64,000 bases of DNA, taken from positions 32,001 to 96,000 of the forward strand of contig JAWOEX010000028.1 in assembly GCA_046482545.1 (NCBI GenBank), in the 5' to 3' direction. The notes beneath the pieces were generated by a model, which worked only from the letters and a program-made list of their open reading frames with translations, made no database searches and had not been told where the DNA came from. Below, piece by piece: positions 1 through 64,000 of the stretch. This stretch comes from Candidatus Thorarchaeota archaeon. Its GTDB lineage: Archaea > Asgardarchaeota > Thorarchaeia > Thorarchaeales > Thorarchaeaceae. Position numbers and translations under genes: made by a program. Positions within the stretch are counted from its first letter, which is position 1; each line of letters starts with the position of its first letter.

Positions 1-518
1 TTCGAGACTTAAATTTGGCCCCTCTTGCCTTCTGTCCAAATCTGGAAGAAGCATATCTCCAGACAAATTCCATTCAAAGCATCGATTTGTCGCCCTTGAG
101 TCACTGCAAGCAATTGAGATTTCTGAGAATAGATGATAACGAGCTATACGCCATAGACTTAGATCCTTTGGCAGGATGCACTCGGTTGCAAGAGTTATTC
201 TTGGAGAGCAATCCTTTCGAAACTATAGATTTGAGCCCACTTAGAGGATGTAAACAGCTGGAAGGTCTTTGGCTCAGAGAAGCTGAATTACTGGCAGTCA
301 CCCTGCATCCATTGTCAGAATCAAAGAGCTTGTTGTGGCTTGACTTGAGCGATAATGAGTTACATTTTTTGGACATTACACCGCTTTTCGATTGCCCAGA
401 CCTTGAATCCGTAATGCTAGATGACTCGGTTATCCTGATAGCCGATAATAAATACAAAGATAGAGAATTCCCATATGCCTTGAGGAAATTTAGAGATAGA
501 ATATACTGGCCTGAATGA
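1..518 (+). CDS. Leucine-rich repeat protein, 5'-truncated by the window edge
   Basis: Repeated LxxLxLxxNxLxxIDLxPLxxC units; the reading frame stays open upstream of the TTG at 15 to the window edge. Confidence 0.9.
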   Translation, partial: RDLNLAPLAFCPNLEEAYLQTNSIQSIDLSPLSHCKQLRFLRIDDNELYAIDLDPLAGCTRLQELFLESNPFETIDLSPLRGCKQLEGLWLREAELLAVTLHPLSESKSLLWLDLSDNELHFLDITPLFDCPDLESVMLDDSVILIADNKYKDREFPYALRKFRDRIYWPE

Positions 519-629
519 AATCCACCTATCAAACACAAGAGCTGGATAATCTTTACGAGTTAGCATTGTATTATTTAGACAACACTCATCCCTATCTTTA
601 GCTTTGAGCCAGACAAATTGTGATTTGCC

Positions 630-1301
630 ATGGGGCAGCCAGAAGAGTCAGCAGCGAAGAGGACTCTAAAAATTGCAGGGGTCTTCCAAGAACTGACTGA
701 AACGTGGAGCAACCGATTGAATGCATATTTTTCCCAGATAGACTCACTCGTAGATGGGGAGTGGTTGGATTCATCTGATTTGAAAGGAATACTCCGCGAA
801 GCTAGGGAAGCTTCAAACGAAGCTTTGAATGGTCTTGGACGCGATTTGAGTGCTGAACTCATACAGAGGTCTGCAGGTGTATTCTCGAGGCACGAGAATG
901 AAAGAGCTGCAATGATAGAGGAGATGAATAATCTCAAGGCTCAGCTTGACCAAGCTTTATCTGCTGACACAGGTAAGTTAATCCAGGAAAACAACTCGCT
1001 CAAACAGGCTCTTCTGAAAGTCCCAGAATATCAAGTCCTTAGTGCTCTGGAGAATCAGAAAGAAGCAACATACAAGGAACTGGGAGAAGCGTGCGATATA
1101 CGAACACGAAAGACAAGACCTCTGGTGCGCACGCTGGCTAAATGGGGTAACGCTAGTATTGACAAAGATACACGGCCGCATCGAATATTTTTCATATCAG
1201 CTCCTTGGGGGGATGATACATCAGAATCTTTCCAGCCAAGTCAAGAATTCGTCAAGAGTAGCAGGAAAAAGGAACTGGCAATTGAAATGTCAGAAATCTA
1301 A
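630..1301 (+). CDS. Hypothetical protein: coiled coil plus probable C-terminal winged helix
   Basis: 223-aa ORF with a heptad-like stretch (AAMIEEMNNLKAQLDQAL) followed by ATYKELGEACDI...LVRTLAKWGNASID, which is wHTH-like. Confidence 0.6.
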   Translation: MGQPEESAAKRTLKIAGVFQELTETWSNRLNAYFSQIDSLVDGEWLDSSDLKGILREAREASNEALNGLGRDLSAELIQRSAGVFSRHENERAAMIEEMNNLKAQLDQALSADTGKLIQENNSLKQALLKVPEYQVLSALENQKEATYKELGEACDIRTRKTRPLVRTLAKWGNASIDKDTRPHRIFFISAPWGDDTSESFQPSQEFVKSSRKKELAIEMSEI

Positions 1302-1340
1302 GCTTTACTTCTGATCACAACGCATAATCTCCAGATTATT

Positions 1341-2039
1341 TTGAAAAATCGACAAGCGATGTTTCCTCACTCAAGCTTCTTAAATTATGAATTGAACTAC
1401 TCCCACGTGACCTACGGAGGCAGAAAGTTGTTCCGATCAGATCATGAGACGATACATGTCAAGTGGCCCCGCAGATGTATAGCTTGCGGAAAGCGGATGG
1501 AAGAAGGCTCTGAACGATTCAGCAAAACCTACGACCGTATATGGATTGACAGAGACAATGAATCCTTCTCTGATGGAAAGCGGGTCATGGTCGAGCAGCA
1601 CAAGAAAATTCGAGCTACACTCTACATCTGCGAAGAGTGTAAAATCGACGCTCAAGAGAAAGTATCTGCTATAGGCGCTAAGTATGAAAATCGAGAAGAA
1701 ACTATGTGTAAGGTGTCTTTCAGCTTCTTTCTCTTTACAATTGGTTTGTTCGCCTTTCAACTGATGTTTCCAATTCTTCCTTTGCGTACATTTGGGATGG
1801 CTGCCTCAATATTGACCATTGCCACAATTGTAATGGGTGCTATCTGGACCAGAATAGCAAAGCGAGCAGAGCGGGTCAAGATTCTTCGAGAGAAACCGCC
1901 AGCTGGATTTTTGGGAATTGAAGTAGATGACCAAGGAAAGCTATGCTTTGTATTTAGCAATTCCAAATATGCTAAAGAGTTTAAGAAGATAAATCCATCA
2001 CTGAATACACAATCAGAACTGAATCCTTTTGCGCTCTGA
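1341..2039 (+). CDS. Membrane protein with N-terminal Zn-binding CxxC...CxxC domain and two TM helices
   Basis: CIAC and CEEC pairs plus two hydrophobic segments; start codon uncertain. Confidence 0.65.
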   Translation: MKNRQAMFPHSSFLNYELNYSHVTYGGRKLFRSDHETIHVKWPRRCIACGKRMEEGSERFSKTYDRIWIDRDNESFSDGKRVMVEQHKKIRATLYICEECKIDAQEKVSAIGAKYENREETMCKVSFSFFLFTIGLFAFQLMFPILPLRTFGMAASILTIATIVMGAIWTRIAKRAERVKILREKPPAGFLGIEVDDQGKLCFVFSNSKYAKEFKKINPSLNTQSELNPFAL

Positions 2040-2340
2040 ATAGAAAAAAGAGAAACAGAGATGAGGGCATCTATTCGCCCTTGAGCATCTCTGGGGGATT
2101 ATGCTTGGCGTGTTCTTGCATTTGAGCCTCTGAATTGAATCTGTCACCGCAGGCCTCGAGACCCTCGATACGGCTGGCCGAATTTGAGCGGTTGGAAGGG
2201 ATATCTCATCCCCTATGAGGGATTCTGTTAGCATAGAACATCTAACTAAACTCATCAAGAAATTGGTTAAAGAATCAGAAAGGTTAAGAGAAGCATACTG
2301 ACTCCCTTTCAAGAGCCCATACTCCTCTAGAGGGATAGAA

Positions 2341-2670
2341 ATGCATAGGGCAACAACCCCGGTTTCGAATGACGATTTGTCAGTGAAAGGCAAAGAAAAT
2401 GTGTTCTGGACAAAAATCATTTGTGGAATGACTTTCGGTTTTTCAAGCTATTTCGTGACGCGGTTCACAGCAGCTCCTTGGTATCTGCTTATTCTGGTCT
2501 TTTTTGTACCCACCATGATTATCTCCACATTCGTAATTTGGAGAAAAGCACAGGTGCTTGGAGTCGAAATATCCATAGCTGAAGCAATGAAATCGGCCTT
2601 TGATTTTACTGGGAGTTGGTTGATGGCATACATTGCTTTCGTTACTTTGGCCTATTTTGTCGGGTGGTAA
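2341..2670 (+). CDS. Small 3-TM membrane protein, possibly EMC6-like
   Basis: 109 aa with three hydrophobic helices (FWTKIICGMTFG; LLILVFFVPTMII; WLMAYIAFVTLAYF). Family assignment is from size and topology only. Confidence 0.55.
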   Translation: MHRATTPVSNDDLSVKGKENVFWTKIICGMTFGFSSYFVTRFTAAPWYLLILVFFVPTMIISTFVIWRKAQVLGVEISIAEAMKSAFDFTGSWLMAYIAFVTLAYFVGW

Positions 2671-3956
2671 GTCTGAGGCGAAAATATCAGCTTATGATAG
2701 CACTATTTCTTGTTGAGATAGTCGCATTGTCCATATTTTTCGGAGTGATACCTACCACTCAGCCACTGGGAATGCCTCTTGACATAGACTACATCTCCGA
2801 TGGTGAATACAAGGGCAACTTCTTGATATCGGATAATAGCGGAAAAGTCATGATTGTAAATGACAATCTAGATGTGCTCTGGCAAAGCGATATCCCGGAG
2901 GTTTTCGTCCATGAAGCAGAAATCATGCCAAATGGAAATGTCATGGTCGCCGATACCGCAGGGGAACGAGTTTACGAGCTGGACATCGAAGACCCATCAC
3001 GAGTTGTGTGGGAATGGAATCCGAAAAACGTGGATGATGTCAACTGGACCGCCTACGGAGAAAGTTGGGACTGGAGCGATGAAGCTCTTGAGTATATCCA
3101 GAACAAAGAACCTGAGACAGGTGATTGGACACACATTAACGATGCTGAGTGGATTAACGGTACAAGGCGAGGGCGAAATTACGATTCAATCCTGATATCA
3201 ATCAGGAACTTCGACATGGTTGTCGAGGTCAACTACTCGGAAACTAAAGAAATTATCTGGCATTACGGGGAACCAACGAAAAAAGACAAGCTTAACCATC
3301 AGCACAATCCTGACATTAGAGAGAATGGTAATATCATCATTTGCGATTCTGAGAACCATCGGATTATCGAAGTGGACTACGAGACAAAACAGGTTGTATG
3401 GGAATACTCACCAGATTTTCCTGAGGGCAAGCTTCGTTGGGCAAGAGACTGTGATGACCTCGGAAATGGGACCTATCTGATTACAGATTCCAACAACGGT
3501 CGGGTATTCCTTTTGGATAGAGAGACAAAGGAAATCCTAATCGAGTACGGAAAGGATTTCCTTATTCAGCCATATGAAGCAGATCTAGTCATTATCGACG
3601 GGAAGGAAAGAATCCTCGTTGGCGATTCTCCGTCTACAGCTATCACTATAATCAATCCAACAGATGGCTCCTTCCAGCATATTGGCTATCCATTCATGGC
3701 CAACTACATTCGACTGACAGCGGGGCTATTTGTAGTCTACTACGGATTCATGTTCGCAGGAGCATATAGCAGAGCCGAAGGTTCCGGAGCTGTGTCCAAG
3801 CTAAAGAAGCACGAAGTCTACATCCAGGTAGCTCATCTCATATTGTCATTCACTATCTTCTGGTTTCTCGGTGCTTTCTACCGCTTCATCATTGAGTTCG
3901 GGCTGTTTCCAATCGTGGACAGAATCACTTGGGTGTTTGTTAGGCCTACTCCCTGA
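2616..3956 (+). CDS. Arylsulfotransferase (ASST)-like beta-propeller, membrane anchored
   Basis: DWTHIND, ILISIRNFD, HQHNPD and WARDCD motifs typical of ASST-like propellers; N- and C-terminal TMs. True start is probably ~2664-2693. Confidence 0.8.
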   Translation: MVDGIHCFRYFGLFCRVVSLRRKYQLMIALFLVEIVALSIFFGVIPTTQPLGMPLDIDYISDGEYKGNFLISDNSGKVMIVNDNLDVLWQSDIPEVFVHEAEIMPNGNVMVADTAGERVYELDIEDPSRVVWEWNPKNVDDVNWTAYGESWDWSDEALEYIQNKEPETGDWTHINDAEWINGTRRGRNYDSILISIRNFDMVVEVNYSETKEIIWHYGEPTKKDKLNHQHNPDIRENGNIIICDSENHRIIEVDYETKQVVWEYSPDFPEGKLRWARDCDDLGNGTYLITDSNNGRVFLLDRETKEILIEYGKDFLIQPYEADLVIIDGKERILVGDSPSTAITIINPTDGSFQHIGYPFMANYIRLTAGLFVVYYGFMFAGAYSRAEGSGAVSKLKKHEVYIQVAHLILSFTIFWFLGAFYRFIIEFGLFPIVDRITWVFVRPTP

Positions 3957-4057
3957 ACCGGGAAATCGATGCAGTTGTGAGCAGAGTGGCCGTATGATAG
4001 AGACGGACCAAAGACCTTTTCACCACCCTTTACGAAGCCCCCTGAAGTGAATGAAGG

Positions 4058-5803
4058 ATGTTTCTGGAGAGACCAGATGAGTATCCCCTTGACCAAATGA
4101 TTGACGTTGCAGCGGGCCGAACTCGTGCAGACATTGTTTTGAAAAATGGGGCGGTTGTCAATGTCTTTACTGGAGAAGTTACGGAAGGGGATGTAGCCAT
4201 CCATAGTGGGTACATAGCTGGAATCGGCGAGTATCAAGGAAAAGAAGTCATTGATGTGGAGGGAAAGTATGTTGCACCCTCGTTTATCGATGGTCATGTA
4301 CATGTAGAGTCAAGCATGGTCATGCCGGTTCAATATGCCAGGGCCGTCGTGCCTCATGGAACCGGTGCTGTAATAGCAGATCCTCATGAAATAGCGAATG
4401 TGCTTGGTATGGAAGGTATAATGTACATGTCCAAGAGCATGAGGGGGGGACCAATGAGCTTCTACATAATGATACCATCTTGCATTCCATCTACAGACTT
4501 GGAGACGAATGGTGTTGCGCTGGATTTCTTGGATATCAAACCTCTCATGACCGAAGAGTATGTTCTTGGCCTTGCGGAAGCGATGAATTACCAAGGAGTC
4601 ATCACTAGGGAACCAGACATCCTCGAAAAAATTAGAGTCACACTTCACGCAGGAAAACGCGTCGATGGACATGCTCCGGGACTTAATGGGCTTGATCTCA
4701 ATGCCTATGTTGCAGCAAGAATAACTTCAGAGCATGAGGCTACTACTCTCGAAGAGGCCAAAGAGAAGCTCGCGACAGGTATGCATATCCATATTCGCGA
4801 GGGGTCAACCGCAAGGAACTTAGCTGATTTAGCAGGAATAATCAAACCGGAGACTGCGACGTTCTGCAGTTTCGTAACTGATGACCGGAATACTCTTGAT
4901 TTGCTTGAACGAGGCCACATCGATGGCATGATTCGTGAGGCGATTCAATTGGGTGTTGATCCAGTCCTCGCAATCAAAGCTGCTACTCAATCTACTGCAA
5001 GGCATTATGGACTCCATCAAGCAGGAGCAGTGGCGCCCGGCTACTACGCTGACCTTGTTATACTGGACTCGTTAGAAGATATTGGAGTAGAGATGGTCTT
5101 CAAGAGCGGACACTTGGTCGCAAAAGATGGCAAGATGGTTGATAAATTCGGCGTAGAGGAAATACCAAATCTGAGAAGATCTGTGAACATTCACTGGCTT
5201 GAGCCTGAAGATTTCCAAGTTCCAGCACGTGGAGATAGAATGAATGTCATCGGTATGGTCCCAAATCAGATAGTTACTAACCATCTTGTCGAAGAAACCA
5301 ACGTCGTTGATGGGCTTGCTGTACCTGACGTAGATCGAGATTTGGCCAAAGTAACGGTTATCGAGCGGCACAATGCGACGAAGCCTCATACAATTGGTTT
5401 TGTGAAAGGTTCAGGCATAAAGGAAGGTGCAATGGTCTCTTCGATAGCCCATGATAGCCACAACATCGTGGTGGTTTCAACTAATGATGCCGACTTGATA
5501 GAAGCGGCAGTTCAAATCCTGAGAATGCAGGGAGGAATTTCGGTAGTGCGAGATGGTGAGATTCTCGCGTCGCTTGCACTGCCCATAGCAGGGCTGATGT
5601 CGGATCAACCGATAGAGCATGTTAGCGAGAAACTCAAGAACTTGAGAGATGCGGCGCAATCAATCGGTTCTTCTCTTGAGGAACCATTCATGGCAATGGC
5701 ATTTCTATCGCTGCCGGTTATACCCGAGCTTAAGATTACAGACAAGGGGCTTATCGATGTTGACAAATTCAGAATTATTGATCTATTCGATACTCCGAAC
5801 TAA
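4058..5803 (+). CDS. ade: Adenine deaminase
   Basis: DGHVHVESSM, DPHEIANV, DGHAP, HIREGS, VTDD, AHDSHN and FLSLPVIPELKIT motifs; 581 aa. Confidence 0.96.
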   Translation: MFLERPDEYPLDQMIDVAAGRTRADIVLKNGAVVNVFTGEVTEGDVAIHSGYIAGIGEYQGKEVIDVEGKYVAPSFIDGHVHVESSMVMPVQYARAVVPHGTGAVIADPHEIANVLGMEGIMYMSKSMRGGPMSFYIMIPSCIPSTDLETNGVALDFLDIKPLMTEEYVLGLAEAMNYQGVITREPDILEKIRVTLHAGKRVDGHAPGLNGLDLNAYVAARITSEHEATTLEEAKEKLATGMHIHIREGSTARNLADLAGIIKPETATFCSFVTDDRNTLDLLERGHIDGMIREAIQLGVDPVLAIKAATQSTARHYGLHQAGAVAPGYYADLVILDSLEDIGVEMVFKSGHLVAKDGKMVDKFGVEEIPNLRRSVNIHWLEPEDFQVPARGDRMNVIGMVPNQIVTNHLVEETNVVDGLAVPDVDRDLAKVTVIERHNATKPHTIGFVKGSGIKEGAMVSSIAHDSHNIVVVSTNDADLIEAAVQILRMQGGISVVRDGEILASLALPIAGLMSDQPIEHVSEKLKNLRDAAQSIGSSLEEPFMAMAFLSLPVIPELKITDKGLIDVDKFRIIDLFDTPN

Positions 5804-6618
5804 TCTGTAAGTCTGAGCTCTTCCTTGGCAGCTTGCATTTGCTCTCGTTTCTTGTACCCCGTTCTGATTGCAAGCACCGACCCACTGAACACCATGAGAG
5901 TAGCTATACCAAATGCCACGAACAAGATTGGCAAGAAATACTGATTCGGAAATGATAACAGATTGAAGAACAGACCCCTGAACAACAATAGGACAGCTTC
6001 TACAATCAAAATTGCAAACAGTGCGATACCAGCCGCAAGCTGTCTTTCATGCACATACACTTGCAAAGATATCTGAAGAAGAAAGGCCGAAAACACGTTT
6101 CCAAGGATATTTAGTATAAGCACGGAATCTCCGGGGATGAAAAAGTTGGGTATATTTGCCGGTCCCCAAGCGGTGAAGAACTGAGCATAAAGCATACTCA
6201 GGATGAAGAGCAGTTCATAAGCCATCATCAGAATGGCTCCTAGTCCTGTAACTCGCAAGATTTTGTTGTCGATGTCATCAGCCCAATCCATGTTCGAGAG
6301 ACGGTGATACTCTTCATTCAGCGGCCTTGCCCAACTGCTCTCAGCTTTGCAATGTGGCTTATCGCAGTTGACTATGGTGAAAAGCTTACCACCGTAATCA
6401 CCAACCCGCTTTTCGATACAATCCTCACATAGGAGATCACCACACACATGACAGATGCCTTTTGCGAGTCTGCCAGGATGATTGACACACTCTCTGCTCT
6501 GATCTGGACCTAACACTGGACTCGCACAATATTCGCACCGATTCACCTCGTCGTCATGAATTACTCGGACTGGCCCACCACAAGCCGGACATCGTATAGT
6601 CTGTACCATGAGAATCAT
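5800..6618 (-). CDS. Zn-ribbon + B-box zinc finger membrane protein (4 TM)
   Basis: CPACG...CEYC ribbon, then CVNHP...CHVCG..LCEDC (B-box pattern), then four TM helices. Confidence 0.75.
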   Translation of the reverse strand: MILMVQTIRCPACGGPVRVIHDDEVNRCEYCASPVLGPDQSRECVNHPGRLAKGICHVCGDLLCEDCIEKRVGDYGGKLFTIVNCDKPHCKAESSWARPLNEEYHRLSNMDWADDIDNKILRVTGLGAILMMAYELLFILSMLYAQFFTAWGPANIPNFFIPGDSVLILNILGNVFSAFLLQISLQVYVHERQLAAGIALFAILIVEAVLLLFRGLFFNLLSFPNQYFLPILFVAFGIATLMVFSGSVLAIRTGYKKREQMQAAKEELRLTD

Positions 6619-8015
6619 CCACGTCCATTTGCTCTACGGCGCCCCGCAACCTGTTGTTGCCAAGGTCTGGTAGTATCCCGGAGCTTTGACTCCTTCTGCT
6701 TTGCAGGATGGTCCTCGGTTAACTCCTGTTCACGAGCTTCTGCCAACGAAACGAAGTCTGTGTGCCGTATTATCTTGTAAGCTTCATATGCCACACCTAT
6801 AAGCCCGGCATAGAATAGTGCGGGTACTATGACTAGTGCACCAAGCAGGAGAAGTGCACCGACCAAAACAGGTATTGCCACGATTATTACCAACATCACG
6901 ATTAGGAAGGCTGCAGCATTATCCTTATTCCTTCCACGAGCTGAACGCATCGTCGATTGCGCAATTCTCATAGACCCGGCGAGTACATACTTCATTGCGG
7001 CAGCGTATTTCCCTAAGAATTTCCTGTAAAGCACCCCAACTTTTGAGAAGCGCCCGCCAGCTTGGTCGAACAACTCATCAATCGGCAAGACTAAGGATGT
7101 GGTCGTTACCGCAGGTTGATACCGTCCTTCAAAACAGTTCTGACAGAGATAGATATTTGAGCCGTGCCACCGCTCATCGACGGGAGGCTCCTGCGAAGTC
7201 AGACAGCGTCTACAGAAATGGTTACCACATACGGCGCACTTAGCCGCCGCTAGATACTCTGGATGGTTTTCACATGGGACAAACACTCCTGATACCGCCA
7301 GAGAAATACCGCAGTACGAGCATTCAACCGTATTATCAACCCTCATCTCTGTAAGGGATGTTGCTCCACCACAATTTGAGCAGAGGATAGCCATTCCTTC
7401 CTTTGTCGAGATACGACGGACATCCATGATTTCCTTTGCTTTCTCTTCCGAAAGCTGTGACCCATCTGGGCCAAGCATCTTGGTCTCTAATGGTGAAGGT
7501 ATGAGACCATCTTCAATCAGCGCCGCGCGGCCGCGGTCTCGTTCTATTACGGCACCGGGTGGGGGAACAACCTGGTCCCATCTTGCAAAAAGGTAAAGAA
7601 CGACTGCTAATTCCAGTCCGACAATCAATAGTGCAAGGTTCCCAATCCGGACGGAGAGCTGATATCCAAACCATGGAAAAGTCCAGCTGTAGTTCATCCC
7701 TGTGATATATAGAAAGAAACCTGCTACCATGACCGCAAAAATGCTGTATCCGATTTGGCCAAAAACAGCCCACCGACGTAAATCATCAACGTAATTGCCG
7801 ATGACGAGGCAAGGAATCGCCACTCCTGTAAGGATAATGAGAGAATAGATGAGTCCCATGCTCCCGAGGTCAGTGGCTCGGGTAACAGTAGCAGTCAAAA
7901 GGCCCGCCATAGCAAGAAGGCCAAGAATCCCAAATCCCATTTGCGTCAGGCCTATGAGTCGTAGACCAAAGGGCCGGTCATGGATTGTGTCCATTACATC
8001 CTCACTCTTGGTCAT
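6615..8015 (-). CDS. Membrane protein with Zn ribbon and B-box zinc finger
   Basis: Four N-terminal TMs; CSNCG...CSYCG; CENHP...CAVCG.HFCRRC...CQNC; C-terminal TM hairpin. Overlaps the next ORF by 4 nt. Confidence 0.75.
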   Translation of the reverse strand: MTKSEDVMDTIHDRPFGLRLIGLTQMGFGILGLLAMAGLLTATVTRATDLGSMGLIYSLIILTGVAIPCLVIGNYVDDLRRWAVFGQIGYSIFAVMVAGFFLYITGMNYSWTFPWFGYQLSVRIGNLALLIVGLELAVVLYLFARWDQVVPPPGAVIERDRGRAALIEDGLIPSPLETKMLGPDGSQLSEEKAKEIMDVRRISTKEGMAILCSNCGGATSLTEMRVDNTVECSYCGISLAVSGVFVPCENHPEYLAAAKCAVCGNHFCRRCLTSQEPPVDERWHGSNIYLCQNCFEGRYQPAVTTTSLVLPIDELFDQAGGRFSKVGVLYRKFLGKYAAAMKYVLAGSMRIAQSTMRSARGRNKDNAAAFLIVMLVIIVAIPVLVGALLLLGALVIVPALFYAGLIGVAYEAYKIIRHTDFVSLAEAREQELTEDHPAKQKESKLRDTTRPWQQQVAGRRRANGRG

Positions 8016-8129
8016 ATCTGCTCACTCATGAGATGGTGCATCAGGTATCTATTGCTATGCAATTCACTTTTGCTTTTCAATTTACTGTGCCTTGTAACCA
8101 AGATGAAGAAAGAACTCGGAGAAAGATTG

Positions 8130-8645
8130 TCAGGAAAGGGCCTCTTTTTCTCTCGATGAACGGAACCAAGGAATAGCACCGCCAGCATAGAGAATTTTCT
8201 TCATCAATGCAGGAAGAGGGTTGCCAGATAAGGTGGTTCCAGAATCTTTGATAGTCAATTGTGCTGATTCCAAGGAAATCTCGACCACCGAGCCGTCAGG
8301 GATAGAAGATGCTTCATCAAGCTGCATTATAGGCAATCCGATATTGATTGCATTTCGGTAGAATATTCGAGCAAATGACTCGGCGACTACGCAACCGACT
8401 CCCACTTCTTTCAGCACTTGAGGAGCTTCCTCTCTTGACGAACCCCCCCCGAAATTCTTGCCTGCAACAATGACATCACCCTTGTTTACTTCATCGGCGA
8501 ATTCGGGTCTCGGAATTTCCAATGTATGCTTCGCCATTTTCGAATAATCCAAGCATGTGAGATAGCGCCCTTGGATTATCTGGTCAGTATCGACATTATC
8601 GCCAAAAACCCATGCCCGGCCTTCTATGCTGTCATATTCTGTCAT
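8130..8645 (-). CDS. leuD: 3-isopropylmalate dehydratase / homoaconitase small subunit
   Basis: GDNVDTDQII, GKNFGGGSSREEA and AESFARIFYRNAINIGLP motifs. Confidence 0.92.
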   Translation of the reverse strand: MTEYDSIEGRAWVFGDNVDTDQIIQGRYLTCLDYSKMAKHTLEIPRPEFADEVNKGDVIVAGKNFGGGSSREEAPQVLKEVGVGCVVAESFARIFYRNAINIGLPIMQLDEASSIPDGSVVEISLESAQLTIKDSGTTLSGNPLPALMKKILYAGGAIPWFRSSREKEALS

Positions 8646-8647
8646 GC

Positions 8648-9919
8648 CTAAGACCTCCTCGGATCGGTAATCTCGCCCTCTAGGGCACTTGCTGCAACTG
8701 TCGCCGGAGAAGCGAGGTACACAAGAGAATCCTGATGCCCCATTCGCCCTCTGAAATTGCGATTGGTGCTAGATATGCTTACTTCACCAGCGCCCAGAAC
8801 ACCCAAGTGTCCACCAATGCAAGCTCCACATGTTGAATTAGTAATCACAGCACCTGCCCGCAAGAGGGTTTCGAGCATTCCTGATTGCATTGCCTTAAGG
8901 TATACCTCAGTACTAGCAGGAGTAACTATGAATCGTGTATCACAGTGGACTTCTTTGCCCTCAACGATTTCTGCTGCGATTTTCAAGTCCTCTAATCTTC
9001 CGTTCGTACATGAGCCAATGAAAGCCTGATCCACCGGTTGCCCCTCCACCTCGGAAACTGGTTTCCCGTTAGATGGACTGTGTGGTGTGGCGACAAACGG
9101 TGCTAACGGTTCGCCTTCAAGGTCAACTGTGAGGTTATCAACATATTCAGCATCGTCGTCAGGTTCTATCGGTGACCACTTAGCATCAGGTGCCCTTTGA
9201 CCAATCCATTTGCGAACTGCTGAATTAGCGGTCATCATAGTGCATTTTGCACCGGCTTCAACGCCCATATTGCACATTGTCATTCTCGAAGCAACAGACA
9301 TCGAGTCTATCAGGGAGCCAAGGATTTCAATTGATTGATAATTTGCGCCATCAGAACCAAGTTCCGCAATTATCTTGAGAATCAGGTCCTTGCTCATGAC
9401 TCTCTCCGACAGCTCCCCTGTTATGTCTATACGAATGGACTCAGGCACTCTGAACCAATTGCGCCCAGTGGCGGCGATAATTGCACTATCGGTAATAGCA
9501 AAACCGGTCGAGAAAGCATTGAACGCTCCATAGGTTGTAGTATGAGAATCTGAACCGACAATCAAATCTCCGGGTTTCACCAGTCCTTTCTCCGGAAGAA
9601 CCTGATGTGCTATTCCGCAATTCACATCGCAGAAATTACTTATTTCTTGGTCTTTCACGAATTGCCTGATTCTGCTATGCATCTCCGCAGTGCTTGCATC
9701 TGGAGCTGGAGACCAATGATCATTCGCAACCAAGATACTTTCTGAATCCCAGACTTCCTCGACCCCCATCTTGCCAAGAACAGGAATGATCCTTGCTAGC
9801 GCCTCGTTGACCATCAGGAAATCAACATCCGCAATAACAGTCTCACCAGCTCTTGCTTTTCCAGATTCCGTGTGATCTGCAAGTATCTTTTCAGCAAGTG
9901 TAAGGCCCAGTATTTTCAC
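8648..9919 (-). CDS. leuC: 3-isopropylmalate dehydratase / homoaconitase large subunit
   Basis: DSHTTTYGA, FIGSCTNGR, CGACIG and TNRNFRGRMG aconitase-family motifs. Confidence 0.93.
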   Translation of the reverse strand: MKILGLTLAEKILADHTESGKARAGETVIADVDFLMVNEALARIIPVLGKMGVEEVWDSESILVANDHWSPAPDASTAEMHSRIRQFVKDQEISNFCDVNCGIAHQVLPEKGLVKPGDLIVGSDSHTTTYGAFNAFSTGFAITDSAIIAATGRNWFRVPESIRIDITGELSERVMSKDLILKIIAELGSDGANYQSIEILGSLIDSMSVASRMTMCNMGVEAGAKCTMMTANSAVRKWIGQRAPDAKWSPIEPDDDAEYVDNLTVDLEGEPLAPFVATPHSPSNGKPVSEVEGQPVDQAFIGSCTNGRLEDLKIAAEIVEGKEVHCDTRFIVTPASTEVYLKAMQSGMLETLLRAGAVITNSTCGACIGGHLGVLGAGEVSISSTNRNFRGRMGHQDSLVYLASPATVAASALEGEITDPRRS

Positions 9920-11067
9920 CCCTCAGTATTCATTGCGTTAATGACGGCATCGCTCACATCCTTGGTTGTTGAAGGTTGAATTTTCTTCCACTCCCCTCTA
10001 CACAAATCTGGTGTACGAATTTTCCCTTTCTTCAGCACATCTTCCACTGCATCCTTGATGACAATAGATGCCTCTCTGCACCGTTTATCATTCCGTTTTG
10101 AGCCAAGCCAATCGTACAGCATTGATACAGAGAGAATGGATGCAATTGGATTAGCCGTATTCTGTCCCGCGATATCAGGAGCTGAACCATGCACCGGTTC
10201 AAACATGGCCTGTGTCTCTCCAATGTTCCCTGACGGTGCCATACCAAGACCACCCTGAAGTGCTCCTGCCAAATCGCTGATAATGTCTCCAAACATGTTC
10301 GGGGCTACAAGCACATCATAGAATTCGGGCTTAGTTAATGCCCAGAGGGTCCAGGCATCTACATAGGCAAAATCGGGTTCGATGTTCGGATATCTTTTGG
10401 CTGTTTCTTTGAATACAGTCCGGAAAAGATCACACCCAGCAAGCATGTTGCTCTTGTCGACACATGTTACTCGGCTCCGCCCATCTAGTGGGGCACCGTT
10501 ACGCTGGCTGCAGGAATCGAAAGCGTACTTGATAATCCGGGTTGAGCCTTTCTTAGTAATCACACGAGAATCCACTGCGACTTCTGTTTCTCCACCCCTT
10601 TTCAGAGCTCCCCGGGTAGGTGCATATAGGCCCTCGGTATTCTCCCTTATTACAAGCATATCGATATCCTTGTGACTTTTCTCAGCCAAAGGCGTGGGGA
10701 CACCCTCGTAGAGCTTAGCAGGACGATGATTAGCATAAAGGTCAAGTTCTTGTCTTAGGCCAATTACTATGTTATGACCAGCATGCTTTCCATCAGGCAG
10801 TCTAACTGGTTGGCCCTTCGAGTCAAAGGCTCCGACAGCACCAAAGAGAATCGCATCTGCTTCTGTCTTCGTGAACTTCTCAGCTTCACTAGACCATTCT
10901 CGACCCTGTTTTGCATAGATTTCGCCGCCTACAGAGAATGATTGCTCTTCAATAGTGAATCCTCCCACTATTGATCGGGCTTCACGCATGGCCCGTACGG
11001 CCTCAGGAATCACCTCTCTACCTATACCATCTCCTGGAAGCACGGCCACTTTGTACGTTCTAGCCAA
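9916..11067 (-). CDS. leuB: Isopropylmalate/isocitrate/tartrate dehydrogenase family protein
   Basis: [27 protein letters not shown] and [13 protein letters not shown] motifs; exact substrate uncertain. Confidence 0.85.
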
Positions 11068-11269
11068 TCCTAATCACCTTCATTTTCTCCAAACAAATGA
11101 ATACACCATTGAACGAGACTTTCTTAACCATAAGGGGGACGGATTTATACTCTTTATGTTGAAATCGATCTCCATCGTCCCTTCAGCTCCAATATGCTGA
11201 TAAGGGTTAGCTGAATTCAAACTAAATGAGCAAAGCATTTTGCAAACCAATATCTAGGTGGATTAAGCT

Positions 11270-11449
11270 GTGTCCGAAATTCCCATGCCCGATGACTACG
11301 TTCCAACTGAAGGAGAGGAAGATGAAGAAGAAGGATTCTGTGATCGTTGCTGCGAGTGTTGGTGCCAGCTCATTGGAATAATCATTCTTGTTGCTTTGTT
11401 CTTAGTGATTATGTCTGCGCTTTTCGGTCGAGGTATGTTTGGGTTTTGA
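11270..11449 (+). CDS. 59-aa Cys-rich single-TM microprotein (not in the ORF track)
   Basis: GTG start after AGGTGG. Translates as MSEIPMPDDYVPTEGEEDEEEGFCDRCCECWCQLIGIIILVALFLVIMSALFGRGMFGF*. Confidence 0.7.
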   Translation: MSEIPMPDDYVPTEGEEDEEEGFCDRCCECWCQLIGIIILVALFLVIMSALFGRGMFGF

Positions 11450-11686
11450 TTAATCAGTCATTTTACATCGCATTAGAAGAATTGACGTAGCTCTTTATCT
11501 TAACAAGGTCTCGAAGAAAAGCACTTAGGAGTACGGGTCGAGACATTTCTAGTGGGTACAGGTGGAGCAATCTTGATGTATCTCATTTCCGTATACACTG
11601 GTGCATCGCCGTAGAAGCGATATACACTCAAGAGGTGCAAGTTTTACAAAAATCCTAAAAAATCTTGGTGCAGAAGTGTAGAAGAT

Positions 11687-12161
11687 CTGTAAGATTTCCT
11701 GCAAGCCCGTTTCGGGCAACAAACGAGAGGAGTTTATCAGGTCTAGTACGGAACCCGGGTCCAGTAGGACTAGGCAAGTGGGCTAGTGCTGTGCACGACG
11801 CACGCGGCCGAAGGCTGTGAGGAAGACCCCGTCTTCTAAGCAGAAGTCCTCACTCTCCAAACAAAGGTCCTCATCAGGCCCTGGAGAGTCCGCGGCTGTT
11901 CGCTTTGTCCAACTGGACCTGTCCAGCTTTGGTGACGAAGCCGGGCAGAGCGATAATAACCCCGCCGTGGCAAAAGCTGCGGGAACACTCGTTGCCCCCG
12001 GATGTGATGTATCCGGGTCAGGGCAGGAGACAGAAGCCGAGACCGCAAGAGGGACCGTGTCCTGATGATGGCGGCCAAAGTCTTTGCTTGGCCGGGGGTA
12101 GCGCTCCGGTATGGCGGCGACGCTGGGCAGGGGAAGGGTGGAACACAGGAGTCTCATGCAG
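11687..12161 (+). ncRNA. Candidate large structured non-coding RNA of unknown class (~475 nt)
   Basis: About 60% GC by manual count over 11761-12120, clearly above the flanks. No credible ORF. Terminal helix plus more than 10 internal helices, with G-U pairs favouring the + strand. Confidence 0.7.
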
Positions 12162-12262
12162 TTGCTAAAACTGTAAGAAACGGGTTATCAAGAGAGAGTT
12201 ACATATAGTGATGCTTTAATAATCTACTAGGGGACGCATATGCAATAGAATGAGGCCTTTTC

Positions 12263-13180
12263 ATGTCCAGGACGAGAGAAGACTTCAAAAAGGCTTTTAA
12301 TCAAAGACTCAAAGCAGCAACAGAAGATGAGCTCCGGATTGTTATAAAGGAGCAATATAGAGAAGCATTTGATGTACTTACAGATTGTGAAAACGCAGGC
12401 CTCATACCGGGAATCATTGGCCCGCCTGGTGTGGGAAAAACTTTGCTTCTTAGAGCATACGCAAAAGAAAGTGGTAGGGATTTCCACTGGGTGACAGGTG
12501 ATGAAGGAGTCCGCCCATCGCATCTTGTGGGATCCTATAATCCCGCGCTGGTTTTGGACAGCGGTTTCAACCTCGATTCGTTCGATCCTGGCCCGTTATT
12601 GAAGTGCATGGTTTTCGGCGGGGTATTTGGATTGAATGAAGCGAATCGACTACCAGAGTATGTGCAAAACTCACTTCTAGAACCGCTTGAAGAAAGGATG
12701 GTTAGTGTTCCGAGAATTGGACGCATTGTCGCAGACGAAGAGTTCTTTGCAGTATTGACCATGAACCCCGAAGAGATGGCCGGAGCCCATAGACTGAGCG
12801 AAGCACTCAGGGACAGGATTCGTGTATGGATTCGCCTAGGATATCCAAGAAAGGAAACAGAAATTGAAATTGTAAAAGTCAACTGCCCGGAATACAAGCT
12901 ATCAGACCATATGCTTGAAACTATTTACAACCTCGTATCTTCTACCAGACAATCCACCGATATCGAAATTCCCGCATCGATTAGAGCAGGGATTTCTATT
13001 GCTAGGCTATCTGCTGAGATGGGAGAGAGAAAAGGGCAGAAGGAAATAACTCATACTACACTCTCTGAAGCAGCAAACTATGTACTTAGTGGAGCGCTTA
13101 GATTCAGACCAGGTGTTGATTCCGAAAATGCTGTAAACCGCATTATTAGGTCAACCATTGGAGGGAGAGAGGTTAGCTAA
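12263..13180 (+). CDS. MoxR/CoxD-type AAA+ ATPase
   Basis: Walker A GPPGVGKT, variant Walker B FGLNE, TMNP and LSEALRDR sensor motifs. Confidence 0.9.
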   Translation: MSRTREDFKKAFNQRLKAATEDELRIVIKEQYREAFDVLTDCENAGLIPGIIGPPGVGKTLLLRAYAKESGRDFHWVTGDEGVRPSHLVGSYNPALVLDSGFNLDSFDPGPLLKCMVFGGVFGLNEANRLPEYVQNSLLEPLEERMVSVPRIGRIVADEEFFAVLTMNPEEMAGAHRLSEALRDRIRVWIRLGYPRKETEIEIVKVNCPEYKLSDHMLETIYNLVSSTRQSTDIEIPASIRAGISIARLSAEMGERKGQKEITHTTLSEAANYVLSGALRFRPGVDSENAVNRIIRSTIGGREVS

Positions 13181-13182
13181 TA

Positions 13183-15672
13183 ATGGGTGCCAAAGCGAAA
13201 ACAGACCCCATTCCCAGTTTGGTTGTCGAATTCGCACATGAGTTCGTTATTCGTATGAGAGCACGTCATGACATTGTTGAGAAACCAAGCATAAGACAAA
13301 CCGAATCTATTCCGCGATTCTTGAGCGCCCGCTATTTCAAACAGGGCAAACTCAGTCTCGATGATCTAGTTGAAGCAGCCGTATATACAACATTCCCAGG
13401 AGATCAAAAAATAGCAAGAGACGTAGCTGAAGACATTGTACTTGGGCGTGAAGAAAAGGAAGAAGCTGTTCCATCGCCGCGACCTCAAAAAAAGAAGGCG
13501 AAAGAAGCAGCAAGCTCAGATTCACTTAGAGACGTTATCAAGACCATACTGCGAGAACAAGAGCTGTCCAATCAAATTGAATCCGACAAGATAGCAGACG
13601 GCTATAGCTATCTACGAGAACTGAAGAAATCAGGCAAGAATGAATTATTTGATTCGGCCACTGATTATCTAACGGAAGGGGACATAGTTTTACGTGGCAT
13701 TTCAAGTGACACTCAATTAAAACAGCAAGCATCACAGGAACTCCTAGAAAGACGTGGGGGGCTCAGCTCCAGGGATATCCAGAACTCGAAAACTTTGGGC
13801 AGTCTAGATGAGGTCTGTAAATCGCACAGCCGCGCTGAATCCCTAGCAGCAAAGGCATTACGCGGTGATTCGGATGTATCGAACAAATTCAGGGACTTAG
13901 CTGGACGAGATCCTGCAACCGCAGCTCGAGCTTTGTCTCATATGAGAGACATTGGAGCTCCAAAAGAGGCTACTCAGGATTCCATGAAGCAGAACCTAAT
14001 TGACTCAGTTCGCAATCTTGAGGAGATGGCTTCTTATGCATCTAATCTCAGTGAATTACCCGACAACAGCGATTCTCACCTTCAATCGGCCCCACAGGAA
14101 TTCCCCATTGCAGAAGCGCTTAGAATGGCAGAACGAATCAAGCAACATACAAAACAATCCCTTCAGGATCAATTGATGAAAGAATACGATTCTCAGTTCT
14201 CGCAGGGTGCTTCAAGAAATGTTGATAATCAGCAGCTTGCGAGAAATTCCATGTCAGGATGTCACTGGAAGAACTTGGTTAAGAAAGTCACAGATAGGAC
14301 AATAGGGCAATCTGCCTCACGCTCAGCTCCTAGTGAGTATCTTCTCAAGAAGCTGGCACAGCAATACAAGCTAAGCAAAGAGCTATCATCTGATTGTAGG
14401 ACTACTTGGAAGGACCAAATGCAACAGATAGCCGATGAAGCCATTTCTCATTCACAGTCAAAAGCACATATGAGAAGGAATGTGAGAAGGTCACGAAGAA
14501 TGGATACCAATCCCTCAGACGAATCCATTCGTCAACGAGGTAAGGAGCTAGGAATGAGCGAGAATGAGATTCTTGAACTTGTTAATCCTTCCTTTGAAGC
14601 TGCAAAGAAATTGATTAAGAAAGGCGTAAAGGATTTCGACAGACTACATGGACTGATATCATCAGCGGGACTCACTTCTTCTCAGCTCCAAGAACTAGCT
14701 GAATTGGCAAACCAAATGGGGAGTGCGTCAGCCCTAGGAGCAATCGGACAACTGAATCTTCCAGCTGCACTCGGAATGGGGCGTCCCGGCAGAGAACCTA
14801 ATGAAGAAAGAGCTAATATGGTGCTGAGAGGATTGCTTGGGGGACCCGCGACCAACATCCTGCGAACATGGTATACCTACCGAGACAGCCTTCCACCAGA
14901 CTTCAAGAAAAAGCTGAAACAGATTGCACGACGTCTTTTGATAGACTTGGGGAAGAATTCTGCCCGATCTGTTCTTGGGTCCTCAACTCTAGGAGGCATT
15001 CAACCATCAACGACAGTTCGTCCATTCCGAATTGGGGATGATATCGATCTCATAGATTTGGAGGAAACGCTCTCGTACCTTTTGTCTGAAGGGCGCACAG
15101 ATTTCCGCACATTGCGACCGGATGATTTTCTAATCACAGAAACTTACCATGGTCACAGAGCGTTTTATTGGGCTCTTGATAAGAGCGGCTCGATGGATGA
15201 TTCTCAGAAACTAGGAATGATTTCAATTTCTGTCATGGCAGGTCTCTATGGCATACAAAAGGATGATTTTGGTGTTGTGTTATTTGATGATGCCACGCAC
15301 AAAGTCAAGGAAATATCTGATAAGATTAAATCAGTTGAAAAAGTGGCATCCGACCTTCTCGATCTCCGCGCCAGTGGTGGTACCGGTGGCTCCGGCTCCA
15401 TTCGTTTGGCTATCCAGAATTTCGAACAAACTAGGGCCAGAGAAAAAATATTTATTTTCTGCACAGATGTATATCTGAGTGACCAATCAGCATGCGTTGA
15501 CTTAATGGGCAAAGTAAAGAAGAAAGGGATAGACACAATTATTCTAGTGCCGGCAGGCCAGTACGACCATCAATCAGCGGAGCAATTAGCCAAGGCCTCC
15601 CACGGTGTTGTGCTGGATATCGATTCCATAGATGACTTGCCTAATAGACTACTGCGGCTCACGAGCTACTGA
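13183..15672 (+). CDS. vWA (CoxE-like) domain protein with a long helical N-terminal region
   Basis: C-terminal MIDAS (DKSGS, GGT, CTD); RPFRIGDDIDLIDLEETL CoxE-like motif; starts 2 nt after the AAA gene. Confidence 0.88.
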   Translation: MGAKAKTDPIPSLVVEFAHEFVIRMRARHDIVEKPSIRQTESIPRFLSARYFKQGKLSLDDLVEAAVYTTFPGDQKIARDVAEDIVLGREEKEEAVPSPRPQKKKAKEAASSDSLRDVIKTILREQELSNQIESDKIADGYSYLRELKKSGKNELFDSATDYLTEGDIVLRGISSDTQLKQQASQELLERRGGLSSRDIQNSKTLGSLDEVCKSHSRAESLAAKALRGDSDVSNKFRDLAGRDPATAARALSHMRDIGAPKEATQDSMKQNLIDSVRNLEEMASYASNLSELPDNSDSHLQSAPQEFPIAEALRMAERIKQHTKQSLQDQLMKEYDSQFSQGASRNVDNQQLARNSMSGCHWKNLVKKVTDRTIGQSASRSAPSEYLLKKLAQQYKLSKELSSDCRTTWKDQMQQIADEAISHSQSKAHMRRNVRRSRRMDTNPSDESIRQRGKELGMSENEILELVNPSFEAAKKLIKKGVKDFDRLHGLISSAGLTSSQLQELAELANQMGSASALGAIGQLNLPAALGMGRPGREPNEERANMVLRGLLGGPATNILRTWYTYRDSLPPDFKKKLKQIARRLLIDLGKNSARSVLGSSTLGGIQPSTTVRPFRIGDDIDLIDLEETLSYLLSEGRTDFRTLRPDDFLITETYHGHRAFYWALDKSGSMDDSQKLGMISISVMAGLYGIQKDDFGVVLFDDATHKVKEISDKIKSVEKVASDLLDLRASGGTGGSGSIRLAIQNFEQTRAREKIFIFCTDVYLSDQSACVDLMGKVKKKGIDTIILVPAGQYDHQSAEQLAKASHGVVLDIDSIDDLPNRLLRLTSY

Positions 15673-16406
15673 CCACGTGGCACAAACCCCTTCTGAGAGC
15701 CTAGCGTCTTCTCGCGTATATCTGAAATCCACAGTCTGTATGCGCAGGGATATTCAGTATCACGTAATTCGATGAAACGCCTTGAGAAGAGCTGCCTCAT
15801 GACCCTCATGAATCTATAGAAAGGTGTTCCTTGCTCAACAATCTCTGCGATACAGTTGATTTCATAGCTTAACCAAGATGGTGTGCCATTGGTAAACCAA
15901 GAAAAATGCAGGGTCACACGTGGATTCCTCATGATATTTTGATAGGTTCGGTCACCATACATTTCAGCTATACCGAAACGGAATAGGTCAACCGCAGTTT
16001 CATCAAGGTAGAGACTTCGGTAAAGTGCTATCCGATCATCAATAGTATCTTCAAATGGCTTACCATGTATCGTCAGTAAATCCCCTTCCAGATTATCAAT
16101 TCTTTCTCGTATTTCATCATCTTTGAGGGTAAGTCTCACGATCTTCGTTGCGGTGTTTATTGGGAATGGTTTATCTCTATCAAATGTGACCAAGGTTGGC
16201 TTCATGACAGTCGATTCCCAAATATTTTCAAACAGCATAGTCCTATGACCGGGAACTTCAACAGCATTCAGCATAGCTGAATAGAGGGGTTTCGGTATTG
16301 GGTTCAGCGGAAAGCCCAATGTGACGGTCTCGTCAGTAACTACTATTCTGCGAGATTCGCGGTCTACAAGGTGCACTCCTGAAGTGGGTTTTTCTGGCAA
16401 CCCCAT
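15666..16406 (-). CDS. Pyridoxamine 5'-phosphate oxidase-like (FMN split-barrel) protein
   Basis: EMYGDRTYQNIMRNPRVTLHF...SYEINCIAEIV pattern. Confidence 0.55.
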   Translation of the reverse strand: MGLPEKPTSGVHLVDRESRRIVVTDETVTLGFPLNPIPKPLYSAMLNAVEVPGHRTMLFENIWESTVMKPTLVTFDRDKPFPINTATKIVRLTLKDDEIRERIDNLEGDLLTIHGKPFEDTIDDRIALYRSLYLDETAVDLFRFGIAEMYGDRTYQNIMRNPRVTLHFSWFTNGTPSWLSYEINCIAEIVEQGTPFYRFMRVMRQLFSRRFIELRDTEYPCAYRLWISDIREKTLGSQKGFVPRGQ

Positions 16407-16558
16407 TTGTCTCCTTTGTTCACATATAGAATCTTATTTGTTTAAAATCCCTTCCTCCAAGCCAAGCGTAAGCAACATAACACCAGACTAGCAAATCAAA
16501 TAAGGCCCCAAAGAATAGTACAGATTACAGAATACCTTGAAAGGTTTGGAATCATACC

Positions 16559-16831
16559 ATGATAGAAGCTCTTGAAATAACGGGGGATGCTGATTTAGTA
16601 GAGATAGACCCGGACCAAGCAAGGACCGAAACTGATCGTGTCTTGGTGTTTATTGACCACGAAGACAAAACCATTTACTTGTGGCGAGGGAACAAAGCAA
16701 GCTTATTCAAGAAGCTCAGCGGTACCCGGGTAGCAGCGAAACTTAGTCACACCTATCCCAACTACAGAATCAAGCCCATTGCAGAAGGAAATGAACCGGC
16801 TGCGTTCAAGAGACTATTCAAAAGGCGGTAG
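16559..16831 (+). CDS. Single-domain gelsolin-family protein (ProGel-like)
   Basis: VLVFID...IYLWRGNKAS..KK...A...EGNEPAAF matches the gelsolin-repeat signature. Confidence 0.85.
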   Translation: MIEALEITGDADLVEIDPDQARTETDRVLVFIDHEDKTIYLWRGNKASLFKKLSGTRVAAKLSHTYPNYRIKPIAEGNEPAAFKRLFKRR

Positions 16832-16872
16832 TTCCGCATATGTGGACGGGTTGGCGACCTGCACACTGGTAG

Positions 16873-17157
16873 ATGCTCCGAAGCGGGGTAAGGTACATGG
16901 CCATTGACTTGCGGGCATATCTTCGTCTTATTCGTAACATAACGAGGGGTCTTATTAGCCGAACAAAAATCATAGCCGCCCTAAAGTATGATGAATGGAA
17001 GACGGTCTCCGAGATAGCTGATGGACTTGATGTCGGGCCAAGTACAGTGAGATACCACCTCAAGAATATGCGAGAGGAAGAAATTGTCAGGAAAGAAGAA
17101 GACGGTCCTGGCTGGTGTCTGGAGGAAAGGCAAAAGAAAATCACCGATTTTAGGTAA
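16873..17157 (+). CDS. ArsR-like winged-helix DNA-binding protein
   Basis: TVSEIADGLDVGPSTVRYHLKNMREEEIV; likely start at 16897. Confidence 0.85.
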   Translation: MLRSGVRYMAIDLRAYLRLIRNITRGLISRTKIIAALKYDEWKTVSEIADGLDVGPSTVRYHLKNMREEEIVRKEEDGPGWCLEERQKKITDFR

Positions 17158-17224
17158 GAAATGATTATCCCCCAGAATCCATGCATCGATTTTTAGGGAC
17201 TAGTATCAAGTTGACTGATGTGAA

Positions 17225-17653
17225 TTGATTATGGCTAGCACAGTTGTAGGTTCAGTTCGAATAACCACAGAACGCAGTATTCAAGTGAAAGATGTTACGG
17301 GTTCAATACACCAGTGGCTCCGTGATAATGATGCTGAGGAAGGAATACTCACGATTTCCAGTAGTCACACAACCGCAGGTTTAACCATAAATGAAGCTGA
17401 ATCAGGACTGATGAGCGACATAGAAAATCATCTTGAGAAGTTGGTGCCAAGGAACCAAGGCTATGAGCACGATAGGGTTGACAATAACGCTCACGGGCAC
17501 ATAATGACATTACTGATTGGATCGACAGAATCAGTTCCGGTCAAATCCGGAAAGCTTGTACTGGGGACTTGGCAACGTGTATTGTTTGTCGAATGCGATG
17601 GACCCAGAAGCAGGTTTATCAGCTTAGCATTCGTGGGAAGCAAGAAGTCCTAA
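17225..17653 (+). CDS. yjbQ: YjbQ/UPF0047 family protein
   Basis: HTTAGLTINE, HD..DNNAHGH and LGTWQRVLFVECDGPR motifs. Confidence 0.92.
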   Translation: MIMASTVVGSVRITTERSIQVKDVTGSIHQWLRDNDAEEGILTISSSHTTAGLTINEAESGLMSDIENHLEKLVPRNQGYEHDRVDNNAHGHIMTLLIGSTESVPVKSGKLVLGTWQRVLFVECDGPRSRFISLAFVGSKKS

Positions 17654-17666
17654 ATCTGAGTGACAG

Positions 17667-17954
17667 TCATTGCATCGGCGACTCTGTGGGCACAAGATAC
17701 TGTCCGTGAGTGGCTCCGCTCTTCTGTTGACTGTACTTGTGCCGTACCTTTGGGAACGTCTTCTTCATCAGCTTGTCAACTTGGCGTCTTTCTATGCTGT
17801 TTTTCCTGTACCGTACTGTGACCTTCACGAATTTCCAGCCATGCATGCGAATGTCAATGGGCTGGACAGCATTCTCTTTGAATCTTTTCTCAACTGACTC
17901 GAGATGGTTCTCGACGTTCTCCGCGTTCTTGGCAATGTTTGATTGAGCGTTCAT
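17667..17954 (-). CDS. Hypothetical protein
   Basis: 95-aa ORF filling the gap between convergent genes; no recognisable motif. Confidence 0.4.
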   Translation of the reverse strand: MNAQSNIAKNAENVENHLESVEKRFKENAVQPIDIRMHGWKFVKVTVRYRKNSIERRQVDKLMKKTFPKVRHKYSQQKSGATHGQYLVPTESPMQ

Positions 17955-18158
17955 TTCCTTATCTTCCCTGTATTCTGTATTCTCTCTTCCAAAAAGGTTT
18001 CAAGGCTATTTGGTTAGTTTGGAATCTTCTTGGCTACTAACTGGTATTCAAGCCACTGACCTTTCCTTATCAATCCCTCGGACCGTAAGCTACTGACTAG
18101 ATTGGCTACCCGTGCTAGTGAAAGTCTCTTGTCCGAAACGTGAGCACAGTTTTCGAGA

Positions 18159-18950
18159 TTATGGTGAGGTATGGAATCTCGCCACATCGTGTCCACCCAT
18201 GAACTCCCATTCACCTTCTACACCATGTGCAAGTGCGCCTACCTCTAAATGAAGCATGGCAATACCACAGTCCAGTCTGCGGTCCTTTAGATTCTTGGTA
18301 TATTTCTCAGCTACTCTGACTAGCACACTGTCGGATTCAACCCGAAACCTCCACGGCTGCATGTTTCCTGCGGAAGGTGCGAATCTAGCCAATTCCAGAC
18401 TCTCTCGTATCCATTCATCCAAGTCTTCGAATTCATTCGTAACGAGATTTTCCAGCGGTTTTCTGCCATGAGAACCCGTAGCTTTCTTCAACACTTTCTC
18501 TGAGAAGGTCAGGTCCTCTTTTGCATAGCCAACCGGCGTGATTGCAAGCAGTGTTTCATTTGATTCTAGAGGTGTTTTCAGTTCTGCATCGGCTCGTTTT
18601 AGCCAGCCCGCAATCCAGCACGTATCAAGACCCATTGCCGTTGCTTCCAGAATAAGGCCTTCACCCGTGTATCCAAGTGCAGCATACCCATTAGGATCTG
18701 ACTCGTCTACAATGAAAGCCATGTAGGCCTCAGCACCGGATATCTTCCCAAATGGACCAATAGCCCCTGTTACTAACTCGTCTGGCGATTCCTCCACAAG
18801 AAGAGAACGAACACTTCGAAATGGATGGAACTCGTCACAGAATCGCCTAAGTTGCTGAGCAGTGTCGTCCTGAAGCTGCCTCGATTGGAATTTCCTGCGA
18901 GAGTGTCTTTCGGGGATTGCTTTTGCCCACCGTTCTGCCGGGATGTTCAT
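18159..18950 (-). CDS. Nitroreductase family protein (tandem domain)
   Basis: RHSRRKF, ATAMGLDTCW, ARFAPSAGNMQPWRF and DCGIAMLH motifs; start re-called at MNIPAERW. Confidence 0.9.
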   Translation of the reverse strand: MNIPAERWAKAIPERHSRRKFQSRQLQDDTAQQLRRFCDEFHPFRSVRSLLVEESPDELVTGAIGPFGKISGAEAYMAFIVDESDPNGYAALGYTGEGLILEATAMGLDTCWIAGWLKRADAELKTPLESNETLLAITPVGYAKEDLTFSEKVLKKATGSHGRKPLENLVTNEFEDLDEWIRESLELARFAPSAGNMQPWRFRVESDSVLVRVAEKYTKNLKDRRLDCGIAMLHLEVGALAHGVEGEWEFMGGHDVARFHTSP

Positions 18951-19106
18951 AGCATGCATTTGTGGAATTCTGCCTTTATACTTGTGTTGCTTGGATTTTT
19001 GATATTCCATAGAATGCACATTCTTTAGCCTAAAATAATGCACATAATTCCCAAATTTTATAAGAATAGACAATAGAAACTACAATGAGTACGGAGGATT
19101 TAGGAG

Positions 19107-19769
19107 ATGGCGAGAACAGATGAAGCTATCAAAAAGGACATTATTGACGAGCTTTATTGGGACAATCGCGTAGATTCATCCGACATCACCGTGCAGGTAG
19201 ATAATGGAGATGTTACCCTCAACGGTACTGTTTCAGATTATACCTCTTCGAAGAATGCAGTACTTGACGCTTGGGACGCCGAGGGTGTGACCGAAGTCAA
19301 GAACAATCTTGAAGTTGAAATTCCCACCGAAGTTAGTGTTCCAACTGACTCAGAGATTAAGTCTAACATTGCAGATATGCTGGAATGGAACGCCAGTATT
19401 GATGCATCTGAAATTGAAGTAGATGTCTCAGCTGGTGTGGTCACGCTCGACGGTGTAGTCGATGCATACTGGAAGAAGCTGAGAGCTGAAGACGTCACAT
19501 CAAGAGCCACTGGCGTACTCAATGTCGTCAACGAGCTCGCTGTTGTTCCAACTGAGGATGTCCTTGACAAGGCGATTGCCGAAGACGTGGTCTCTGCTCT
19601 TGAGACGAAATTCACAGTCAACGCTGATGATGTTGACGTGAAAGTAGAAGATGGCATTGTCACCTTGTCAGGAACTCTTCCAAGTTGGACTTCATATCGT
19701 GCAGCAATGGATGCGGCTGAGAACACCTTAGGCGTCACTGACGTCGTCGACCAACTCATCATCGAGTAA
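19107..19769 (+). CDS. Triple BON-domain protein
   Basis: Three repeats of D..I...I...L.....VD...I.V.V..G.VTL.G.V ... GV..V.N.L. Confidence 0.92.
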   Translation: MARTDEAIKKDIIDELYWDNRVDSSDITVQVDNGDVTLNGTVSDYTSSKNAVLDAWDAEGVTEVKNNLEVEIPTEVSVPTDSEIKSNIADMLEWNASIDASEIEVDVSAGVVTLDGVVDAYWKKLRAEDVTSRATGVLNVVNELAVVPTEDVLDKAIAEDVVSALETKFTVNADDVDVKVEDGIVTLSGTLPSWTSYRAAMDAAENTLGVTDVVDQLIIE

Positions 19770-19787
19770 GCAGAGTAATCAGAACAC

Positions 19788-19842
19788 GGAAGGGGATTTC
19801 CCCTTCCAGCTATCTATTTTCTATTTCATTTTCTTCTGTTTC
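19788..19842 (+). terminator. Hairpin plus T-rich tract after the BON gene
   Basis: GGAAGGGG-ATTT-CCCCTTCC followed by T-rich sequence. Confidence 0.6.
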
Positions 19843-19884
19843 TAACTGGTAACCAGATCCTACCGTACCCCGTTCCAATCTCAG

Positions 19885-22800
19885 TTACCCAGCTTGTTTT
19901 CTCCTAAGCATCACAATGACTATCAAAACCACGATAGCAGCCGCCGAAGCACCGACCACTAATAACAAAGTATCATCGAGTTCTACAGGAGGAAGCGTGG
20001 TTGTCGTAGATGTCGTGGTTGTGGTGGTAGTAGATGTTTCTGTTGTTGTAGTTGTTCCAGTTGTAGTGGTTGTCGTTGTACTCTCCATCATCACAGTCAC
20101 TATGACAGTATCGCTCATGGTGTTCCCGACTTCGTCAGCAAATACCACGGTGAAGTTGAAGGTACCAAGAGAAAGCCCATCTAAGTCTACAGTTATAACA
20201 TCACCCGTATCTGTCCAATCACCATTATCATACAGACTGCCATTCCTGTAGATGGTATATGAGTGCGGATGCACATCGCTGGCACTCCAAGCTATTTCAT
20301 GCCCAGTCGTCCCTTCATGGAAACTGATATCATCGACAGGATCTACCGCCGGAGCAGTAGCATCCACCAGAAATGTGTAATTTACATAAGCGGAATTCGA
20401 TGCTTGATCCGTGGCATAGACATGCAAGGTGTGCCATCCATCATCAGCAATCATTGGAATTGATGGGAACCAAGTAGTAGTTTCGTTTGTTGATGCATCA
20501 TCCCAGTGATAAAGCACATCTTCTGGATTGTTCTCGCTGATGGTAAGATTCACGAGAACTCCTGCTGGTTGCAGGGTACCATTTCCCGGAGCGTCCAATG
20601 AAATTTCCGGGGCGTCATTATCCAGCTCGAAAATGTAATGCTTATGGCTCCAATGACCCCATGTATCGTTTGCGTAGACATCTAGATGTTTGCTTCCGAC
20701 CACTCCGTTGATGGTTATCTGATAAGGTTCCTCCCATGTGTGATTGGTGGTACCCCAGCTATACAAGACCACATCGGTATCATCATCTGTAACGTTCACA
20801 TCTAGAAGTGTTCCGTCCTGAACAGCGGTGTTGTTGGCCGGTGTAGTTAGCAATATCGCTGGGGGATCATCAGTTGTAAAAACGAACAGTGCGGTGGCGT
20901 TATTGCCGCCAGTATCGTTGGCATAGACCCTCAGTATATGCTCGCCTTCACCAGAAGGTTGTGTCGCTGTGTATGGGTATTCCAATGTGGTATTATCCCT
21001 ACCGTCCCAACTTGCCGAAACCATCGCTACTCCTCCAAAATCATCCTCTACTAAAAGGGGGATGTCCCAACTAGTTGGAATCACTGATTCATTATCAATT
21101 ACAGATAGCGAAATCGTAGGGCTCTTGGTGTCTATCCCAAAACGAGTAAGGAAGCCGTCAGAATACCCACCAAAATTGTCTTGAAAGGCATTGCTGGTTG
21201 GAAAATCAGAAGATTCAGTAAGGCCTACGACTGTGAAGTTGCCATTCCACCAATGTACTACTGCTCTACCTTGGTCTAATCCACTACCACCCAAATACGT
21301 GGAAAAGTCGAGTGAGGTCAAGTCTGATGTCAGATTCACAACAAAGGCGTCCAGACTTCCTCCGATCGAGTCCTGATAGGCCGAGACTGTGGGAAAATCA
21401 GTAGACTTTGTCCATCCTGTAGCATAAACACCAGTCCCATAATCGGGACACCACAGACCATACAGAACATCACGATCTGAACCACCTAGATAAGTAGCTG
21501 CCAAGAGGTTTTTTCCATCAGCAGAAAGTTCCATTATGAAAGCGTCATCCTCACCAGCATTCGAATCGTCATATCCCTCAACCGAATAATACAAGTCATT
21601 CGAGTACGTACGGCCACCAATATAGACATCACATAATCCTTCAGTACTTGAGGGGGCCAGCTCAAGATCCAGTCCATAGTCATTGTCATTTCCTCCAGCA
21701 TAGGTACTCCAGTTGATTGAGCCCGCTGGGTTCAGTTTGGTAACAAAAATATCCCATAATCCGTCATTATAGTCCTGATAGTACCCTGCTGGTGAAGGGA
21801 AATCAGATGAGTATGTGGATCCTGTAACGTAGGCATGACACCATTCATCAACCCTAATTGCAAATTCCTGCGATGATTTCCATTCCCAGTGGGAACCACC
21901 CAGAAATCTCGAGAAGTTCAAACCACCTGTACTGTTAAACCGGGCAACAAAGGCATCATTGTCCCCCCCTTGGTAGGAACCAAAAGTGGTCGGAAAATCC
22001 GTGGAGCTAGTGTAGCCAACAATGTGAGGGCTGTAATAGCCCTCTTCACTCCAACAAACATCTATATCATATGCAGCATCGTCTTCTGATCCGCCCAAGT
22101 AGCTTCCGTACATCAATCCATTTCCTGTGTAATTCAATTTGGCAATGAAAGCATCCTTTGTGCTCATCCGACCGCTCTGGTAGGCATCATCGGTAGTTGG
22201 GAAATTTCGTGATGCTGTCTCACCTGTGATATAGACATGAGCCAAGTCGTCAAGTGCGATACCGCGTCCCCATTCTCCAAAGTTGCCTCCTATGAAAGTG
22301 CTATAAATTAACCCTCCCGTCTGATTCATTTTACACACAACAGCATCAGTTGAGGCTGCAGTCTCATCGTATCCATTCCTTGTCGGGAACCCGCTACTAC
22401 CCGTTCCGACAAGATATACGTATTCTCCCCCTTCTCCGTACGCGACATCAACGATACGATCCAAGCTGTCGCCACCCAAATATGTGCTCACAGGGATGCT
22501 CCAGGGGTCAATAATCAGGATCTCTGTGTTATCGTAAGTCGAAACTTCAAAGCCATACGAACGAGAGTCTATTCTTCTGAACCACGAGGGTACCTCTCTA
22601 CCGTCTTCCAAGAAAGAAATCAAGCCAGTATCTTTCAGTAATACCTTTCCACCCGATTCCACTGAGGTGACGATTACTGTGTTCTTGTCTACTTCAACTG
22701 AAGATTGGTCCCCAAACGATAGCTGAATTTCACTTGGATCTCCTCCGGACCTCACAATGAATTCGTATTTGAGCCCTCTCTCAGTCATGAAATAGCGCAA

Positions 22801-23322
22801 ATCGATATTTTCATACAAGGCAGGATACCAAATCTCCTGGAACGTAGGAACATTTGTGAAGCTATCATCACCAATGAAGTAGTTATTCTCATGTGAGTTC
22901 TTCTGCTTGCCAATTGGTTGACAATCGGGTCTGCCCTCAAAGTTGAGTTCGCTCATTCTGTACACTCCGTCCTGCTTCACAGCAAAGGTAATTTTGGATT
23001 CAGAAAAAGCAACAGACATACTACTTGACGTATAGTAGAATCTAATCTCCGGATCTCCGACCTGGCCCTTATTCTCTACAAATCCTGCAAATGGAATCGA
23101 CTCAGGAATCAGGCTACGGGAATTCTTCACAACGTTGTGAGAGGATAGCTGGTCTGTCCCATCATAGGTGTCATCCAAGCTGGGGCGCGAAATATCGATC
23201 TTCTGCTCCTCAGGATACGTAATCTGAGAGCCACTAGCTCCAATGGTAACAAATGGAGCCAGTAATAGCAGAAGGATTCCAAAAAGCAACAAGTGTGATT
23301 TCCTATACAAAGGTGATGGCAT
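19885..23322 (-). CDS. Cell-surface protein: SBBP beta-propeller repeats, Ig-like domains, Thr-rich linker, C-terminal TM
   Basis: Signal peptide; repeated STYLGG.D...YVTG.T.S.DFPT...DAFV.K units; poly-Thr; TM followed by RRK tail. Confidence 0.9.
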   Translation of the reverse strand: MPSPLYRKSHLLLFGILLLLLAPFVTIGASGSQITYPEEQKIDISRPSLDDTYDGTDQLSSHNVVKNSRSLIPESIPFAGFVENKGQVGDPEIRFYYTSSSMSVAFSESKITFAVKQDGVYRMSELNFEGRPDCQPIGKQKNSHENNYFIGDDSFTNVPTFQEIWYPALYENIDLRYFMTERGLKYEFIVRSGGDPSEIQLSFGDQSSVEVDKNTVIVTSVESGGKVLLKDTGLISFLEDGREVPSWFRRIDSRSYGFEVSTYDNTEILIIDPWSIPVSTYLGGDSLDRIVDVAYGEGGEYVYLVGTGSSGFPTRNGYDETAASTDAVVCKMNQTGGLIYSTFIGGNFGEWGRGIALDDLAHVYITGETASRNFPTTDDAYQSGRMSTKDAFIAKLNYTGNGLMYGSYLGGSEDDAAYDIDVCWSEEGYYSPHIVGYTSSTDFPTTFGSYQGGDNDAFVARFNSTGGLNFSRFLGGSHWEWKSSQEFAIRVDEWCHAYVTGSTYSSDFPSPAGYYQDYNDGLWDIFVTKLNPAGSINWSTYAGGNDNDYGLDLELAPSSTEGLCDVYIGGRTYSNDLYYSVEGYDDSNAGEDDAFIMELSADGKNLLAATYLGGSDRDVLYGLWCPDYGTGVYATGWTKSTDFPTVSAYQDSIGGSLDAFVVNLTSDLTSLDFSTYLGGSGLDQGRAVVHWWNGNFTVVGLTESSDFPTSNAFQDNFGGYSDGFLTRFGIDTKSPTISLSVIDNESVIPTSWDIPLLVEDDFGGVAMVSASWDGRDNTTLEYPYTATQPSGEGEHILRVYANDTGGNNATALFVFTTDDPPAILLTTPANNTAVQDGTLLDVNVTDDDTDVVLYSWGTTNHTWEEPYQITINGVVGSKHLDVYANDTWGHWSHKHYIFELDNDAPEISLDAPGNGTLQPAGVLVNLTISENNPEDVLYHWDDASTNETTTWFPSIPMIADDGWHTLHVYATDQASNSAYVNYTFLVDATAPAVDPVDDISFHEGTTGHEIAWSASDVHPHSYTIYRNGSLYDNGDWTDTGDVITVDLDGLSLGTFNFTVVFADEVGNTMSDTVIVTVMMESTTTTTTTGTTTTTETSTTTTTTTSTTTTLPPVELDDTLLLVVGASAAAIVVLIVIVMLRRKQAG

Positions 23323-23419
23323 CTCCTACTCCTTTCTAAATAGCAAGGGTCAACACCGTCCCCGAATCATGAGTAATAAGTATTATCGGGACAAAAAACG
23401 GACAATAGGCCATTTGAAT

Positions 23420-23580
23420 AAGTATATATGCACACAGGAGTGAGCATCTTTATACAGAGCAATATTGTGTTTGATTCGATTCGGTATAGGAATGTTTGTA
23501 GCATTTTTTCTGATTCTTATCATCTCAATGAGATACAACTCAATATTGAAAATTAACTCTGTGCAATAGGCGAAATAACA
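23420..23580 (+). promoter_or_regulatory. TATA box and long leader of cold-shock gene 1
   Basis: TATATATG at ~23423; the leader is closely similar to 24417-24575. Confidence 0.55.
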
Positions 23581-23793
23581 ATGGTAAAAGGAACAGTAAA
23601 GTGGTTTAACGCAAGAAAGAACTTTGGTTTTATTGAGCGAGAAGAAGGCGAAGATGTCTTCGTTCACGCCAGCGCAATCGAGAGCAATCGATTTCTCAGT
23701 GAAGGCGACAGAGTCGTATTCGAGACTGAGGAAAGCCCAAGAGGACTACGAGCAGTTAATGTAGTTCTTGAAGACGAGGTAGATGAGGTTTAA
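23581..23793 (+). CDS. Cold-shock domain protein
   Basis: GTVKWFN..KNFGFI (RNP1) and DVFVHAS (RNP2). Confidence 0.96.
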
Positions 23794-24416
23794 ACAGAGG
23801 TAGAAGAGAGCAAGCCAACAAACTACTAATCTCACCCAAGTAAACTCTGCTTGCGTTTATTCGTGAGCAGTACCAATTATTTTTTTGTTTTTGTTTTTGT
23901 TTTACAGTCTCGTGTAGCATGTCGGCCGGCTCGCTGGAAGAGTCGGACAAAATACCATGCTCAACTTTAATCCGGTCAAGGAACATACGCAGGTACTTGA
24001 TATGACATCGTCTGGTGTGCTTCTCCCTTTGAGTGCGCTGTAGTCAATCCAGTGGATTGTTTTCACAGAGTCGGACTAGGATGACGAAAGACACGAAGCC
24101 CGAACCGTGTTCTGACAACATAGAATAGTTCCATGAATTGCAGATAATCAGAAATGCATATGCATCACAAAATCTTGCACTACCAAGACGCTGGCATCCG
24201 TGTCATCCCGCTAGTCGTTAGAGATGAACTCTGGTTTGTGACAATCGTTGTCACAGCAGTCTTGGTAGGTGACATCATCAGCACATACATGTCGCGAAGA
24301 GAAACCCAAACATCGTAACCGTGGATACACCGCCTGTTTCTCAGGTTGACATCATCATCTATCGTTGATGGATGGGAAAAGGAAGAAGGAAAACAAAGCG
24401 ATGAGTATTCCAAAAC

Positions 24417-24575
24417 TATATATGTGCAAATGAGCGCATTTCTAGTATACAGAGTAACATTGCGGTTGGTTTAGATTCGGTCTATGATGTTAGTAGCATT
24501 TTTTCTGATTCTGATCATGTCTCTATGACAAAACTCAATGTTGAGAATTAACTCTGTATAATAGCAAAATCGGAA
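24417..24575 (+). promoter_or_regulatory. TATA box and long leader of cold-shock gene 2
   Basis: Paralogous to 23420-23580. Confidence 0.55.
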
Positions 24576-24911
24576 ATGTCTAACATGACACAACACGGTA
24601 CCGTAAAATGGTTTAGCGCAAGAAAGAACTATGGTTTTATTGAGCGTGAAGAAGGCGAGGATGTCTTCGTTCATGCCAGTGCAATCGAGAGCGATCGCTT
24701 CCTTAGTGAAGGGGATAGAGTCGTATTCGAGACTGAGGAAACTCCCAGGGGCATCAGGGCTCAACGCGTGGTTCTTGAGGATGAATACGACGAGGAATCG
24801 TACGAAGCATCCAAGGAAGACTTCGCAGAGGATGACCTAGAAGTAGAAGAGGACCTGGAAGTAGAAGACGACCTGGACGTAGAGGATGACCTGGACGTAG
24901 AGGAAATCTAG
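24576..24911 (+). CDS. Cold-shock domain protein with acidic repeat tail
   Basis: CSD nearly identical to that of 23581-23793, plus EDDLEV-type repeats. Confidence 0.95.
24828..24899 (+). repeat. 4 x 18-bp coding tandem repeat
   Basis: GAGGATGACCTAGAAGTA / GAAGAGGACCTGGAAGTA / GAAGACGACCTGGACGTA / GAGGATGACCTGGACGTA. Confidence 0.9.
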
Positions 24912-25015
24912 AGGAACTCAGTTCTTAGCGCATCTGACTTTCTGTTCGGTTGTAAACGCTCGCGGTTATCCGTGAGCAATATTTTCTTTCTTTTTTCCAT
25001 CTAGTTGTCTATCTG

Positions 25016-25957
25016 TTAAGTGAATCTACCGTATAGACAATGGGCATTGTTCCAGTAGATGTTCTTGAGAGCGGTTTTTGGCAATGAAAACCCGTTGATG
25101 TAGGTACCCCCTGAATCCGCGCTATCGGAATCTGGAAAGGGTAATGGCATATTCCGTACATCCGTCTCAAGCATCAACCTGAGAGATAGATGTCTTCCCT
25201 CGAAGTAATCCCAACCAGTGTCTCTAGCCACACAGTCAGTCCCGAACAGAATCCTATCAGAATAGTTTTCAAGGAACCACCTAGCCTTTTCGACATCTTT
25301 ACCAAGTTCTCTAACCATCCACCTCGCGGAGCCGGTATCTACATAGAAGTTGGAATAAGTGTCAAACCATCTTGCCAGGTTCTCCAGTCTGTGAATCTCT
25401 GGCTGTGCTGCAAAATGGGCTATCTGGAACTGGACGTTTGGATGCTTTCGGATAACCTCTTCTAGCTCCTTCAAATCCTCTTCTTTTGTTCGATATTTGG
25501 TTTTATCCGAATAATGGCTGCTATAATAGGTATCAGGATCGCTGAGATGCAAGAGGAATGGGGTATCCGTCTCTGCTAGGGCGGTAAACATTGGGTCTGC
25601 ACGGTCCACATCTAAGCGCAGAATATCCAAGTCAGATTTCACCCGATTCCTCACCTTGGGGGCTGATTGCATCTTCGCAACTTGGTAACCTCCACTACTC
25701 ATATCTCGAATTCCAGACGCTATGTATTCGAAGCCCTCTCTGGCGGCAAGGGTACCAGAGAAATACTTGGCAAAAACATACTTGTCAGGATACCTCTTAC
25801 AGACATATTGTTTATTTTCATCTCCATGAACGATAAGCAATCCCATATCAATGCCGAACTCGTTTTCGACTCCAATCAGAGTGTGCAGCGATTCTTGATT
25901 AACCAGATGTAGGTGAGCATCGAAAATCGGGCCCTGATATGTCAGTTTCTGTTCCAT
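25016..25957 (-). CDS. Amidohydrolase_2 family metallo-hydrolase
   Basis: IFDAHLH, LLHLSD, QIAHF and RILFGTD motifs. Start re-called at MEQKLTY because the longer ORF overlaps the opposite-strand gene. Confidence 0.85.
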   Translation of the reverse strand: MEQKLTYQGPIFDAHLHLVNQESLHTLIGVENEFGIDMGLLIVHGDENKQYVCKRYPDKYVFAKYFSGTLAAREGFEYIASGIRDMSSGGYQVAKMQSAPKVRNRVKSDLDILRLDVDRADPMFTALAETDTPFLLHLSDPDTYYSSHYSDKTKYRTKEEDLKELEEVIRKHPNVQFQIAHFAAQPEIHRLENLARWFDTYSNFYVDTGSARWMVRELGKDVEKARWFLENYSDRILFGTDCVARDTGWDYFEGRHLSLRLMLETDVRNMPLPFPDSDSADSGGTYINGFSLPKTALKNIYWNNAHCLYGRFT

Positions 25958-26012
25958 CAAAGACACTTGCGAGATGTTAAAGTGAGATACTGAAAACTCT
26001 GTCTGTACGACA

Positions 26013-26765
26013 TTGATGAGAAAGACACAAAAGGAAAGCCTTAAACAGATAATGATGAGGAATACAAATTTGAAACGAATTTTTGTAATACCAGCCGTGC
26101 TAACCATCATTACGATGTTTCTTGTGTCTCCCGTTGCAGCAGCAACCTCACAGGGACTCGAATGGGAGGTAGGCAATGGTGATAGATTTGACTTCACAAT
26201 GACTGCGACGGAAGAAGATGTGCCCAGCGAAGACATCTACATCAATATAACAGACACAGCATCTGATGCCATTCCGGATCCCCTTGAGAATTGGGGCGAC
26301 ATCCCAGAGCATAGCCATGGATTCTGGTGGTCAAACGGGACAACAATGGGCATGTCGACGCTGATATTCTTGGGCGTCTTCTTCGTTGGAGGTAAGTTCT
26401 CAGTTCCGCTAGGCAACTTCACTTTGTTGGAGAGCCTAATCAAGCCAGAACTAAGCGGTGAGGAAATCATTGATGAAGGTAACCTTTGGGGCGTAGAATG
26501 GAGCCAGGAAGAAACCACAACTGAGGATTTCAGAATAACCGCCACCTACAGCAAGAGTGACGGCTTCCTAGCTGAGTATAAGCTAGAAACGGTCAGCACC
26601 CTGAATGACACAGTTCTTGATTCCATAGAGGTAATCAGAAAAGATCTCCCAGCCGGGGGCGGCGGTTTGGATGACATCATCCAACTTGTTGAAGACAATA
26701 TCCTCTATGTAGGAATTGGTATCGTTGTACTTGTAGTTCTAGTTATGGCCTGTACGAGAAGATAA
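26013..26765 (+). CDS. Secreted, C-terminally anchored protein
   Basis: Signal peptide (..LVSPVAAA) and C-terminal TM with TRR tail; likely start ~26052. Confidence 0.75.
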   Translation: MMRKTQKESLKQIMMRNTNLKRIFVIPAVLTIITMFLVSPVAAATSQGLEWEVGNGDRFDFTMTATEEDVPSEDIYINITDTASDAIPDPLENWGDIPEHSHGFWWSNGTTMGMSTLIFLGVFFVGGKFSVPLGNFTLLESLIKPELSGEEIIDEGNLWGVEWSQEETTTEDFRITATYSKSDGFLAEYKLETVSTLNDTVLDSIEVIRKDLPAGGGGLDDIIQLVEDNILYVGIGIVVLVVLVMACTRR

Positions 26766-26768
26766 AAC

Positions 26769-26796
26769 GGGTGGTTCAACCCACCCTCTTTTTTTT
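26769..26796 (+). terminator. Intrinsic-type terminator between convergent genes
   Basis: GGGTGG-TTCAAC-CCACCC followed by TCTTTTTTTT. Confidence 0.7.
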
Positions 26797-28150
26797 ACTT
26801 GAGACGCTTCCACAACTTCTTTGCACTCTGTCTCGATTTCTGAATCACGCTTTCTTCGTCCACCTTAGTCAGCATACCATTTTCGACTACGGTGTCGCCA
26901 TTAACAACGACATCGCTAACATCCCTTCCGGTGAATGTGTTTACTAGGTGTCCCATCACGCTCTTACCGTTCAAAGGTGTGGGAACATTAGTGCCGTCAA
27001 GCAAAACCAAATCCGCCAGTTTGCCAGTTTCGATGCTGCCTAATTGGTCTTCAAGACCATAGCAACGTGCACCCCCTATAGTTGCCATGTGGAATACTTC
27101 AGCCGGTCCGATTTCGCTTGGATTGCCTGAAGCAAGTCGATGAACGGTCATAGCGCATCGCATATTTTCAAAGGGATCGTAAATCCAACCGTCATTTCCG
27201 AGTCCGACAGTGATTCCCAAGTCTAGCATATCAGGAACTGGCGCTGTTCCCACAGCATTCAGCATATTGCTCATTGGATTATGAGCCACCTTCGCGTCTC
27301 TCTTCATTATCAGCTCAAGTTCATTCTCAGAGACGTGTACACAATGAGCAAGAACAGCATTCGAATCCAGTAGTTCAAGTCGATCCAGTCTTTCGACGGT
27401 ACGTTCACCCCACCGCTCCAAATTGTGGTACAAATCAACTTTTCCTTCTGATGTGTGGACGGTAATAGGAGCATCCAGCTTGCTCGCCGTAGAAGCGGCT
27501 TCTTTTACTATCTCATCTCCAACGGTAAAAGATGCATGTACGCTCATCATCCCAGAAACCAATGGCTCCTTCTTTGCTTCATTGATGAACTTGATATTTT
27601 CCTCAAGCCCGTTTCTTGCTTCTTCCGGATTATGTCGTTCAGTCATTTCGAAGGCAAGGATACTCCTGATTCCAACACTCTTTGTTGCATCAGCAATTGC
27701 TTGCAAGCTTCCATCTATGGAATTGGGTCCGGAATAGGTATCGGCGAAGAGTGTGCTACCGGATTTGAGCATATCCGCTGAAGCTGATAATGCGCTCGCA
27801 TGAGCATCCTCCAAGGTAAGAGCTTCATCAACAGGCCACCAAACACGTTGTAATACTTGAGCGAAGTCGGTCGGAGGCTCAATTCCAAGATCCGCTCCCC
27901 TGAGAAGAATACCATACAAATGTGTGTGAGCAGTGATGAGCCCGGGAATGAGAACGCAACCAGAGCCGTCTATGTGTGTTGATGGAGTTGTTGAAGGCGA
28001 ACCTGTTCCTATCTCCTCAATCTTGTCATCTTCAACATACACATAGCCATGCTCTATAATGTCATTGTTCGAATTGCATGTGACTACTAGGACGTTATCA
28101 ATAAGCAAACTACCCATCATTGTAGAACCCACCATTACGTGGTATTTCAA
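26795..28150 (-). CDS. Amidohydrolase (SsnA / MTA-SAH deaminase-like)
   Basis: PGLITAHTH, VHTSEG, LAHCVH, HNPMSN and GLGNDG motifs. Confidence 0.88.
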   Translation of the reverse strand: MKYHVMVGSTMMGSLLIDNVLVVTCNSNNDIIEHGYVYVEDDKIEEIGTGSPSTTPSTHIDGSGCVLIPGLITAHTHLYGILLRGADLGIEPPTDFAQVLQRVWWPVDEALTLEDAHASALSASADMLKSGSTLFADTYSGPNSIDGSLQAIADATKSVGIRSILAFEMTERHNPEEARNGLEENIKFINEAKKEPLVSGMMSVHASFTVGDEIVKEAASTASKLDAPITVHTSEGKVDLYHNLERWGERTVERLDRLELLDSNAVLAHCVHVSENELELIMKRDAKVAHNPMSNMLNAVGTAPVPDMLDLGITVGLGNDGWIYDPFENMRCAMTVHRLASGNPSEIGPAEVFHMATIGGARCYGLEDQLGSIETGKLADLVLLDGTNVPTPLNGKSVMGHLVNTFTGRDVSDVVVNGDTVVENGMLTKVDEESVIQKSRQSAKKLWKRLK

Positions 28151-28209
28151 CGATTAAAAGAATCGCTTTTGGAGCGTCCATGTTTTCAAAGTACGAAATT
28201 CAGAAGCGG

Positions 28210-29700
28210 TCATAACTCAAGGTCCACGTAACTTATCGTTCCGTCACCAGAGGAATAGATGATGCCCTGCTTCTCAAGGTCGGAAATGATTTTGTCGATC
28301 GTATCATCATCGATGCGGACCTCTTTTGCCCGCTCTTTGAGCATATCTAGGCTGACCCCACCTTTGCTCGTTTCTGATAGGATTTTAAGAAGGCGAACGA
28401 AACGCTCGCTGGGAATCAAATCACTATCGATGGCCTGTACTCGCGCATCAATATCATCTTCTTCGATGGTTTTGTCTTCACCCTGAGTTTTCTCCTTCTC
28501 ATCGAGCAGAGCTGATAGCAGTGATTTCTTACTATCACTCTGCTTGGGCTCTTCTGGTTTAATTGATTCTATATCATCGAGGCTGACACCAATAGGGGCT
28601 TTTTGACTTTCACTTTCTCCTTCTTCAGTATCCGGGATGTAGGGTATGGGGTCAGCATTAGACTCAGAGACTCCCAGCCATTCAGAATTGATATCGCTGT
28701 TTCGTGAGGCTGCCCTGAGCAACTCCTTTCGGAACCTGTGCTGTATTCTTGAACGTTGTTCCTCGAGAGAGGATGAATTGCATTTTTCTACGCCAAGTCT
28801 AAGGATGGCACGTTCAGCCAGCGTACGGACTCGGGTATGAGAGTCAGCCACGAAATAGCCAAGTACCTTGATTATGCTGGTCAGCCGTGATTTCTCAATC
28901 GAGAGATTGTTGAGAAGTGCTTGTTTCACCCTCCAATCGGGGTCGCTCACCAGGTCCATCACGATACCGGCAGCCCTGTCAATTCCCGCTGATGCAACAG
29001 CACCAGCAATCTGAGCCCTCTCTTTCCAAGACGCATCACTAAGGAAAGGCATCAGATAGTTTACTGTATCTTGATCGGCTATGCCGCATATATACCGAAG
29101 CAGATTCCTCCTTTCATCTGCAGCTCTTTCCGCCAACAGTTTGAAAAGGCGTTTTTTATACTTCGGACTGAAGCCCGAAAGGCCCTCAACGGCTCCAAAG
29201 GAGATGGAATCAAGGTTTTCCCTAATCTGTGTTCGTACCCATCGATAGCCTGTTTTTCCCAATTTGCTCATTATCGAAAAAGTCGTTGACTGATGCTCTC
29301 GCCCAAGTTTCTCCAGAGCTTCAATCCAATTTTTGCGCTCCTCTTTTGCTGTTGGCGCCCCGACAGAGATGAATCTCTCGTCTATAGATTGAAGGATTTG
29401 TTCTCTTTCAGCAGGATTAAGTCTCAGCAGCGCATCGAAAAAATCAGCGAGATACCTACTGTAAGCACCTTTTGCAACAAGTCTAAACATCAGCTTCTTG
29501 AGATATGGATCCTCTGAATTATGTAGACTCCAAGCCTTTGGGAGTAGCGTCCTCACATGGTCCATGTCAGCAAGCGTTCCCGCAGCTTTGTAAGCTTCTC
29601 CAAGGTCAGGCGATTCTAGCTGCATTGCTAGATCGCGCATTTCCACAACGGAATTCTGCTCAGCCACACAAATTTTCTTAGCCTTTTTTCCCCGGGCCAT
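28210..29700 (-). CDS. HEAT-repeat protein with C-terminal winged helix
   Basis: LSDASWKER, VSDPDWRVK and VADSHTRVR HEAT units; C-terminal IDKIISDLEKQGIIY. Confidence 0.75.
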   Translation of the reverse strand: MARGKKAKKICVAEQNSVVEMRDLAMQLESPDLGEAYKAAGTLADMDHVRTLLPKAWSLHNSEDPYLKKLMFRLVAKGAYSRYLADFFDALLRLNPAEREQILQSIDERFISVGAPTAKEERKNWIEALEKLGREHQSTTFSIMSKLGKTGYRWVRTQIRENLDSISFGAVEGLSGFSPKYKKRLFKLLAERAADERRNLLRYICGIADQDTVNYLMPFLSDASWKERAQIAGAVASAGIDRAAGIVMDLVSDPDWRVKQALLNNLSIEKSRLTSIIKVLGYFVADSHTRVRTLAERAILRLGVEKCNSSSLEEQRSRIQHRFRKELLRAASRNSDINSEWLGVSESNADPIPYIPDTEEGESESQKAPIGVSLDDIESIKPEEPKQSDSKKSLLSALLDEKEKTQGEDKTIEEDDIDARVQAIDSDLIPSERFVRLLKILSETSKGGVSLDMLKERAKEVRIDDDTIDKIISDLEKQGIIYSSGDGTISYVDLEL

Positions 29701-30780
29701 TTAGTTTTCCCCATCCACAATTTCGCCTTCGAGCAGATTTCTGGCCCCGCTAATCAGCGTCTCCGCACGTGCCTTACCTACACCCTTCACATCCTTGGAC
29801 AGTTGGTCAACACGTGCATGGGCAATGGCAACAAACGAGTCATACCCACTTTCTTTGAGACGGGATTCCATAGCTGGACCAATCCCATTCAGGGCCTGTA
29901 AATCCCCTGCAAATTCAACTTCTCTTAGATTCTCAGTAACGTACTCAGTCAATTCCTCCTGTTTGCTCAAATCTTCATCTGGTGAGGATGATTCCGATAT
30001 CTGAATTTTCTCTCGACTTGCATCGACTTGATTCTGAACAGGAGCCCCAGTCAGAGTCACTTGGTGAGTGGAATCTACAGGCAAATCATCAAGAGTTCCA
30101 GCCAATTCCAATTCCAGAAGCTGATGGTCATACTTCTCCAGAAGACGCTCTACGCGTTCATCACTTGCTTCCAAATTTGATTCTAGAATACTCAATGACC
30201 TTAGCAGATTTCGACCATATTGAGACTGCCTCAAAGCAGTCAAATCTATTCTTTCAGAATCTGGATCTGGTTTAGCTTTTCTGAATTTCTCAATCCGTGC
30301 CTCTCTTACCTTCGAAACTAGATATCCGAAGCCGTCTTTCTCAAGACCAGTTTCAACTATGTAATCAACATGGCCAGCCTCAATTTTCTCTTGGAGAATC
30401 GATGCACAATAGGCGCGAGCTTCCCGACGTCCGTCTTCCCAACTCGCTTCCTTGGTCAGAATACTAAGCAGCTTATCAGCACCCAAGTCAAGAGGGAGGC
30501 TAAGGGAAGTCATACCCAATCCACAGAATACAGCTTCCCGAACAAGCAAAATTCGCTGCGAAAGGTCCTTTGAATCTAATCCTTCAATGTAGGTTTCCAA
30601 TACCTTGTAAAATCGGTCCCAAGGGTTAGCATCCTTGTCTTTCCAATAGCCCTTGAGGGAATCGGTAATAGAAGAAAAATCACCTCTCATGCTCATCCGC
30701 AGTATCTTGTCAATGAATCTATCAACGGAAGATTGGGGGGATTTCTGCTTTCTGCTCAGGACTATGACCTCCACTGGCAA
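29701..30780 (-). CDS. Protein with C-terminal double helix-hairpin-helix (RadA-N/HhH_5-like) domain
   Basis: LQALNGIGPAMESRLKESGY...VKGVGKARAETLI; abuts the HEAT gene. Confidence 0.7.
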   Translation of the reverse strand: MPVEVIVLSRKQKSPQSSVDRFIDKILRMSMRGDFSSITDSLKGYWKDKDANPWDRFYKVLETYIEGLDSKDLSQRILLVREAVFCGLGMTSLSLPLDLGADKLLSILTKEASWEDGRREARAYCASILQEKIEAGHVDYIVETGLEKDGFGYLVSKVREARIEKFRKAKPDPDSERIDLTALRQSQYGRNLLRSLSILESNLEASDERVERLLEKYDHQLLELELAGTLDDLPVDSTHQVTLTGAPVQNQVDASREKIQISESSSPDEDLSKQEELTEYVTENLREVEFAGDLQALNGIGPAMESRLKESGYDSFVAIAHARVDQLSKDVKGVGKARAETLISGARNLLEGEIVDGEN

Positions 30781-31082
30781 TTCGATGATTGGGTAGCTGA
30801 GTGCCTGAGTTTCATGGACTGAGAACCACCTATCTAATATCTGGATATGTGTTATACACTGTTATTTTCGGTCCCATCAAGATAACCGTCACAACAATAG
30901 GCTGCCTTCGGGACTCATCATCGTGGGAAACCCTTTCGTCACCGGTATTATGATGACCCATAACCTAGAAAAAGGTTAGCTCTGGTGTGTTTAATATTCC
31001 CATAACTCTCTCATGAATTTCTCTTCGTACATCTTCAATTCTATTTGCGAGTATGAATCCAAGTGAAGGCAGTAAGTAATCA

Positions 31083-31661
31083 TCAGGGCCGTGGTGGTGC
31101 CACACCGAACACTTTCTGTAGTAGATTGTTGATACTGAAAGAAGATATGACATACCAAACGTAGAAGTACAAACCAAAGCCGCTGCCTTCAACGTTTACT
31201 CCGAGCCAACCATCAAGAAATGGAATAACCTCGTGGACATTAAAAGGAAGAATCGCAACCGCCCCGCCCGAATACACTGCCCTTAGAACAATGAAGACAA
31301 AAATGAAAGGGAGCCATGTTATGCAAGTAGGCTTACATCGAGAACTCATCATGTTGCTTTGAAGCCGCATGATTCTGGATTGTTCCTCCTGGACTTCTTG
31401 CAGGAGCCGCTCATCCTCTGTCTCTCTTGCCTTATTGAGCTTCTCCCGCCATTCTTTGACCTCTTCCATATCCTTCTGCATTTGCTCTACATCGGCAAAC
31501 TGTCTCGTAGCGGCAATGGAAACCAACGCTAGCGCCATGCTAACAAGCGGAATGAACACCGTGGATATGGGCATGGAAGAGACCGGGTCTAGTAGGCTAG
31601 CGAAGTATTGAATCAAATCAGTCCAGAAATCCATGTTGTAATTCCTCTTGTGCTTCGACAT
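31083..31661 (-). CDS. EMC3/TMCO1/DUF106 (Oxa1 superfamily) membrane insertase
   Basis: TM1, cytosolic coiled coil, KPTCITWLPFI, LPF and YVWYVISSF motifs; likely start 31634. Confidence 0.88.
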   Translation of the reverse strand: MSKHKRNYNMDFWTDLIQYFASLLDPVSSMPISTVFIPLVSMALALVSIAATRQFADVEQMQKDMEEVKEWREKLNKARETEDERLLQEVQEEQSRIMRLQSNMMSSRCKPTCITWLPFIFVFIVLRAVYSGGAVAILPFNVHEVIPFLDGWLGVNVEGSGFGLYFYVWYVISSFSINNLLQKVFGVAPPRP

Positions 31662-31873
31662 GAGCCATGCAGTCTCGGATTTAAGGCTTGGCCTAGGTCA
31701 GGAGAAATCAGAATACTAATGGACAGGTATTATCCGTCTAAGACATTGGAGTGTAGAGCCACCTCAACGCAAAAAGCCTTTGTCAATTGCAATCATCTGC
31801 ATGTCAAATTAATCTCTTACACTGCCAAAGGCATTTTCTATACTTCAGACTATATTCTGTTTCTCTTTTCATA

Positions 31874-32125
31874 GTAAATGTTTCACAACTGAGTCTCTAT
31901 CCGAAACCATTTTGTAAACGTTGGACGTTTCGCGCGATTCAGCTCAGTTCTATAACCTCCCATAAATTTGTATATTCACAAATATGGTTTTCAATGGCAT
32001 TTTATAATTGATTTGTATTGCCTCCATATAAAGCATATAATTGTATTCGTAATCTGTAGCTCAGATTTCAAAACAAACGTTTACAGAGAAAAATCTAGTG
32101 GGTTTATATGTGGTTTAGCGTTTAC
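31874..32125. repeat. GTAAACGTT motif cluster 1, flanking an AT-rich tract
   Basis: Forward copies at 31874 (GTAAATGTTT) and 31914; reverse copies at 32075 (AAACGTTTAC) and 32117 (AGCGTTTAC). Confidence 0.65.
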
Positions 32126-32132
32126 TCGTTAA

Positions 32133-32432
32133 TTGTCTGCCGCCGGGAGGGCTAGACAACAAATGATGATGATGAATCGGATGCTGAGACGATCTGGACT
32201 ATGGAGAGTTAAGAATCAAGAAGAACCGGTCTACATGAAACATAATGTAGGAATCGGTGGTATATATGTACGAGTCGAAAAGAAGAAGGCTCGAATATCT
32301 GTACCAGATCTGGATATCGATAAGGAATTTACGGGCGTAGCCCGACTTGAGGATTTTATAGAGGAACTGGATGAGAAAGCATACCAAAGGAAATGTATGA
32401 TAGTAAATAGTATGCGCGGGTCTGGTTCCTAA
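32133..32432 (+). CDS. Small basic hypothetical protein
   Basis: 99-aa ORF with a TATA box (TTTATAT, 32103) about 25 nt upstream of the TTG, suggesting a leaderless transcript. Confidence 0.7.
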   Translation: MSAAGRARQQMMMMNRMLRRSGLWRVKNQEEPVYMKHNVGIGGIYVRVEKKKARISVPDLDIDKEFTGVARLEDFIEELDEKAYQRKCMIVNSMRGSGS

Positions 32433-33124
32433 CTTCGGAGTTGCCGCGTAGTAACTGACCGCACCAGAATTCTGTACAAACCTGTTGCTCGAAATTGCAG
32501 ATGAGTGTGGAGAACGCGGTCGGTTGCCCGCAAGAAAGCCTCGTACTGATAGAACACACAGCATGATACGCTGACAAGAGCATCATAGAGAGGATGTTCT
32601 TGTTAATTCATTTCTTTCAATCTAACAAAGAAAAAACTAAGATAACCAAGGGGCCCCTTTCCGACGTAAGTCGAGAGTACTAATCCGGGCCCGACTTGAG
32701 TGAAAGAATATTGTATCACCAACAGAATAGCGTCGTCAATTCATGCTATGATTGCCTTACAACTTCAGACGGTAAAGCACACAAAAAGCGACACCAAGAG
32801 TAACAGAAGCTGGTCGGCGACGAGGCAGACTGACCAGTAGTCCGTAATCTGCTGCTGTCGTGTCTTAGTTCCACATAGGTAGGCAGACACATAACTACAG
32901 AATGATACGTTCTATATCCGAAGGTGTTAACAAGCTTTGCGGGTTCCTCAAAAGTTCCTACCCTGGTACTCTCAAAATTCAAGTATCAGAAGTTTACGAT
33001 TATGCATGTCATTACTGTGATTGTTACAATTCTCGTCAACCAGTTGAATGATATTCGTAATAAGAGAGTCTCCCTTCGGTTCCTTTAAGTGTAGTTCCGA
33101 AATCTCGTCGAGAATTTGGATACG

Positions 33125-34357
33125 TCACTGCCAAAAGGCTATCCGTGACTTGATGTATGCCGGTAAACAACGAAGGATAGTGCTTCGAACCGCTCTTAGA
33201 CCAAGAAGCATTTCAGCAACCGTTTTAAGAGCAGTATCAGATTGCAGAAATTTGGAACTGGGTGCGCCTGATGAGGATCCCATGAATCTCCGCTGGATTC
33301 TACGACCCCATTTCAAATCTGAGCCCAGTGCCTTCTGCCATCGTGTTTCGTATGATTTTAGATTCTCTTCTGAGAAATCATTTTGGTCACAGCACTGCTT
33401 TGCCACAGCAGAAGCCAGCCTGCCGGCAATCATAGCATAGTGTATTCCTTCGCCAGAGATTGGTGAACAGTGGGCTGCAGCATCACCGGCCAGCATCAGT
33501 CTCTTTCCATAGCTAGGTCTAACAACACCAGCAAGAGGGATAAGAGCCCCTTCTCGTTTGACAATCTTAAGATGATTATGAGATTGTGGGCCGGAGGTTT
33601 CATCCCTGAGTAGACGGTCCAAGTATGTTGGTAAAGGGGTGTTTCGTTGACGAAGGATATTGAGTAATCCACCAGTACCTACAGCCGCATCACCTCCTCT
33701 TGGGAAGATCCATGCATATCCCTTCGGTGAATAACGGCTACCGAAATAGAAAGAATTGAGCTCAGGAAATTTGGTTTCTCGGTTTGTGTAACTAACTTGG
33801 TATTGAAAGGCGTACCCCATCTCATTATCCGACAGGTAGGGGCGAACACCATCATGCTTGGAAGACACAGGCCGAGATCCGCTGGCATCGATTACCAGTT
33901 CGCTTTCCATTCTTGACTTGTTGCCATTCAGGGTGTATGTTACTACACATCCCCGGTTATCACAATCAACAGAGGTTACTGTCGCGCCGAGTTTCATGTT
34001 CCCCGTAGAGGACTCGATCTTCTCTGTAAGGGCACTACCCAAATCAGCTCGGGTTGCATTGACGCCAACACAATCATCAAACCATACATTCTGAGGCCCA
34101 TATCTTGGGAATCTCAAGCGAGCGCCGTATACTTCATGTGAGCCTTGAAGATTTTCGAGCTGGAATCCCTCGAGAGCCGGCTGAGGTATGAACCCTCCAC
34201 ACACTTTGGAATCACCAGGAGCAGATTCCTTGCTTACTAACAGGTATTGGATATCGGATTCTTCCAAGTGCCTCGCAGCTGTCATGCCAGCTGGACCTGA
34301 ACCTATTACTGCTACCTGCGTTCTCTCAACCATTTTGGTTCTTGTGTTCTGTCCCAA
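33125..34357 (-). CDS. Geranylgeranyl reductase-family FAD oxidoreductase
   Basis: VIGSGPAG, KVCGG, GYAWIFP and AGDAA...PISGEGIHYAM motifs. Confidence 0.9.
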   Translation of the reverse strand: MGQNTRTKMVERTQVAVIGSGPAGMTAARHLEESDIQYLLVSKESAPGDSKVCGGFIPQPALEGFQLENLQGSHEVYGARLRFPRYGPQNVWFDDCVGVNATRADLGSALTEKIESSTGNMKLGATVTSVDCDNRGCVVTYTLNGNKSRMESELVIDASGSRPVSSKHDGVRPYLSDNEMGYAFQYQVSYTNRETKFPELNSFYFGSRYSPKGYAWIFPRGGDAAVGTGGLLNILRQRNTPLPTYLDRLLRDETSGPQSHNHLKIVKREGALIPLAGVVRPSYGKRLMLAGDAAAHCSPISGEGIHYAMIAGRLASAVAKQCCDQNDFSEENLKSYETRWQKALGSDLKWGRRIQRRFMGSSSGAPSSKFLQSDTALKTVAEMLLGLRAVRSTILRCLPAYIKSRIAFWQ

Positions 34358-34398
34358 ATCCCGCTAATAACCTTGGTCAATCTTAGTCATCAGAACGT

Positions 34399-34752
34399 GT
34401 AAACGTATGAATTTGTGACCTATCTTGAGACAGTAAAACGTTTACTTCTGATGAGCTAGTCATTTGAGAATGTAACCTAATGGAGATTCAAAGAGAATCG
34501 AACAGGCGCTGAAAACAAAGCAAATATCCCCAGTACACGAATCGGAAAAGGAGTAAACGTTTGGTCTCTGCATAACAGCAAGTAAACGTTAGCGAATGAT
34601 AATTTTAGCACCACATCTAGGGTATCTAAATCTGTGTCTGACTTGAAGATTCGTTAGTGGGCGACCCAAAGCTCACAATCATTACGAGTAAACGTTAGAT
34701 GCTAAGCTATGTGTATGATTCATCTCTCGAACAAGGTCCGGAGGTAAACGAT
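34399..34752. repeat. GTAAACG(TT) motif cluster 2
   Basis: Copies at 34399, 34433 (GTAAAACGTTTAC), 34553, 34582, 34688 and 34744. Confidence 0.75.
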
Positions 34753-35287
34753 GAGCTGGTCCCATCTAGTAATGCACTCTCGTTATGTACAGATACTGCG
34801 TGATCATAAGCAGAAAACAACATTGCTGAGCGATGAGATACCATTTTAGACACAGATAGCATATGCCGCAGATGCAAGGAGAGCTACTACCATCGACTGG
34901 TGGAGAGCTCGGAAGGCCAAAATAGAGCGCTTGCTTCACCTCTTGGTATAGCCATCGCTAGATACTTCCGACCATACTGCAATTATCAGAATACAGAACG
35001 TAGCTTTCGCCATTACTGTGTTCACACATCAGGGTATTCCGAGTTATACTTCAAATGGTCTCATAAAATAGAACGTACTTCAATATCGGCCTTTATCTCG
35101 TCCGGCGGATACTCGATCTTGCAGAAAGTAGCATCGAATACAGGGAAGGAAAACTGACAGGAGCCTCATAGAGAGTCGAGATTCCTCTTGGCAATTTGTG
35201 ATTGGTTTATACTGGGTAACGAAAGCACAGCCGTACCTACTATCATTCGTTCATAGTTGATTCTCGTGAAATCAAGTAAACTTGATT

Positions 35288-35596
35288 CTAGTATACCTCG
35301 CGAGGGCTGGATTTCAGTCGATCAGGCATCCGTCCGCCTTCACCAACGATTTCCAGAGTGAACCCTTGGCCTCGACGGCCTCCATCATTGAAAAGATAAC
35401 CTGAGCGAGTTATACCCCGTGCAAGACGTTCTGCCTTTCTTTTGGTGACCATGCCTTTGTCATGAGGTACCGTTAGAGTTAGTTTCTGAGCTTGTTCGTC
35501 CAATTCAGCAAGAATAGAACTCGGATCGGGATTACTTGAAACCTCACGAAATTTTGAAGCACTCTTATCGTATTCCAGGTATAGCTTCTTGGCCAT
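35288..35596 (-). CDS. Small protein, possibly with a divergent gelsolin/ADF-like fold
   Basis: 102 aa; a strand-strand-long-helix pattern (ILAELD..KLTLTVP....VTKRKAERLARGI) parallels ORF 16559-16831. Confidence 0.5.
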   Translation of the reverse strand: MAKKLYLEYDKSASKFREVSSNPDPSSILAELDEQAQKLTLTVPHDKGMVTKRKAERLARGITRSGYLFNDGGRRGQGFTLEIVGEGGRMPDRLKSSPREVY

Positions 35597-35682
35597 CTTC
35601 TTCCACCTACTATTAGTCTAGATGTTTCTTGTCAAGAGTCACATATTAATGGTTTTGGCACGAGCTCAGTAGGATGATTCAA

Positions 35683-36399
35683 TTACTTCGGGATGAGGTG
35701 AGCCGTACCACAATGCTCGCAGACGACAGCTTCTTGATCAGATTCAGGCATTGGTAAAGCAGCACCACAGTTCTGGCATCGAAGAGACTTAATTTCTGAA
35801 CGTCCTTCTGGAGGGATATCAAGCTTGAATACCTTGGTGGCAACATCTCTGATGGTTTTTCCTACACGAGATGCGGCTCGGGCTATAGCGCTGGTTTCGG
35901 TATCACTTAAAGATCCTAGCCCTACAGCCTTGAAAAGACTATCAATTGTTTTCCCCACCTTGCCAAACATTGAGCCAGCTTTCCACATGAAAGCATCTGA
36001 GGTGAATATCGCTGGAAGCTCATCATCTGGGTGACCCGGTATCTGATATCCTTTGTCCCAATGAGTTCTATCTTCTCTGACCTCAGAAAGCTCTTTACCA
36101 CACCCCGGACAGACCAGCTTCCATCCTCTCTTGAACCAGCCCAGTTTGACCTTGTCTTCTGCTTCATCATACCAGCATCTCTTATGGCCGATTCGGCCAC
36201 AGTTCGGGCACTCAAACAAATAGTACCTCTCGGGGGTTGCTTTTCTCTTTCGTCCCGAAGGCAGATTCATGTAAGCCAAATCAGAGGAAGAGTGATTGAG
36301 TAGGAACTTTCCACAAATGAAGCAAGTCTTGCCATCGTACTTTCTGAGTTCCTCAATTGGGACGCGCAATGGATGATACCCCGTTTTGAGGCCATGCAA
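35683..36399 (-). CDS. C4HC3 (PHD/RINGv-like) finger plus C-terminal Zn ribbon protein
   Basis: CFIC...CPNCGRIGHKRCW...WKLVCPGC; C-terminal CQNCG...CEHCG. Confidence 0.7.
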   Translation of the reverse strand: MHGLKTGYHPLRVPIEELRKYDGKTCFICGKFLLNHSSSDLAYMNLPSGRKRKATPERYYLFECPNCGRIGHKRCWYDEAEDKVKLGWFKRGWKLVCPGCGKELSEVREDRTHWDKGYQIPGHPDDELPAIFTSDAFMWKAGSMFGKVGKTIDSLFKAVGLGSLSDTETSAIARAASRVGKTIRDVATKVFKLDIPPEGRSEIKSLRCQNCGAALPMPESDQEAVVCEHCGTAHLIPK

Positions 36400-36476
36400 A
36401 TCTGCTTAAAGAATTTCTGAAAAGAGTCGGATACTTAAAGGAGTGAATCATTCCATTTCCTTGAGCGCGAATCAGA

Positions 36477-37163
36477 TTGTTTGATATTGTAGAGGAAACA
36501 GGAAGCGAGCCATCGTTGACTCCAAAGACCATCGTCTACGTGCTTGTCCATGGCGATCCTGACCCTGATAATGAAGGTCTATCATCACTTGGCAAGAATC
36601 AGATGGATGAGCTCGCTCGATCAAGGGTTACTAGTGGTGTCACCAGAATCTATACCTCACCGAAGAAGGTATGTCTTGAAACGGCAGGTGGCCTCAGACG
36701 AAATTTTGATGCCTCTATCAAGGTAAAGGAATGTCTCGAGGGGGTTTGTCTCCCCTTACTAAATCAACCTGCAGATGAGATAGCAGAAGTGCTTGCCTCT
36801 TACTGGGATGAAGGGTATACGCCAGAAGAAGGGGAATCACTGGAAAAAACTCGAATCAGAATTTCTGATTGTGTGAATGATATAGCAAGCCGGCATAGCA
36901 GTGATAGTATTGCAATTGTGGTTCCTCCGATTCTCAGCGTCTTATTATTATCACTCGTTCGAGGCGGTGAACCACGCATTGAAGATTGGGTAATGATGGG
37001 ATATTGTTCTTGCAGTACCTATCAATACTCGGAGACAGGCTGGGAATTGGTCATGCCACCTGATAATAGTTTTCTGAGTCGTAGAACCGCAGTGAAGGAC
37101 AAGTTGCCAGAAGGTGTTCTCGACCAGTTAGGAATACTTCAATTGAAAGAAGACGAACGTTAG
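36477..37163 (+). CDS. Histidine phosphatase superfamily protein with a degenerate active site
   Basis: VLVHG, GLSSLGKNQ, IYTSP and EGES motifs; RHG is replaced by VHG. Confidence 0.75.
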   Translation: MFDIVEETGSEPSLTPKTIVYVLVHGDPDPDNEGLSSLGKNQMDELARSRVTSGVTRIYTSPKKVCLETAGGLRRNFDASIKVKECLEGVCLPLLNQPADEIAEVLASYWDEGYTPEEGESLEKTRIRISDCVNDIASRHSSDSIAIVVPPILSVLLLSLVRGGEPRIEDWVMMGYCSCSTYQYSETGWELVMPPDNSFLSRRTAVKDKLPEGVLDQLGILQLKEDER

Positions 37164-37240
37164 CTTTGTGGAAATGCAGAGCGCATACACCCCGCATTTA
37201 CCGAATTAATCATTCCACCAACCTAATTGAAGTCCTAGCA

Positions 37241-37272
37241 AAGAAAAAATAAGAGGGGCATGGAAGCCCCTT
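37241..37272 (-). terminator. Hairpin plus T tract ending the large surface-protein gene
   Basis: Minus strand reads AAGGGGC-TTCCAT-GCCCCTC-TTATTTTTTCTT. Confidence 0.6.
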
Positions 37273-37278
37273 CCGGTC

Positions 37279-40200
37279 TTACCTTCTTCTGAACAGCACC
37301 AACACTATCACAAATACTACTACAACACCACCTACTAGGACATAAAGCATCCCTTGCCCTTCGCCGTTAGTCCCAGGAGTTGTTGTGGTTGTAGGTGTCG
37401 TGGTGGTTTGGCTGGGGCCACCGCCTGTCTGCTGTGCATTGCTGTAAGAAACGAAGACGGGGTCACAGATAACTTCGTGTCCACCCCAATTTGCGTACCC
37501 AGCAGTCATGAATAGCATTGAGGTGTCCACCTGCCATTGTGTAACACTGTTGCCGGAGCTCGACTCATACATCAGACTGAAAGCGCCTATAGGAGCAGTC
37601 GAGGAGCCAGAGATGTATATCTCCGAATGGCCATCACCACCCCATGTGTACGGCAATCCACCCATTGAGACATTGGCGAATGGACTGTCGTCAGCACCAT
37701 ATTCGTAGTAGTCTGCACTGACACTACCTTGATTGGTGTCAGTAATTGGCTTATCACCGGCCTGATACTGGGTTCTAGTACCAGTACCTAGTACACCAAA
37801 GAAATTGACCGCAAGAGAGCGTCCTTCGAGCACATCATTATTGAATTCGTCCAGACTCCAGTTTCCGAACTCTTGGTCCACCTTGAACGAAACCGCGTGA
37901 TTCCACTTGGTCTCATCGTCCGGATTGTATTCAACCATGTCTACGTTGAACGTGATGTCAAATGCCATCTCGTCCACCGTAGCGTGAGTGATCCAGTAAT
38001 CGAAATCAGTCGAATTGAGACCAACTACGCCCTCGTAGGATTCTCTAAAGGCCCATGGCCCTCTCAGACCGTTCGAATTCTCTACTTGCAGTGGATACAT
38101 GCTGACCTCGACATCATAAATCGATATGCCAAAGGTTACCTCGGTATCAGGAGAGACAGTCACGTCACCAGTATCATTCGTGGCACCGAAAGGTCTGCGT
38201 AGCTCCGTATCATTGATGCTATCAATCAAGACCAAGTGGGTTACCTCATCAGTGACGACCTGCCCTTCCTCGATAGAGAAGTCAGGTGCGTTGTTCGGTT
38301 CCTTTGGACCTCCTCCATCTGGGTCGGTGTCATTGAAAATAAGCAATCCCGCGTATTCTGCTCGGAATGCCGCCCATGTCGAGGTAGTGGCATCAGTAGC
38401 AACTTGGAAAGATTGTTGAGTCCCCCAAGCAAACCACGATGTCTCCCATGAATTACTATCCAATCCTGTTATCTCAGAAAGGTCGATTGTCCTATTCTTC
38501 GATAACCAAGCTACCCATTCGTAGCCAGGAACAGCAATTTCCTGATCAAAATCAGCGTACATTGTATGCTGAACTTCCTGTATCTCACTGGAGCTGATTG
38601 GGGTGAAGTTGGATGCATGGTACCAGTGGAAGCTCTCATTTGCACTGAACTCCACCATCATCGTAGCTACACCGGTCCAGCTGTTAGAATGGAATTCATC
38701 ACCTGATTCACTAGGTGTGGGATCAAAATTGACACCAACCCACATGCCTTCTGTGCTGATATTCCCCTCGTCATGCCAATAGCCCGTTCGCTTCACGAAA
38801 TACTGATCATCGGTCGTGAATACGTTTCCGTCGAGGTCTATGGCACCATCATCGGTTACTGTCCACTCTGGTTCCTGCCATGTGGTCACACTGCCTATCA
38901 GCAGATGTGAAGGGCTCCAGACAATCTGATCATGTAGGTGTTGTACGTGTTCATCTGTGAAGGTCGTGTTATCCCAATCTGGAGGATCTGGATGCCATTC
39001 CCAACTCTCACCATCAGTTACATTCCACTGAACGGTGGTACGAAATCCAGAAGACACACCAGCATCTTCAATTTTCATGGAAGGAGTACTGTCCTCAAAA
39101 CGGAAATCAAAACCTACAGTCGTCAGATACTCTTCTATAGTGAATTCATGGTCCAGGACAGTCAAAGCGGTACTAGTCTGTTCGGTGCATCGGCCAACAA
39201 AAGTGTGATTCCGAGTATATACCCAGCGCGTTATACTGGAATTACTCCATGTTGTATTGGTCTTGAGATTCATGGTCATTGAATGGGTGCTTTCGTGGCG
39301 CCAGTAGTGAGTGGAATTAGAAGACCTCCCTGATGCTTGCATCCATACGGTAAGATTCTGTCTGTCCACATGGATACGTATCCCGTCGATATTCTCATGT
39401 TCGTAATCCTCGACGTAGAAACTCCCGTTTACATCACCAGCTGGCGCATGAACTAACATTGTCATATTCAATATATCCCCCTGTTGAGCCCTGCGAACAA
39501 CCACACCGTCTTTCCGCACAAAGGCTTCTATGTACATATCGCGGTAAGCCAATTGCACCGTGTTGTGATCTGCGATATCTGCACTAGCTTGCATTGGCTC
39601 CCCTTTGGAATCCAACGCGGTCCAGAAATATGGGTCAGGTTTAATGGTGCCTCCCCTCTTCAAGCTGTCCCAAGGATTCATGTCAACTATCTCAGTAAAG
39701 TAACCGGTCCAAGAAACCCATGCACCATCATGCTCAACATCACTATCTTTCAGATAGAAGAATGTCGAGACATCAGCTGTTTCGTTGATGAGCAAATCAT
39801 AGTCCACAGTCCATTGGTCTAATTGCCAGCTCCAAGTCCAACTTATGTTGTCCAAGTAGGAAAGAGCAACACAAGCTTCTGCCCCATTGTAGACATAGGT
39901 CAACATGGCGGGGATATAGGTGAAATTGTCCCACCCAGTCAGAGGGTTGTTCATATCCTTGGGCATTCCCCAATCATAGCTCCTGATATAGTTACTATTG
40001 TTGGTCAAATAGGCAAAGGGTATCTCAATTCTGCTGAAAGGTTCATTCGCCCGCATTCGGAAAGTGAAATTATCATGCGAGTCAACGTAATGGATTATTT
40101 CGCCTGCTTCATTGACGACTTCTGCGTAATAGTATTCAGGCAGAGCATACTGGCCAACGGTGACATCAACACCAAGGCCAATCGGCGGCGTCTCAAACTT

Positions 40201-40833
40201 CCCAGACTCCAACCTTGCAAGCCAAGAAGGAGATACAGTGTTTCCCTTGTCATCAACAGCTTTCATACCCGTCCAGAAAATGCCTTCCGCAACCTCATCA
40301 TTGAACTCTATCGAGAAAACTACTTGGTAATCTTCCGTGTCGTTGTAGTATGAGCTCTCGTTTCGATACAAGCCTATGAAATCACTTTGAACTGGCTCTT
40401 CACTTCCCGATTCGTAGTCCATGCTGAGAAGGCTCCACGAACCAGCGGTAACATTGTATTCGAGCACAAAGACAGGGCTCTGCTCTATGGCTTTTGAGCC
40501 CCAGAATCGCACGGTATCAAGCGTGTTACCTTCGCCCAGGAAGCTCTTGGGCATCGTGATATTCAAGAATAACCTTGTGCCATATTCGACATGAAAATCG
40601 TTCTCTTCGATGCTTGTCAGGTTATCAGCATAGCCGAGCCAAAATGTTGGCTGGGGCCCGAAGACCCATTGAGAAGACTGAGAGGTATGCTCGAAAGAGT
40701 CCGTCTCATTCACAACTTGCCAAGACACGTTCAGCTCGGGATCTCCACTTTCCTGAGCGGTGCTGTAGCTAACTCCATACGCAACACTCAGGACGATAAT
40801 TCCGAGAATCAGAAGCGTTCCTATTTTTTTCAT
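37279..40833 (-). CDS. Large secreted acidic glycoprotein with Thr-rich linker and C-terminal TM (S-layer-like)
   Basis: Signal peptide, many NxS/T sequons, TTTTPTTTTTP linker, TM with FRRR tail; 1184 aa. Confidence 0.75.
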   Translation of the reverse strand: MKKIGTLLILGIIVLSVAYGVSYSTAQESGDPELNVSWQVVNETDSFEHTSQSSQWVFGPQPTFWLGYADNLTSIEENDFHVEYGTRLFLNITMPKSFLGEGNTLDTVRFWGSKAIEQSPVFVLEYNVTAGSWSLLSMDYESGSEEPVQSDFIGLYRNESSYYNDTEDYQVVFSIEFNDEVAEGIFWTGMKAVDDKGNTVSPSWLARLESGKFETPPIGLGVDVTVGQYALPEYYYAEVVNEAGEIIHYVDSHDNFTFRMRANEPFSRIEIPFAYLTNNSNYIRSYDWGMPKDMNNPLTGWDNFTYIPAMLTYVYNGAEACVALSYLDNISWTWSWQLDQWTVDYDLLINETADVSTFFYLKDSDVEHDGAWVSWTGYFTEIVDMNPWDSLKRGGTIKPDPYFWTALDSKGEPMQASADIADHNTVQLAYRDMYIEAFVRKDGVVVRRAQQGDILNMTMLVHAPAGDVNGSFYVEDYEHENIDGIRIHVDRQNLTVWMQASGRSSNSTHYWRHESTHSMTMNLKTNTTWSNSSITRWVYTRNHTFVGRCTEQTSTALTVLDHEFTIEEYLTTVGFDFRFEDSTPSMKIEDAGVSSGFRTTVQWNVTDGESWEWHPDPPDWDNTTFTDEHVQHLHDQIVWSPSHLLIGSVTTWQEPEWTVTDDGAIDLDGNVFTTDDQYFVKRTGYWHDEGNISTEGMWVGVNFDPTPSESGDEFHSNSWTGVATMMVEFSANESFHWYHASNFTPISSSEIQEVQHTMYADFDQEIAVPGYEWVAWLSKNRTIDLSEITGLDSNSWETSWFAWGTQQSFQVATDATTSTWAAFRAEYAGLLIFNDTDPDGGGPKEPNNAPDFSIEEGQVVTDEVTHLVLIDSINDTELRRPFGATNDTGDVTVSPDTEVTFGISIYDVEVSMYPLQVENSNGLRGPWAFRESYEGVVGLNSTDFDYWITHATVDEMAFDITFNVDMVEYNPDDETKWNHAVSFKVDQEFGNWSLDEFNNDVLEGRSLAVNFFGVLGTGTRTQYQAGDKPITDTNQGSVSADYYEYGADDSPFANVSMGGLPYTWGGDGHSEIYISGSSTAPIGAFSLMYESSSGNSVTQWQVDTSMLFMTAGYANWGGHEVICDPVFVSYSNAQQTGGGPSQTTTTPTTTTTPGTNGEGQGMLYVLVGGVVVVFVIVLVLFRRR

Positions 40834-41046
40834 TGTAAATCATCCCCTCACGCAAGCAGCAATTAGTCTACTCGAATTTGGATTATATCCAGTCGTATGT
40901 CGTTAGTAATAAGGTGACTGGGGTGGTGACAATACAAGTCAGACCACATGTGGTTTGCGTGCTGTAATGCATATCTACTCATTTCTCTGGTTTTTGGTTT
41001 TAAAGGGATAATGAATGAAGGATATAGATTATTCATACATTCATTC

Positions 41047-43065
41047 CTATAGCTCCTCAAAGTAGAGCCTTAGCAATTCGGCGACACAGCGGGCTCTAGA
41101 AACACAGCCTCTGTCACGATAGGGTTCAGAACCGTCGAACATACCAGAGACAGTACCCAAACAACCGTTTCTGATTGATGACAGAACGGGGCGGAAGAAC
41201 TTTTTCTCAGCAGTCTGCTTGGTCTTGTGGTCTCTTCCGTAAACGTTCAGATATGCGGATATGAAGGGACCAATCAACCATGGATGGACCGTACCCTGAT
41301 GGGTAGATCCGGCTCTGCTCCGAGGACCTCCAGTATGAGCGGGGGCATACCTAGGGTCGCTGGGAGCTAGAGTCCGTAGACCGTAGGGGGTGACAAGCTC
41401 TTCTTCGACGACCGAGACAATCTTCTCTGACTTCCTAGTGTCAAGCAGGCGATAAGGAAGACTCACAGCGAAAACCTGATTCGGGCGGAGTGATTCATCA
41501 TTTCGATCGTCAGTCACAACATCATAGAGATAGCCGAGCTCCTCATCCCAGAATGTTTGGACAAAAGCTTCTCTAATCCAAGATGCCACAGCTCTGTATT
41601 CGTAAGGGTCACGCCCTATCAGTTCACAAAGGTCTCCCGCAGCCATCAACGCGTTGAACCAAAGTGCATTCACTTCAACACATTTGCCAGTTCGAGGTGT
41701 AGCCAACCAGTTTCCGACCTTCTCATTCATCCAGGAGACCTCTACACCTGGAATTCCTGAGCATATTAGGCCGTCATGGTCTTCATAGATACCGTATTTG
41801 GTTCCTGTACGAAACGCACCGATAATTGATTGAATGGTGTCCCAGATGAGACCTCTAAGAAACTCAGTGTCATGTGTATGGTCGATGTATTTCTTGACAC
41901 CAAGGATGAACCACAGTGAAGCATCAACACTATCGTATTCAGGCTGGATTCCTCTATCCGGAAAGTCGTTAGCTATCAAACCGTATCTGGAGTATCGTGC
42001 GTATGTTGTTAGAATACCTCGCGCATCTTGAAATCTTCCAATAGCTACCGTCAGACCCGGCAAGGAAACCATAGCATCGTGGCCAATATCAGCTAGGTTA
42101 TGATAACCGGCTATGACTGATTTCTGTTGTGTCGACTGACGATCCACGATGAAGGCGTCAGCATTGAAAATTAGCCATTCCATGGACTTGTCCCGCTCCT
42201 TCTCAGACATGCTATACGCTCGGCTATTGAGTATTCTTCTTCGTTTCAACTCATTAAACCGCAATCTAGCAAAATCTCTGCGCTTAGCTTCTGTCAAAGA
42301 ATCGAGATCTTTCACTAGCTCCTCTCTACTGCGGCCGGCTGCAAAGAGAAATGAAAGGAAATGAGAACCCGGTTCCAGAACAGAATGGAATACACCGGGC
42401 GTGAACAGAACATCAGTATGATCAAGTCCTCTCGACTTGTCCTTGCGGTATATCTGCAGGTTGCTTTTGTGTATCTTGGCCTCCATGAACTGGGAGTCAG
42501 GGCTATACGCGAAAACAGAAGGGCTGTTTTCACGTGAATCCGAGCAGAAATACGCATTTTCAGGTCTAGCATCGACATGTGGTTCGAATGTTAGTTCCTC
42601 AGGCCTTTCATCCAGTTCCCTGCACGTTTGGACTGGGGTTACCGTAAAGACAGTATCTTCCTTTGTCTCGATTTCGTAGTTCACTACGGTGATATTTCTT
42701 CTAAATGGCATGAATACCGATTTTTCTGCCTCGAAGCAATCTGTTTCATATCTCATTGTTGGAAGTGGATTGAGTTCGAACGACTTTATGTGCCTGTAAC
42801 CGCGACGTGTAACACCTTCAGTTGTCTCTTCTACAGAAAGATTGTACTCGCACTCGGAAGTCGCCAAAACATCGTCAAGTCGTGATATTGTCAACCACCT
42901 ATCAACTGGTGGATTGAGGGAGCATACCAGTAGACCATGATGACCTCGAGTGTTCAATCCTACTACAGTAGATGAAGCGTAACCGCCCAGCCCATTTGTA
43001 TATATCCATTCGAATGTAACAGCACGATTGAGTCTGAGATCCTTTTCGTCTAGCTCAAATGACAC
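41047..43065 (-). CDS. Archaeal-type amylo-alpha-1,6-glucosidase / glycogen debranching enzyme homologue, probably inactive
   Basis: EWIYTNGLGGYASS, VIAGYH, DSVDASLWF, GKCVEVNALW, LRPNQ and YGLRTL motifs; catalytic motifs altered (see findings). Confidence 0.88.
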   Translation of the reverse strand: MSFELDEKDLRLNRAVTFEWIYTNGLGGYASSTVVGLNTRGHHGLLVCSLNPPVDRWLTISRLDDVLATSECEYNLSVEETTEGVTRRGYRHIKSFELNPLPTMRYETDCFEAEKSVFMPFRRNITVVNYEIETKEDTVFTVTPVQTCRELDERPEELTFEPHVDARPENAYFCSDSRENSPSVFAYSPDSQFMEAKIHKSNLQIYRKDKSRGLDHTDVLFTPGVFHSVLEPGSHFLSFLFAAGRSREELVKDLDSLTEAKRRDFARLRFNELKRRRILNSRAYSMSEKERDKSMEWLIFNADAFIVDRQSTQQKSVIAGYHNLADIGHDAMVSLPGLTVAIGRFQDARGILTTYARYSRYGLIANDFPDRGIQPEYDSVDASLWFILGVKKYIDHTHDTEFLRGLIWDTIQSIIGAFRTGTKYGIYEDHDGLICSGIPGVEVSWMNEKVGNWLATPRTGKCVEVNALWFNALMAAGDLCELIGRDPYEYRAVASWIREAFVQTFWDEELGYLYDVVTDDRNDESLRPNQVFAVSLPYRLLDTRKSEKIVSVVEEELVTPYGLRTLAPSDPRYAPAHTGGPRSRAGSTHQGTVHPWLIGPFISAYLNVYGRDHKTKQTAEKKFFRPVLSSIRNGCLGTVSGMFDGSEPYRDRGCVSRARCVAELLRLYFEEL

Positions 43066-43288
43066 GACGGGTATCTCCGAATATCAATATCTCAAGCAAG
43101 GGTCTGCACCAACAGGCTTTAAGCATTCTTCGCAGTGACCCGCCTAACGACATTGAGCTGATTGCAGGATATGTTCCTGCTCCAAGAAACCATTTGAGGC
43201 GATTCCTCTGAAAGACAGCAACAATGCCATCAGTCCGAAAAAATCCACAGACGGACCATCAATAGACCGGTCGGAACAAATCCTAGGA

Positions 43289-44458
43289 ATGAGCCGCACG
43301 CTCTGGAGACTTGCACTGGTCATAGGAGTAGCGCAATTCTCATGGAGCATTTGGGGGTGGCAGTTTAGCATTTTCCTAGCAACTCTGCTTGAACCATGGA
43401 AGATGGGCGTCACTTTCTTCGTCGGGACTCTGGCTAGTCTAATCGGATTCGCAGTCTCAGGGGTGTTGTCGGACTTCTTTGGTAGAAGAAAGGCTATGGC
43501 TCTATCATTTATCCCGATGGCGCTCGGGTTGGTTATGCTTGCTGAATTCCCTCTCTGGCCACTTATACCTCTGGAGTATGCTCTTGCTCAATTCGGATGG
43601 AGCTTTGTATTAATCATTGCTAGAGCTATGCCAGCAGATGAAACAGCGAGTCTCGGAGGAATGAATTCTGCCCGTCGATTCACAACTGTACTCATGCCTG
43701 CGTTTCTGATTGACGGTATAAGCCCAGCAGCGGCATCGGCCCTTCTTTATTTCGGATTAGGAGCCCGAGAACTCTTGCTCCTGGGTGCATTTGGAGCTGT
43801 TCTAGCTCTAATAGCAACGCTGCTATGGGTAAGAGAGACGCTCCCATCTGACACTATGAAGAAAGCCAAGAGTGGTGCTATCATTTCATTCCGTGGCTTA
43901 GGTACTCATTTCTGGAAACTTGCTGTAGGGATGATTGGATACAGCCTTATTTTCAATACCGCTATCCCCTACTACGGAAACCTATGTGTAGATGAATGGG
44001 GCATTAGCGCTCCACTATATGGTTTGACTTGGAGTGCATTTTCACTTACAGGTGGACTGCTCACCTATACATTGGGTGGTGTCTCTGATAAGAGCCCAAA
44101 GTTGTCACTTCTTATAGCCGTTGTAATGAACACCCTTGTTTGGTTTGGGCTTGGGCTAGGTAGCGGCATTTTTCTCTTAGTCGCCCTCAACATAATTTGG
44201 GCCTTTCCTGTCATGATATGGATCGGTTCAGAGCGAAGTCTTGCAGTTAAAGAAGTAAAAAGCGAAATGAGAGGCAGAGCATTAGGCACCTATCAGTTTT
44301 TGATGAGCTCCACGACCCTGTTAGGAGCCCCCCTAGGAGCTATGATTTGGAGCATAACAGGAAGTCTCAGAGCCCTTTGGCTCTTCTCAGCCTCTGCAAG
44401 TCTTTTCATGGTGGTTATACTGGCAGCAGCGCTTCATTCCCTTAACGGTTCCAGCTAG
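43289..44458 (+). CDS. MFS transporter
   Basis: About 12 TMs; motif A GVLSDFFGRRK; MRGRALG. Confidence 0.88.
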   Translation: MSRTLWRLALVIGVAQFSWSIWGWQFSIFLATLLEPWKMGVTFFVGTLASLIGFAVSGVLSDFFGRRKAMALSFIPMALGLVMLAEFPLWPLIPLEYALAQFGWSFVLIIARAMPADETASLGGMNSARRFTTVLMPAFLIDGISPAAASALLYFGLGARELLLLGAFGAVLALIATLLWVRETLPSDTMKKAKSGAIISFRGLGTHFWKLAVGMIGYSLIFNTAIPYYGNLCVDEWGISAPLYGLTWSAFSLTGGLLTYTLGGVSDKSPKLSLLIAVVMNTLVWFGLGLGSGIFLLVALNIIWAFPVMIWIGSERSLAVKEVKSEMRGRALGTYQFLMSSTTLLGAPLGAMIWSITGSLRALWLFSASASLFMVVILAAALHSLNGSS

Positions 44459-44731
44459 TTGAATAGAAAACAGATATCGCAGGTGAAGCGAGCATCAACA
44501 TTTCGCACTATACACGAAAATCTACTATCAACTCAGGTAGGATTAGATGCCGGTGTAAGCTTTAGCGCTCTATCACGTATCAGATTTGTGGGCAATCGTA
44601 GTGGACGAACAAAGTCCAGTCGATGACTACTTCAAATCAGCTGACTCCACTTCTCCAAGATTTTTTTTGGGGTGGCTCTATTCTTGCAGTCGGAATAAAC
44701 CGCAACAGTTAACTCATGTTGGTATCCTCTT

Positions 44732-45439
44732 TTGCACCATAGCGAGCTACCGAGAGGAATTGAGATGATTCGTTGCTGTAATCTGACATATAGTGAGTTG
44801 AAAAACAAGCCTGTCCTTGATTCGGAAGGAGTGAAGGTTGGGAGAGTTATAGATTTCGTCTTGCATTATGAGGACAACAAGATAGAACTTGAATCGATGC
44901 TTCTTGGTGGGACCAGATTGGAAGAGTTCCTTGAGTCCGTCGGCATGAGGGCTGACTTGGACCCACTCATCGATATTGATTCGATTGACGAAATAAGCGA
45001 GGAGATTCAGTTATCTATTCCCCGTAAACAACTAAAGAGCACTCTCGATTCCAAGCTGCTACACGAGGAGGATATAACCCTCTCAAGGTTATCAAAAATT
45101 CCTGTCGTTGATTCGGACGGCTTCAAAATCGGTCGTGTGATTGATGTTTGGTTTGACTACGAGGATAAGATTTGGTTGGTTATCGGCGGAGGATTCGTGG
45201 AGGAGATGTTGGAAAAGCTAAAAGTTCAACCCGACATCGATCCCATTGTCCCAGAAGAATACATCAAGAGCATATCTGAGAAAGAAATCTGTCTGAAGTG
45301 GACCAAGTTCCAGCTGGAGTCCACGGCCGAGGATGAGTTTGACAAGGTCAAAAGAGAACTAATGTCACGGCATACACCCAAAGACGCCAGGTACGAGTAC
45401 CTCAGGCTTATCGGGAACGCCGGAAAAGGGGAGTACTAG
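44732..45439 (+). CDS. Tandem PRC-barrel domain protein
   Basis: Two repeats, SELKNKPVLDSEGVKVGRVIDF and SRLSKIPVVDSDGFKIGRVIDV; likely start 44765. Confidence 0.82.
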   Translation: MHHSELPRGIEMIRCCNLTYSELKNKPVLDSEGVKVGRVIDFVLHYEDNKIELESMLLGGTRLEEFLESVGMRADLDPLIDIDSIDEISEEIQLSIPRKQLKSTLDSKLLHEEDITLSRLSKIPVVDSDGFKIGRVIDVWFDYEDKIWLVIGGGFVEEMLEKLKVQPDIDPIVPEEYIKSISEKEICLKWTKFQLESTAEDEFDKVKRELMSRHTPKDARYEYLRLIGNAGKGEY

Positions 45440-46155
45440 TCGGATTGGTTTTCAGCCAACTGTAACACTTTTTCAACTGATCTAGTGTCTTCATGGCGAC
45501 CTAGTAAATGGCCGCTTTTCTGCCTTTTTGTTTCCAAGTAAGGCTTGTTGTACTCATCAGGTTCAATAATCAAAGGAACCCGTTCGGTAATCTCAACACC
45601 CTGCGAGAGTAATTGCTTGACTTTCTCGGGGTTGTTGGTGAGCAGTCCTATCGACTTCACATGCAGAGTTCGCAGAATGTGTGCAGCTACTCCGTAATCA
45701 CGCTCATCTGGACAATGCCCCAAGGCTAGATTTGCATCAATGGTATCCATTCCCTCATCCTGTAAGGCATACGCCTTTAGCTTCTCTGTTAGTCCAATAT
45801 TGCGTCCTTCTTGACGCAAATACAAGAGGATGCCCTCTCCTTCCTTCTCGATTCTTCTTAGGCTCTCATGAAGCTGTGCTCTGCAATCACATCGCTTACT
45901 ACCTAAAACATCACCCGTCAGGCATTCTGAGTGCAGACGGACAAGCACATTCTCCTTATTTATGACATCACCCTTTACTAATGCCGTATGCTCCTTTCCA
46001 TCACACGGACTGACTAAGCCGCATATTTGAAATCCGCCAAAGACACTTGGCAGGTCTGCAACAGCCACGAGTTGTACACAACACTGATATGGCTCACATC
46101 GATGGTTCTCGCTCTCCTCAAGCAAATTCTCAATCTGCACTGTAGATAAGCTCAA
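45436..46155 (-). CDS. ribA: GTP cyclohydrolase II
   Basis: VRLHSECLTGD..GSKRCDC, YLRQEGRNIGL..KLKAY.LQD.G.DT and LLTNNPEK motifs. Confidence 0.95.
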   Translation of the reverse strand: MSLSTVQIENLLEESENHRCEPYQCCVQLVAVADLPSVFGGFQICGLVSPCDGKEHTALVKGDVINKENVLVRLHSECLTGDVLGSKRCDCRAQLHESLRRIEKEGEGILLYLRQEGRNIGLTEKLKAYALQDEGMDTIDANLALGHCPDERDYGVAAHILRTLHVKSIGLLTNNPEKVKQLLSQGVEITERVPLIIEPDEYNKPYLETKRQKSGHLLGRHEDTRSVEKVLQLAENQSD

Positions 46156-46249
46156 TTTCAGCAGGCCTCTAGTGGGAAAACACTCGAAAATATTGCTTAG
46201 ATACTTTCCCGTCGCACCTTATTAGACCTACACAACGTCATTTCTAAAT

Positions 46250-47371
46250 ATGGCTACACCAATAGCTAACTATCAGTCAGCTACCCGAGGAGCGAAATCG
46301 ATGGATGATAAATTAGCGAACAGTCTTTCCATTGCACAAGCATGGATCAAGAAGAATACAAATCGCAATCCCTTCACCAAATTGAAGGAGCATATAATCG
46401 ATACTGGGACATGCACAGAATGCGGTGCATGCGTTTCCAATTGCCCAGTTGATGCACTCACGGGACAGTACAAAGAAGGGAAATACGTTCCAAAACTCAC
46501 GGGGAAATGTATTGCCTGCGGTATTTGCTACGACGTATGTCCAAGAACGGCATCATCTCAACATCATTTGCTCGGGAGTATCAGAAGTGCGTGGAGGGTT
46601 AAAGCGACAGAAGAATATCCACGAAGTCAGAATGGCGGTGCAGTTACAGCATTGCTCTGCTATGTGCTGGAAAAGATGGTAGTAGATGGCACTGTGGTGG
46701 CATGTCAAGATCCAGACAAACCATGGCATCCCGTACCGAAAATCCGTGAGAACAAAGAAGAAGTCATTAATTGTGCTGGCACAATCTACACCCATACACC
46801 TATCGTGGAAGGTGTGATGGAAGGTTTTCGAAAAGGACTTTCAGCATTAGCTGTGGTCGGTACCTCCTGCAATCTGGACGCGATTACCAATATGCAGAAT
46901 AATCCAGCAGGAGTTTTGAATATCGACTTGAAGCATAGTGTGTTCAAAATAGGCCTCTTTTGTATGGAATCCTTCAATTATGAGAAAATGAAAGAATTTC
47001 TGAAGAAGGATGACATCTCAATTGAGGATGTTGAAAAGTTCTCAATAGAGAAAGGGAAACTGATAGTCGATACATCGGAGGTAACAAAGAAGTGGCCTAT
47101 AAGCAACCTAGCGGAAACAGCAGCTAGTTCGTGTTCATATTGTAGGGACTTGACTGCCAAGAATGCGGATATCTCATGCGGGAATTTAGGAACAGATTCT
47201 GATTGGACAACTGTTCTTGTGAGAACGATAGAGGGGGAACACATCTTTCAAGCAGCGATTGAAGCAGGCTATCTTGAGGCAGAAGATCTGTCAAGTAAGG
47301 GGCTTCGAATTCTCGAACGTATTGCCCGAATGAAGTTCAACCGACTTTATAGTCTTCAAAGCACTCATTAG
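46250..47371 (+). CDS. Coenzyme F420 hydrogenase/dehydrogenase beta-subunit (FrhB/FdhB) family with 2x[4Fe-4S] domain
   Basis: Two CxxCxxCxxxCP motifs; SQNGGAVT, VVGTSC, IGLFC, CSYC.D and ADISCG. Confidence 0.9.
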   Translation: MATPIANYQSATRGAKSMDDKLANSLSIAQAWIKKNTNRNPFTKLKEHIIDTGTCTECGACVSNCPVDALTGQYKEGKYVPKLTGKCIACGICYDVCPRTASSQHHLLGSIRSAWRVKATEEYPRSQNGGAVTALLCYVLEKMVVDGTVVACQDPDKPWHPVPKIRENKEEVINCAGTIYTHTPIVEGVMEGFRKGLSALAVVGTSCNLDAITNMQNNPAGVLNIDLKHSVFKIGLFCMESFNYEKMKEFLKKDDISIEDVEKFSIEKGKLIVDTSEVTKKWPISNLAETAASSCSYCRDLTAKNADISCGNLGTDSDWTTVLVRTIEGEHIFQAAIEAGYLEAEDLSSKGLRILERIARMKFNRLYSLQSTH

Positions 47372-47408
47372 GTAATTATCTTTTCATCAAGAGGAGCAGG
47401 TAGTTGCA

Positions 47409-47924
47409 ATGAAGAAACATGTTCTGCTTACCGGCAGACCTGGTATAGGCAAGACTACAGCCATAAGAAAGGCAATCCAGTATATTGGTATTGAAAGGGT
47501 AGGAGGCTTCTGGTCCTCTGAGATGAAGAGAGATGGCAGAAGAGTTGGGTTCGGAATTCACACCGTGGAAGGTGAAGACGGAATACTTGCTCATGTCGAT
47601 AGAAACCATGGACCACTAGTTAGCAAGTATAGAGTAAATGTTGCAGACATCAACAGAGTAGCGATCCCCGCTCTAGAAAGAGCCAGAAAATGCGGGAAAA
47701 TCATCATTATTGACGAGATAGCGAAAATGGAACTTTACTCTGAGGGTTTCAAGCAGGAGGTTTTGAAATGCCTAAATGAGGGGCGAGTATTGGGCACTAT
47801 TCAGCAATGGAGCTCGTCATTTCTCAATCAAGTACGAAACCGATCAGATGTTCGGATGGTAGAAGTCACTACTGCAAACAGAGATGAACTACCAGCTCAG
47901 ATAGCCAGTTGGTTTCAGCAGTAG
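47409..47924 (+). CDS. THEP1/NTPase_1 nucleoside triphosphatase
   Basis: LTGRPGIGKTT, GRRVGF and IIDEIAKMEL motifs. Confidence 0.92.
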   Translation: MKKHVLLTGRPGIGKTTAIRKAIQYIGIERVGGFWSSEMKRDGRRVGFGIHTVEGEDGILAHVDRNHGPLVSKYRVNVADINRVAIPALERARKCGKIIIIDEIAKMELYSEGFKQEVLKCLNEGRVLGTIQQWSSSFLNQVRNRSDVRMVEVTTANRDELPAQIASWFQQ

Positions 47925-47929
47925 CATCT

Positions 47930-49669
47930 CTATCTTGTTCGGAAATAGATGAGCGCTACGACAAGCATAGATAGCAGCCCGAGTCCGAATATCGTTCCCC
48001 AAATCAACGGGGACAAGGGTTCTTGACGCAATGACTTTATTTCAACCCGTCTCCATCCAGTGCTTCCCGCATTGTTTACACTCGAGTTATCGGTAGCGGT
48101 TATTCTGTACCAGATTTCTTCTCCAATATCGAATGCACCAAGATGTGAGAAGTAGAGATGACCTTGTTCAGGCTCCATCGTATCGTTCTCTGGGTTATCT
48201 TTGTCAACACCCCATTCAATGGTAACAGATGAAATATTATTCAAATCCCACACGTAAGCCTGAACACTTAGATTCGTCGATGCAGGGCCATTATAGGAGA
48301 GGATTGTTCTGACCTCGGATATAGCGGGATCGTGCGCATCAGGGGTAACTGTGACCGTTATAACTTCAAAGGAAGTTTGATTGAAGAAATCTGTCAAAGT
48401 CAGATTGTACTGATGGGCACCAACACTCAGGCCATCCACGTTCATTGAGAAGTTTTCTCCCCGCCATGTTCCGTTATTCAGAATCGTATCATTTCGGGTG
48501 AGATTGAAGAATCGAGGGTTGCTTTCGTCAACAGTCCAATTGATATCATACCCCGTATATCCCTCCTCATAATCTAGGTCATCCGTTGCGTTTATGACAG
48601 GGGCGCGTACATCTCGATACACTGTCACATTAACCACATCGCTCGCATTTCGTCCATATGCGTCAAAAAGTGTCAGATTGAAAGAATAATTACCAAGGTA
48701 CATATCATCCACCATAAACGAGAGATCATCGCCCTTCGGGTTCTGGAGAGTCCATTCCTGTCCAGTAATATTGCTGGGTGGACCATGAACCTTTGACACA
48801 TTCCCATAGGTTTCATTCATGCCAAAAATAATGACGGTCAAGCTGTAGTTGGCGGGATTGCTATCATAAATGTGCCAAGTGATTTTATGGCCAGAAGATC
48901 CGAATTCGTACGAAATATCATCTGGCGAGGAAATTTCGGGATCTGAAAGGTCAGGAAAGACAGTGAAATTGAATGAGCTTGTGGTATTGTGACCAAGAGT
49001 ATCGTTCAGGAAGATTGTATATTCATACCAATGTGTAGCATTGAGCCCATCGACTGATACCGAGATGTTCCCTTCTTCCCATTCACCACTCTCGATTGTG
49101 GTGAAATTATCGCTAGGCCAGTTTGATTGCCTCGTAATATTATAGAAATCAGGATTTGTTTCATTTACTTGCCAAGTTATTTTATGACCGAAGCTACCCT
49201 CTTCATAGTGGTCACCGAAATTACTTGAAACCTCAACCACAGGAGCAGCCTCATCAGCAATCACTGTAACAACAACCAAGTCAGATACACTCTCATTTTG
49301 AATATTGAATACAGTGCATTCAAAATCAAAACTGACTGGGACACTATAGGTTAGATTCTCTTCGTAGAGATGATCCAAGTCGATAGTTATATTCGAACCA
49401 TCCCAATCGCCTTCCTCGTAAACCTCCCCATCGCGAGTCACGGAGTAGTTCTTTGGGTCAGAAGCGGTTGCATTCCAAGTTATCGTCTCTCCAATGCTCC
49501 CGTTCTCAAAAGAGAAATCTGCGGGACCACTGATTGTGGGTGCAGCTGGGACAAAGATAATATCGCCAGTATCAGCTCCGATTAGAACGGTATTTGCAAT
49601 CGAAGGAACCAACAAGACTGATAATATTAACAACACAGCTCCGGGTTTGCCGAGAGTTCTTGGATACAT
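47930..49669 (-). CDS. Surface protein with 4-5 tandem Ig-like repeats and C-terminal TM
   Basis: Repeats of P.I....D..YE.G..G..I.W...D.NP..Y...R....G.W; signal peptide; TM with FRTR tail. Confidence 0.82.
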   Translation of the reverse strand: MYPRTLGKPGAVLLILSVLLVPSIANTVLIGADTGDIIFVPAAPTISGPADFSFENGSIGETITWNATASDPKNYSVTRDGEVYEEGDWDGSNITIDLDHLYEENLTYSVPVSFDFECTVFNIQNESVSDLVVVTVIADEAAPVVEVSSNFGDHYEEGSFGHKITWQVNETNPDFYNITRQSNWPSDNFTTIESGEWEEGNISVSVDGLNATHWYEYTIFLNDTLGHNTTSSFNFTVFPDLSDPEISSPDDISYEFGSSGHKITWHIYDSNPANYSLTVIIFGMNETYGNVSKVHGPPSNITGQEWTLQNPKGDDLSFMVDDMYLGNYSFNLTLFDAYGRNASDVVNVTVYRDVRAPVINATDDLDYEEGYTGYDINWTVDESNPRFFNLTRNDTILNNGTWRGENFSMNVDGLSVGAHQYNLTLTDFFNQTSFEVITVTVTPDAHDPAISEVRTILSYNGPASTNLSVQAYVWDLNNISSVTIEWGVDKDNPENDTMEPEQGHLYFSHLGAFDIGEEIWYRITATDNSSVNNAGSTGWRRVEIKSLRQEPLSPLIWGTIFGLGLLSMLVVALIYFRTR

Positions 49670-49874
49670 CTAAACAACTTCCTGCGGACCCTAAAGTCAC
49701 AGCTTCGCGTGACGAGTCGGTTTTCGAGGTAACGTTTTATAGTCTTCGGTACTCCATTTCTGGACCTCAGGTTTTTTTCCTGTCTTAGATGCATCAGACT
49801 AACTCTCATAAGCAGTAGTGGAGCAATGTGTATCAACAGCGAAGAAAGAAAGCTTCTCACGGTGAATCTTAGAA

Positions 49875-50831
49875 ATGCCTCAAGCTATGTACACAGTATG
49901 GTGGCACGATACCCTAGGCCCAATGGTAGGCAGGAGTTATCCTGAATCTACCCGTCTAACTAGCGAAGAAGCGGTTACCATATTCATGAGTCATGGAAAC
50001 GATATGAAGGCAGAAATAGGTTATACCAAGCTTCCAAAGGGTCTGATTATCTCATATATGGAGCGGCCCAATTGCATAGCTGTCCTGCTCGACAAAGATG
50101 ACGAACCTTCAGTCATTGAAAGGAATCTCCAAAGAGTTGTATCAAAGATGGATTTCAACTCTGAGTCTTGGGAAGACGAAATCAAGTATGCCTTCCAACG
50201 TCTTGAGGAGCTGATTCACGAAACGACGGGAAATGAATTGCTGTCGAAACCAGAGGTGCGGCAACTCATCGTTGATATGGGTAGAAGGAGAATAGGACCA
50301 ATAAAACCCAAGCAATCGCTGATGGCAGTTACAGAATATCCAGTTGCAAAGGAGTACTTAGGGGCTGGTCATGAAGAGGTAGTACGAACACTAGAAGATC
50401 TCGAGGAGGAGGGGTTCATAGTAGGAAAAACGTACGGAAGAAGCATCCAGTGTCAGCATTGCGGAAGCACCCAAGTTGAGCTTGTACTGAAATGTCCTGA
50501 TTGTGGTTCAACAAGCTTGCATAAAGTGTACACAGTTTTCTGCCCAAATTGTAGGAGTCGCTTCCATACGGTCGTCGGTGACGAAATCTCAGAAGTGATC
50601 TGCCAAAAATGCAAAGAAGCAATTCCTCTTTCAAAACTACAAGTCTTGGAAGTAGAGCCACTATGTAATGAATGTGGAAAGGTGACTAATGAGCCCAAGA
50701 TTGATTTCAAATGTGTTACATGTGGTAAAGAATTCCAGATAATCGACCTGATGGGTGGCACCACAGTCGCTTACCACCTTTCTGATCGTATCAAAGAACG
50801 AACTAATAACATCAAAAAAGGTAAATCATAA
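49875..50831 (+). CDS. Longin-like N-terminal domain fused to a TackOD1-like wHTH/multi-Zn-ribbon domain
   Basis: WWHDTLGP...YP start; LEDLEEEGFI; six CxxC pairs. Confidence 0.65.
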   Translation: MPQAMYTVWWHDTLGPMVGRSYPESTRLTSEEAVTIFMSHGNDMKAEIGYTKLPKGLIISYMERPNCIAVLLDKDDEPSVIERNLQRVVSKMDFNSESWEDEIKYAFQRLEELIHETTGNELLSKPEVRQLIVDMGRRRIGPIKPKQSLMAVTEYPVAKEYLGAGHEEVVRTLEDLEEEGFIVGKTYGRSIQCQHCGSTQVELVLKCPDCGSTSLHKVYTVFCPNCRSRFHTVVGDEISEVICQKCKEAIPLSKLQVLEVEPLCNECGKVTNEPKIDFKCVTCGKEFQIIDLMGGTTVAYHLSDRIKERTNNIKKGKS

Positions 50832-50840
50832 CAAGTTTTT

Positions 50841-51623
50841 ATGAACAGCCATATTATAATAATCATGGCAATCGGAATAATCGGCGGCTCAGGATTTTAT
50901 GAGTGGTTTGAAGGATCTACAGAGAAGAAGGAGACTCCTTTCGGTCTTAGCTCACCAATAACTATGGTTGACAGGAAGGAGGTGCCAGTATATTTTCTCG
51001 CACGGCATGGTCCCGAACATGGTCTTCCTCCGCATCTCGTGAATTATAGAGCCAACATCTATGCATTACGAGAAGTAAGTGTTACTCACATCATTGCAAC
51101 AAATGCCGTGGGAAGCTGCAAACAGGCAATAAAGCCGGGGGATTTCATGGTTCCAAATCAGCTTATAGACCTGACCACTGGAAGGCAGTCCACCTTCTTT
51201 GAAGGTAGCCGACAGAAAGATGTGCCAGAAGAATTCATGAAAGTCAAACATACCGATGTCAGCTTCCCTTACAAGGGAGATGTCCGAGATGTCATAATCG
51301 AAGTTCTCTCTGACGGGGATATTGATTTCCATGATAATGGGACATATGTGACTACAAATGGCCCCCGATTTGAAACAGCCGCTGAGATCCAAATGGCTAA
51401 ACTGTTTGGCGGCGATATTGTGGGCATGACAAGCGCCCCTGAAGCATTTCTCGCCCGTGAGCTTGAGATTGATTATGCTACAGTTTGTTTGATAACTAAC
51501 TATGCAGCCGGCATGCAGGACACAATCTCACATCAGGAAGTCATCAAGCTATTTGATTCGCGCACAGAGGATCTCAAGCGAATCATTAAGAGGTGCTTGA
51601 GCCGCTTAGATGAGAAGATTTAG
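50841..51623 (+). CDS. mtnP: Methylthioadenosine/methylthioinosine phosphorylase
   Basis: IGIIGGSG, LARHG..H..PPH.VNYRANI, GPRFETAAE and VGMT..PEA.LARE motifs. Confidence 0.88.
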   Translation: MNSHIIIIMAIGIIGGSGFYEWFEGSTEKKETPFGLSSPITMVDRKEVPVYFLARHGPEHGLPPHLVNYRANIYALREVSVTHIIATNAVGSCKQAIKPGDFMVPNQLIDLTTGRQSTFFEGSRQKDVPEEFMKVKHTDVSFPYKGDVRDVIIEVLSDGDIDFHDNGTYVTTNGPRFETAAEIQMAKLFGGDIVGMTSAPEAFLARELEIDYATVCLITNYAAGMQDTISHQEVIKLFDSRTEDLKRIIKRCLSRLDEKI

Positions 51624-53230
51624 CTATTCAGCTTCCCTTCTACTAGTTCTCTTGCGGCCGATATGATTTTCATCGCACCCTTCTCATTAAGGCCTTCAAC
51701 CTTCTGAGCTAACCGGTCAGCTCGTTCACCTGCAAGTTGTGCCGCTGACTCATACCCTTCTCTCTTGAGCCTATGCTCCATCTTCTCTCCCACACCGTGA
51801 ACCCTCCGCAAGGGCAATATCTTGGCTACTTTGCCGCCTAGCATATCTTCTAGGTCAGCATCAGAAACATCCGATGCTGCATCAATTATGTCCAATTGTT
51901 GTCGGATGGATTCAAAGTCTCTATCGTCAAGGTAGTTATCAACAGCCTCCTCAACCCTTTCTTCATCAAATCTGAGTTCCAAATCTTCCATCTCAATTTC
52001 TCTGGAAACTACATCTGGTACCCGCCCCATGAAATACAGCGATATGAACGCTAGGAGAATGGAAGTCTGCTCAGCTATTCTACTCGTAGCTTGGGACGGA
52101 GCAAATTCAATCGCCCCAATTTCAAGAAACCAGAAGAGTATTGCATAACCAAGATAAAGCATCCACACAGCAGCTAATCGTCTGGCTTTGGTTTTTGGAG
52201 AACCCACCTCGCCCCATATCAAGAGAAGTGTGCTTCCCATCAGGAGGCCTTCAACTAACCTCTCAAAAATCAATAATGGCAAGGCAAAGATGTAGAAGCT
52301 TTCTGCTACCCCTACTATATTGTACCCATAGAAGGCAGGACCAAATATTGTGAGTAATCCCATTCCCAATATTCCTGCGCGCAACGCCTCTTTTCGGTCG
52401 AGCAAATCCGCAATGAATCCGCCTATCAAAACTCCGGTTGCCAAAACAATGAAATCCAGACCTTCAATACCCGACAAGAAGACAAGCGAGTGATTATGAG
52501 ATAATGGCTCCATTGCTTGTGCCAATGTAGCTTTCGTAGCCGCGTACCACAGGAAATGAGCCGCCATGACGAATGCGAGCGGAACCAAATAACGGCTGGC
52601 CTTTCCCCGGACTGCAAGAGCCACCTGATCAAAATTCCATGGCCGAAAGCTCACAGAGACGAATAATGAAACCAGACATACTATCTCTGCAATTGGAGTG
52701 GTACTTGAACCGCCAACATAAGGCGACAGACTGAAGAATAGAAAAACACTATAAAAAACAAAAGCCACCGAGATAAGAACACCTGCGATCCGCCCTCTGA
52801 ATCGTGCCACAACAGTCCTGTTTAGGAAAACAGCCCAACTCCCCACCATCAAAACTAGTCCGGAGAATGTCAGAATTACTGTTGCGAACTCAAGTACGGG
52901 GGAGTATTGGTTAGGAAAGCCAAGAATCCACCCCAGAGTTCCTGCAACAAGTGGAGCCAAACCACCAATAAAAATGACTGCATCGAGCCGCTGAACCCTA
53001 TCCAAAATGCTGGCCATTAGCAATAGAGAAAACAACATTGAGAAAAGACCAAGCGTTAGAAACTTCATATTCGCATATGCCGTCCAAGCAGGAGCCACAA
53101 GTAAATAAATTGAACTAAAATGAAGCAGAATATAGGATAATGAGGGAGTAGAGAGAAGGTAGAAAATTGCCTTTTTCCATGGGAATTCTCGATATTCCAG
53201 CAAGTTATTTCCTCGAAATCCGATTTGCAA
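51620..53230 (-). CDS. Polytopic (~12 TM, MFS-like) membrane protein with C-terminal HhH domain
   Basis: RFRGRI and GFIADLLDRK MFS-like loops; acidic linker; LRRVHGVGEKMEHRLKREGY HhH. Confidence 0.7.
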   Translation of the reverse strand: MQIGFRGNNLLEYREFPWKKAIFYLLSTPSLSYILLHFSSIYLLVAPAWTAYANMKFLTLGLFSMLFSLLLMASILDRVQRLDAVIFIGGLAPLVAGTLGWILGFPNQYSPVLEFATVILTFSGLVLMVGSWAVFLNRTVVARFRGRIAGVLISVAFVFYSVFLFFSLSPYVGGSSTTPIAEIVCLVSLFVSVSFRPWNFDQVALAVRGKASRYLVPLAFVMAAHFLWYAATKATLAQAMEPLSHNHSLVFLSGIEGLDFIVLATGVLIGGFIADLLDRKEALRAGILGMGLLTIFGPAFYGYNIVGVAESFYIFALPLLIFERLVEGLLMGSTLLLIWGEVGSPKTKARRLAAVWMLYLGYAILFWFLEIGAIEFAPSQATSRIAEQTSILLAFISLYFMGRVPDVVSREIEMEDLELRFDEERVEEAVDNYLDDRDFESIRQQLDIIDAASDVSDADLEDMLGGKVAKILPLRRVHGVGEKMEHRLKREGYESAAQLAGERADRLAQKVEGLNEKGAMKIISAARELVEGKLNS

Positions 53231-53286
53231 GTGAAATCTAATAAGGACATCTGGTTCGAGTTATTTTTCCCAAAGGCCAAATTGCT

Positions 53287-54249
53287 ATGCCCGCAGGATA
53301 TAATTTTAATGCGAATCTTAGTCTCGTTTGGTTGGGTATTAGTTTGCAAAGAAGTCTGGGTGCGCAGGAATTCATGGTTATTGCTCCGGGAGGTGCTCCT
53401 GTATTCCATCATTCGAACAGAAATATAAAACGTCTTGATGAGCTACTTTCGGGCTTTCTTTCTGCAATCACTGCCTTCGCTAATGAATTTGGGGAGCGAT
53501 CAGTTCAGAGTCTCTCCTTCGAAGGCTCAGAGCTGCTCTATGAACATGGTAAAAATGGTCTAATATTCGTTCTTCTCATTGATGCTGATGCTTCAGAGAC
53601 GGTTCTCAGAGCAGTCCTCAAGGAGCTGAGTAAGAGATTCCAGAACAGATTCTCATCAGAAATCGGAATGGAAATCCCCATAGCTGACACATATGAGGGG
53701 TTCGATGAAGAAGTCAATGCAGTAGTGCAGAAGTATCGGAACGTTCTGAAGAAAGCCTCTCAACTCAATGGTTTTGTAGTACCACAGTTAAAGACCGAAC
53801 AGGATGAATCCGTTTTACATTCTGACATTCTGGATGAACTCCATCGCGATTATGGTAACTTGGGTGTTCGTGTCTTAGAGTCTATTGACGGAAATACCTG
53901 TATTCACGAAATCAAAGAGCAAACCGGTTTGGAGGAGAGCGACATCTTGGAAATCATAGAGCACCTAATCATCTCAGGAGCCATAGAAATCAAGTTATTA
54001 TGTCCATCTCTTCTAAAGGCCGATTCTCGTTTTGAAACTTATCTTGATCTTATCGGCTTGCCGCAGAAGGATTACCAAATTCTACAACGAGCAAGAATCC
54101 TCTGTGATGGACAGCATCCGCTTACAGAAATTAGTGAAAAAATTGATGTATCACCGGAACGTCTTTTCGACGTATTGTCTAAGATGGGGGACACGGATGT
54201 AGAGTGGTTGAAACAAGACCCAAGAGACGTTCAAAAAACGAACTATTAA
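53287..54249 (+). CDS. Longin domain plus two winged-helix repeats
   Basis: GGAPVFHH...LLSGFLSAI..F longin motif; IDGNTCIHEI and CDGQHPLTEI wHTH repeats. True start probably ~53357-53374. Confidence 0.75.
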   Translation: MPAGYNFNANLSLVWLGISLQRSLGAQEFMVIAPGGAPVFHHSNRNIKRLDELLSGFLSAITAFANEFGERSVQSLSFEGSELLYEHGKNGLIFVLLIDADASETVLRAVLKELSKRFQNRFSSEIGMEIPIADTYEGFDEEVNAVVQKYRNVLKKASQLNGFVVPQLKTEQDESVLHSDILDELHRDYGNLGVRVLESIDGNTCIHEIKEQTGLEESDILEIIEHLIISGAIEIKLLCPSLLKADSRFETYLDLIGLPQKDYQILQRARILCDGQHPLTEISEKIDVSPERLFDVLSKMGDTDVEWLKQDPRDVQKTNY

Positions 54250-54343
54250 GAGACTCAGAATGCAACAAGAGAGAAAAGCAATGTGTGGCTGAGTTATAAG
54301 TAAAAAGAAATATACCCATATGAAATCCCATAGGTGAAAGAGT

Positions 54344-55627
54344 GTGCCCCTTGAAATCATAGTTCTTCGAGATAGTGGTATTCCTCTCTTTCACTACGGC
54401 GCAGCTGGCTCAAAAAGACTTAATGAATTAGTAGCCGCCTTCTTATCTTCAGTTGGACATGTGGTTGAAAGATTCAGCAAAGAAGGAATTCGTGAAATAC
54501 GGTTTGAAGAAAGCAAGTTTGTATGGAAAAGAAAAGGAGACCTGTTTTTCATTGCCTTTGTGTCAGCACAAGATAGTAGTCAGGTTTATGATGTAATTCT
54601 GAATCAACTTGCAGATAGATTCGTTAGCAAATTCTATGAGACTCTATTGGAGAAAGAAGATGAGTCTTCCGAGTATGAGGGTTTTGCAGAAACCATAGAA
54701 GGGCTTCTGCGAAGATTTGATGGAGTTCCAGGAATGGCAAGAAGATACAAAACCTATCTTCTGCCGCTTGAGGACATGCACAGGATAAAGACTAGCCTTC
54801 GAAAGATAGAATCAACATCAGGGGTTGAAAGGGGAGCTTATCTTGTTGATGATGGATACATCATCGTCTCGAATCTGCGCACATATGAGCTAGAAGCAAC
54901 GCTAGATATGATATCAAACGGTGAGATTTCCTCTGAGAAATACCAAAGACCTGACTTCGTGGAACATCCCGCTCTCGATCAATCCAATCGCCTGCTCTTC
55001 CATGCAACGTCGAATGGTATCCTTCTGGTACTAGTTGTTGACTCCAAGGAAAGCCCTAGTGTGAGATTGAATTCGTTGAAGCGGTTAGAAAATAGAATTA
55101 TCGGGATTGATCCTGATACAGGAACGAAAATCGAACCACAAACAGAGAGAGAGCCTTTGGAATTTGAGGAGCACAAGATGCTTGTTCCACTGGTATCTGT
55201 CAATACAGAGCAGAAACATGACACGCCTTTGCTTGTTGAAGTACCCGAACACATGAAACACTTGGTTCTTCGAGTACTCCAAATTGCTGATAAAGGTCTG
55301 ACCATTGCTGAGATTCGAGAGGAGGCAGGAATGATGCGGAAAGAGATAGATGAGGTCTTGGCTCAAATAGTGGGCAGAGGCTTGGCCAGACTGTCTGAAG
55401 CTTATCCGTTTCTTACAATGGAAGATTCTCGATTCAAAGCTTATCTGGATATCGTCGGTATTCCTAAAAGGGACCAAAGAGTCCTAAACACAATTTGGCA
55501 TCACTTGGATGGAGACCACTCCATCAGGGATATAGCAGAAAAGACCACAGAATCACCCTCAAAGATTGTGAGTGTTTTACGCGCGCTCGGAAAAGTTGTA
55601 GAATGGCGAACAAGGAGAGCTGCTTGA
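54344..55627 (+). CDS. Longin plus roadblock-like domain plus two winged-helix repeats
   Basis: SGIPLFHY...LVAAFLSSV; GVERGAYLVDDGYIIVSN; ADKGLTIAEI and LDGDHSIRDI. Confidence 0.72.
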   Translation: MPLEIIVLRDSGIPLFHYGAAGSKRLNELVAAFLSSVGHVVERFSKEGIREIRFEESKFVWKRKGDLFFIAFVSAQDSSQVYDVILNQLADRFVSKFYETLLEKEDESSEYEGFAETIEGLLRRFDGVPGMARRYKTYLLPLEDMHRIKTSLRKIESTSGVERGAYLVDDGYIIVSNLRTYELEATLDMISNGEISSEKYQRPDFVEHPALDQSNRLLFHATSNGILLVLVVDSKESPSVRLNSLKRLENRIIGIDPDTGTKIEPQTEREPLEFEEHKMLVPLVSVNTEQKHDTPLLVEVPEHMKHLVLRVLQIADKGLTIAEIREEAGMMRKEIDEVLAQIVGRGLARLSEAYPFLTMEDSRFKAYLDIVGIPKRDQRVLNTIWHHLDGDHSIRDIAEKTTESPSKIVSVLRALGKVVEWRTRRAA

Positions 55628-55628
55628 A

Positions 55629-56390
55629 ATGGCTGGGAAAATAGTTGCAGTTCATAGCTTTCGAGGCGGCACAGGCAAATCAAATATTTCAGCTAACCTT
55701 GCTGCTGTGGCCGCTCTCGGAGGGAAAAGAGTAGCTGTAATGGATACAGACGTTGCTTCCCCTGGAATCCATATTATATTCGGACTGGGGCGACAAAAAA
55801 TCCAGTATACCCTGAACGACTATTTGCGAGGAACATGTGATATTACAGACGCATGCATCGACATGACGGAGAGACTGGGTATAAAAGATGGGCGACTATT
55901 CCTGATACCAAGCTCGATGAGCGCTAGTGATATCACAAGAATACTCAGAGAAGGCTACGAGGTGGGCGACCTTCGAAATGGATTTAGCGAGATCATGAGC
56001 GCAAAGGACCTCGATTACCTCATAATTGACACTCATCCAGGATTGGACAGGGAAACTCTACTATCGATGGCAACAGCTGATGTTCTGTTCGTAGTCGCGA
56101 GAATCGATGAACAGGACTTGCTGGGTACTGCAGCTACTCTATCAGTTGCACGACGTTTAAAAGTACCTAGGATTTGGCTCATTATCAATAAGAAGCCCCG
56201 CATCTACGAAAACGAAGCCATCATCAAAGAGGTCGAAAATAAATTCAGAACCAAAGTTGCATCAATAATACCGATTGTTCCCATCTTGATAGAGGCTGGA
56301 AGCAGATACGTAGTGGCTCTCAAGCATCCTGATAACGTTTTCACGAAGGGGATGAACACCCTTTATCAGCTTCTGGAGAATGAAAAATAG
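55629..56390 (+). CDS. MinD/ParA-family ATPase
   Basis: Deviant Walker A SFRGGTGKSN, DTDVASPG and IIDTHPG. Confidence 0.9.
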   Translation: MAGKIVAVHSFRGGTGKSNISANLAAVAALGGKRVAVMDTDVASPGIHIIFGLGRQKIQYTLNDYLRGTCDITDACIDMTERLGIKDGRLFLIPSSMSASDITRILREGYEVGDLRNGFSEIMSAKDLDYLIIDTHPGLDRETLLSMATADVLFVVARIDEQDLLGTAATLSVARRLKVPRIWLIINKKPRIYENEAIIKEVENKFRTKVASIIPIVPILIEAGSRYVVALKHPDNVFTKGMNTLYQLLENEK

Positions 56391-56442
56391 TTATATTGCA
56401 GAATAATGATAGCCCTTTCTATAGAACTACGTGAGACAGTGA

Positions 56443-56886
56443 ATGATGAATGTCAGCGTACGTATGGCCGATGCGACAGACCGCGAGGAGCTGAAGGACT
56501 TCTATTCCAGAGAAGGGCAGAATTTCGAAGAAATCATGGGCCAAAGGGGTGCTTTTTCTCATTCTGAGACAATGTATATTGTGGCTGAGATGCAGGGCAT
56601 GATAGTCGCGGCACTCAGACTGAGCATAGGAAAGAAACCGGGTGTCGGAAAGGTGGGCATCATCCAGCACTTTGAGGTCGAAGATGAGCTGGAGCAGACA
56701 GAGCTCGGCCCCAGTATGCTGGAAGAAGCTGTACGGATAGCGAAGGAGAAGGGTCTCCGAGCACTTGATGCAACCGTTCGCGACGAGCGATCAGACGTTA
56801 TTCACCTGTACAAACAAGCAGAGTTTGAGGTTGAGCACAAAGAAACCTACCTGAGACGGAAGTTCAGAAAGCGCTTTTTCACTTAG
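56443..56886 (+). CDS. GNAT family N-acetyltransferase
   Basis: VRMA...D, FEVEDELEQTELGPSML and LYKQAEF pattern. Confidence 0.75.
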   Translation: MMNVSVRMADATDREELKDFYSREGQNFEEIMGQRGAFSHSETMYIVAEMQGMIVAALRLSIGKKPGVGKVGIIQHFEVEDELEQTELGPSMLEEAVRIAKEKGLRALDATVRDERSDVIHLYKQAEFEVEHKETYLRRKFRKRFFT

Positions 56887-56934
56887 TCAGAATCCCATTG
56901 TACTGAAACAGGATTAGGGTCCCAACCAGCATAG

Positions 56935-58764
56935 TCATTGTTCAACTATACCGGCTAGGCCCAGCTTCTCAATTGTCTCCTTCGTTGGTATTCCGTTGTT
57001 GTTCCAAGCCCTGAGCTCGTAGAAACGATCAAGTGATTTCTCAAAATCTTCCTTCGAAATGAAGGATTTCATTCCCTCTCGGGGACCTTGTGTCTCAGGC
57101 TCCCATAATCGGGGAGGCAGCTTGTCATCTTTGCGGGAAATGCCTTCTCGTACGTTGAAAAGCCGACTGAGAGTGGCTACTCGATGAGCAAAGTCAAATA
57201 CTGCCGCTTCATCATATTCCAATCCCGAAGCAGCATTCAACATGTCAATTTTCTGTTCCAGTGTTATATGGAGACGGTATGTGAAATGGCACACTTCAAG
57301 CGAATCGGTAAGCACTTTTTCATCTCTCGCCTTGACCATCGATTGAACAGTCGGAACAGCAGGTTCATTGGGTGCTTCTGCAGTATCTGGCCACCCCCGC
57401 AGATGGCTCGCACCAACATCCGCAGTTGCATATGACACACCCATTCCCCTTCTTCCGCGTGGATCCCAAGCAGGAATCTCAAGGCCCTTCACATGAACGG
57501 CAATTTTCTCAGCTTCAGAACCAATCTCTTCTGCGGCTCTTTTGACGCCCTTTGCTAGAAGGTCACCTATTCCCTCGCGAGCCGCAATCATCTTAGCAAG
57601 CTTCAGTGCAGCATCGCCATCGCCAAACTCAAGGGGGAACCCAATATCATCTTCACTCAGTATTCCTTGTTCATAGGCCTCAATTGCGAACCCTATCTGA
57701 GTGCCCGTACTAATAGTATCTAGCCCAGAATCATCACAGATGTAATTTAATTTGAATACGAACTCGGGATTACTGATTCCAAGATTCCCTCCCATGAGAC
57801 CAAGTGTTTCGTATTCCACCATCGATTCCACTTCTTCTCCAGGATTGTAGGGATTCTCGGTTCTAAACGCGTGAGTACACCGCATAACACAGTGAGGACA
57901 TGAGTGGTGAGAACCTAGGCCATACTCTTCTTTCATTTTCTGGGCATCCAAGCCTTCCCAATCTTCGAAGTAGCCACTCTGCCAGTTACGTGTTGGATAC
58001 TGGCCGAGAGCATTGCTTACTTCGGGTAGGAAAGTCGTGCCATAATTCTTGAAGGCCTCTTCATGCCCCTCTTCATTCCAGTCAGAGATGAGTTCTCGAT
58101 TGATTTTACGAATGGTGTCAACATCATGAGCCTCAATTCTATTCGTACCGTACGCGACAAAGGCCTTCAGATTTTTTGAGCCCATGACAGCTCCCGTGCC
58201 GCCGCGTCCTGTTTGGTGTGCAATCTCACAACAACCTGCAGCGGCTGAATTTAGATTTGCACCACTAGGACCAATAGAATAAACACAAGACCCTTGTGTG
58301 GTTTCTTCGTGAAGCTTCCTAGTAGATTCGTAGATTCCTTTGTTCCAGATATCCATAGCGTCCCGGAACTGGAGTTCGCCGTCATTCAAATACAGATACA
58401 CTGGTTCCTCAGACTTCCCATGAACACCAACGGCGTCGTACCCTGCTTTCTTCAGTTCTCGCCCTAATGCGCCTCCACAATGGCTATCAAGATACAAGCC
58501 AGTCAATGGAGATTTCGTCATTAGGGTCCATCGTCCTACATTCGGAGCCGGAAGGCCCTGTAAGGGTCCACTTAAGAAAAGAAGAACATTCGCGGCGTCC
58601 AATGGATCAATGCTTTCATCAAGTTCTCTATAAAGCAGATACGTACCTAGACCTTTTCCACCCACAAATTTCTCATATATATGAGTATCAACCTTCTCTT
58701 CTGTTATACTCCGAGAGGTTAAATCAATCCACAGCAGCTGCTTATTCCAACACTCATGCGTCAT
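56935..58764 (-). CDS. aor: Tungsten-containing aldehyde:ferredoxin oxidoreductase
   Basis: TKSPLTG, GRGGTGAVMGSKNLKA, CPHCVMRC, EYET, D.SGLDTIS and VKGLEIPAWDPR motifs. Confidence 0.92.
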   Translation of the reverse strand: MTHECWNKQLLWIDLTSRSITEEKVDTHIYEKFVGGKGLGTYLLYRELDESIDPLDAANVLLFLSGPLQGLPAPNVGRWTLMTKSPLTGLYLDSHCGGALGRELKKAGYDAVGVHGKSEEPVYLYLNDGELQFRDAMDIWNKGIYESTRKLHEETTQGSCVYSIGPSGANLNSAAAGCCEIAHQTGRGGTGAVMGSKNLKAFVAYGTNRIEAHDVDTIRKINRELISDWNEEGHEEAFKNYGTTFLPEVSNALGQYPTRNWQSGYFEDWEGLDAQKMKEEYGLGSHHSCPHCVMRCTHAFRTENPYNPGEEVESMVEYETLGLMGGNLGISNPEFVFKLNYICDDSGLDTISTGTQIGFAIEAYEQGILSEDDIGFPLEFGDGDAALKLAKMIAAREGIGDLLAKGVKRAAEEIGSEAEKIAVHVKGLEIPAWDPRGRRGMGVSYATADVGASHLRGWPDTAEAPNEPAVPTVQSMVKARDEKVLTDSLEVCHFTYRLHITLEQKIDMLNAASGLEYDEAAVFDFAHRVATLSRLFNVREGISRKDDKLPPRLWEPETQGPREGMKSFISKEDFEKSLDRFYELRAWNNNGIPTKETIEKLGLAGIVEQ

Positions 58765-58786
58765 TGCTTGGCCTCTGTTAGGCGTT

Positions 58787-58939
58787 TTACTCTCCAGATA
58801 TCTCTATCCTCGTGATTTCTTCAATTTCAACATTCTTTAGATGTGACACCACAGCCAAGTTAACATCATGAATTACATTCCGGACAAATGCATTCATTGG
58901 AATCTTTTCGCCGTTAATATAGAGGGACATTTTTGTCAT
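58787..58939 (-). CDS. 50-aa protein resembling the MobB C-terminal domain (not in the ORF track)
   Basis: MTKMSLYINGEKIPMNAFVRNVIHDVNLAVVSHLKNVEIEEITRIEISGE*, directly upstream of aor. Confidence 0.7.
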   Translation of the reverse strand: MTKMSLYINGEKIPMNAFVRNVIHDVNLAVVSHLKNVEIEEITRIEISGE

Positions 58940-59111
58940 ACAAAATACACCAGGTTATCATCTATTCAGAGGGGTTTTTCTACATAACGGTCCCTGATGA
59001 AAAAAGGGTAACATTCAAGTAATGACCGTTAATTGGAGCTTGTTACAAGCGTACTCCGATATGCATTTATAACCCGCAGGGACGAAAACCCTTAGTGGGC
59101 GACCAACCAAA

Positions 59112-61052
59112 GTGAGGAATCTAAGAATGGAAAATATCAAATCCATAATCACTCAAGGCTCTTCTCAAGAAGAGTCCACTGAGCCAATCAGCAGGATTGC
59201 GGGTATAGGTGGTTTGCTTGGTGTCGCAGCCGCTGCTCTGGGACTATTACTAAGCGGTGGTACACCACTACTACCAATGCCAACAATGTCCGCTGCGATA
59301 TTGAAAGATAGCAGTCATTATCTACTTTCAACAGCCTTTTTGGCAATCATTGCTGTGGGACTTCTTATTCAGTTTAAAGGAATTGAAGGCCTAAGCAACA
59401 GGCTTGAAAGCGGCTATTACAATGTAATTCGATTGACGTTTCTAGCGTCTGTTGCAGCAGCAATAGTTATACTCTGGGGCGGCCTATACTGGAACAAGTC
59501 CAAAGAGGTGGTAGACTACGTAGTTCACACAGCTACAATGACGACAAGCTTTACGATTTCCTGGCAACTGCTTGCCGTTATGTACACAGATGTTTCAAGA
59601 AGCAAGTTAGGGCTTCTAACAGGTATTTTCAATGCGATGTTCATACCAGTATTGGCAATCGGGCAGGCTTTGGGTCCTATCATTGTTTATCTGGGATATG
59701 CAATACTGCTCATAGGGCAATTGCTTAACACACTCTTCTGGTGGTCACCATTAACGAGCATTAGGCAATTTGCAAGAAGCACCAGGACTGCAAAAACTGG
59801 TTTCGGAATAATGGGTGTGCTGTCAGCTGTAGTCGGACTGACAGCAGTCATGAACGGTCCTCTCAAAGAGATATCCGGGATTCAGGTTTGGTACCCCTGG
59901 AGCACCATGATTTCAGACATAATCTTTCAGACGAATCCATCTCTGATTTTTGCATTTTTGGCAGCAACACTTTCATGGGTCATGCTCGCTCCCAGATTAG
60001 GTGCTAAAGAGCTGGAGATTGCAGCGATAGGAAAGGATCTAGTTCAGACAGGACCAAAGGGCTTCTTGGCCGTTCTTATTGCACTAGGGATATTCATTGC
60101 GGGACAAGTAGGAACAAGGGTACCGCAGGTAATAGGGATTTTTCCGCAATTTCTTGCTATCATCCCAGGGGCAATCTTGATACTGATGGGTGGGCTCTAC
60201 ATCAGACATACTGACGTGGTGACCGGAGCTCCAATGGCCCTCAGCGGTTTCTTCATCATGACTCATCCTTATGTGCTGTCATGGTTGGTATTAGTCCCGT
60301 GGTTCTTCTTTATCGTTACCCAAGTACTAATCGCCATAGAATCCTATGTACGTGGCTTTACATACTTCAGTCAACCGGTACTCAATGTGATTCTAAGCGT
60401 AGTTGCCTCATCAGCATTCATCCTCGTCCTGCTAGGAGCGTTCGGAAGTGGTCCACCCGTGATATGGCCAGCAAACAGATGGTTCAACATCAATTTATTC
60501 GCTGGTGTTCCATCATATATCCAAATTTCGACAATCCTTGTCTTACCGATTTTAACACTTGTGGCAAGAAACCTTTTGCTGGGTGGTTATGCCCATGGAA
60601 GAGGATACACTGGGAGCCAGGTACTAATCGGTGCTTCATTCCTATTCTCACTACTTATTCCGATTATTGCGGCTAACTTCAATGTCTACCACATGGTGTT
60701 AACGGCCACAGCTATTATGCTGTTTCTTTATGCTATCAGTTATGCAGCTGTTCTATCACTCAATATGAATCTAGCAAATGATGTCGAAGCGGCGGGATAT
60801 GAAATGCCGGGCACGTTCATCAAGGTGGCAACAATCGTCGGCATGGTCTTTGGTGTTGTACTCATAGTTGCCGGTATGTGGGTGTTCTCGGGATTCCCAA
60901 CCAATATTTTAGTCGGGCAAGTCATAACCCTCCTAGTGACTCTGATAGTTGGATTGGAGCTTCTCTGTATCTTATCATGGCTCATTGCTGGAATCAGACT
61001 GGGTATGCTTACAAGCGGCTTCGCCATTGGAGAACAAAAAACCGCAAAATAG
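59112..61052 (+). CDS. Large polytopic membrane protein (~18 TM), unknown function
   Basis: 646-aa highly hydrophobic ORF; TATA-like TTTATAA at ~59066. Confidence 0.75.
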   Translation: MRNLRMENIKSIITQGSSQEESTEPISRIAGIGGLLGVAAAALGLLLSGGTPLLPMPTMSAAILKDSSHYLLSTAFLAIIAVGLLIQFKGIEGLSNRLESGYYNVIRLTFLASVAAAIVILWGGLYWNKSKEVVDYVVHTATMTTSFTISWQLLAVMYTDVSRSKLGLLTGIFNAMFIPVLAIGQALGPIIVYLGYAILLIGQLLNTLFWWSPLTSIRQFARSTRTAKTGFGIMGVLSAVVGLTAVMNGPLKEISGIQVWYPWSTMISDIIFQTNPSLIFAFLAATLSWVMLAPRLGAKELEIAAIGKDLVQTGPKGFLAVLIALGIFIAGQVGTRVPQVIGIFPQFLAIIPGAILILMGGLYIRHTDVVTGAPMALSGFFIMTHPYVLSWLVLVPWFFFIVTQVLIAIESYVRGFTYFSQPVLNVILSVVASSAFILVLLGAFGSGPPVIWPANRWFNINLFAGVPSYIQISTILVLPILTLVARNLLLGGYAHGRGYTGSQVLIGASFLFSLLIPIIAANFNVYHMVLTATAIMLFLYAISYAAVLSLNMNLANDVEAAGYEMPGTFIKVATIVGMVFGVVLIVAGMWVFSGFPTNILVGQVITLLVTLIVGLELLCILSWLIAGIRLGMLTSGFAIGEQKTAK

Positions 61053-61458
61053 CAGAATCGCTCACTTGAGAGGACATTGGTCCCATGAGCAATCACAATG
61101 TCTCCTAACCTCATGGGACCTCCACTTGTTTTCTTTTCGTCCGTGGCCTCTCTGAAACAACTGATATCATGGAAGCACACGTTAGCTCTCTGTATAGCCA
61201 ATCTTTATGGCATGCAAGCGTGAGAACGTGAATTTTCTGTTGTCAAAGGAGACACGCCATCTGACCAGAACTGTGGAGATGTCTGATACTGATTGAAAAC
61301 AAACGCTCACAGAGTATGGAATAAAGTTCTATCCCGTGTTGTGCATAGAGTCGACACACATGAGGAATAGATTCAGACTGAGAGATAACAGAAGATGTGT
61401 TGCTGAATCACTCAACCGGTAACCTCAAGAATCCAGCAGACTATGGCTCAGAGCACTC

Positions 61459-62784
61459 TTACGCATTCCGGATGCGCTCTTTGGCTGATCGCAAGTAGGG
61501 AGTGAACCGAATCTTTGATGGGCAGACATAGGAACAGAGACCGCAGTCTATGCATACTTCGACATGGAGCTTCTGCAGGGCCTTTATGTCACCCTCTTTC
61601 TCAGCTTCCAGAATCAGTTGTGGATAGATATCGACGGGACATACCGTGTTGCAGTAGCCACACCTGATACAAGGCAGAGAGTCGGTGTATGGGTCTGGTT
61701 CATCTTTGGTGAAGGCCGTGATTCCTGATGTTGCCTTCAGGAGGGGATATGACGAGTCGGGAATTGCTGGACCCATCATGCTTGATCCGATAACAACCCT
61801 CTCAAACTCATTCGGTGAGACTCCGACAGTCTGAAGGACCTGGTCGACTGATGTCCCCATTCGAACCCATAAATTTCTCCCACCAGTCTTCTCGGAATAC
61901 ATTGTTAGACCTCTGGTGACAAGTGATTCGCCCTCAGATATTGCTCTCATCACTGCATGGGCCGTTGCCACATTGTGTACCACGACTCCAATATCCGGTG
62001 GGAATTTCCCAGATGGACACTCTTTGTTCAAGAGTTCTTTCACCAGAAGCTTCTCGCTGCCAATTGAGTAGCTAGGGCGCATTCGTGCGATGGTAATCTC
62101 ATTCTCCCTCAGCTGTTCTTCCAACTCTGGTGTCTCGCCCTCTTTCGTCCGTGTAGCAAAAATGACTTCATCCGGCTGAAGCATCCGTGCCATCAACTGA
62201 ATGCCAAGCACTATTTCAGACGGTTTCTCCAACATTAGCCGAAAATCGCATGCAATGTTTGGGTCACTCTCTTTGGCATTAATGATAAGGCGAGATATTG
62301 ACTTCTCAGATGATAATTTCACATGAGTCGGAAAAGCAGCTCCGCCCAGACCGACGATGCCTGCGTCTCTGACCCTTTCCAAAAGCTCTTCTCTTGTCGC
62401 ATGGTTGGGGTCTATGGAACTATAATAGGGCTCCTGATCCGTACTACTCGTTTCTATTACTACGGCATTCTCTTTTCGACCCGATATGGGATGGACCATC
62501 TGTTTCAAGTCCACGACACTTCCATGGACTGGGCTGTGTACTGGGACAACTAGAGGGCCTCCGTTTTGATCATCTCCGATCTTCTGTCCGTACCTTACTT
62601 CATCGCCAATGGCTACGAGGGGCTTGGTTTCAGGTCCAATATGTTGGCGAAGGAAGACAATCATCTTTTCGGCGGGAGGTACTGGCGTGAAAGCAGAGTC
62701 TACTGCTTCCATCTTCATGGCCAAATCCATCTTGAAACCGCCTTTTTCGACAAATTCCGGTACGTGTCCCTTCTCAGCCCTCAT
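61459..62784 (-). CDS. rnfC: RnfC-like electron transport subunit
   Basis: LRQHIG, VHSPVHG, AGIVGLGGAAFPTHVKL, CIRCGYCNTVCP and CIDCGLCSYVCPS motifs. Confidence 0.9.
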   Translation of the reverse strand: MRAEKGHVPEFVEKGGFKMDLAMKMEAVDSAFTPVPPAEKMIVFLRQHIGPETKPLVAIGDEVRYGQKIGDDQNGGPLVVPVHSPVHGSVVDLKQMVHPISGRKENAVVIETSSTDQEPYYSSIDPNHATREELLERVRDAGIVGLGGAAFPTHVKLSSEKSISRLIINAKESDPNIACDFRLMLEKPSEIVLGIQLMARMLQPDEVIFATRTKEGETPELEEQLRENEITIARMRPSYSIGSEKLLVKELLNKECPSGKFPPDIGVVVHNVATAHAVMRAISEGESLVTRGLTMYSEKTGGRNLWVRMGTSVDQVLQTVGVSPNEFERVVIGSSMMGPAIPDSSYPLLKATSGITAFTKDEPDPYTDSLPCIRCGYCNTVCPVDIYPQLILEAEKEGDIKALQKLHVEVCIDCGLCSYVCPSKIRFTPYLRSAKERIRNA

Positions 62785-62786
62785 GA

Positions 62787-63833
62787 TTACTTCGCTCCAT
62801 CAGTATTTCTCAATCCATATGGTGTCTTGATTCCGACCTTATCGAGGTAAGGTGTGGCCAAGTTCAAAACCAGCAAGGCGATAATTGACCCTCCGAGGAC
62901 ATTGAGCAGTTGCAACACAAAAGTCAGCACAGCCAGAATAACGCCAAAGAGGATTTGAGAGATTTCCGGCATGGGGGTGGACTGGGGTTCGGTCGCCATA
63001 AAGAAAGTCATGAAGATAACACTCCCGGTGAACACATGGAATGCAACTCGCAAAACTGGGTCGCTTCCCACAACGAGCCCGGTGATTATAGCTAGAGCTG
63101 TCATTGTGACAAGAGTGGAGACAATGATCCGCCATTTCAACTTGAGCCAGTATGTGGAAATCGCTCCCACAATGAATACGACTAGTCCACATGCCCCGCC
63201 AATCCAGCCATGGGTTTGCCAGATTACAAGCCCCTGAGCTGCTGTAAGCTCAATGTTAAGGACTGGCAAGACCTTACCGCTGAATATCCACATTGAACTC
63301 AGAAAACCCTCTGCATTCAGAAGGTCCAACTCCAGATGATGTGGGTGAAAGAGGATCCCAGTCTCTAGAGAGTTTTCCAAGAAGAACATCAAAGACAGAA
63401 ACACAAGAAGCAGGACTTTGGAGGCTGCAGCGGGGTTGAGGTATTTTCTCTTGAAATACCTCCCTTGCCCGTATTTGAAGAGAAGCATTGTAATCAATGC
63501 CACGCCAGCCGTTACGAGGAATGGACTAGCAATGGGCATTGCTAGCCCCACAATCATTCCTGCAACCATTGGAGATGAAGGGGATTGATACGTAGGTCTT
63601 CTTCCTCTCCATTTCTCATAAAAGTAAATCACGCCGTGGACCAGAAGAACTGTACCCATCGCAACCACTATGTGAATGAGGGCGTTCAGACCCATCACAA
63701 TGATAGATGCAATCGCGATAATCGACAATGCCCCAAATGTCTTGAACATCAGTTCAGCCTTGGTGAATCCCAAGTGCATGTGCGGCGGTGCAACATCCTG
63801 ATATTCCACTGGACTCACTTTGTCATTATTCAT
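62787..63833 (-). CDS. rnfD: RnfD/NqrB-like membrane subunit lacking the FMN-Thr motif
   Basis: PPHMH, GLAMP, LNPAA, GWIGG and FFMATEPQSTP motifs. Confidence 0.85.
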   Translation of the reverse strand: MNNDKVSPVEYQDVAPPHMHLGFTKAELMFKTFGALSIIAIASIIVMGLNALIHIVVAMGTVLLVHGVIYFYEKWRGRRPTYQSPSSPMVAGMIVGLAMPIASPFLVTAGVALITMLLFKYGQGRYFKRKYLNPAAASKVLLLVFLSLMFFLENSLETGILFHPHHLELDLLNAEGFLSSMWIFSGKVLPVLNIELTAAQGLVIWQTHGWIGGACGLVVFIVGAISTYWLKLKWRIIVSTLVTMTALAIITGLVVGSDPVLRVAFHVFTGSVIFMTFFMATEPQSTPMPEISQILFGVILAVLTFVLQLLNVLGGSIIALLVLNLATPYLDKVGIKTPYGLRNTDGAK

Positions 63834-64000
63834 TTCAGCGGCACCTGGCTGTTTTTATGATAAGCAATGATAAATCTTAAAGCTTTGTGCCACTGTTTTC
63901 GCCAAGCGGCCCAGTGTTCTTGGTACATAGTATAATGATAGCACAATCTTAATGGATACTAGGTCAACCAAGATATTGGGATAGTCGCAATTGCAGGTGT

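Follow-up and report, generated by a model that had tools for sequence, protein, structure and literature searches.

In Asgard archaea, TnpB has been described in association with aCas1, a diverged Cas1, at the loci Cas1H-Asgard-1 and Cas1H-Asgard-2 (Altae-Tran 2023, PMC10691335, in the part of the source covered here). The omegaRNA (reRNA) that guides TnpB of the IS200/IS605 element ISDra2 has its pseudoknot at nucleotides -6 to -2 (PMC10097598). We analysed a window of 64,000 nucleotides of Thorarchaeota DNA, in which positions 11634-12187 are, on comparison with related copies, a non-autonomous, protein-free, guide-RNA-only copy (554 bases) of a Thorarchaeota transposon, laid out as a left end, its own TATA box, a TnpB omegaRNA scaffold of ~425 nt and a right end. 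The name aCas1 is said to come from Makarova 2020. That the locus is an orphan TnpB omegaRNA element of the aCas1 family is very likely, and we put the probability of the overall reading, a guide-RNA-only derivative of an aCas1/tnpB transposon together with the mechanism proposed for it below, at about 0.88.

The parent elements, in which a diverged Cas1 adjoins TnpB as it does elsewhere in Asgard archaea, share with the Cas1H-Asgard loci, as far as the source was covered, the Asgard host, the flanking repeats and a conserved GTTCACTCA downstream of tnpB with a variable stretch before the motif. This motif is kept in most relatives and in 11 of the 43 copies of the same genome (G000), and has been lost from the window copy. 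The published account considers, in the part covered, that the variable stretch may be the guide (PMC10691335), whereas in the present elements it supplies the terminal stem with its 5′ arm, which pairs with a leader RNA, and the guide would come after the terminal pseudoknot. In the main text of that paper, within the same limits, there is no mention of RNA structure, a 6-bp duplication, orphans with a promoter or a guide against the element's own promoter. Like the RNA of ISDra2, the present RNA overlaps the 3′ end of tnpB, stops at the right end, has a predicted guide in the flank and shows a pseudoknot at -6 to -2 and a T-rich TAM (TTGAT in ISDra2, TTMAT as inferred here); like omegaRNA-encoding PATEs, protein-free copies would be used in trans. 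The scaffold of ISDra2, however, has 231 nt (116-nt core) against ~425 nt here, and in place of the Y1 peel-and-paste ends of an IS200/IS605 PATE, which inserts 3′ of the TAM and makes no target duplication, we found a 6-bp target duplication and subterminal repeats, with the insertion site uncoupled from the TAM and a second, trans-pairing guide RNA. Casposons resemble the elements in a Cas1-fold protein, here a putative integrase, in their target duplication and, for some relatives, in a location at tRNA genes. In contrast to casposons, neither intact element has a PolB gene (Pfam on ORFs), the duplication is 6 bp rather than ~15 bp, the Cas1 match comprises the helical domain only and is fused to a Cas4-like nuclease, and TnpB and RNAs are carried along. 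Standalone repeats and mini-arrays (10.1101/2023.03.03.530964), the Cas9 tracr-L and TldR repressors also aim a short guide at the effector's own promoter, and repression without cutting is predicted for such autoregulatory crRNA-like RNAs as for the present leader; unlike them, the system described here has no CRISPR array, a nuclease with catalytic residues and a transposon omegaRNA as scaffold. The RNA class is already known, and the aCas1-TnpB association has been published in outline; of the two possibilities that the first-pass annotation had offered for the RNA, an undescribed ncRNA or a strongly divergent known class, the former falls and the latter stands, the class being TnpB omegaRNA. 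The leader guide, the inferred TAM, the 6-bp duplication and the orphan promoter were not found in the literature searched (the supplement of PMC10691335 and Makarova 2020 lie outside it), in which no paper dealt with both TnpB and Thorarchaeota.

The copy is bounded by the 6-mer TCAAGA (11628-11633 and 12188-12193; family consensus TCNNGA), assigned as a target duplication from the identical end 6-mers and the spacing in a congener, G077. The left end (11634-11701, plus strand), 81-84% identical to the left ends of 8.2-8.3-kb elements, contains subterminal TTTTACA/TCTTACA-type repeats in both orientations (11641-48, 11677-83 and 11687-94), which probably serve as transposase binding sites. 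A BRE-like purine-rich run and a TATA-like box, TTTATCAG (family consensus TTTATTAG), lie at 11726-11740 (plus) and occur in protein-free copies only. The omegaRNA scaffold extends over 11763-12188 (plus), its 5′ end at ~11763 being placed from the TATA distance and a conservation boundary at 11767. Overlapping it, a remnant frame of the TnpB C-terminal tail (amino acids 475-559) spans 11808-12062 (plus; tblastn 86% amino-acid identity, E 7e-33); the earlier statement that the region has no credible ORF is right in that there is no gene, and missed this read-through remnant. A loop-loop pseudoknot (11872-76/12005-09, together 11872-12009, plus) is 94% paired, and a terminal pseudoknot (11957-12187, plus) joins TAACC at 11957-61 to GGTTA at 12183-87, the position of the guide-adjacent pseudoknot of TnpB and Cas12. 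The right end (12151-12187, plus) is a terminal hairpin with a subterminal repeat, CTGTAAGAAA, at 12171-80; its loop is short, without the anti-repeat-like GTTCACTC loop of the long elements. Because, as in ISDra2, a single base separates the terminal pseudoknot from the variable flank, a flank-derived guide is predicted in host DNA at 12189-12204 (plus), its length of ~16 nt borrowed from ISDra2; leader guides, too, begin 1 nt past the pseudoknot strand.

In all 40 tnpB loci examined, the shared sequence starts just past RuvC-III, at the equivalent of 11767, and the RNA, running from within the 3′ end of tnpB as far as the right end of the transposon, is identified by this placement as an omegaRNA scaffold, a 3′ overlap of tnpB. 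As expected of an omegaRNA, it also has a conserved structure in which a pseudoknot comes immediately ahead of a variable guide position. To score covariation, we counted for each helix the branches of the tree on which both partners of a pair had changed in a compensatory way, in 89 sequences with a mean identity of 66%. The counts were 30 for 11921-27/11940-46, 25 for 12081-88/12126-33, 23 for 11907-10/11915-18, 20 for 11821-25/11833-37, 18 for 12051-55/12059-63, 14 each for 11900-04/11949-53 and 12113-16/12121-24, 13 each for 11852-58/11883-89 and 12043-46/12071-74, 10 for 11992-96/12022-26, 9 for 11977-81/12144-48 and 6 for either pseudoknot. Summarized as twelve helices, the two pseudoknots included, with 6-30 compensatory changes, they compare with a null maximum of 2 in 15 simulated alignments, this null being our own simulation and not R-scape. 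Single-pair G-tests were only marginal against the tree null, and with APC the misaligned 5′ region dominated. In the long elements the RNA overlaps coding sequence, which adds conservation beyond that of RNA structure; the window copy has some mismatched pairs.

The first-pass annotation had placed a structured plus-strand RNA in a GC-rich island at 11687-12161; the island is real (GC 0.596 versus 0.454 for the genome), and covariation bears out a structured plus-strand RNA of an Asgard archaeon with pseudoknots, yet the conserved RNA begins at ~11763-67 and runs to 12188. All nine proposed internal helices can pair in the window copy. As to their conservation, 11852/11889, the outer 11900-04/11949-53 and both enclosed hairpins covary, but 11803-19, the inner 11900-53, 12072-94 and 12099-125 are unsupported in the covariation alignment, and the helix at 11965-82 competes with the better-conserved 11890-96/11964-70. 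The proposed terminal helix exists as 4 stacked pairs plus ~5 more in ungapped register, with bulges needed, and it pairs a left-end repeat with a right-end DNA repeat. Hairpins from ~11508, offered as a possible extension of the RNA, fall within what is left of the 3′ end of a VIT1-family gene. Folding energy is modestly better than that of shuffled sequences (z -2.2 on the plus and -1.1 on the minus strand; -1.8 for the true core). In agreement with the earlier claim that the RNA lacks the marks of familiar classes, it had no Rfam match at either threshold, be it to RNase P, SRP, OLE, GOLLD, ROOL, HEARO or group I/II introns (best E 4.2), and the genome encodes its RNase P RNA (C34, 156.5 bits) and SRP RNA (C28, 103.5 bits) at other sites. 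The idea of a divergent or permuted RNase P, with 11703-13 pairing with 12177-86, was rejected: the stretch is unconserved between copies, and RNase P is encoded elsewhere.

Long copies of the element have the order left end, giant ORF (1410-1963 amino acids, antisense), tnpB (544-623 amino acids), RNA and right end, and the ORFs of the intact ones are aCas1, TnpB and one small ORF without a Pfam match. TnpB matches PF07282 (and NCBIfam guided_TnpB only below its cut-off); D242, E403 and D437 never vary, and a glycine replaces the RuvC-II glutamate. Such a rearranged RuvC site is regarded as probably active in the part of PMC10691335 covered here, and the parent TnpB, which is of the rearranged type, is predicted to be active. 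The giant protein belongs to no family in Pfam, NCBIfam or PDB sequence searches, and a Pfam Cas1 search of the genome, giant protein included, gave no match. The top 12 structural matches to a predicted model of its N-terminus (VIA search) are all Cas1 or casposase, covering the helical domain (Z 9.1-12.9, rmsd 3.5-4.5, 154-197 residues) against 6.7 for the next, unrelated match; Foldseek returned Cas1 only at E 0.002-0.08. E79, H174, D181 and D184 are nearly invariant and may be equivalent to the Cas1 E/H/D triad, and residues 259-520 of the predicted model resemble Cas4/AddB/RecB nucleases (Z about 6). Divergent from tnpB, aCas1 is present in 30 of the 40 tnpB loci and missing in 10, some of which end at contig ends. 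The giant protein occurs in 48 of 85 genomes of the family, against 3 of 314 other genomes of the phylum searched. The relatives of the element are labelled Ca. Thorarchaeota. From this context we infer that aCas1 is the transposase.

Some further features of the long elements were observed. In the giant protein at L042:2289-6521 and its homologues (P0001-P0039), the Cas1-fold domain and the Cas4/RecB-like nuclease are followed by what by eye resembles a degenerate P-loop ATPase region and then by ~550 unassigned residues. Several long elements (L044, L055, L056, L058 and L060) adjoin tRNA 3′ ends in the manner of casposons, and a number of these seem to be without the RNA's own terminal pseudoknot while keeping the leader. 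A second TnpB clade (L046, L088, L089, L091 and L092) has a fixed palindromic TGCATGCA after the pseudoknot and no variable flank; a TAM-adjacent target of this sequence was not found.

Within its own genome the element occurs in dozens of copies in unrelated contexts, and the region has matches in 52 of the 85 genomes of the family; the locus is thus a multicopy mobile element and not a single-copy, housekeeping ncRNA that stands alone in the cell. Copies with paired left and right ends comprise 35 of 545-603 nt, seven of 152-426 nt and a decayed one of 1.8 kb, and two more are intact, with 8.2-8.3 kb and perfect duplications. An identical 6-mer stands at both ends of 18 of 45 elements, where shuffling gives 2.4 (maximum 8) and where the left offset, picked from four options, introduces a mild bias. 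In G077 the orthologous site is empty, and once the element and one 6-mer are taken out, the upstream stop codon and the moxR promoter block stand 35 nt apart, as they do in that genome; on these two grounds, the element is placed as having landed between a VIT1-family gene remnant and the moxR promoter, outside that operon. At the moxR locus of G078, whose upstream side cannot be aligned, blastn found no part of the element. The comparison thus shows a recent insertion with a 6-bp TCNNGA duplication. The choice of target does not appear RNA-guided, as no TAM at a fixed distance and no match to a parent guide was found near insertions. A retroelement with 5′ truncations was rejected, since many partial copies are linked to tnpB and full copies have defined left ends. 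Viral contigs contained no exact match to the 5′ motif of the RNA. Next to the insertion, window positions 11270-11614 contain the frame of a 59-amino-acid acidic, cysteine-rich membrane peptide that is conserved in G077 and, after it, no more than the last ~35 codons of a VIT1-family gene, which G077 has intact (232 amino acids).

Between left end and RNA, protein-free copies have in common a segment with the purine run and TATA-like box, which is found neither in the left ends of long elements nor in tnpB coding DNA. In 26 of 32 copies, 34 nt separate the best TATA-like box from the RNA start motif downstream of it, and the mean matrix score is 2.7 versus -4.4 for random DNA (a sigma-70 promoter scan was of no use, the host being an archaeon). 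Orphans of other genera have different boxes 29-36 nt before the RNA; unlike boxes kept at a similar distance suggest repeated selection for expression.

In long elements a TATA promoter lies ~95-125 nt upstream of tnpB, and a leader of ~75 nt comes after it. The leader contains a GAGTGAACTCAACTG-like stretch complementary to the terminal arm and the GTTCACTC loop of the omegaRNA, with duplex energies of -20.1 kcal/mol for the element's own loop, -17.3 for those of other loci and -7.6 after shuffling. Its 3′ end (GGTCA, GGTTA or GGTCG) covaries with the omegaRNA pseudoknot strand (TGACC, TAACC or CGACC), fully paired in 31 of 35 cases. In 33 of 39 loci, the 10-15 nt that follow reproduce exactly a stretch of the locus's own promoter, which lies 90-99 nt upstream, compared with 4.9% for the promoters of other loci; this target sits behind TT[A/C]AT (TTMAT). 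Among 50 held-out loci examined, 41 could be parsed; 33 of these had an own-promoter guide, 26 with TTMAT and no match longer than 15. As the loci are related and not independent, permutation p-values overstate the support. In the genome of the window, the sole TAM-adjacent target of at least 11 nt for each leader guide is its own promoter. TTMAT is inferred as the TAM from the promoter, and constraints on promoters could account for part of the motif; since purines occupy the TT positions in orphan promoters, however, TTMAT is not a general promoter feature. The leader is probably a crRNA-like guide for which the omegaRNA acts as tracrRNA, its short guide making TnpB bind and repress its own promoter. 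Were the guide no more than a tandem duplication of the promoter, or a DNA repeat bound by a protein, the two covarying RNA pairings would be left unexplained, and both readings are therefore less likely. Leaders lie at L042 ~2034-2160 and L043 ~2004-2135 (both minus), at C20, C28 and C23 of the own genome and at most relatives' tnpB loci, and C38:60479-60550 (minus) is a stand-alone leader-like unit with a different 3′ sequence, for which a TAM-adjacent target was not found in the genome. The leader-pairing loop is missing in 32 of the 43 copies in the genome, the window copy included.

We propose the following mechanism. Insertion would likely be performed in trans by the 1400-1960-amino-acid protein. 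Its Cas4/RecB-like nuclease may release the ends of the element, which its Cas1-fold domain would then attach to a palindromic target with a stagger. In long elements, there is good reason to expect that the same RNA would be a tracrRNA-like scaffold for the crRNA-like leader, the 10-15-nt guide directing TnpB to bind, and not cut, its own promoter behind TTMAT, a negative feedback. With somewhat less assurance, the orphan RNA would be transcribed from the TATA box at 11733 and loaded in trans by TnpB, with the flank past the terminal pseudoknot as guide. What it does there is tentative, our best guess being that by occupying TnpB with a harmless guide it might relieve autorepression or supply a mobilising RNP, with no homing and no service to the host. 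This role was reached by elimination, because the empty site has no TAM and the leader-pairing loop is lost.

The orphan RNA might instead act in classical TnpB homing, its flank guide leading to cleavage of the empty allele and recombination restoring the element. Homing of this kind is well established for TnpB in IS200/IS605 elements, among them PATEs that carry only an omegaRNA, used in trans (10.1101/2023.03.14.532601), and the guide position, the catalytic residues and the dedicated promoter are all compatible with it. TTMA, however, precedes the first T of the duplication in 0 of 29 empty sites (TTMAT in 1 of 29 if the guide starts one base earlier), the empty site of the window copy reads ACACT, there is no TAM peak within 130 nt of insertion sites, and some tRNA-targeted long elements appear to lack the RNA's own pseudoknot end while the leader is kept. 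The flank guides had no TAM-adjacent targets beyond chance in the genome, and none in their own loci. Since insertion sites have no TTMAT and TAMs are not enriched nearby, homing, which would call for a relaxed TAM, is unlikely, a judgement that hinges on the inferred TAM.

Rather less probable is that the orphan RNA is a neutral passenger beside the right end, only the DNA ends mattering for mobility. Shorter copies (152-426 nt) without most of the RNA do occur, and the mismatched pairs and modest folding z-scores of the window copy would suit a passenger. Against this, RNA-containing copies dominate and carry all 16 perfect duplications of short elements, the minis being decayed, and the unlike promoters at similar distance in other genera suggest selection for expression. 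It is about as doubtful, and slightly more so, that another enzyme encoded elsewhere (a tyrosine or serine recombinase, Y1 or DDE transposase) moves the elements, with the giant protein as cargo: the 6-bp core and subterminal repeats resemble tyrosine-recombinase sites too, and one long copy has an AbiEii toxin gene in place of aCas1, but the only two-ended intact long elements hold aCas1, TnpB and the small Pfam-less ORF, and no other transposase-like ORF is evident behind unpaired left ends. At L045:6510-8329, an AbiEii-family toxin gene and a 280-amino-acid partner take the place of aCas1 upstream of a tnpB copy. That the RNA is a host ncRNA or a regulatory leader which works together with the MoxR-vWA operon, beside which the first-pass annotation had placed it, would fit the element's position 70 nt upstream of moxR in the same orientation and a predicted guide covering DNA just upstream of the moxR TATA box (12215-22), but is already largely refuted and very improbable, as the dozens of copies stand in unrelated contexts, the alignable congener G077 has no element upstream of moxR and keeps its own TATA box there, and the G078 locus has no blastn match.

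As a guide-RNA-only derivative of an aCas1/tnpB transposon, the locus and its relatives bear on several questions. The copies are sequence evidence of recent mobility of a polymerase-free Cas1-type transposon with defined ends and a 6-bp target, and the transposase activity of aCas1 is therefore directly testable. From the leader one can read off a natural TAM (TTMAT) and the point at which the guide starts, for a TnpB that is uncharacterised, has a rearranged catalytic site and goes with an unusually large scaffold. A split of the omegaRNA into tracrRNA and crRNA has been proposed at the origin of type V CRISPR systems (PMC10097598); the pairing of leader and omegaRNA resembles such a split, here beside a Cas1/Cas4-like protein, and suggests a role for TnpB other than homing. 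We give even odds to a broader idea, by which aCas1-TnpB transposons would be an intermediate stage, found in nature, between the single omegaRNA and the split tracrRNA/crRNA system. One large RNA would then be both a self-contained guide and the tracrRNA of a promoter-repressing short-guide RNA, beside a Cas1-Cas4-like transposase, and promoter-bearing RNA-only copies would be parasites that soak up TnpB or supply a mobility RNP, and would not home.

The arrangement of copies and their ends varies. At C20:181317-182444 of the own genome, two elements stand head to head with one TCAAGA in common, and at C9:359467-359777 one element is apparently nested within another. In L074 and L077, an inverted copy of the 13-14 nt past the RNA end is found at the opposite side of the element, which suggests that they form a subfamily whose outer terminal repeats differ. 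The right ends at C10:14855, C10:30876 and C20:117704 have an extra TA ahead of the duplicated 6-mer, hinting at imprecise end processing.

Follow-up and report, generated by a model that had tools for sequence, protein, structure and literature searches.

We analysed a window of 64,000 nucleotides from Candidatus Thorarchaeota archaeon (GCA_046482545.1, contig JAWOEX010000028.1, positions 32,001-96,000), within which all coordinates are counted. Four open reading frames follow one another on the forward strand, at the place where an earlier note on this DNA had put them (Table 1): two genes for longin/winged-helix proteins, referred to here as A and B, a gene for an ATPase of the MinD/ParA clade, and a gene for a GNAT-fold protein. 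Both sequence motifs that the note had quoted as common to A and B were found, and the ATPase gene begins, as it had said, one nucleotide past the stop codon of gene B. The gene for a membrane protein with a helix-hairpin-helix (MFS-HhH) lies outside the span first described (53287-56886).

Table 1 Genes and putative promoter elements at the locus, in window coordinates.
Feature	Positions	Strand	Details
MFS-HhH membrane protein gene	51620..53230	-	Pfam HHH_5 E 5e-7; atlas neighbours are MFS clusters at 0.94; synteny
Gene A, ORF as called	53287-54249	+	ATG 53287, 320 aa
TATA-like box 5' of gene A	53299..53310	+	-45 from TTG 53344
Gene A, 301 aa	53344..54249	+	longin residues ~6-138 (nt 53359-53757); winged helices ~172-223, ~228-291
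TATA-like box and Shine-Dalgarno-like AGGTGA, both 5' of gene B	54294..54337	+	box 54294-54298; AGGTGA 54332-54337
Gene B, 427 aa	54344..55627	+	GTG start; longin 1-126; roadblock 143-254 (nt 54770-55105); winged helices ~302-357, ~362-422
MinD/ParA-clade ATPase, 253 aa	55629..56390	+	Walker A RGGTGKS at nt 55662-55682; Pfam AAA_31/ParA/CbiA
GNAT-fold protein, 147 aa	56443..56886	+	Pfam Acetyltransf_1 E 3e-7

Judging by the sequence, gene A most likely starts at the TTG codon rather than at the ATG of the called frame, because homologues begin there and a TATA-like box sits within the 19 extra codons; a 301-aa form of protein A is already on record. With a box pattern that was picked after the sequences had been viewed, a TATA-like box was found at -65 to -33 of gene A in 43/45 loci (shuffle mean 12.9, maximum 24), before gene B in 41/46 (shuffle mean 10.2, maximum 21) and before the GNAT gene, which has its own, in 41/46, versus just 4/55 before the ATPase gene. 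Between B and the ATPase gene the commonest spacing in Thorarchaeaceae loci is an overlap of 11 nt, and the GNAT gene usually lies ~200-290 nt from the ATPase stop. Since boxes precede A, B and GNAT and none precedes the ATPase gene, the locus likely comprises three transcription units (A, B-ATPase and GNAT) and not a single operon.

The four-gene operon that had been proposed is thus doubtful. The GNAT gene has its own box and was not found in three of the genomes, G037 among them. GNAT is probably a Thorarchaeaceae neighbour that is transcribed separately. Active GNATs carry the acetyl-CoA loop consensus Q/R-x-x-G-x-G/A; here the loop departs from it and is acidic (E-x-T-D/E-L-G, with the Glu invariant in 22 rows), and the protein is possibly non-catalytic. 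On the other side of the locus, the MFS-HhH gene is divergent to the longin gene throughout two orders (Thorarchaeaceae and family f12), and in G037 it is present yet unlinked. Its product has an MFS-like body, with ~11-12 helices predicted for homologues, which an acidic linker joins to a helix-hairpin-helix at the C-terminus.

Proteins A and B are indeed paralogous (BLASTP E 1e-23 and 1e-18 over two segments; profile-profile probability 100, E 1.3e-59). AlphaFold2 models (pLDDT 82 for A; pLDDT 79 and pTM 0.42 for B) and structure searches back the domain layout read earlier from the sequence, namely a longin fold and two winged helices in each protein and a roadblock insert in B, although for the winged helices, folded only as part of the whole chains, the structure searches were hardly a test. 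In structure comparisons, the longin domains matched VAMP7 (Z 15.0-15.5 and rmsd 2.2-2.5 for A; Z 14.5 for B), and the B roadblock matched the Asgard roadblock 7yh1 (Z 11.0, rmsd 2.6) and MglB (Z 10.0). Foldseek with B retrieved Mon1-Ccz1 (E 3e-9) and GATOR1 (E 2.7e-8). In sequence searches of the PDB, neither the A profile nor the B profile had a significant match. Among B homologues, Pfam detected Fuz_longin_1 in 29/39 and a TrmB-type HTH in 35/39. TrmB/MarR-type HTH matches occur in the majority of homologues. Of the partner domains, the longin ranks with the best conserved (60% in A, 56% in B), and the winged helices show 34-61% identity within the alignments. As to kinship of the winged helices with the C-terminal domains of NPRL2/3, HTH_NPRL3 appears below cut-off in 4/37 A and 4/39 B, and the profile match to NPRL2 has E 0.48.

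The Walker A motif of the ATPase reads RGGTGKS, as had been noted, with Arg replacing the first, signature Lys and Lys17 kept; canonical MinD has KGGxGK[ST]. This motif is present in 34/34 rows of the family alignment and at 19 further loci, and our literature search found no paper that tests an Arg at the signature-Lys position. The lack of a C-terminal membrane helix was likewise borne out, the chain stopping with the last core helix. The remaining motifs are DxD, PG (DTDxxSPG in 34/34 rows), Walker B DTHPG and an NK without D. The invariance of K17, D41, D134 and N187 in 42 rows places the protein in the ParA clade of SIMIBI NTPases; GTP specificity through the NK motif was rejected, as the Asp is missing. 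The best solved relative is the archaeal MinD 1hyq (E 3.7e-28), yet the protein falls below the MinD family cut-offs (83 vs 201.75 bits for TIGR01969, minD_arch; 57 vs 212.9 for TIGR01968). It evolves slowly (mean pairwise identity 79.5%), and within the block conservation is highest for its gene, at a median of 76% to the window copy versus 58% for the aldehyde oxidoreductase.

The same RGGTGKS is carried by the closest bacterial relatives (45-49% identity); the ATPase belongs to an RGGTGKS family that also occurs in Chloroflexota and cyanobacteria. Neither these relatives nor one Asgard copy have a longin neighbour, and the ATPase can thus work without a longin. In a tree limited to the matches listed, the Asgard and bacterial RGGTGKS rows stand apart without starred support (89/54 and 85/88), so that we claim no direction of transfer. 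Asgards also have a distant MinD-like family of the Lys type, which has a separate pairing of its own with longin-wHTH or roadblock genes.

The adjacency of the ATPase to the longin genes held up in the synteny check. Among 55 Thorarchaeaceae loci, the gene upstream of the ATPase is B in 47, A in four, B with an insertion in one and none in one, with a contig end in the other two. B and the ATPase gene are also adjacent in 17/17 genomes of another order (family f12) and in G037. Within Thorarchaeaceae the entire block is syntenic, with a TackOD1 gene at one end and a 646-aa membrane gene at the other, so that just the cross-order cases count as evidence of coupling. Across orders, MFS-HhH, B and the ATPase remain together while every other neighbour changes. 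The same three of 28 families hold both genes (longin in 51/59, 1/1 and 18/19 genomes; ATPase in 50/59, 1/1 and 17/19), and the ATPase was not found in the other 25 families of the phylum searched. In its two lineages it is single-copy, near-universal and fixed in its chromosomal place, and its absences coincide with loss of flanking genes, as assembly gaps would. Co-loss of longin and ATPase within Thorarchaeaceae was rejected as a signal, since those genomes lack the flanking genes too.

Our combined findings show that the gene link between B/A and the ATPase is real and old. The earlier proposal that these longins are linked to a SIMIBI ATPase, and not to a Ras-like GTPase, is therefore supported by the Thorarchaeaceae loci, by f12 and by the co-distribution over families. 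No small GTPase motif was seen in the fetched loci; 24 Ras-family matches in the genome could be clients in trans. The proposal of an obligatory longin heterodimer is not supported, because many genomes have just one of the two longin proteins, B or A, as partner of the ATPase: B occurs without A in G037 (96% complete) and in family f12, and A without B in five genomes. Our literature searches turned up no publication that connects Asgard longins with MinD.

We tentatively favour, at slightly short of an even chance, a housekeeping ATP switch in which the MinD-like ATPase is scaffolded and regulated by a longin/winged-helix partner dedicated to it; an action of the longins on the ATPase is what we infer from gene order and analogy. 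B and the ATPase, the putative ancestral pair, would be co-transcribed and made together. B would dimerise through its longin with itself, with its duplicate A, which lacks the roadblock, as an optional partner in Thorarchaeaceae, and the resulting dimer would offer a helical platform of the kind that longin/roadblock dimers offer NTPases. The ATPase would form an ATP sandwich dimer in which Arg12, in place of the signature Lys, reaches across. By binding it, B/A could set hydrolysis or release and specify location, standing in for MinE/ParB and for the missing membrane helix. The divergent MFS-HhH membrane protein would be the likeliest input or membrane anchor. Signalling, or local positioning at the membrane, would be the most likely output, with GNAT outside the core. 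When B was modelled together with two copies of the ATPase, ATP and Mg, the prediction (median 0.11; runs 0.11, 0.35 and 0.10; mark 0.32; controls not folded) carried no weight either way.

There are other explanations. A and B could be one-component transcription regulators, with longin/roadblock sensors and tandem winged helices, and the MinD-like protein their ATP-dependent anti-activator, just as FleN is the anti-activator of FleQ. The TrmB/MarR-type HTH of most homologues, the FleN structures among the solved relatives of the ATPase, the divergent promoter region common to the module and the membrane gene, and the surroundings of the bacterial relatives (HAMP/GAF sensors, an adenylate cyclase-AAA gene and a small HTH-like gene) all fit this explanation. 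We nonetheless consider it unlikely: the recognition helices have mean net charges of -3.6 and -0.6 in A and of -1.3 and +1.2 in B, which is acidic to neutral, though the proteome itself is mildly acidic, conservation peaks in the DxRF..L..IG.P linker helix, whose DxRF arginine is invariant (R229 in A, R363 in B), and not in the recognition helix, and no conserved operator palindrome was seen by eye in upstream alignments. Winged helices that are not basic also speak against ParA/MinD-type positioning of DNA or the division site, with the winged helices gripping the chromosome, MFS-HhH tethering it to the membrane and the ATPase moving or spacing it. Such a role would suit the MinD/ParA fold, the single-copy, near-universal occurrence in two lineages and the conserved HhH-bearing membrane protein next door; given an ATPase without membrane helix or signature Lys, far under the MinD/ParA family cut-offs and not found in the 25 other families searched, it appears quite unlikely. 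Likewise, we regard it as highly improbable that the genes form a 'ParA-wHTH' defence module coating invading DNA, as Li, Burroughs and Aravind propose for mainly archaeal ParA plus wHTH systems, some with profilin/longin-like fusions (2026 preprint, bioRxiv 10.64898/2026.10.19.760177). The PG motif after DxD is shared, but the passages of that preprint on ConB2 name as its hallmark an Arg that replaces the second Walker A lysine, whereas here that Lys is invariant in 42/42 and the Arg sits at the first; ConB2 membership was rejected on this ground. The NF047398 score (55, cut-off 90), the absence of any PADLOC match for A, B or neighbours, the slow evolution, and the near-universal occurrence at a fixed place, with absences that look like assembly gaps, point the same way.

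A different possibility is that an A-B heterodimer is a GATOR1 precursor and serves as GAP for a Rag- or Rab-like GTPase whose gene lies elsewhere, the ATPase being a mere neighbour. The ten best whole-chain Foldseek matches of A are all GATOR1/SEAC chains (E 4.5e-9, TM 0.26-0.32), NPR2 clusters are among the atlas neighbours (TM 0.46), the genome has its Ras-family matches, and a Thorarchaeota family of this organisation was named 'NPRL2-like' by Liu et al. in 2020, in passages that leave MinD unmentioned (bioRxiv 10.1101/2020.10.19.343400). Against this, the beta4-beta5 loop is short and holds no conserved Arg at the arginine-finger site, which we take from NPRL2 Arg78 and placed without residue-level superposition. 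Taken by itself, the longin resembles VAMP7, Sec22, SRX and Fuzzy (Z 13-15) more than it does NPRL2 (Z 10, rmsd 9.8), and no NPR2/NPR3 Pfam match was found among 76 homologues. The GP motif that precedes longin strand 2 in NPRL2 (PMC12290439) is replaced by G-x-P in 37/37 A and by G-x-P/L in B. With a single paralogue enough in many genomes, we find this explanation very unlikely. The NPRL2/NPRL3 likeness put forward earlier thus stands for the longin/winged-helix architecture and the top whole-chain matches of A, but not for the catalytic hallmarks: a GATOR1-type GAP is not supported, given the lack of both GP motif and arginine finger. Finally, the genes could be long-standing neighbours of unrelated function, as the synteny of the whole block within the family and the separation of B and ATPase in three genomes might suggest. 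That no neighbours other than MFS-HhH, B and the ATPase keep each other's company from one order to another, and that B and the ATPase overlap at stop and start with no promoter-like box between them, makes this extremely improbable.

Returning to the ATP switch that we favour, longin and roadblock dimers are platforms for Ras-like GTPases, and a direct partnership here would widen that rule to SIMIBI NTPases. A direct role of Asgard longin/roadblock dimers in scaffolding and activating a MinD-like ATPase, with a transporter-like membrane receptor providing the input, is possible but on balance doubtful. If true, NPRL2/3-like architecture served ATPase switches besides small GTPases before eukaryotes, and the B-homodimer, A-B and A-only states show a homodimeric platform turning heterodimeric. 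Asgard 'eukaryotic signature' longins would then have to be reread, as an NPRL2-like architecture need not imply a proto-mTORC1 pathway. The value of the finding is limited by the architecture having been reported and related ParA/longin-like modules having been predicted already; the system is small, with three soluble proteins, and testable in vitro.

Among known systems, NPRL2-NPRL3 (yeast Npr2-Npr3; the GATOR1/SEACIT core) is similar in its two paralogues, C-terminal winged helices and N-terminal longin, a fold that A and B match at Z 14.5-15.5 against solved longins. Unlike in GATOR1, the pair is not obligatory, B bears a roadblock and the gene partner is a MinD-like ATPase. MglA-MglB and Mon1-Ccz1/CPLANE/BLOC-3 have the longin and roadblock folds in common with our proteins, the first two B domains matching Mon1/Fuzzy (E 3e-9) and MglB; however, the tri-longin GEFs of the Mon1-Ccz1 type have three longin/roadblock domains per subunit, whereas B has two and A one, followed by winged helices, and the NTPase of those platforms is Ras-like, whereas the one linked here is SIMIBI. 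MinD/FlhG/FleN share the fold, DxD and Walker B with the ATPase, which differs in having RGG instead of KGG, no membrane helix and scores below the family cut-offs. Similar to ConB2, a ParA-clade NTPase adjoins a winged-helix/longin gene, and a Ser precedes Walker A and a PG follows DxD, but here it is the first Walker A lysine that gives way to Arg, tandem winged helices are combined with longin and roadblock, and the genes are slow-evolving and near-universal rather than patchy. The winged helix of ConB2, PwHTH1, has a long N-terminal helix and evolves rapidly; for the winged helices here the identity within the alignments is 34-61%. The text of the ConB2 preprint, which never names Asgard or Thorarchaeota, also describes a precedent for the favoured ATP switch, with ParA substituting for MglA beside MglB (bioRxiv 10.64898/2026.10.19.760177).

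The four plus-strand ORFs described in the earlier note, namely A (a longin followed by winged helices), B (likewise, with an insert), a MinD-like ATPase gene and a GNAT gene, were all recovered, as were both motifs quoted for A and B. The proposed paralogy of A and B is borne out by similarity in both the longin and the C-terminal part; an insert is present in B only. Translation of A probably begins at TTG 53344, judging by the sequence, since relatives start there, the protein on record has 301 aa, and a TATA-like box lies within the 19 extra codons. Homologue records carry the name Candidatus Thorarchaeota.

Coordinates of the longin-ATPase locus in the window
Feature	Position	Strand	Remark
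Gene A	53287-54249	+	ORF
Gene B	54344-55627	+	ORF
MinD-like ATPase gene	55629-56390	+	ORF, one base past the stop of B
GNAT gene	56443-56886	+	ORF

The longin-ATPase gene module is real, old and Asgard. Of 55 Thor loci, 47 have B upstream of the ATPase gene, 4 have A, 2 have a contig end, 1 has B behind an insertion and 1 has neither gene, a count that is weak alone because the entire neighbourhood is syntenic within Thorarchaeaceae. The commonest B-ATPase spacing in these loci is an 11-nt overlap. Stronger evidence of linkage than this within-family count comes from outside Thorarchaeaceae, where the adjacency, for which the earlier note had proposed a synteny check across Asgard genomes, also holds in G037, a genome of another family, and in 17/17 genomes of f12, a family in another order (one member carries the NCBI label Candidatus Hodarchaeota). 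At the f12 loci a divergent MFS-HhH membrane protein gene again lies upstream, as at 51620..53230 (-) in the window, and every other neighbour differs. Across 251 genomes of the phylum (28 families), longin genes are limited to three families. The ATPase shares exactly this distribution, apart from one stray copy elsewhere with no adjoining longin gene. The link is interrupted in three genomes (G016, G021 and G017). Thorarchaeaceae genomes lacking the longin and ATPase genes look like assembly gaps, since the flanking genes are missing from them too.

The longin heterodimer that had been suggested is not obligate. B occurs without A in G037 and in the two f12 genomes searched with the A profile, and f12 genomes give one match apiece throughout. 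In several other genomes, most of them from one Thor genus, A stands immediately before the ATPase and B was not found. From this distribution, B and the ATPase look like the ancestral pair, and we infer that A is a Thorarchaeaceae duplicate without the roadblock. The four genes are probably not the single operon originally proposed either. A TATA-like box stands at a fixed distance upstream of A (43/45), B (41/46) and GNAT (41/46), where shuffle means are 10-16, and of just 4/55 ATPase genes; as the loci are related and the pattern was picked with the sequences in view, the contrast between genes outweighs the counts. A promoter-like consensus is kept across Thorarchaeota, GCGATAnCTTAAAG before A (window 53231-53343) and CAAAACACTTCTA before GNAT, and may help define Thor promoters. 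GNAT usually lies 200-290 nt from the ATPase and was not found outside Thorarchaeaceae. Its family has an invariant acidic stretch at the expected acetyl-CoA pyrophosphate loop, and it is possibly a pseudo-enzyme.

AlphaFold2 models give A as a longin and two winged helices, and B as a longin, a roadblock and two winged helices. In structure searches, both longins matched VAMP7, Sec22, SRX and Fuzzy (Z 13-15.5), and the insert of B scored Z 11.0 against an Asgard roadblock and Z 10.0 against MglB. The tandem winged-helix unit recurs in other Asgard signalling operons. One such gene (G000:C26:130772-131701 (-)) opens with a roadblock-like segment, and its tandem winged helices match the C-terminal part of A (E 1.6e-8), with a V4R-like gene (by eye) downstream, another roadblock-like gene adjoining and no MinD.

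In the ATPase the catalytic Lys, DxD and Walker B are all retained, as is the Asn of a degenerate NKxD. Its signature Lys, a residue that in the ATP sandwich dimer normally extends across to the partner (PMC6582323), is Arg (RGGTGKS), as alignment of homologues confirmed, and the membrane-targeting helix is indeed missing, since the chain stops where the core fold does. Its score falls far under the MinD family cut-offs. With a median identity to the window of 76% it is the most conserved protein of the block (aldehyde oxidoreductase 58%, A 49%, B 37%). Members of this RGGTGKS family are also present in Chloroflexota, cyanobacteria and others (45-49% identity), so the Arg is no Asgard invention; the ATPase tree supports no transfer direction between Asgard and bacterial rows. 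Around bacterial members there are often HAMP/GAF sensors together with an adenylate cyclase-AAA gene; a longin neighbour was not recognised at the bacterial loci examined. In Chloroflexota (loci L135-L156) a recurrent cluster comprises the ATPase, a solute-binding protein, a 4HB-HAMP-GAF sensor, a small HTH-like gene, a PrsW protease and adenylate cyclase-AAA; in another bacterial cluster an MFS gene occurs along with a HAMP protein. Two long-contig assemblies carry a frameshifted or truncated copy of the ATPase gene (L137:4989-5752 in G034, L134:5001-5627 in G244), possibly through sequencing errors.

The best reading of the module is a housekeeping switch. To judge by the analogy of longin/roadblock platforms, B would, paired either with itself or with A, bind the ATPase's ATP dimer, time its hydrolysis and place it, replacing MinE/ParB and the absent membrane helix; the MFS-HhH protein may be the input or anchor. 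Support comes from the separate pairing, in Asgards, of a distant MinD-like family of Lys type with longin-single-wHTH or roadblock genes, and from the reported precedent of ParA in place of MglA beside MglB (bioRxiv 10.64898/2026.10.19.760177). The Lys-type family (SYKGGTGKT) lies with a 200-aa longin plus single winged-helix gene at L064:4045-5460, L077, L078 and L080, in some Thor genomes and G037, and was not found in the window's own genome. At L065:3463-5759 and L066:2075-4790, Lys-type MinD-like genes have, as flanking genes, either a zinc-ribbon or a roadblock gene together with one of 320 aa, DENN-core-like by eye with no Pfam match.

A and B might instead regulate transcription with the ATPase as a FleN-like anti-activator, which is unlikely, their recognition helices not being basic. 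We consider a role in DNA or division positioning quite unlikely, and a proto-GATOR1, with A and B acting in trans on one of the 24 Ras-family matches in the genome, very unlikely. Defence is highly improbable: the ATPase evolves slowly, the module's position is fixed, and PADLOC gave no match for the partners of the ATPase. That the genes are grouped by chance is the least probable reading. The module can be set against known systems as follows.

Modelling indicates that the resemblance of A and B to NPRL2/3 is one of domain order, since the top ten whole-chain Foldseek matches of A are GATOR1/SEAC subunits (best E 4.5e-9) at a TM of just 0.23-0.34, and the best of B are Mon1-Ccz1, CPLANE and BLOC-3, with GATOR1 next. 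The NPRL2/NPRL3-like architecture first claimed is supported by the domain order and the top matches of A; the catalytic marks are absent. A GP motif together with an arginine finger is what sets GAP longins apart (PMC12290439). In place of the GP motif, A has G-x-P in 37/37 rows and B has G-x-P/L. The beta4-beta5 loop, presumably the site of the arginine finger as in NPRL2, is short in A and B and has no conserved Arg. Among A/B homologues the NPR2 and NPR3 models gave 0 matches, and HTH_NPRL3 only matches below the cut-off. A better candidate for an NPRL2/FLCN-type longin, by its motif, is a 318-aa protein (window 49875-50831 (+)) encoded in this conserved Thor block. Its longin start has a true GP motif (W-D-x-x-L-G-P conserved) and is joined to TackOD1 zinc ribbons; a conserved Arg was not seen in the loop. 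Liu et al. (bioRxiv 10.1101/2020.10.19.343400) place a family of NPRL2-like organisation in most Thor MAGs. Li, Burroughs and Aravind (bioRxiv 10.64898/2026.10.19.760177) describe ParA-wHTH systems, mainly archaeal and some with a profilin/longin-like fusion, as predicted DNA-coating defence. That clade is marked by an Arg in the position of the second Walker A lysine; our ATPase keeps this lysine, so we do not place it there. Gene order ties the longin genes to a MinD-like ATPase of atypical kind, in a module NPRL2-like in build without the GATOR1 catalytic marks, and the whole is a variation on known kinds, NPRL2-like organisation and ParA-wHTH systems having already been reported or predicted.
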